Assembly (NCBI GenBank): GCA_048882385.1
Contig: JBHLRQ010000101.1
Coordinates: 1 to 10,914, forward strand
From: Candidatus Thorarchaeota archaeon
Lineage (GTDB): Archaea > Asgardarchaeota > Thorarchaeia > Thorarchaeales > Thorarchaeaceae
Length of the DNA stretch: 10,914 bases
Direction: 5' to 3'
Below the pieces are notes generated by a model. The model saw only the letters and a program-made list of their open reading frames with translations. It did no database searches and was not told the DNA's origin. Positions 1 through 10,914 of the stretch are shown here, piece after piece. Positions within the stretch are counted from its first letter, which is position 1, and each line of letters starts with the position of its first letter. The position numbers were made by a program, and so were the translations under genes.

Positions 1-945
1 ATCGACCATTGCTCCGTGAGCTGGTCGATCGACGAAGGTATCAATACTTGGCACGAGACAAAGAACCTGACCGTGCAATGGTGCCTGATCGCCGAGGCGC
101 TTGATCGCCCTTTTAACAGCGATCCGCACGGCTACGGCGCGAGCTGGGGCGGCGAGGACTGCTCCTACCACCACAATCTCTTCGCGCACTGTGCCGGACG
201 TAATCCCAGCATCGCCGGACAGGAGCGCGACCGCACGATCAACATGGACCACCGCTGCTCGGTCATCTACAACTGGAGACATCGCACCTGCGACGGCAAA
301 CCCATGCAAGTCAATGTGGTCAACAATTACTACAAGCCGGGCCCCGCCACGAACGCCGGTGTGCGCCGGCGCATCGCCCGCATCGATGACACGCAAAGCG
401 CCTACGGGTATCCGTCGATCTGGTTCATTGAGGGCAATACGGTCGAAGGCGACGCCGATATCTCCGCGGATAACTGGCGGGGAGGGGTCCACTTTAAAGG
501 CGACGCTTCCGAAGCCGAGAACCGTCGGCGCACGCCGTTTCCGGTTAGGCCCGTGCCCACGCAATCGGCCGCTGAGGCATACGTCTTGGTCCTGCGTCAC
601 GTAGGGGCCAATCGGCCGCGCCGCGATTCTCATGACACACGCATTGTGCGCGAGGTTGAGACCGGCACCGTAACGTTCGGAAACGGGATCATCGACACGC
701 CCAGGCAGGTGGGCGCCTGGCCGGAACTGACATCGGTCGCCGCACCACCGGATGGCGACGGCGACGGCATGCCCGATGCCTGGGAGACAGCGCACCACCT
801 CAATCCGCATAACACAGCCGACGGCGCATGGGACTCGGACAACGACGGATACACCAACATCGAGGAGTTTTTGAACCAAACCAATCCGCGCGAACGCGTC
901 GACTATCGGAACCTGGCCAACAATCCGGATCTCAGCCGCCCATGA
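1..945 (+). CDS. Pectate lyase, polysaccharide lyase family 1 (5'-partial), with C-terminal Asp-rich Ca-binding repeats
   Basis: The frame is open from base 1 (ATC GAC CAT TGC TCC GTG AGC TGG TCG ATC GAC GAA = IDHCSVSWSIDE, the PL1 'iDH..sW..DE' motif), so the GTG at 16 is internal. It also has the SYHHNLFAH..GRNP motif (RxP), VNVVNNYYKPGP, and a C-terminal DGDGDGMPDAWE...DSDNDGYTNIEEFLN tail typical of this PL1 group. Stop TGA at 943-945. Confidence 0.9.
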   Translation: MDHCSVSWSIDEGINTWHETKNLTVQWCLIAEALDRPFNSDPHGYGASWGGEDCSYHHNLFAHCAGRNPSIAGQERDRTINMDHRCSVIYNWRHRTCDGKPMQVNVVNNYYKPGPATNAGVRRRIARIDDTQSAYGYPSIWFIEGNTVEGDADISADNWRGGVHFKGDASEAENRRRTPFPVRPVPTQSAAEAYVLVLRHVGANRPRRDSHDTRIVREVETGTVTFGNGIIDTPRQVGAWPELTSVAAPPDGDGDGMPDAWETAHHLNPHNTADGAWDSDNDGYTNIEEFLNQTNPRERVDYRNLANNPDLSRP

Positions 946-1088
946 TATGATTCTGACGTGCGATGTAAGAACTCATGTGTGCGCAAGGCGTGTGACTTCA
1001 GGGAGTTGATGCATAGACTTGTCGTGGAATTCGGCGGCTGACCCCCGAAGAGGAGGATCTCATCTCCAATCGAACAGCTGGAGGCAAT

Positions 1089-2801
1089 GTGAAGCTAAAC
1101 GTCGCGCCATTCGAGCTCGTCCCGCTTTTTAACACGTGTTCATTCTACTTCAAGAGCCCCAAGCGAGATGGCCTGACCGTGGCCTACCGCAAAAAGGATG
1201 GTCCGTGGCTGAGAGCTTATGCGCCCGTGTACGTGAAAGAAGACGGCATGTACCGAGGCAGTATCATTGATCTGGACGAAGACACGCCGTATGAGTTAAG
1301 AATCACCGCTGCGAACGGGGAGGTGCTGACTCGGCAGATGTTTCGAACCTGGAGCAGTCAGGTGCCTATCGGTAAGACCATCAGCCTGGACGAAACGACG
1401 TTCACCGGTGGGCTCATTGTCCGAGAATCCGGTTCTCCTCAGGGCTGGATCAAGATCACTGCCAAAGAGGGATTTGTATTACAAAACGATCGTGAGGGGC
1501 CGCTCATTGAACTATACGAAGCCAAGTATGTGATGCTTGAAGGGCTGACCCTGCGAGGTGGCTTACAGGAAGCCATCAGCATAAGGAGATGTGGGCACGT
1601 ACGGATCGTGAACTGCGACATCGCAGGCTGGGGCCGAATCGGAACGCAGCGTTTCGACCGAGACGGCAACTACTACACCGAAACCGGCAGTGCGATCAAC
1701 TGGGACAGCGCGATCCTCGTCAGCAAGAGCATCGGCACTGTGGTGGAGCGATGCTACATCCACGATCCGGTAAGCACGGCGAATTCGTGGTACTACTCCC
1801 ATCCGGCCGGTCCCCAAGCCGTCGGCATGGACAAATCTCGATCGACCGTATTGCGCTATAACGACTTTATCGGCAGCGACGAGCACCGCTGGAATGACGC
1901 GGTGGAGGGCGCGGGGAACTTTCACATCGACGGTGGCTTCAATCGGGATGGCGATATCTACGGCAATATGATGTGCTTCGCCAATGACGATGCGCTCGAG
2001 ATCGACGGGGGCCAGACAAACGTCCGAGTCTTCCTCAACAAATTCGAAGGTTACCTCTGTGGAGTAAGCATTCAGGGTTGTATGTCAGGTCCGTCCTACG
2101 TGTTTCGGAACCTGCTGGTGAACATGGGCGATGAACGAGGACTGGCCGGACAGACCATCAAGACCTCGTCCCATGCGAATGGTCCCGGTGCTGTATCGTT
2201 TATCTTCAACAACACGTGTTATGGCAAATCGCGTGACCTGAATCTTCGCCACAACCTTCGCATCGTGGCAAAGAACAACGTCTTCGCCGGCCGAAGTGCC
2301 ATATCCGGACGCGCCAGAAGCCCACAATCGGATTGCGATTACAACCTGCTATCCACAGGACAACCGGGCGACGAGGCGCATGGGATCCTCAGCGAGCTTG
2401 ACTTCGTCGACGCCCATGCCGGCCTGTTCGCGCTGCGTCGGACCTCGGCCGCCGTGGGCCATGGGATTGTCGTCGACAGCTTTGCTCTGGACACTGAGGG
2501 CCGGCCCGACATGGGAGCTATTCCCTTCGGATCGGACCTGGTCCTGCCTGTCCGCCCAATCCCAGTCGTCCTCGATCGCTACCAGATGGTGTTTTCCGCA
2601 TCGGATGTCAAATCGGCTCGAACCGGGACCATCTCGGCAACAGTCGGGAGCCAAGCCTCCTCGACCCGCTTTCGAATAGCCAGGAACGATGCTTTTGATT
2701 GGTTCAACGTTACTCCAGAAGCCGGCGTGCTCAGACCCGGCCAGACAGTGACATTCTCCGTGACACTCCGCCCTGAGAAGATGGCCACTAGGGCGCTTTA
2801 G
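1089..2801 (+). CDS. Right-handed parallel beta-helix protein (pectin-lyase-like fold), N-terminal portion of the interrupted gene; FN3-like N-domain and start of an Ig/BACON-like domain
   Basis: FN3-like segment YRGSIIDLDEDTPYELRIT. Beta-helix repeats VMLEGLTLRGG, VRIVNCDIAGW, TVVERCYIHD, DIYGNMMCFANDDALEIDGG and FIFNNT. Typical beta-helix tail GRPDMGAIPFG. BACON/Ig-like DWFNVTPEAGVLRPGQTVTFSVT. GGAGG at 1080-1084 lies only 4 nt before the GTG. No signal peptide, and the start is uncertain. Confidence 0.75.
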   Translation: MKLNVAPFELVPLFNTCSFYFKSPKRDGLTVAYRKKDGPWLRAYAPVYVKEDGMYRGSIIDLDEDTPYELRITAANGEVLTRQMFRTWSSQVPIGKTISLDETTFTGGLIVRESGSPQGWIKITAKEGFVLQNDREGPLIELYEAKYVMLEGLTLRGGLQEAISIRRCGHVRIVNCDIAGWGRIGTQRFDRDGNYYTETGSAINWDSAILVSKSIGTVVERCYIHDPVSTANSWYYSHPAGPQAVGMDKSRSTVLRYNDFIGSDEHRWNDAVEGAGNFHIDGGFNRDGDIYGNMMCFANDDALEIDGGQTNVRVFLNKFEGYLCGVSIQGCMSGPSYVFRNLLVNMGDERGLAGQTIKTSSHANGPGAVSFIFNNTCYGKSRDLNLRHNLRIVAKNNVFAGRSAISGRARSPQSDCDYNLLSTGQPGDEAHGILSELDFVDAHAGLFALRRTSAAVGHGIVVDSFALDTEGRPDMGAIPFGSDLVLPVRPIPVVLDRYQMVFSASDVKSARTGTISATVGSQASSTRFRIARNDAFDWFNVTPEAGVLRPGQTVTFSVTLRPEKMATRAL

Positions 2802-2846
2802 CGGGGAGCCTTCCTCATCAGACTGCAAAATAGTTACTCCAGGCCG

Positions 2847-3344
2847 GTGATGGTCTATGCGACCAGTGGTGTCGTTCCCAAGATCAAACCCACGGATAGA
2901 GATGCTTGGGTGACATACATCGAGGCAGAAGAAGCCAGCAATCAAAGAGCTTACGAGATCGTCACCGACCCCGACGCCTCACAAGGGAGATGCCTTCTAC
3001 TGAGGGGTCCTTCCGGAAAGAACCCTGCGGAATACCGGTTCAGTGTCCCGAAGACCGGCAAGTATTTTCTTCTTCTTCGCGTCAAGTCAGATGAGCCGAC
3101 CAGCTACCATGATTCTCTTTACTTTGGGATAGATGACGGCGTGTTCGACAGGGCGCAGTTACGAACCGCCGCATCGTGGGGCTGGTCCCTGGCCGCCCAC
3201 AACAGCAAGATGTCGTTGATTTGTCTCCAGGCTTTCGAACTTGCCGCCGGCGATCATATCGTGAAGCTTGCCCCGAGGGAACCTGTACATGTCGATTTGG
3301 TCGCCGTCACCGACAATCCGGGATTGTTCGACTGTGACCGTTGA
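2847..3344 (+). CDS. C-terminal portion of the interrupted gene: galactose-binding-like / CBM-like beta-sandwich
   Basis: YIEAEE start motif, AEYRFSVPKTGKYFLLLRV, HDSLYFGIDDG and FELAAGDHIVKLAPRE..VDLVAVT resemble CBM6/CBM35-like jelly-roll modules. Same frame as 1089-2801. Confidence 0.6.
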   Translation: MMVYATSGVVPKIKPTDRDAWVTYIEAEEASNQRAYEIVTDPDASQGRCLLLRGPSGKNPAEYRFSVPKTGKYFLLLRVKSDEPTSYHDSLYFGIDDGVFDRAQLRTAASWGWSLAAHNSKMSLICLQAFELAAGDHIVKLAPREPVHVDLVAVTDNPGLFDCDR

Positions 3345-3359
3345 AACGGGGAGACAGTG

Positions 3360-3463
3360 ATGGATAAAAGCATTCCATTGAATCGCAGGCAGTTGCTGCC
3401 TACCCCATTCTGATGTATGAAGAACCCATGGATGCAACTAGCTTCGATTGCCGCATTGACTGA
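3360..3463 (+). pseudogene. Remnant of a deleted Tat-exported protein gene (N-terminal stub plus possible out-of-frame C-terminal stub)
   Basis: RBS GGGGAG at 3348-3353, ATG at 3360, translation MDKSIPLNRRQLLPTPF* (TGA 3411-3413) with a twin-arginine motif NRRQLL but no hydrophobic h-region. In another frame, 3401-3463 reads YPILMYEEPMDATSFDCRID*, ending 2 nt before the RBS of the next gene. Confidence 0.5.
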
Positions 3464-3464
3464 C

Positions 3465-3472
3465 GGAAGGAG
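3465..3472 (+). promoter_or_regulatory. Shine-Dalgarno site for the 1079-aa gene
   Basis: GGAAGGAG, 10 nt upstream of ATG 3483. Confidence 0.6.
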
Positions 3473-3482
3473 TCTCTGAAGC

Positions 3483-6400
3483 ATGACGCGATCAGCAATT
3501 CGATACGATCATCAGAGGAAACATGTGGCCCAAATGCTGGCGTTATTACTTTTGGCAGCCTCGGGCTCGAGCGTTATGGCACGCAATGGCACTGACAAAG
3601 CCGCATTTGAGTGGCACCGGTCGAATCCCGAGGACCAGGGAATGGACGGCGCGAGGCTGGAAGATATGAGAGAGTCTCTGGCTGACCACCATACGACAGG
3701 ACTGCTCGTTATTCGAAACGACAGGATCGTATGTGAGTGGTACAAGGACGGACACAGTGCAGACAAGCCTCACTACACGGCATCGCTGGCCAAGGCAGTG
3801 GTGGGTGGCGTGTCGCTGGCAGTTGCAATAAGCGATGGTCTTATTTCGCTGAATGATCCGGCCGTTAAGTTCGTACCCCAATGGGAGGATGATCCGCGCA
3901 AGTCGAAGATCCGCGTTCGTCATCTCGGCTCGCACACTTCCGGCATCGAGGACGCAGAGGCGGACAATCTGTCGCACGGTAACCTCACCGGCTGGAAAGG
4001 ACTCTTTTGGAAGCGACTCGATCCGCCCCGTGATCCATTCACTCTCTCTCGTGATGCAGCACCCGTGCTTTTCGACCCGGGCGAGAGAATGCAGTATAGT
4101 AACCCCGGCATCGCCATGCTGACTTACTGTGTCACGGCTGCTTTGCGAGACATACCACCCAAGGACATTCGCACGCTGCTGCGCGATCGTGTGATGCGGC
4201 CTATCGGTGTGCCGGGTGCAGAGTGGTCTGTCGGTTACGGCAAGACCTACACCGTCGAGGGGTTGCCGCTTGTCGCCTCATGGGGTGGTGGCGGCTATAC
4301 GGCTCGGGCGGCGGCGCGTGTGGGGCGGCTCATGCTCCGCCACGGAAATTGGGAAGGCCGGCAACTCATTGGCCCGGAGGCAGTGAAGCTCGTGACCTCC
4401 GATGCAGGCACACCGGGCAATGTTGGCATGGGCTGGTGGAGCAACAACGATGGCTCGTATCCCGAGTTGCCGAAGGATGCATTCTGGGGGTCTGGGGCTG
4501 GCCATCAGATCCTCCTGGTTGTTCCCAGTCTGAACCTTATTGGTGTACGTAACGGCGAAGTCCTAGATAGAGTCGGTGCTGAGCCCGATGCGTATCATCG
4601 CCCGTTTCGTCAGTATCTCTTCGCGCCGTTGATGGCCGCGGTGAGGCAAACAGACTCACCTGCTGAATTGGCCCGGAATGACGTTCGCGATCACGTTGTG
4701 CCTCATACACGGGTGTCGATTCAGCAGGCCCAGTGGTCTTTGAATGGCGAAGTGACCTATCCTGGCGCAGAGGCCGAAGGACTCTTGATGGACGTGCGAA
4801 TGGTCAACAGCGTTTTTGAGGACAGCAATCGTCCTGACTTCGACCCTGATTCAAACACGGAGAAGTTTATCGCCCGCATCCCTGAGTATGCCGCTCATGG
4901 TGTTCGCGCCTTCACGGTGAATTTGCAGGGGGGATTCCTGGGATACGAAGGTGCCGTCAACTCCGCGTTTAACCCTGATGGTTCATTGCGGAAGGGTTAC
5001 CTGCAGCGGGTAAGGCGGGTGATCGAGGCGTGCGATCGCAATGGCGTAGTCGTCATTCTTGGCTGCTATTACCAGCGACAAGACCAGATTCTGCAGGACA
5101 GCCAGGCGGTGCGAACCGGCGTCGTAAACGCCGTCCGGTGGATCAAGGAATCGGGCTTCTCCAATGTCGTGCTGGAAATCGCCAACGAATTCAACCATTC
5201 CGGTTTTGATCATGCCATCCTCCGCAAACCTGAGGGGCAGGTCGAGTTGATTCGCCTGGCCAAACAGACTTCTCCTGAACTACTGGTCTCGACGAGTGGA
5301 CTGGGCGATGGCAGGTTGCCGGACAATGTGGCCCAGGCCAGTGATTTCCTCCTGATCCATTTCAATCGCACTGGATTGGACGATATTCCCAAGAGGATTC
5401 AGGACTTACGGAAGTACAACAAGCCGATCGTCTGCAACGAGGACGATAAACACGGCACGGAAGCGGCCAAGGCGGCTCGGTTGAGCGTCGAGCAGGGCGC
5501 CTCGTGGGGATTCATGCACAACGAGATCAACCAATATGCCCCCTTTCAGTTCCAGGGAATTGAAGATGATCTCATCGTGTATGAAATGCTGCAAACGCTG
5601 ACAATACCGAGGGAGGCGACTGTGTACTTTCCGCCCCCGGAATCGGGAGGTGGATGGCGCCGGCTCAATGATCCCGACGACGTTCGACGACTTGGTGGCA
5701 TGGACCCGGTGAAACTGGGCGAATTGAAACAGTGGCTCCTTGAGAGCGACAAGAGGAACTTCGCCGCTGTTGTTATTCGCAACGGCTACATCGTGTTGGA
5801 GGTCGAGCGCGGTAACAGCAGCAAGACTGATGCACGCCGGGTGGCATCGGTGTCCAAGGCTATTTGTGCAACCGTGCTTGCCATCGCCTCTGAGCGCAGC
5901 CAGCGAGGCGAAACGCCAAGGCGGATGTCGTTTGATGATCCAGCGTTTGATTTCATTCCTTGGGCTCAGCCTCTGAGTGACCCGCGCAAGGCCAAGATCA
6001 CGGTCAGACAATTGCTCAACCACACCTCTGGCATTTGCCCTGAGGCCACCGGTGCGCGAAACGACGGCACGTGGCAGTACATCCTCGGCCACAGTGGTGA
6101 TGAACGAACGGCAAAGCTGGCCTTCGATCCAGGCACGGCCTGTGGTTACTCCACCCACGCTCTGGCTCATGCGGCGCTTGTCTGCGAGAATGTTACGGGT
6201 AAGCCCTACGACGAATTCGCTGTTGAAGCGCTGTTCAAACCGATAGGATGCGAACACTGGTGGTTTCAATACTATGACGGTGGCAAAGAAATCGGCAGGC
6301 ATCCGTCACACGGAATGGGGATACCAGCTCGTGATCTGGCGCGCATTGCCTATTGCATGTTGCGAAACGGCAGGTGGAACGGCCAGCAAGTCATTCCGGA

Positions 6401-6722
6401 GTGGTTTGTTGTACAGACGGGAAGACGGAGCCACGACGTGACGACGCGGGAGATGCGTTTCCAGATTCCAGCCCAGACGCTCTCTCTCGGCTGGGAGTTA
6501 CCGGCCAAGCTGACCGGCGAACATGGAACGCCCAGCGGTAGCGGCATCCCCGCTGATGCCCGCTACAAGCCTGGTTCGGGCGGCCAGTTGATCGCGTTCG
6601 TTCCCAGTCTCGACTTGGTGGTGACCCGTCAGACCGGCACTACTGGAAACTGGCAATATGCAGAATACCTGCGCCGAGCCTGTGCGGCGGTTATGCCAGA
6701 ATCAAAGAGAGACAAGAGATGA
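3483..6722 (+). CDS. Secreted three-domain protein: beta-lactamase-fold serine hydrolase + putative clan GH-A-like (beta/alpha)8 glycoside hydrolase + second beta-lactamase-fold serine hydrolase
   Basis: Sec-type signal (LALLLLAASGSSVMA). Domain 1: SxxK = SLAK (3783-3794), HLGSHTSG, YSN (4095-4103), WGSGAGHQ. Domain 2 (~4700-5600): RVIEACDRNGVVVILG, LEIANEF (NE at 5184-5189), FLLIHFN, KPIVCNED (E at 5439-5441). Domain 3: SVSK (5847-5858), QLLNHTSG, YST (6147-6155), KPGSGGQLIAFVPSLDLVV. Confidence 0.88.
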   Translation: MTRSAIRYDHQRKHVAQMLALLLLAASGSSVMARNGTDKAAFEWHRSNPEDQGMDGARLEDMRESLADHHTTGLLVIRNDRIVCEWYKDGHSADKPHYTASLAKAVVGGVSLAVAISDGLISLNDPAVKFVPQWEDDPRKSKIRVRHLGSHTSGIEDAEADNLSHGNLTGWKGLFWKRLDPPRDPFTLSRDAAPVLFDPGERMQYSNPGIAMLTYCVTAALRDIPPKDIRTLLRDRVMRPIGVPGAEWSVGYGKTYTVEGLPLVASWGGGGYTARAAARVGRLMLRHGNWEGRQLIGPEAVKLVTSDAGTPGNVGMGWWSNNDGSYPELPKDAFWGSGAGHQILLVVPSLNLIGVRNGEVLDRVGAEPDAYHRPFRQYLFAPLMAAVRQTDSPAELARNDVRDHVVPHTRVSIQQAQWSLNGEVTYPGAEAEGLLMDVRMVNSVFEDSNRPDFDPDSNTEKFIARIPEYAAHGVRAFTVNLQGGFLGYEGAVNSAFNPDGSLRKGYLQRVRRVIEACDRNGVVVILGCYYQRQDQILQDSQAVRTGVVNAVRWIKESGFSNVVLEIANEFNHSGFDHAILRKPEGQVELIRLAKQTSPELLVSTSGLGDGRLPDNVAQASDFLLIHFNRTGLDDIPKRIQDLRKYNKPIVCNEDDKHGTEAAKAARLSVEQGASWGFMHNEINQYAPFQFQGIEDDLIVYEMLQTLTIPREATVYFPPPESGGGWRRLNDPDDVRRLGGMDPVKLGELKQWLLESDKRNFAAVVIRNGYIVLEVERGNSSKTDARRVASVSKAICATVLAIASERSQRGETPRRMSFDDPAFDFIPWAQPLSDPRKAKITVRQLLNHTSGICPEATGARNDGTWQYILGHSGDERTAKLAFDPGTACGYSTHALAHAALVCENVTGKPYDEFAVEALFKPIGCEHWWFQYYDGGKEIGRHPSHGMGIPARDLARIAYCMLRNGRWNGQQVIPEWFVVQTGRRSHDVTTREMRFQIPAQTLSLGWELPAKLTGEHGTPSGSGIPADARYKPGSGGQLIAFVPSLDLVVTRQTGTTGNWQYAEYLRRACAAVMPESKRDKR

Positions 6723-7051
6723 AGGATTTCGCTGTGAACAGCTTGATCAGTCGTCGCCGTCTCCTGTGCAATTTAGTGCTAGCCGGTTCTCTGGCAGTTT
6801 CTTCACCATCACTCTGGGCGCAAGCGGACAAGGCTGTAGGCGAGGGGGCGCCGTCTGCCTGCTCCTCAATCACGGTAGCGGTGGTGCAGCAAGCTCGCGA
6901 ACCAGAACTCGAAGCGAATCGTGACAAGATCGTGCGTTTCGTTAGCCAAGCAAAGATGCGGGGATGCCGCTTAGTGATCTTTCCAGAGGATGCCCTCGGA
7001 AGGCAGACTGACAGGTGTCCCCGTAATAAGATTATTAATCCTCCTCAATGA
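6719..7051 (+). pseudogene. Truncated carbon-nitrogen hydrolase (nitrilase superfamily) with Tat-like signal peptide
   Basis: ATGA overlap with the upstream stop. SRRRLL plus h-region plus AQA cleavage site. Then ITVAVVQ...LEANRDKIVRFVSQAKMRGCRLVIFPEDAL, the canonical nitrilase N-terminus with catalytic Glu (6986-6988). Similarity stops at ~7000 and the catalytic Lys and Cys are missing. The tail runs into the convergent gene. Confidence 0.8.
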
Positions 7052-8645
7052 TGATTATGCTCTTCTTGATCTGGGCATTCGGTGAAACGCGCGGTTTCTT
7101 GCCACTGGCTGTCGTAAGCGCCCGGATCTTCACTTTCTGGCACAGTGTGTACGGGAAGGGACGATCCTCGGGTTTGATATCTTTGCCGCCGTCCGGATCG
7201 CTGAACAGGTACATGCCCTGGTAGTCGTCCGGGTGATTCGAGTCGTCAACGTACAGTCCGTCAATCGTTACCTCCCGCGGCATGAAGCACGGGTATCCGA
7301 AATCGTGCATACCGTCATTGCGTGTGTAGATCATCTGTGGCCAGCGCCGACTTCCGCCGGCCGGGATCCAGCGACAATTGCGGATGACAACATCGCCTTC
7401 CCACGTACTGCCATAATCGCTGCGGAAATTGATCAGCGAGCCACCGTACAGGGTGGAATCCTCGACGGTCAGCAGGCCGCGGCCGATGGCGTTCAGTCCC
7501 ATATAGCCCAGGGTACAGCCGCGGATCACATAGGTACCGGAGACCCCCATATGCGTGTCCATGCGCGAGAGCGTACAGTTCTCCAGCAGGATGTTTTTGC
7601 AGAAGTTCGTGCCGATCACACCCCAGCGCGTACGATCGTTAATGTGGTTCATCCGACAGTTGATCATGCGGAAATTAACCACATTGTTCGCGCTATAGTC
7701 GTACGATCCCATGCTGACCGGCTTGCCCGCCGATCCGATGGTTGAGTAGGTCTTGTGTCCGGTAGCGAAGCAGCTGCGCAGGGTGATGTTGGCACAGTTG
7801 CTGATGCTGATGAAGCCGGAGTAGGGGTGCCCGACCGCGGTTTCCCCAACGACGTAGTGGGTCAGGCCGTCCACTTCCGTATTGGAACGGGATATCCTGA
7901 TGTTGCGGGCCCAGTAGTTGTAGCCGACCTCCTGCTTCATCCGATTTGCAAACGTGGTGAAGACACCGCCCCGCAGGATGAGCGGCTTTTCGTCCATGGG
8001 ACGAGCCTCAACCCGACTGACGTTGTCGTAATCCCAGTCAATAGCTCCCTCCACAGACCCGTCCCGACGAAGGATGAAGCAGTCGTGCTGGGAGACCCCC
8101 GAGTTCTGGTTGAGGCCGCGCCGGATGTAACGCTTTATCTTGCGGTTCGTCACCACGACGTGACAATCGTGCTTGGGCCGCACATCCAATTGCTTGTGGT
8201 CGCGTGTGAGTCGGTCAATCGACAGTGTTTCACGCTCAAGCAGCGAACGTACTTCAAATAGTGATTTTCTGTGGTTCTCAACCTGCGTATCGTCAATGGT
8301 GAAACGTGACGTGTTCCAGTCGGTGTCCGTGGCGATGAGCACGGTCAGCGCCTTGGCGCCGAGATGGTACGTCGCGTCAGGCTTTGTCTTGACGCTTAGT
8401 CCATGCGCGTTGGCATACTCATGCGCTTTGCAAATCGCAGGCAGATCATCGCTTACACCGTCGCCAACCGCACCGAAGGCTTCATAAGTGACAATGTCGT
8501 CAGAAATCGCGGTACTGGCCAACTGCGGCGCCAACACGAGCGCAGCCCGGCCGTACCCATTGAATCCTTCGGCTTTGATCGTTAGCAAGGACTGAAAGAC
8601 AGCCATTATCGACACGAACAGAATCGTATTTCGCTTGGAACTCAT
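7035..8645 (-). CDS. Secreted right-handed beta-helix protein (Pectate_lyase_3 / GH28-like N-terminal motif), putative polysaccharide-active enzyme of unknown family
   Basis: Signal-peptide-like N-terminus. VTYEAFGAVGDGVSDDLPAI is the FGAxGDGxxDD cap motif. Beta-helix coils ISISNCANITLRSC, FCKNILLENCTLSRMDTHMG, LLTVEDST and VVIRNCRW. Tandem TAA TAA stops (7037-7032). GGTGAG just upstream of the ATG. Confidence 0.82.
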   Translation of the reverse strand: MSSKRNTILFVSIMAVFQSLLTIKAEGFNGYGRAALVLAPQLASTAISDDIVTYEAFGAVGDGVSDDLPAICKAHEYANAHGLSVKTKPDATYHLGAKALTVLIATDTDWNTSRFTIDDTQVENHRKSLFEVRSLLERETLSIDRLTRDHKQLDVRPKHDCHVVVTNRKIKRYIRRGLNQNSGVSQHDCFILRRDGSVEGAIDWDYDNVSRVEARPMDEKPLILRGGVFTTFANRMKQEVGYNYWARNIRISRSNTEVDGLTHYVVGETAVGHPYSGFISISNCANITLRSCFATGHKTYSTIGSAGKPVSMGSYDYSANNVVNFRMINCRMNHINDRTRWGVIGTNFCKNILLENCTLSRMDTHMGVSGTYVIRGCTLGYMGLNAIGRGLLTVEDSTLYGGSLINFRSDYGSTWEGDVVIRNCRWIPAGGSRRWPQMIYTRNDGMHDFGYPCFMPREVTIDGLYVDDSNHPDDYQGMYLFSDPDGGKDIKPEDRPFPYTLCQKVKIRALTTASGKKPRVSPNAQIKKSIIIIEED

Positions 8646-8675
8646 AGACTCACCACAACTGATAGGATATGTGAG

Positions 8676-8685
8676 ATTATAGCCA
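8676..8685 (-). promoter_or_regulatory. Putative -10 element for the 8645 gene
   Basis: Minus strand TGGC-TATAAT, a perfect -10 hexamer at 8681-8676, ~30 nt upstream of the ATG. No good -35 at canonical spacing. Confidence 0.4.
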
Positions 8686-8740
8686 TAGCGTGATTCTACC
8701 CCTGGTATCAGGGCGGATCAAGACTGAGTCATCGTGCACC

Positions 8741-8828
8741 TGTCAACCGGGAGTAGGACCATTGTGAAGCGGTCAACCTCGACGTCAGAACTCTTTGCAG
8801 AGAAAGCACGCCTGGGACCGGGTTGACA
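8741..8828. repeat. 88-bp segment bounded by 8-bp perfect inverted repeats TGTCAACC...GGTTGACA; possible MITE or IS-end remnant
   Basis: TGTCAACC at 8741-8748 and GGTTGACA at 8821-8828 (10 of 11 pair if extended), with an internal copy of GTCAACC at 8772-8778. TG...CA termini. No clear target-site duplication. Confidence 0.35.
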
Positions 8829-8884
8829 ACGTGAGTGACCCCCTCCCTTGGCGGCAATCTCGGCCATGAGGTCTGAAAAACGAG

Positions 8885-8914
8885 TTCACGGGGGATCGAA
8901 TTCCTGGCTATACT
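8885..8914 (+). promoter_or_regulatory. Putative sigma70-type promoter for the phosphatase / DUF4832 genes
   Basis: TTCACG (8885-8890), 18-nt spacer, TATACT (8909-8914), ~40 nt upstream of ATG 8957. Confidence 0.4.
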
Positions 8915-8956
8915 GAGTGCAATGGAATCTCGTGTTATGACAAGCAACTGGGTTTC

Positions 8957-9319
8957 ATGATGAAGCCAAAAAGAATGCACTACTTGTTTATCTGCTATGC
9001 GAACCTGGACCGAAGTCCGACTGCAGAAGCAGTTTGCGCTAGGATCGCCCAAGAGAACAACCTGGACATAGTCGCCAGCTCAGCCGGTGTATCACGAGGA
9101 GCCAATCGAGCAGTTACGAAGGAAATGGCTGATCTGGCTGACAAGATCTTCGTCATGGAGCCAAGTATGGTGACTGAGATGGTGGAGGAATACAGCCAGA
9201 ACCCTGCGAAGATTGTTTGCCTGGACATCCTTGACGTCTATGCTCAGAACGACCCGGTACTTGTCCAGCGACTGCAAGCTAAGCTGTACGAGCATTTGGC
9301 TCGTGAGGAAGTGATCTGA
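8957..9319 (+). CDS. Low-molecular-weight protein-tyrosine-phosphatase-like protein (LMWPc/ArsC fold, short type)
   Basis: N-terminal P-loop LFIC-YANLD-RSPTAE (CX5R-S; Cys 8993, Arg 9011), ASSAGV, ADLADKIFVME, and C-terminal CLDIxDVY...DPVLV. Confidence 0.9.
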   Translation: MMKPKRMHYLFICYANLDRSPTAEAVCARIAQENNLDIVASSAGVSRGANRAVTKEMADLADKIFVMEPSMVTEMVEEYSQNPAKIVCLDILDVYAQNDPVLVQRLQAKLYEHLAREEVI

Positions 9320-9336
9320 CAGAACTGATTGAGAGA

Positions 9337-10800
9337 TTGGATCTACCTATGTTCTTTCGGGATGTTCGACTTTTATGTGTCATCGTCTTATTGGGGTGTT
9401 GTGCATGCGCGCCAGGGGCCGACAGCAATCAGATTGTGATCCGGCCCAGGGAGTATCAAGGAGCGTTAAGGAATTCACTGAAAGGATTCCGACCTGATGT
9501 GAATCCGCGAGCTTTCACGCACGAATACGCCACCCTCGGCCGATGCTATCTAAGGTGGAATGAGCTTGAAAACAGTGAAAGCGACGGCGTCGACAGGATT
9601 CTGCGTGTCTGCAATGAGCGATGGAAGGACGTTGACAAGTACAACGTCAAAGTCATCCCACGCGTCTACCTCGACTGGGACGAGAAGGAAGGGAACGAAT
9701 ACTGGCCTGCTGATATGCAGGTCGGTGACTACAGCAGTGAGCAGTTCAAACGACGTGTCCGGCGTCTGATTGCGCGGCTGGGCGCGTGCTGGGACAATGA
9801 CCCTCGCGTCGCCTGGGTACAACTGGGCATCATTGGCTATTGGGGAGAACACCATCACCCGTCGCCAGACGCGGATATGCAGAAACTGCTCGGTGACGTG
9901 TTCGCTAAGGCGTTCAGAAACAAAAAATTGACTGTCCGGCATCCATGGGAGTTCACCGACTACCAGTTCGGCGTTTACTGGGATTCCTGGGCGCACATCC
10001 AGCAGGTGGGAAACCACGGCGAGGGAATTGCGAAACTCAATGTTGAGACAGGGCGTTGGAAGGTGTGCCCGATGGATGGCGAGTGCGCCTACAACTGGGG
10101 ACGCTACCAACAACAGCCTGGCGACAACCCCAACGACACACTCCGCGACCCAGTCCATCGAGAGTGGCTGATTGATACGATTCGCTGGCTGCACGGAAAC
10201 GACCTGGGATGGGTGGCGAACTATGATCCTTCTGACCCACTGGTTCGGGCAGGAGCTGAGGAAGTGCAGAAGGCCTTTGGCTATCGATTCGTGATCTCCG
10301 AAGTGCGATATGATGCGGTCGTACAGCCGGGCGGAACCTTCAATGTGACATTCCGGGCGCGCAACGCGGGCTCTGCCCCCTTCTACTACAACTGGCCAGT
10401 CGAGGTCACCCTGCTCGATTCTGAATCGCGAGAAGCGGCATGGAAGGAGACGTTCGACGGTGTTGATATTCGCACATGGTTGCCTGGAGACCAGTGGAAC
10501 AAAGAGAACAAACAGTACGATATCCTACCTGAGACATACGAGGTTTCGGGAGACTTCTCACTTCCACAAGATCTGCCAAAAGGCGAGTACATCCTGGCAT
10601 TGGCCATCCTGGATCCTGCAGGAATGTTACCATCAGTACGATTTGCGATCGAAAACTACTTCACTGGAGGCAGGCATCCAATTGGCATGATGGGCGTAGA
10701 CAAATCCCCGTCTGAAAGCGAGTTGGATCCGGCTATGTTCGACGACCCAGCAGGAGACAAGACCCTGGAATACGAATTGAAACCGGGCACGAAGGACTGA
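9337..10800 (+). CDS. DUF4832/DUF4874-like exported putative glycoside hydrolase (clan GH-A-like TIM barrel plus C-terminal beta-sandwich)
   Basis: Hydrophobic signal with Cys residues (LLCVIVLLGCCACA; possible lipoprotein), LRNxLKGF, KVIPRVYLDW, WDNDPRVAWVQLGIIGYWGEHH, PMDGECAY, FGYRFVI, NAGSAPFYYNWPVEV, DIRTWLPG and LPKGEYILALAILDP. The start may be ATG 9349 rather than TTG 9337. Confidence 0.85.
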   Translation: MDLPMFFRDVRLLCVIVLLGCCACAPGADSNQIVIRPREYQGALRNSLKGFRPDVNPRAFTHEYATLGRCYLRWNELENSESDGVDRILRVCNERWKDVDKYNVKVIPRVYLDWDEKEGNEYWPADMQVGDYSSEQFKRRVRRLIARLGACWDNDPRVAWVQLGIIGYWGEHHHPSPDADMQKLLGDVFAKAFRNKKLTVRHPWEFTDYQFGVYWDSWAHIQQVGNHGEGIAKLNVETGRWKVCPMDGECAYNWGRYQQQPGDNPNDTLRDPVHREWLIDTIRWLHGNDLGWVANYDPSDPLVRAGAEEVQKAFGYRFVISEVRYDAVVQPGGTFNVTFRARNAGSAPFYYNWPVEVTLLDSESREAAWKETFDGVDIRTWLPGDQWNKENKQYDILPETYEVSGDFSLPQDLPKGEYILALAILDPAGMLPSVRFAIENYFTGGRHPIGMMGVDKSPSESELDPAMFDDPAGDKTLEYELKPGTKD

Positions 10801-10914
10801 TAGGATTTCAGTAATCCACCCGGGCGGTTGGTGCAGATGATGTGACCCCGGTTTCCTTCATGGTACGGTTCGATGATCCGGTTGATGCCCTGTTATACAG
10901 CCTTACAGCAGTAG
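10800..10914 (-). mobile_element. Degenerate C-terminal remnant of an integrase-core-domain (rve-type DDE) transposase
   Basis: The minus strand from 10913 reads YCCKAV*QGINRIIEPYHEGNRGHIICTNRPGGLLKSY. This matches the recalled C-terminal pattern YYN..RPHQG....IEP......G.I.C.ERLGGLLKSY of integrase-core transposases common in Planctomycetota. In-frame TAA at 10895-10893. Confidence 0.65.

Follow-up and report, generated by a model that had tools for sequence, protein, structure and literature searches.

A predicted exported protein from a Thorarchaeota contig joins two beta-lactamase-fold serine hydrolase modules to a GH-A-like barrel

Several described systems resemble parts of the protein considered here. 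Enzymes of GH5 and of clan GH-A, such as the mannanases 3wfl, 3ziz and ManDH5 (9gpg), are (beta/alpha)8 barrels in which an Asn-Glu pair follows strand 4, with a His on strand 6, a Glu at the end of strand 7 and a Trp on strand 8. NylB (EII), EstB (1ci8), 4ivi, EstG (7uda) and Lsa45 (8dc1) share the beta-lactamase fold with its SxxK motif and Tyr, and the NylB and family VIII enzymes hydrolyze esters or amides rather than beta-lactams. The S12 peptidases, or "CubicO group peptidases" (COG1680), belong to the same Pfam family and have the same catalytic triad positions, the CubicO name being an automatic JGI annotation label. Multimodular carbohydrate-active enzymes (CAZymes) that pair a glycoside hydrolase with a carbohydrate esterase, such as GH10-CE1 and GH43-CE proteins, join backbone-cleaving and decoration-removing modules by linkers within one exported polypeptide. 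To our knowledge, the known carbohydrate esterase families have alpha/beta-hydrolase, SGNH or metal-dependent folds, and the beta-lactamase fold is not among them.

Here we describe a gene in a 10,914-nucleotide stretch of a Candidatus Thorarchaeota contig (JBHLRQ010000101.1, assembly GCA_048882385.1; hereafter the window) whose product combines such modules in one linker-joined, predicted exported chain. The gene occupies positions 3483..6722 of the forward strand as a single ORF of 1079 amino acids plus stop, with an ATG start, no in-frame stop and a GC content that is even along its length (0.55-0.59). A Shine-Dalgarno-like GGAAGGAG can be read off the sequence at 3465..3472 (+), 10 nt 5' of the ATG. 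The encoded order is signal peptide, N-terminal serine module (NBL), linker, central barrel (BAR) and C-terminal serine module (CBL). The initial annotation had proposed an uninterrupted reading frame with three distinct catalytic-looking modules, and both parts of that proposal are borne out: two PF00144 domains and a barrel lie in a single predicted exported protein, with the motifs SLAK (101), SVSK (789), EIANE (565-569) and PIVCNE (648-653) where they had been placed. The two PF00144 matches (aa 66-355 and aa 761-1055, both above the Pfam cut-off of 27 bits) are far beyond chance expectation. The full-length model has a pTM of 0.55, while its individual domains are confident.

The N-terminus of the ORF looks like a Sec signal peptide (3483..3581, +; aa 1-33 with a putative cleavage site, from a hydropathy scan), suggesting export. 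Basic residues R3, R7, R12 and K13 precede a hydrophobic core at aa 15-26, where the Kyte-Doolittle 11-residue mean reaches 2.45, followed by an SGSSVMA c-region. AF2 places a helix at aa 4-27 and then disorder at aa 27-39, and in the two-domain and stand-alone homologues the conserved domain start is preceded by variable leaders, ~28-40 residues long.

Both serine modules are PF00144 members with intact catalytic sets. NBL (3612..4652, +; aa 44-390) scores 90.3 bits (E 1.7e-25), and CBL (5625..6701, +; aa 715-1073), which starts with YFPPPES-GGWR, scores 92.4 bits (E 4e-26). The NBL motifs are S101-x-x-K104, H151-T-S-G, Y205-S-N207 and, in the hhalign register, a third box G336-S-G338 without Lys or His; the CBL equivalents, likewise assigned with hhalign, are S789-x-x-K792, H847-T-S-G, Y889-S-T891 and K1029-P-G1031. 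CBL differs from NBL in its second box, where the Tyr is kept but Thr891 (117 of 119 homologues) replaces Asn, and in its third, K-P-G as against G-S-G. In class C enzymes and DD-peptidases the second box reads Y-x-N and the third K/H-T/S-G; by analogy with AmpC, both third boxes presumably correspond to KTG. Conservation is complete (119/119 homologues each) for S101, K104, Y205 and N207 of NBL and for S789, K792 and Y889 of CBL, and the two SxxK motifs open helices at aa 102-117 and aa 790-807, respectively.

The structures nearest to the serine modules were NylB (E 4e-14), Lsa45 (described as a "penicillin-binding protein with esterase activity"), macrolactin acyltransferase, family VIII carboxylesterases, EstG and EstB, with class C beta-lactamases and the R61 DD-peptidase ranked below NylB and the esterases. 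This ranking favours the NylB/esterase type over the CubicO label. NylB and family VIII proteins are also the top sequence matches, NylB being the best PDB sequence match of NBL (E 8.6e-11). Identity to these enzymes is 15-21% and, unlike them, NBL and CBL are fused to glycosidase-type domains. The two modules form two tight families, with homologues 60-87% identical.

A flexible linker (4647..4703, +; aa 389-407; pLDDT below 50 in the full-length model) leads from NBL to BAR (4707..5609, +; aa 409-709), which is characterised by AF2, Foldseek and conservation. The AF2 model of this domain shows eight strand/helix repeats (mean pLDDT 93.4, pTM 0.89), with strand 4 at aa 562-567 followed by N568-E569, strand 6 ending at H626, strand 7 at aa 649-653 terminating in E653, and W675 on strand 8. 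The barrel fold and the GH-A glutamate pair anticipated from the motifs are therefore both present in the model, with Glu569 (codon 5187..5189, +) as the putative acid/base and Glu653 (codon 5439..5441, +) as the putative nucleophile. Across 82 representatives the conserved positions are E569 (82), N568 (81), H626 (82), E653 (80) and R439 (82). All 50 Foldseek matches listed from the PDB were clan GH-A-type enzymes (GH5, GH2, GH140); the best was 3wfl (E 1.6e-10), and the nearest solved structures were GH5 mannanases, GH2 glucuronidases and GH140. Among the matches listed, TM values were 0.48-0.62, identities 9-17% and rmsd 5-8 A. BAR also has features that set it apart from GH5 and clan GH-A: a beta-hairpin at its N-terminus and the invariant motifs N-V-R, Q-G-G and Y-Q-R-Q. 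As modelled, BAR is distant from every solved enzyme; its fold would fix neither its specificity nor whether it acts as a hydrolase or a transglycosidase, and GH5/GH-A specificity is not transferable to it.

In sequence searches BAR scores below the PF00150 gathering cut-off of 23.5 bits both within the whole protein (16.1 bits) and as an isolated domain (18.7 bits); a weak PF00150 match is found in 19 of 29 family members, and some relatives pass (P0124, 33 bits; P0165, 30.8 bits). A sequence search of the PDB with BAR returned nothing significant, the best profile match having an E-value of 0.1. The alignment of a 29-member BAR profile with GH5 CelA (4xzb) was non-significant (E 0.14); in it, the EIANE, H and NE of the profile line up with the CelA acid/base, HxY and nucleophile motifs. 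One residue sets the present barrel apart: position 437 is Asp (codon GAC, 4791..4793, +), whereas Asn occupies this column in 82/82 barrel representatives and in 34/34 residues of A2. On this comparison, Asp437 may change or weaken the BAR of the present protein.

The modules recur in many combinations. The best 120 whole-protein matches comprised 102 BAR-CBL, five NBL-BAR-CBL, five CBL-BAR, three NBL-CBL, one CBL-NBL and one NBL-BAR proteins. The initial annotation knew of no characterised protein with the sandwich architecture. The sandwich is not unique: it recurs in 5/120 clusters, and its BAR-CBL core is a very large and highly conserved two-domain family of ~700 aa. BAR itself is found in 1222 clusters at 50% identity (E up to 1e-3), with fusion partners that include NPCBM, GH115_C, BACON, BNR, DUF6298 and Ig-like domains. 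NBL belongs to a large family whose members mostly occur on their own or joined to GH29 or DUF4185; by precomputed Pfam annotation, PF01120 (GH29) accompanies it in 10 and PF13810 in 15 of 120 matches. CBL has PF06439 as a partner in 11/120, and for the whole protein the corresponding counts are 15/120 for PF07632 with PF21027, 5/120 for PF06439 and 4/120 for PF13810. CBL keeps 75-89% identity across architectures and phyla. The module set is common among polysaccharide-degrading Planctomycetota and Verrucomicrobiota but has gone unstudied; a search for reports of activity, substrate or expression found no characterised family member.

Given these data, we lean, with little more than even confidence, towards an exported multi-catalytic polysaccharide-degrading enzyme made of three independently folding modules that are also found separately. 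The Sec signal peptide (~aa 1-33) would carry the protein out of the cytoplasm. BAR would be a retaining glycoside hydrolase of clan GH-A type, with Glu569 as acid/base and Glu653 as nucleophile; by analogy with the clan, it should cleave glycosidic bonds with retention. NBL (Ser101/Lys104/Tyr205) and CBL (Ser789/Lys792/Tyr889) would be acyl-enzyme hydrolases of the NylB/family VIII esterase type that most likely strip ester- (or amide-) linked substituents, opening the same decorated glycan to the glycosidase. EstG offers a precedent as a beta-lactamase-fold esterase that is reported to act on a cyclic glucan. Because the modules travel together, one common substrate is expected, probably a complex decorated heteropolysaccharide that is often sulfated or fucose-containing. 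Because other orders, inserted domains and separate neighbouring genes occur, the modules are likely tethered rather than part of one composite active site, with NBL held on the ~20-residue disordered linker.

A bolder version of this proposal, possible but doubtful in our view, is that NBL and CBL found two beta-lactamase-fold carbohydrate-esterase or glycan-amidase families, and BAR a glycoside hydrolase family new to clan GH-A. The three would then form a fixed toolkit that Planctomycetota and Verrucomicrobiota reshuffle into every order, as fusions or as adjacent genes, to attack one particular environmental polysaccharide, acylated and probably sulfated or fucosylated, that has no known degradation pathway, and the extreme conservation of CBL would reflect one chemically uniform decoration.

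Some features fit a glycan-esterase role poorly and could instead point to glycopeptide or cell-wall degradation, in which the serine modules would be S12-type D-stereospecific or DD-peptidases and the barrel would cut the attached glycan. The third box of CBL has a Lys at the presumed KTG position, as in peptidases and penicillin-binding proteins (PBPs), and its sequence matches include an S12 peptidase (3wwx, E 3.8e-9), an alkaline D-peptidase (4y7p, E 2.8e-6), the DD-carboxypeptidase 9s7k and the Lip3 DL-peptidase 9sn1; NCBIfam AmpH reaches 51 bits, though far under its cut-off of 266. Peptidase domains also occasionally accompany the modules: P0127 has an M23 peptidase attached to its barrel, M23 is listed with CBL in P0117, and M14 carboxypeptidase genes lie near family members in L031 and L035. 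We nevertheless consider this reading, and with it the candidate targets of peptidoglycan, proteoglycan or another peptide-bearing polymer of microbial necromass, unlikely. R61 ranks only 50th among the structural relatives, behind NylB and the esterases; the commonest partners are glycan-related (GH29, DUF4185, DUF1080, Sde182, GH140-like) together with sulfatases; and a peptidoglycan-binding domain was absent from all architectures examined. We also know of no clan GH-A family that is a muramidase. It is less probable still that one or both serine modules are acyltransferases or transesterases, or that they merely dock the barrel onto its glycan. The Foldseek matches do include EstCE1, described as "a hydrolase with promiscuous acyltransferase activity", and a macrolactin acyltransferase (6kjh, E 3.3e-12); in NCBIfam, NBL scores highest with 3-succinylated cholic acid synthase (74 bits; cut-off 800). 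Activated acyl donors, however, would not be expected outside the cytoplasm, where the protein apparently resides, and the invariance of the Ser, Lys and Tyr residues favours catalysis over binding.

It seems very improbable that a misassembly or frameshift has fused two genes, a stand-alone NBL and a BAR-CBL, into an artificial three-domain ORF. The modules are indeed closest to simpler proteins, NBL being 82% identical to the 406-aa P0272, and BAR and CBL 81% and 89% identical to the 705-aa P0007; in L002 and L003, NBL is a separate gene beside or near a BAR-CBL gene. Against this, the three domains also lie in one frame in P0006, which is 65% identical across 96% of the query and has a linker of different length, and again in L035, P0003, P0004 and P0005, where further domains are inserted. 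The 1079-aa cluster representative P0002 is identical to the present protein and represents nine sequences from two contigs, composition is even through the junction, and the linker replaces the signal peptide that usually precedes the barrel, as in a true fusion. Least credible of all is a beta-lactam resistance enzyme or a PBP of cell-wall synthesis, for which membership in PF00144 could be cited. The initial annotation had already argued against a resistance gene, and our results agree: the fusion partners of NBL and CBL are a glycosidase barrel and glycan-related domains, NylB and the esterases are the nearest structures, and the NCBIfam scores for bla_class_C (25.2 bits versus 415) and blaDHA (15.7 versus 800) fall far below their cut-offs.

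If our preferred reading of an exported polysaccharide-degrading enzyme is true, thousands of metagenomic genes labelled "serine hydrolase", "beta-lactamase family protein" or "CubicO group peptidase", mainly in Planctomycetota and Verrucomicrobiota, would be glycan-processing modules. The carbohydrate-active enzyme repertoire would gain the beta-lactamase fold and a GH-A-type glycosidase family that is so far uncharacterised. Polysaccharide turnover in these two phyla would be better annotated, and resistome surveys would no longer count NBL and CBL genes as resistance determinants. The NBL/BAR/CBL fusion pattern provides a ready experimental handle.

The genes around these modules are weakly conserved, with the commonest neighbour family present at 7 of 78 loci. 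Neighbours at related loci include sulfatases (7 loci), GH140-like/DUF6298, GH29-like, GH141-like and PL22-like proteins and a SASA esterase. Within the window, a PL1 lyase and beta-helix proteins had been reported beside the gene. The lyase was not recovered, as Pfam and NCBIfam gave no PL1 match in any neighbour, and because it is unconfirmed a pectin substrate is not indicated. As beta-helix proteins the neighbours are at best weak candidates, with a PF13229 match at 18.5 bits (cut-off 25.9) and a tail-spike-like match (E 2e-5). Upstream, a 570-aa gene (1089..2801, +) has weak beta-helix and BACON-like matches, and its homologue lies directly 5' of the related gene in L045. A 110-aa ORF (6719..7051, +) overlaps the stop codon (ATGA); it matches the CN_hydrolase profile over positions 1-42 alone and is probably a truncated remnant. 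The convergent 536-aa protein (7035..8645, -), a possible right-handed beta-helix, has no Pfam match and a tail-spike match at E 2.1e-5. Atlas clusters named beta-helix or pectate lyase superfamily provide a lead only for this protein. Further downstream, a 487-aa DUF4874/DUF4832 protein (9337..10800, +) matches PF16116 at 63.3 bits and PF16173 at 23 bits, the latter under its cut-off.

The 1079-aa protein is encoded by a single forward-strand ORF (window 3483..6722; 1079 codons plus stop) with a GGAAGGAG stretch, read from the sequence, 10 nt upstream of its ATG and an even GC content along its whole length. Its N-terminus is probably a Sec signal peptide, with a basic stretch leading into a hydrophobic core at aa 15-26 and then a c-region of small residues. 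The motifs SLAK (101), SVSK (789), EIANE (565) and PIVCNE (648) all lie at the residues named in the initial annotation, and the two beta-lactamase-fold domains proposed there were recovered as two PF00144 matches at aa 66-355 (90.3 bits) and aa 761-1055 (92.4 bits; cut-off 27). We refer to these + strand modules as NBL (N-terminal, aa 44-390) and CBL (C-terminal, aa 715-1073, window 5625-6701), and to the GH-A-like barrel between them as BAR. By NCBIfam, all three modules gave only far sub-threshold matches.

NBL and CBL are only 25-28% identical by BLAST, and hhalign aligned the two with a probability of 99.8% (E = 1.1e-28, 33% identity); by profile comparison they are clearly homologous. 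Each also belongs to a large, tight family of its own. The NBL family comprised 1389 matches at E ≤ 1e-3 among 7998 scored candidates, the best 120 of which were 59-86% identical and mostly stand-alone proteins of ~390-400 aa, with DUF4185 (PF13810) and GH29 (PF01120) as partners in 15 and 10 of these 120, respectively. The CBL family comprised 1654 matches among 7644 scored candidates; the best 120 were 75-87% identical and again mostly stand-alone (~390 aa), with a variable leader of ~28 residues ahead of an invariant start, YFPPPES-GGWR, and PF06439 was a partner in 11. S101, K104, Y205 and N207 of NBL were each conserved in 119/119 homologues, as were S789, K792 and Y889 of CBL. By hhalign, Y-S-N and a G-S-G third box in NBL correspond to Y-S-T and K-P-G in CBL.

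By sequence, the nearest PDB entries are NylB for NBL (E = 8.6e-11) and an uncharacterised Bacteroides protein, 5tgf, for CBL (E = 1.8e-11), with a NylB-like protein, an S12 peptidase and Lsa45 among the other near matches. Foldseek searches with the full-length model ranked NylB (E = 4e-14), Lsa45 ('penicillin-binding protein with esterase activity'), 5tgf, macrolactin acyltransferase, PIB-1, family VIII carboxylesterases, EstG and EstB nearest, with class C beta-lactamases and the R61 DD-peptidase placed below this NylB/esterase group. Given this ranking and an NCBIfam class C beta-lactamase score of only 25 bits (cut-off 415), both modules are predicted to be acyl-enzyme hydrolases of esterase/amidase type and not resistance enzymes, in agreement with the initial annotation. 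CBL is unusually conserved for an exported hydrolase, as 163 of its 363 positions are at least 97% conserved across the 119 best whole-protein matches. Among the matches listed, stand-alone CBL forms with 75-87% identity occur in MAGs labelled Planctomycetota, Verrucomicrobiota, Acidobacteriota, Haliangiales and Flavobacterium. This high conservation could reflect either strong constraint or recent horizontal spread.

Pfam gave only a sub-threshold PF00150 (GH5) match for the ~300 aa between the two PF00144 domains (18.7 bits vs a cut-off of 23.5), and weak PF00150 matches were also seen in 19 of the 29 members of our barrel alignment (best E = 1.8e-6). A PDB sequence search with BAR alone returned chance matches only (LRR proteins, E = 0.29), and the 29-member profile matched GH5 entries in the PDB at E = 0.1 or worse; the three barrel motifs (EIANE, H and NE) line up with those of the GH5 enzyme CelA (4xzb), although the E value, 0.14, is not significant. 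Since these sequence matches were suggestive but non-significant, we turned to the fold for class assignment. The AlphaFold2 model built from the 29-member alignment (pLDDT 93.4, pTM 0.89) shows eight strand/helix repeats preceded by an N-terminal hairpin; N568-E569 come after strand 4 (aa 562-567), H626 lies at the end of strand 6 and E653 ends strand 7 (aa 649-653). Over the 82 representatives covering at least 80% of the domain, E569, H626 and R439 were conserved in 82/82, N568 in 81/82, E653 in 80/82 and W675 in 74/82 (Tyr in 7). Foldseek against the PDB placed GH5 beta-mannanases at the top (3wfl, E = 1.6e-10; ManDH5; TM 0.57-0.62), followed by GH2 beta-glucuronidases, a GH140 apiosidase and GH5_4 endoglucanases, all at only 9-17% identity. 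The initial reading of an unclassified GH-A-like barrel is thus borne out by the modelled fold and placement of catalytic residues, and on this structural comparison the domain is remote from all solved structures. HMMER, run exhaustively over 1.84 billion cluster representatives, identified 1222 BAR-carrying proteins at E ≤ 1e-3, 750 at E ≤ 1e-10 and 271 at E ≤ 1e-30.

We searched with the whole protein, obtaining 1874 matches at E ≤ 1e-3 among 8000 scored candidates, and classified the best 120 using the three query modules. The great majority (102) were BAR-CBL proteins, typically ~705 aa long and sharing 70-85% identity with query aa 409-1073. The NBL-BAR-CBL order, or sandwich, was found in 5: the query's own cluster (P0002), a plain form of 1046 aa (P0006, 65% identical to the query across 96% of its length), two with inserted Sde182 domains (P0003 and P0004) and one with an inserted DUF4185 (P0005). 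The rest were CBL-BAR (5; P0044, P0045, P0051, P0062 and P0121), NBL-CBL in the form NBL-(DUF4185)-CBL (3; P0047, P0073 and P0088), CBL-NBL (1; P0040), NBL-BAR (1) and proteins with a more distant second beta-lactamase-fold domain (3). As CBL-BAR, NBL-(DUF4185)-CBL and CBL-NBL orders all exist, module order appears not to be constrained. Pfam labels in these 120 were PF07632+PF21027 (15), PF06439 (5), PF13810 (4), PF00150 (2) and PF19815 (1). The fusion proposed in the initial annotation is therefore real but not a one-off, being one of several configurations in which the three modules recur. Each module of the window protein is closer to simpler proteins (NBL 82% identical to stand-alone P0272; BAR 81% and CBL 89% identical to two-domain P0007) than to the plain sandwich P0006 (only 65%, 58% and 76%, respectively); by these pairwise identities, the sandwich may have had more than one origin.

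A scan of GTDB with one genome per species confirmed 167 stretches, from which 78 loci were kept, all in MAGs mostly labelled Planctomycetota or Verrucomicrobiota. BAR-CBL occurs in one ORF in 33/78 loci, 2 of which (L002 and L003) have a separate NBL gene adjoining or near; CBL without BAR occurs in 30, BAR and CBL in adjacent ORFs in 2, BAR alone (broken, or at a contig end) in 2, and a 1515-aa NBL-BAR-Sde182-CBL protein in 1 (L035). The target gene was unresolved by our simple ORF caller in the other 10 loci, which were excluded from the architecture counts. BAR and CBL parts lie in separate, adjacent or overlapping ORFs in L012:5248-7044, L070:9971-12071 and L071:9908-11729, which may be MAG-assembly frameshifts or genuinely split genes. 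The full-length model of the window protein, built from an alignment of 54 sequences, has a mean pLDDT of 83.6 and a pTM of only 0.55; the linker at aa 389-407 falls below a pLDDT of 50, and block means at the BAR-CBL junction (aa 700-729) are 75-93. The model may tentatively be read as an NBL loosely tethered to a more intimate BAR-CBL pair, which fits BAR-CBL as the dominant natural unit.

The gene lies within a row of five closely spaced + strand ORFs (1-945, 1089-2801, 2847-3344, 3483-6722 and 6719-7051). The row is headed by an ORF open at its 5' end (1-945) that encodes a C-terminal part with bacterial thrombospondin type 3 repeats (PF18884, 29.4 bits). The initial annotation had placed a PL1 lyase and two beta-helix proteins beside the gene. 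No PL1 lyase was found in the window by Pfam, NCBIfam, PDB or Atlas searches, and the neighbouring beta-helix proteins are at most weak candidates: a 570-aa protein (1089-2801) with weak Beta_helix and BACON_2 matches, both below cut-offs, and a convergent 536-aa protein (ending at 7035) with no Pfam match, a weak tail-spike match and an Atlas lead to beta-helix/pectate-lyase-superfamily clusters. A homologue of the 570-aa protein lies directly upstream of a BAR-Sde182-CBL gene in another locus (L045). The 110-aa ORF at 6719-7051 (+) overlaps the stop codon of the 1079-aa ORF (ATGA) and, at its 3' end, the convergent gene; it matches only positions 1-42 of 256 of the CN_hydrolase profile (24.4 bits) and is probably what is left of a truncated gene of the nitrilase/amidase superfamily. 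Downstream, a 120-aa + strand ORF (8957-9319) whose N-terminus resembles low-molecular-weight phosphotyrosine phosphatase/ArsC (PF01451, 30.7 bits) directly precedes a 487-aa DUF4874/DUF4832 protein (9337-10800, +).

Clustering of 430 neighbour ORFs from the 78 loci gave no family in more than 7 loci; with the neighbourhood conserved only loosely, locus context indicates a shared theme (glycan, sulfatase) rather than a pathway. Recurring neighbours were sulfatases (7 loci), GFO/IDH/MocA oxidoreductases (5 loci), DUF4185 proteins and two clusters of DUF6298/apiosidase-like (GH140-like) proteins (6 and 4 loci). L002 has GH29-like, GH141-like, RGL11-like and CBM60 neighbours, and L031 an M14 peptidase and a SASA esterase. 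In L035:163-23988, the 1515-aa protein sits in a long same-strand row with a PL22-like oligogalacturonate lyase, two GH140-like proteins, PQQ beta-propeller(s), three sulfatases, a TPR/multihaem cytochrome-like protein and a distinct beta-lactamase-fold protein that carries a fused M14 carboxypeptidase domain. Across 50 diverse representatives, BAR is joined to, among others, beta-lactamase-fold domains on either side, NPCBM, GH115_C, BACON, BNR, DUF6298, Exo_endo_phos, M23+PKD and many Ig-like domains. This recurrent fusion and adjacency with glycan-active modules points to the breakdown of complex glycans, often sulfated or fucosylated, as a likely theme, from which no single substrate emerges. 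BAR is also fused to an endonuclease/exonuclease/phosphatase-family domain (PF03372) in P0125 and P0129 and to a purple-acid-phosphatase-like metallophosphoesterase in P0147, a hint that phosphodiester-linked groups may be present on some substrates.

We hypothesize that the protein is exported, that its two serine esterase/amidase-type modules would remove acyl (or amide-linked) decorations from a glycan which the barrel, as a retaining GH-A glycosidase, would cleave, and that the three modules may cooperate on one polymer. EstG, a beta-lactamase-fold esterase that acts on a glucan, is a precedent for such a role of NBL and CBL. As the main alternative, the protein could degrade glycopeptides or cell walls, its serine modules acting as D-peptidases, a reading kept in play by the S12 peptidase sequence matches, the K-P-G box of CBL and the occasional M23 and M14 companions; on the other side stand the structural kinship of both modules to esterases and NylB and their glycan-active partners. 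FmtA-type D-alanyl esterases of teichoic acids are reportedly a second precedent for the esterase role. We found no characterised member of the NBL, CBL or barrel families and no characterised beta-lactamase-fold and GH fusion in the open-access literature, nor any characterised member in Pfam, NCBIfam or among solved structures (PDB sequence and Foldseek matches). The protein is best described as a multimodular glycan-degrading enzyme combining beta-lactamase-fold esterase-type modules with a GH-A glycosidase that is unclassified against these resources. Rather than being singular, it represents one of the arrangements taken by a module set that is widespread but unstudied.

The window protein does depart from its relatives at one barrel position. 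The codon GAC (window 4791-4793, +) encodes Asp437 in the N-V-R motif of strand 1 of BAR, a column occupied by Asn in 82/82 barrel representatives and in all 34 residues present in the 54-sequence alignment. A single A-to-G change is enough for this Asn to Asp replacement, which could reflect a sequencing error, a lineage-specific change in specificity or a weakened enzyme.
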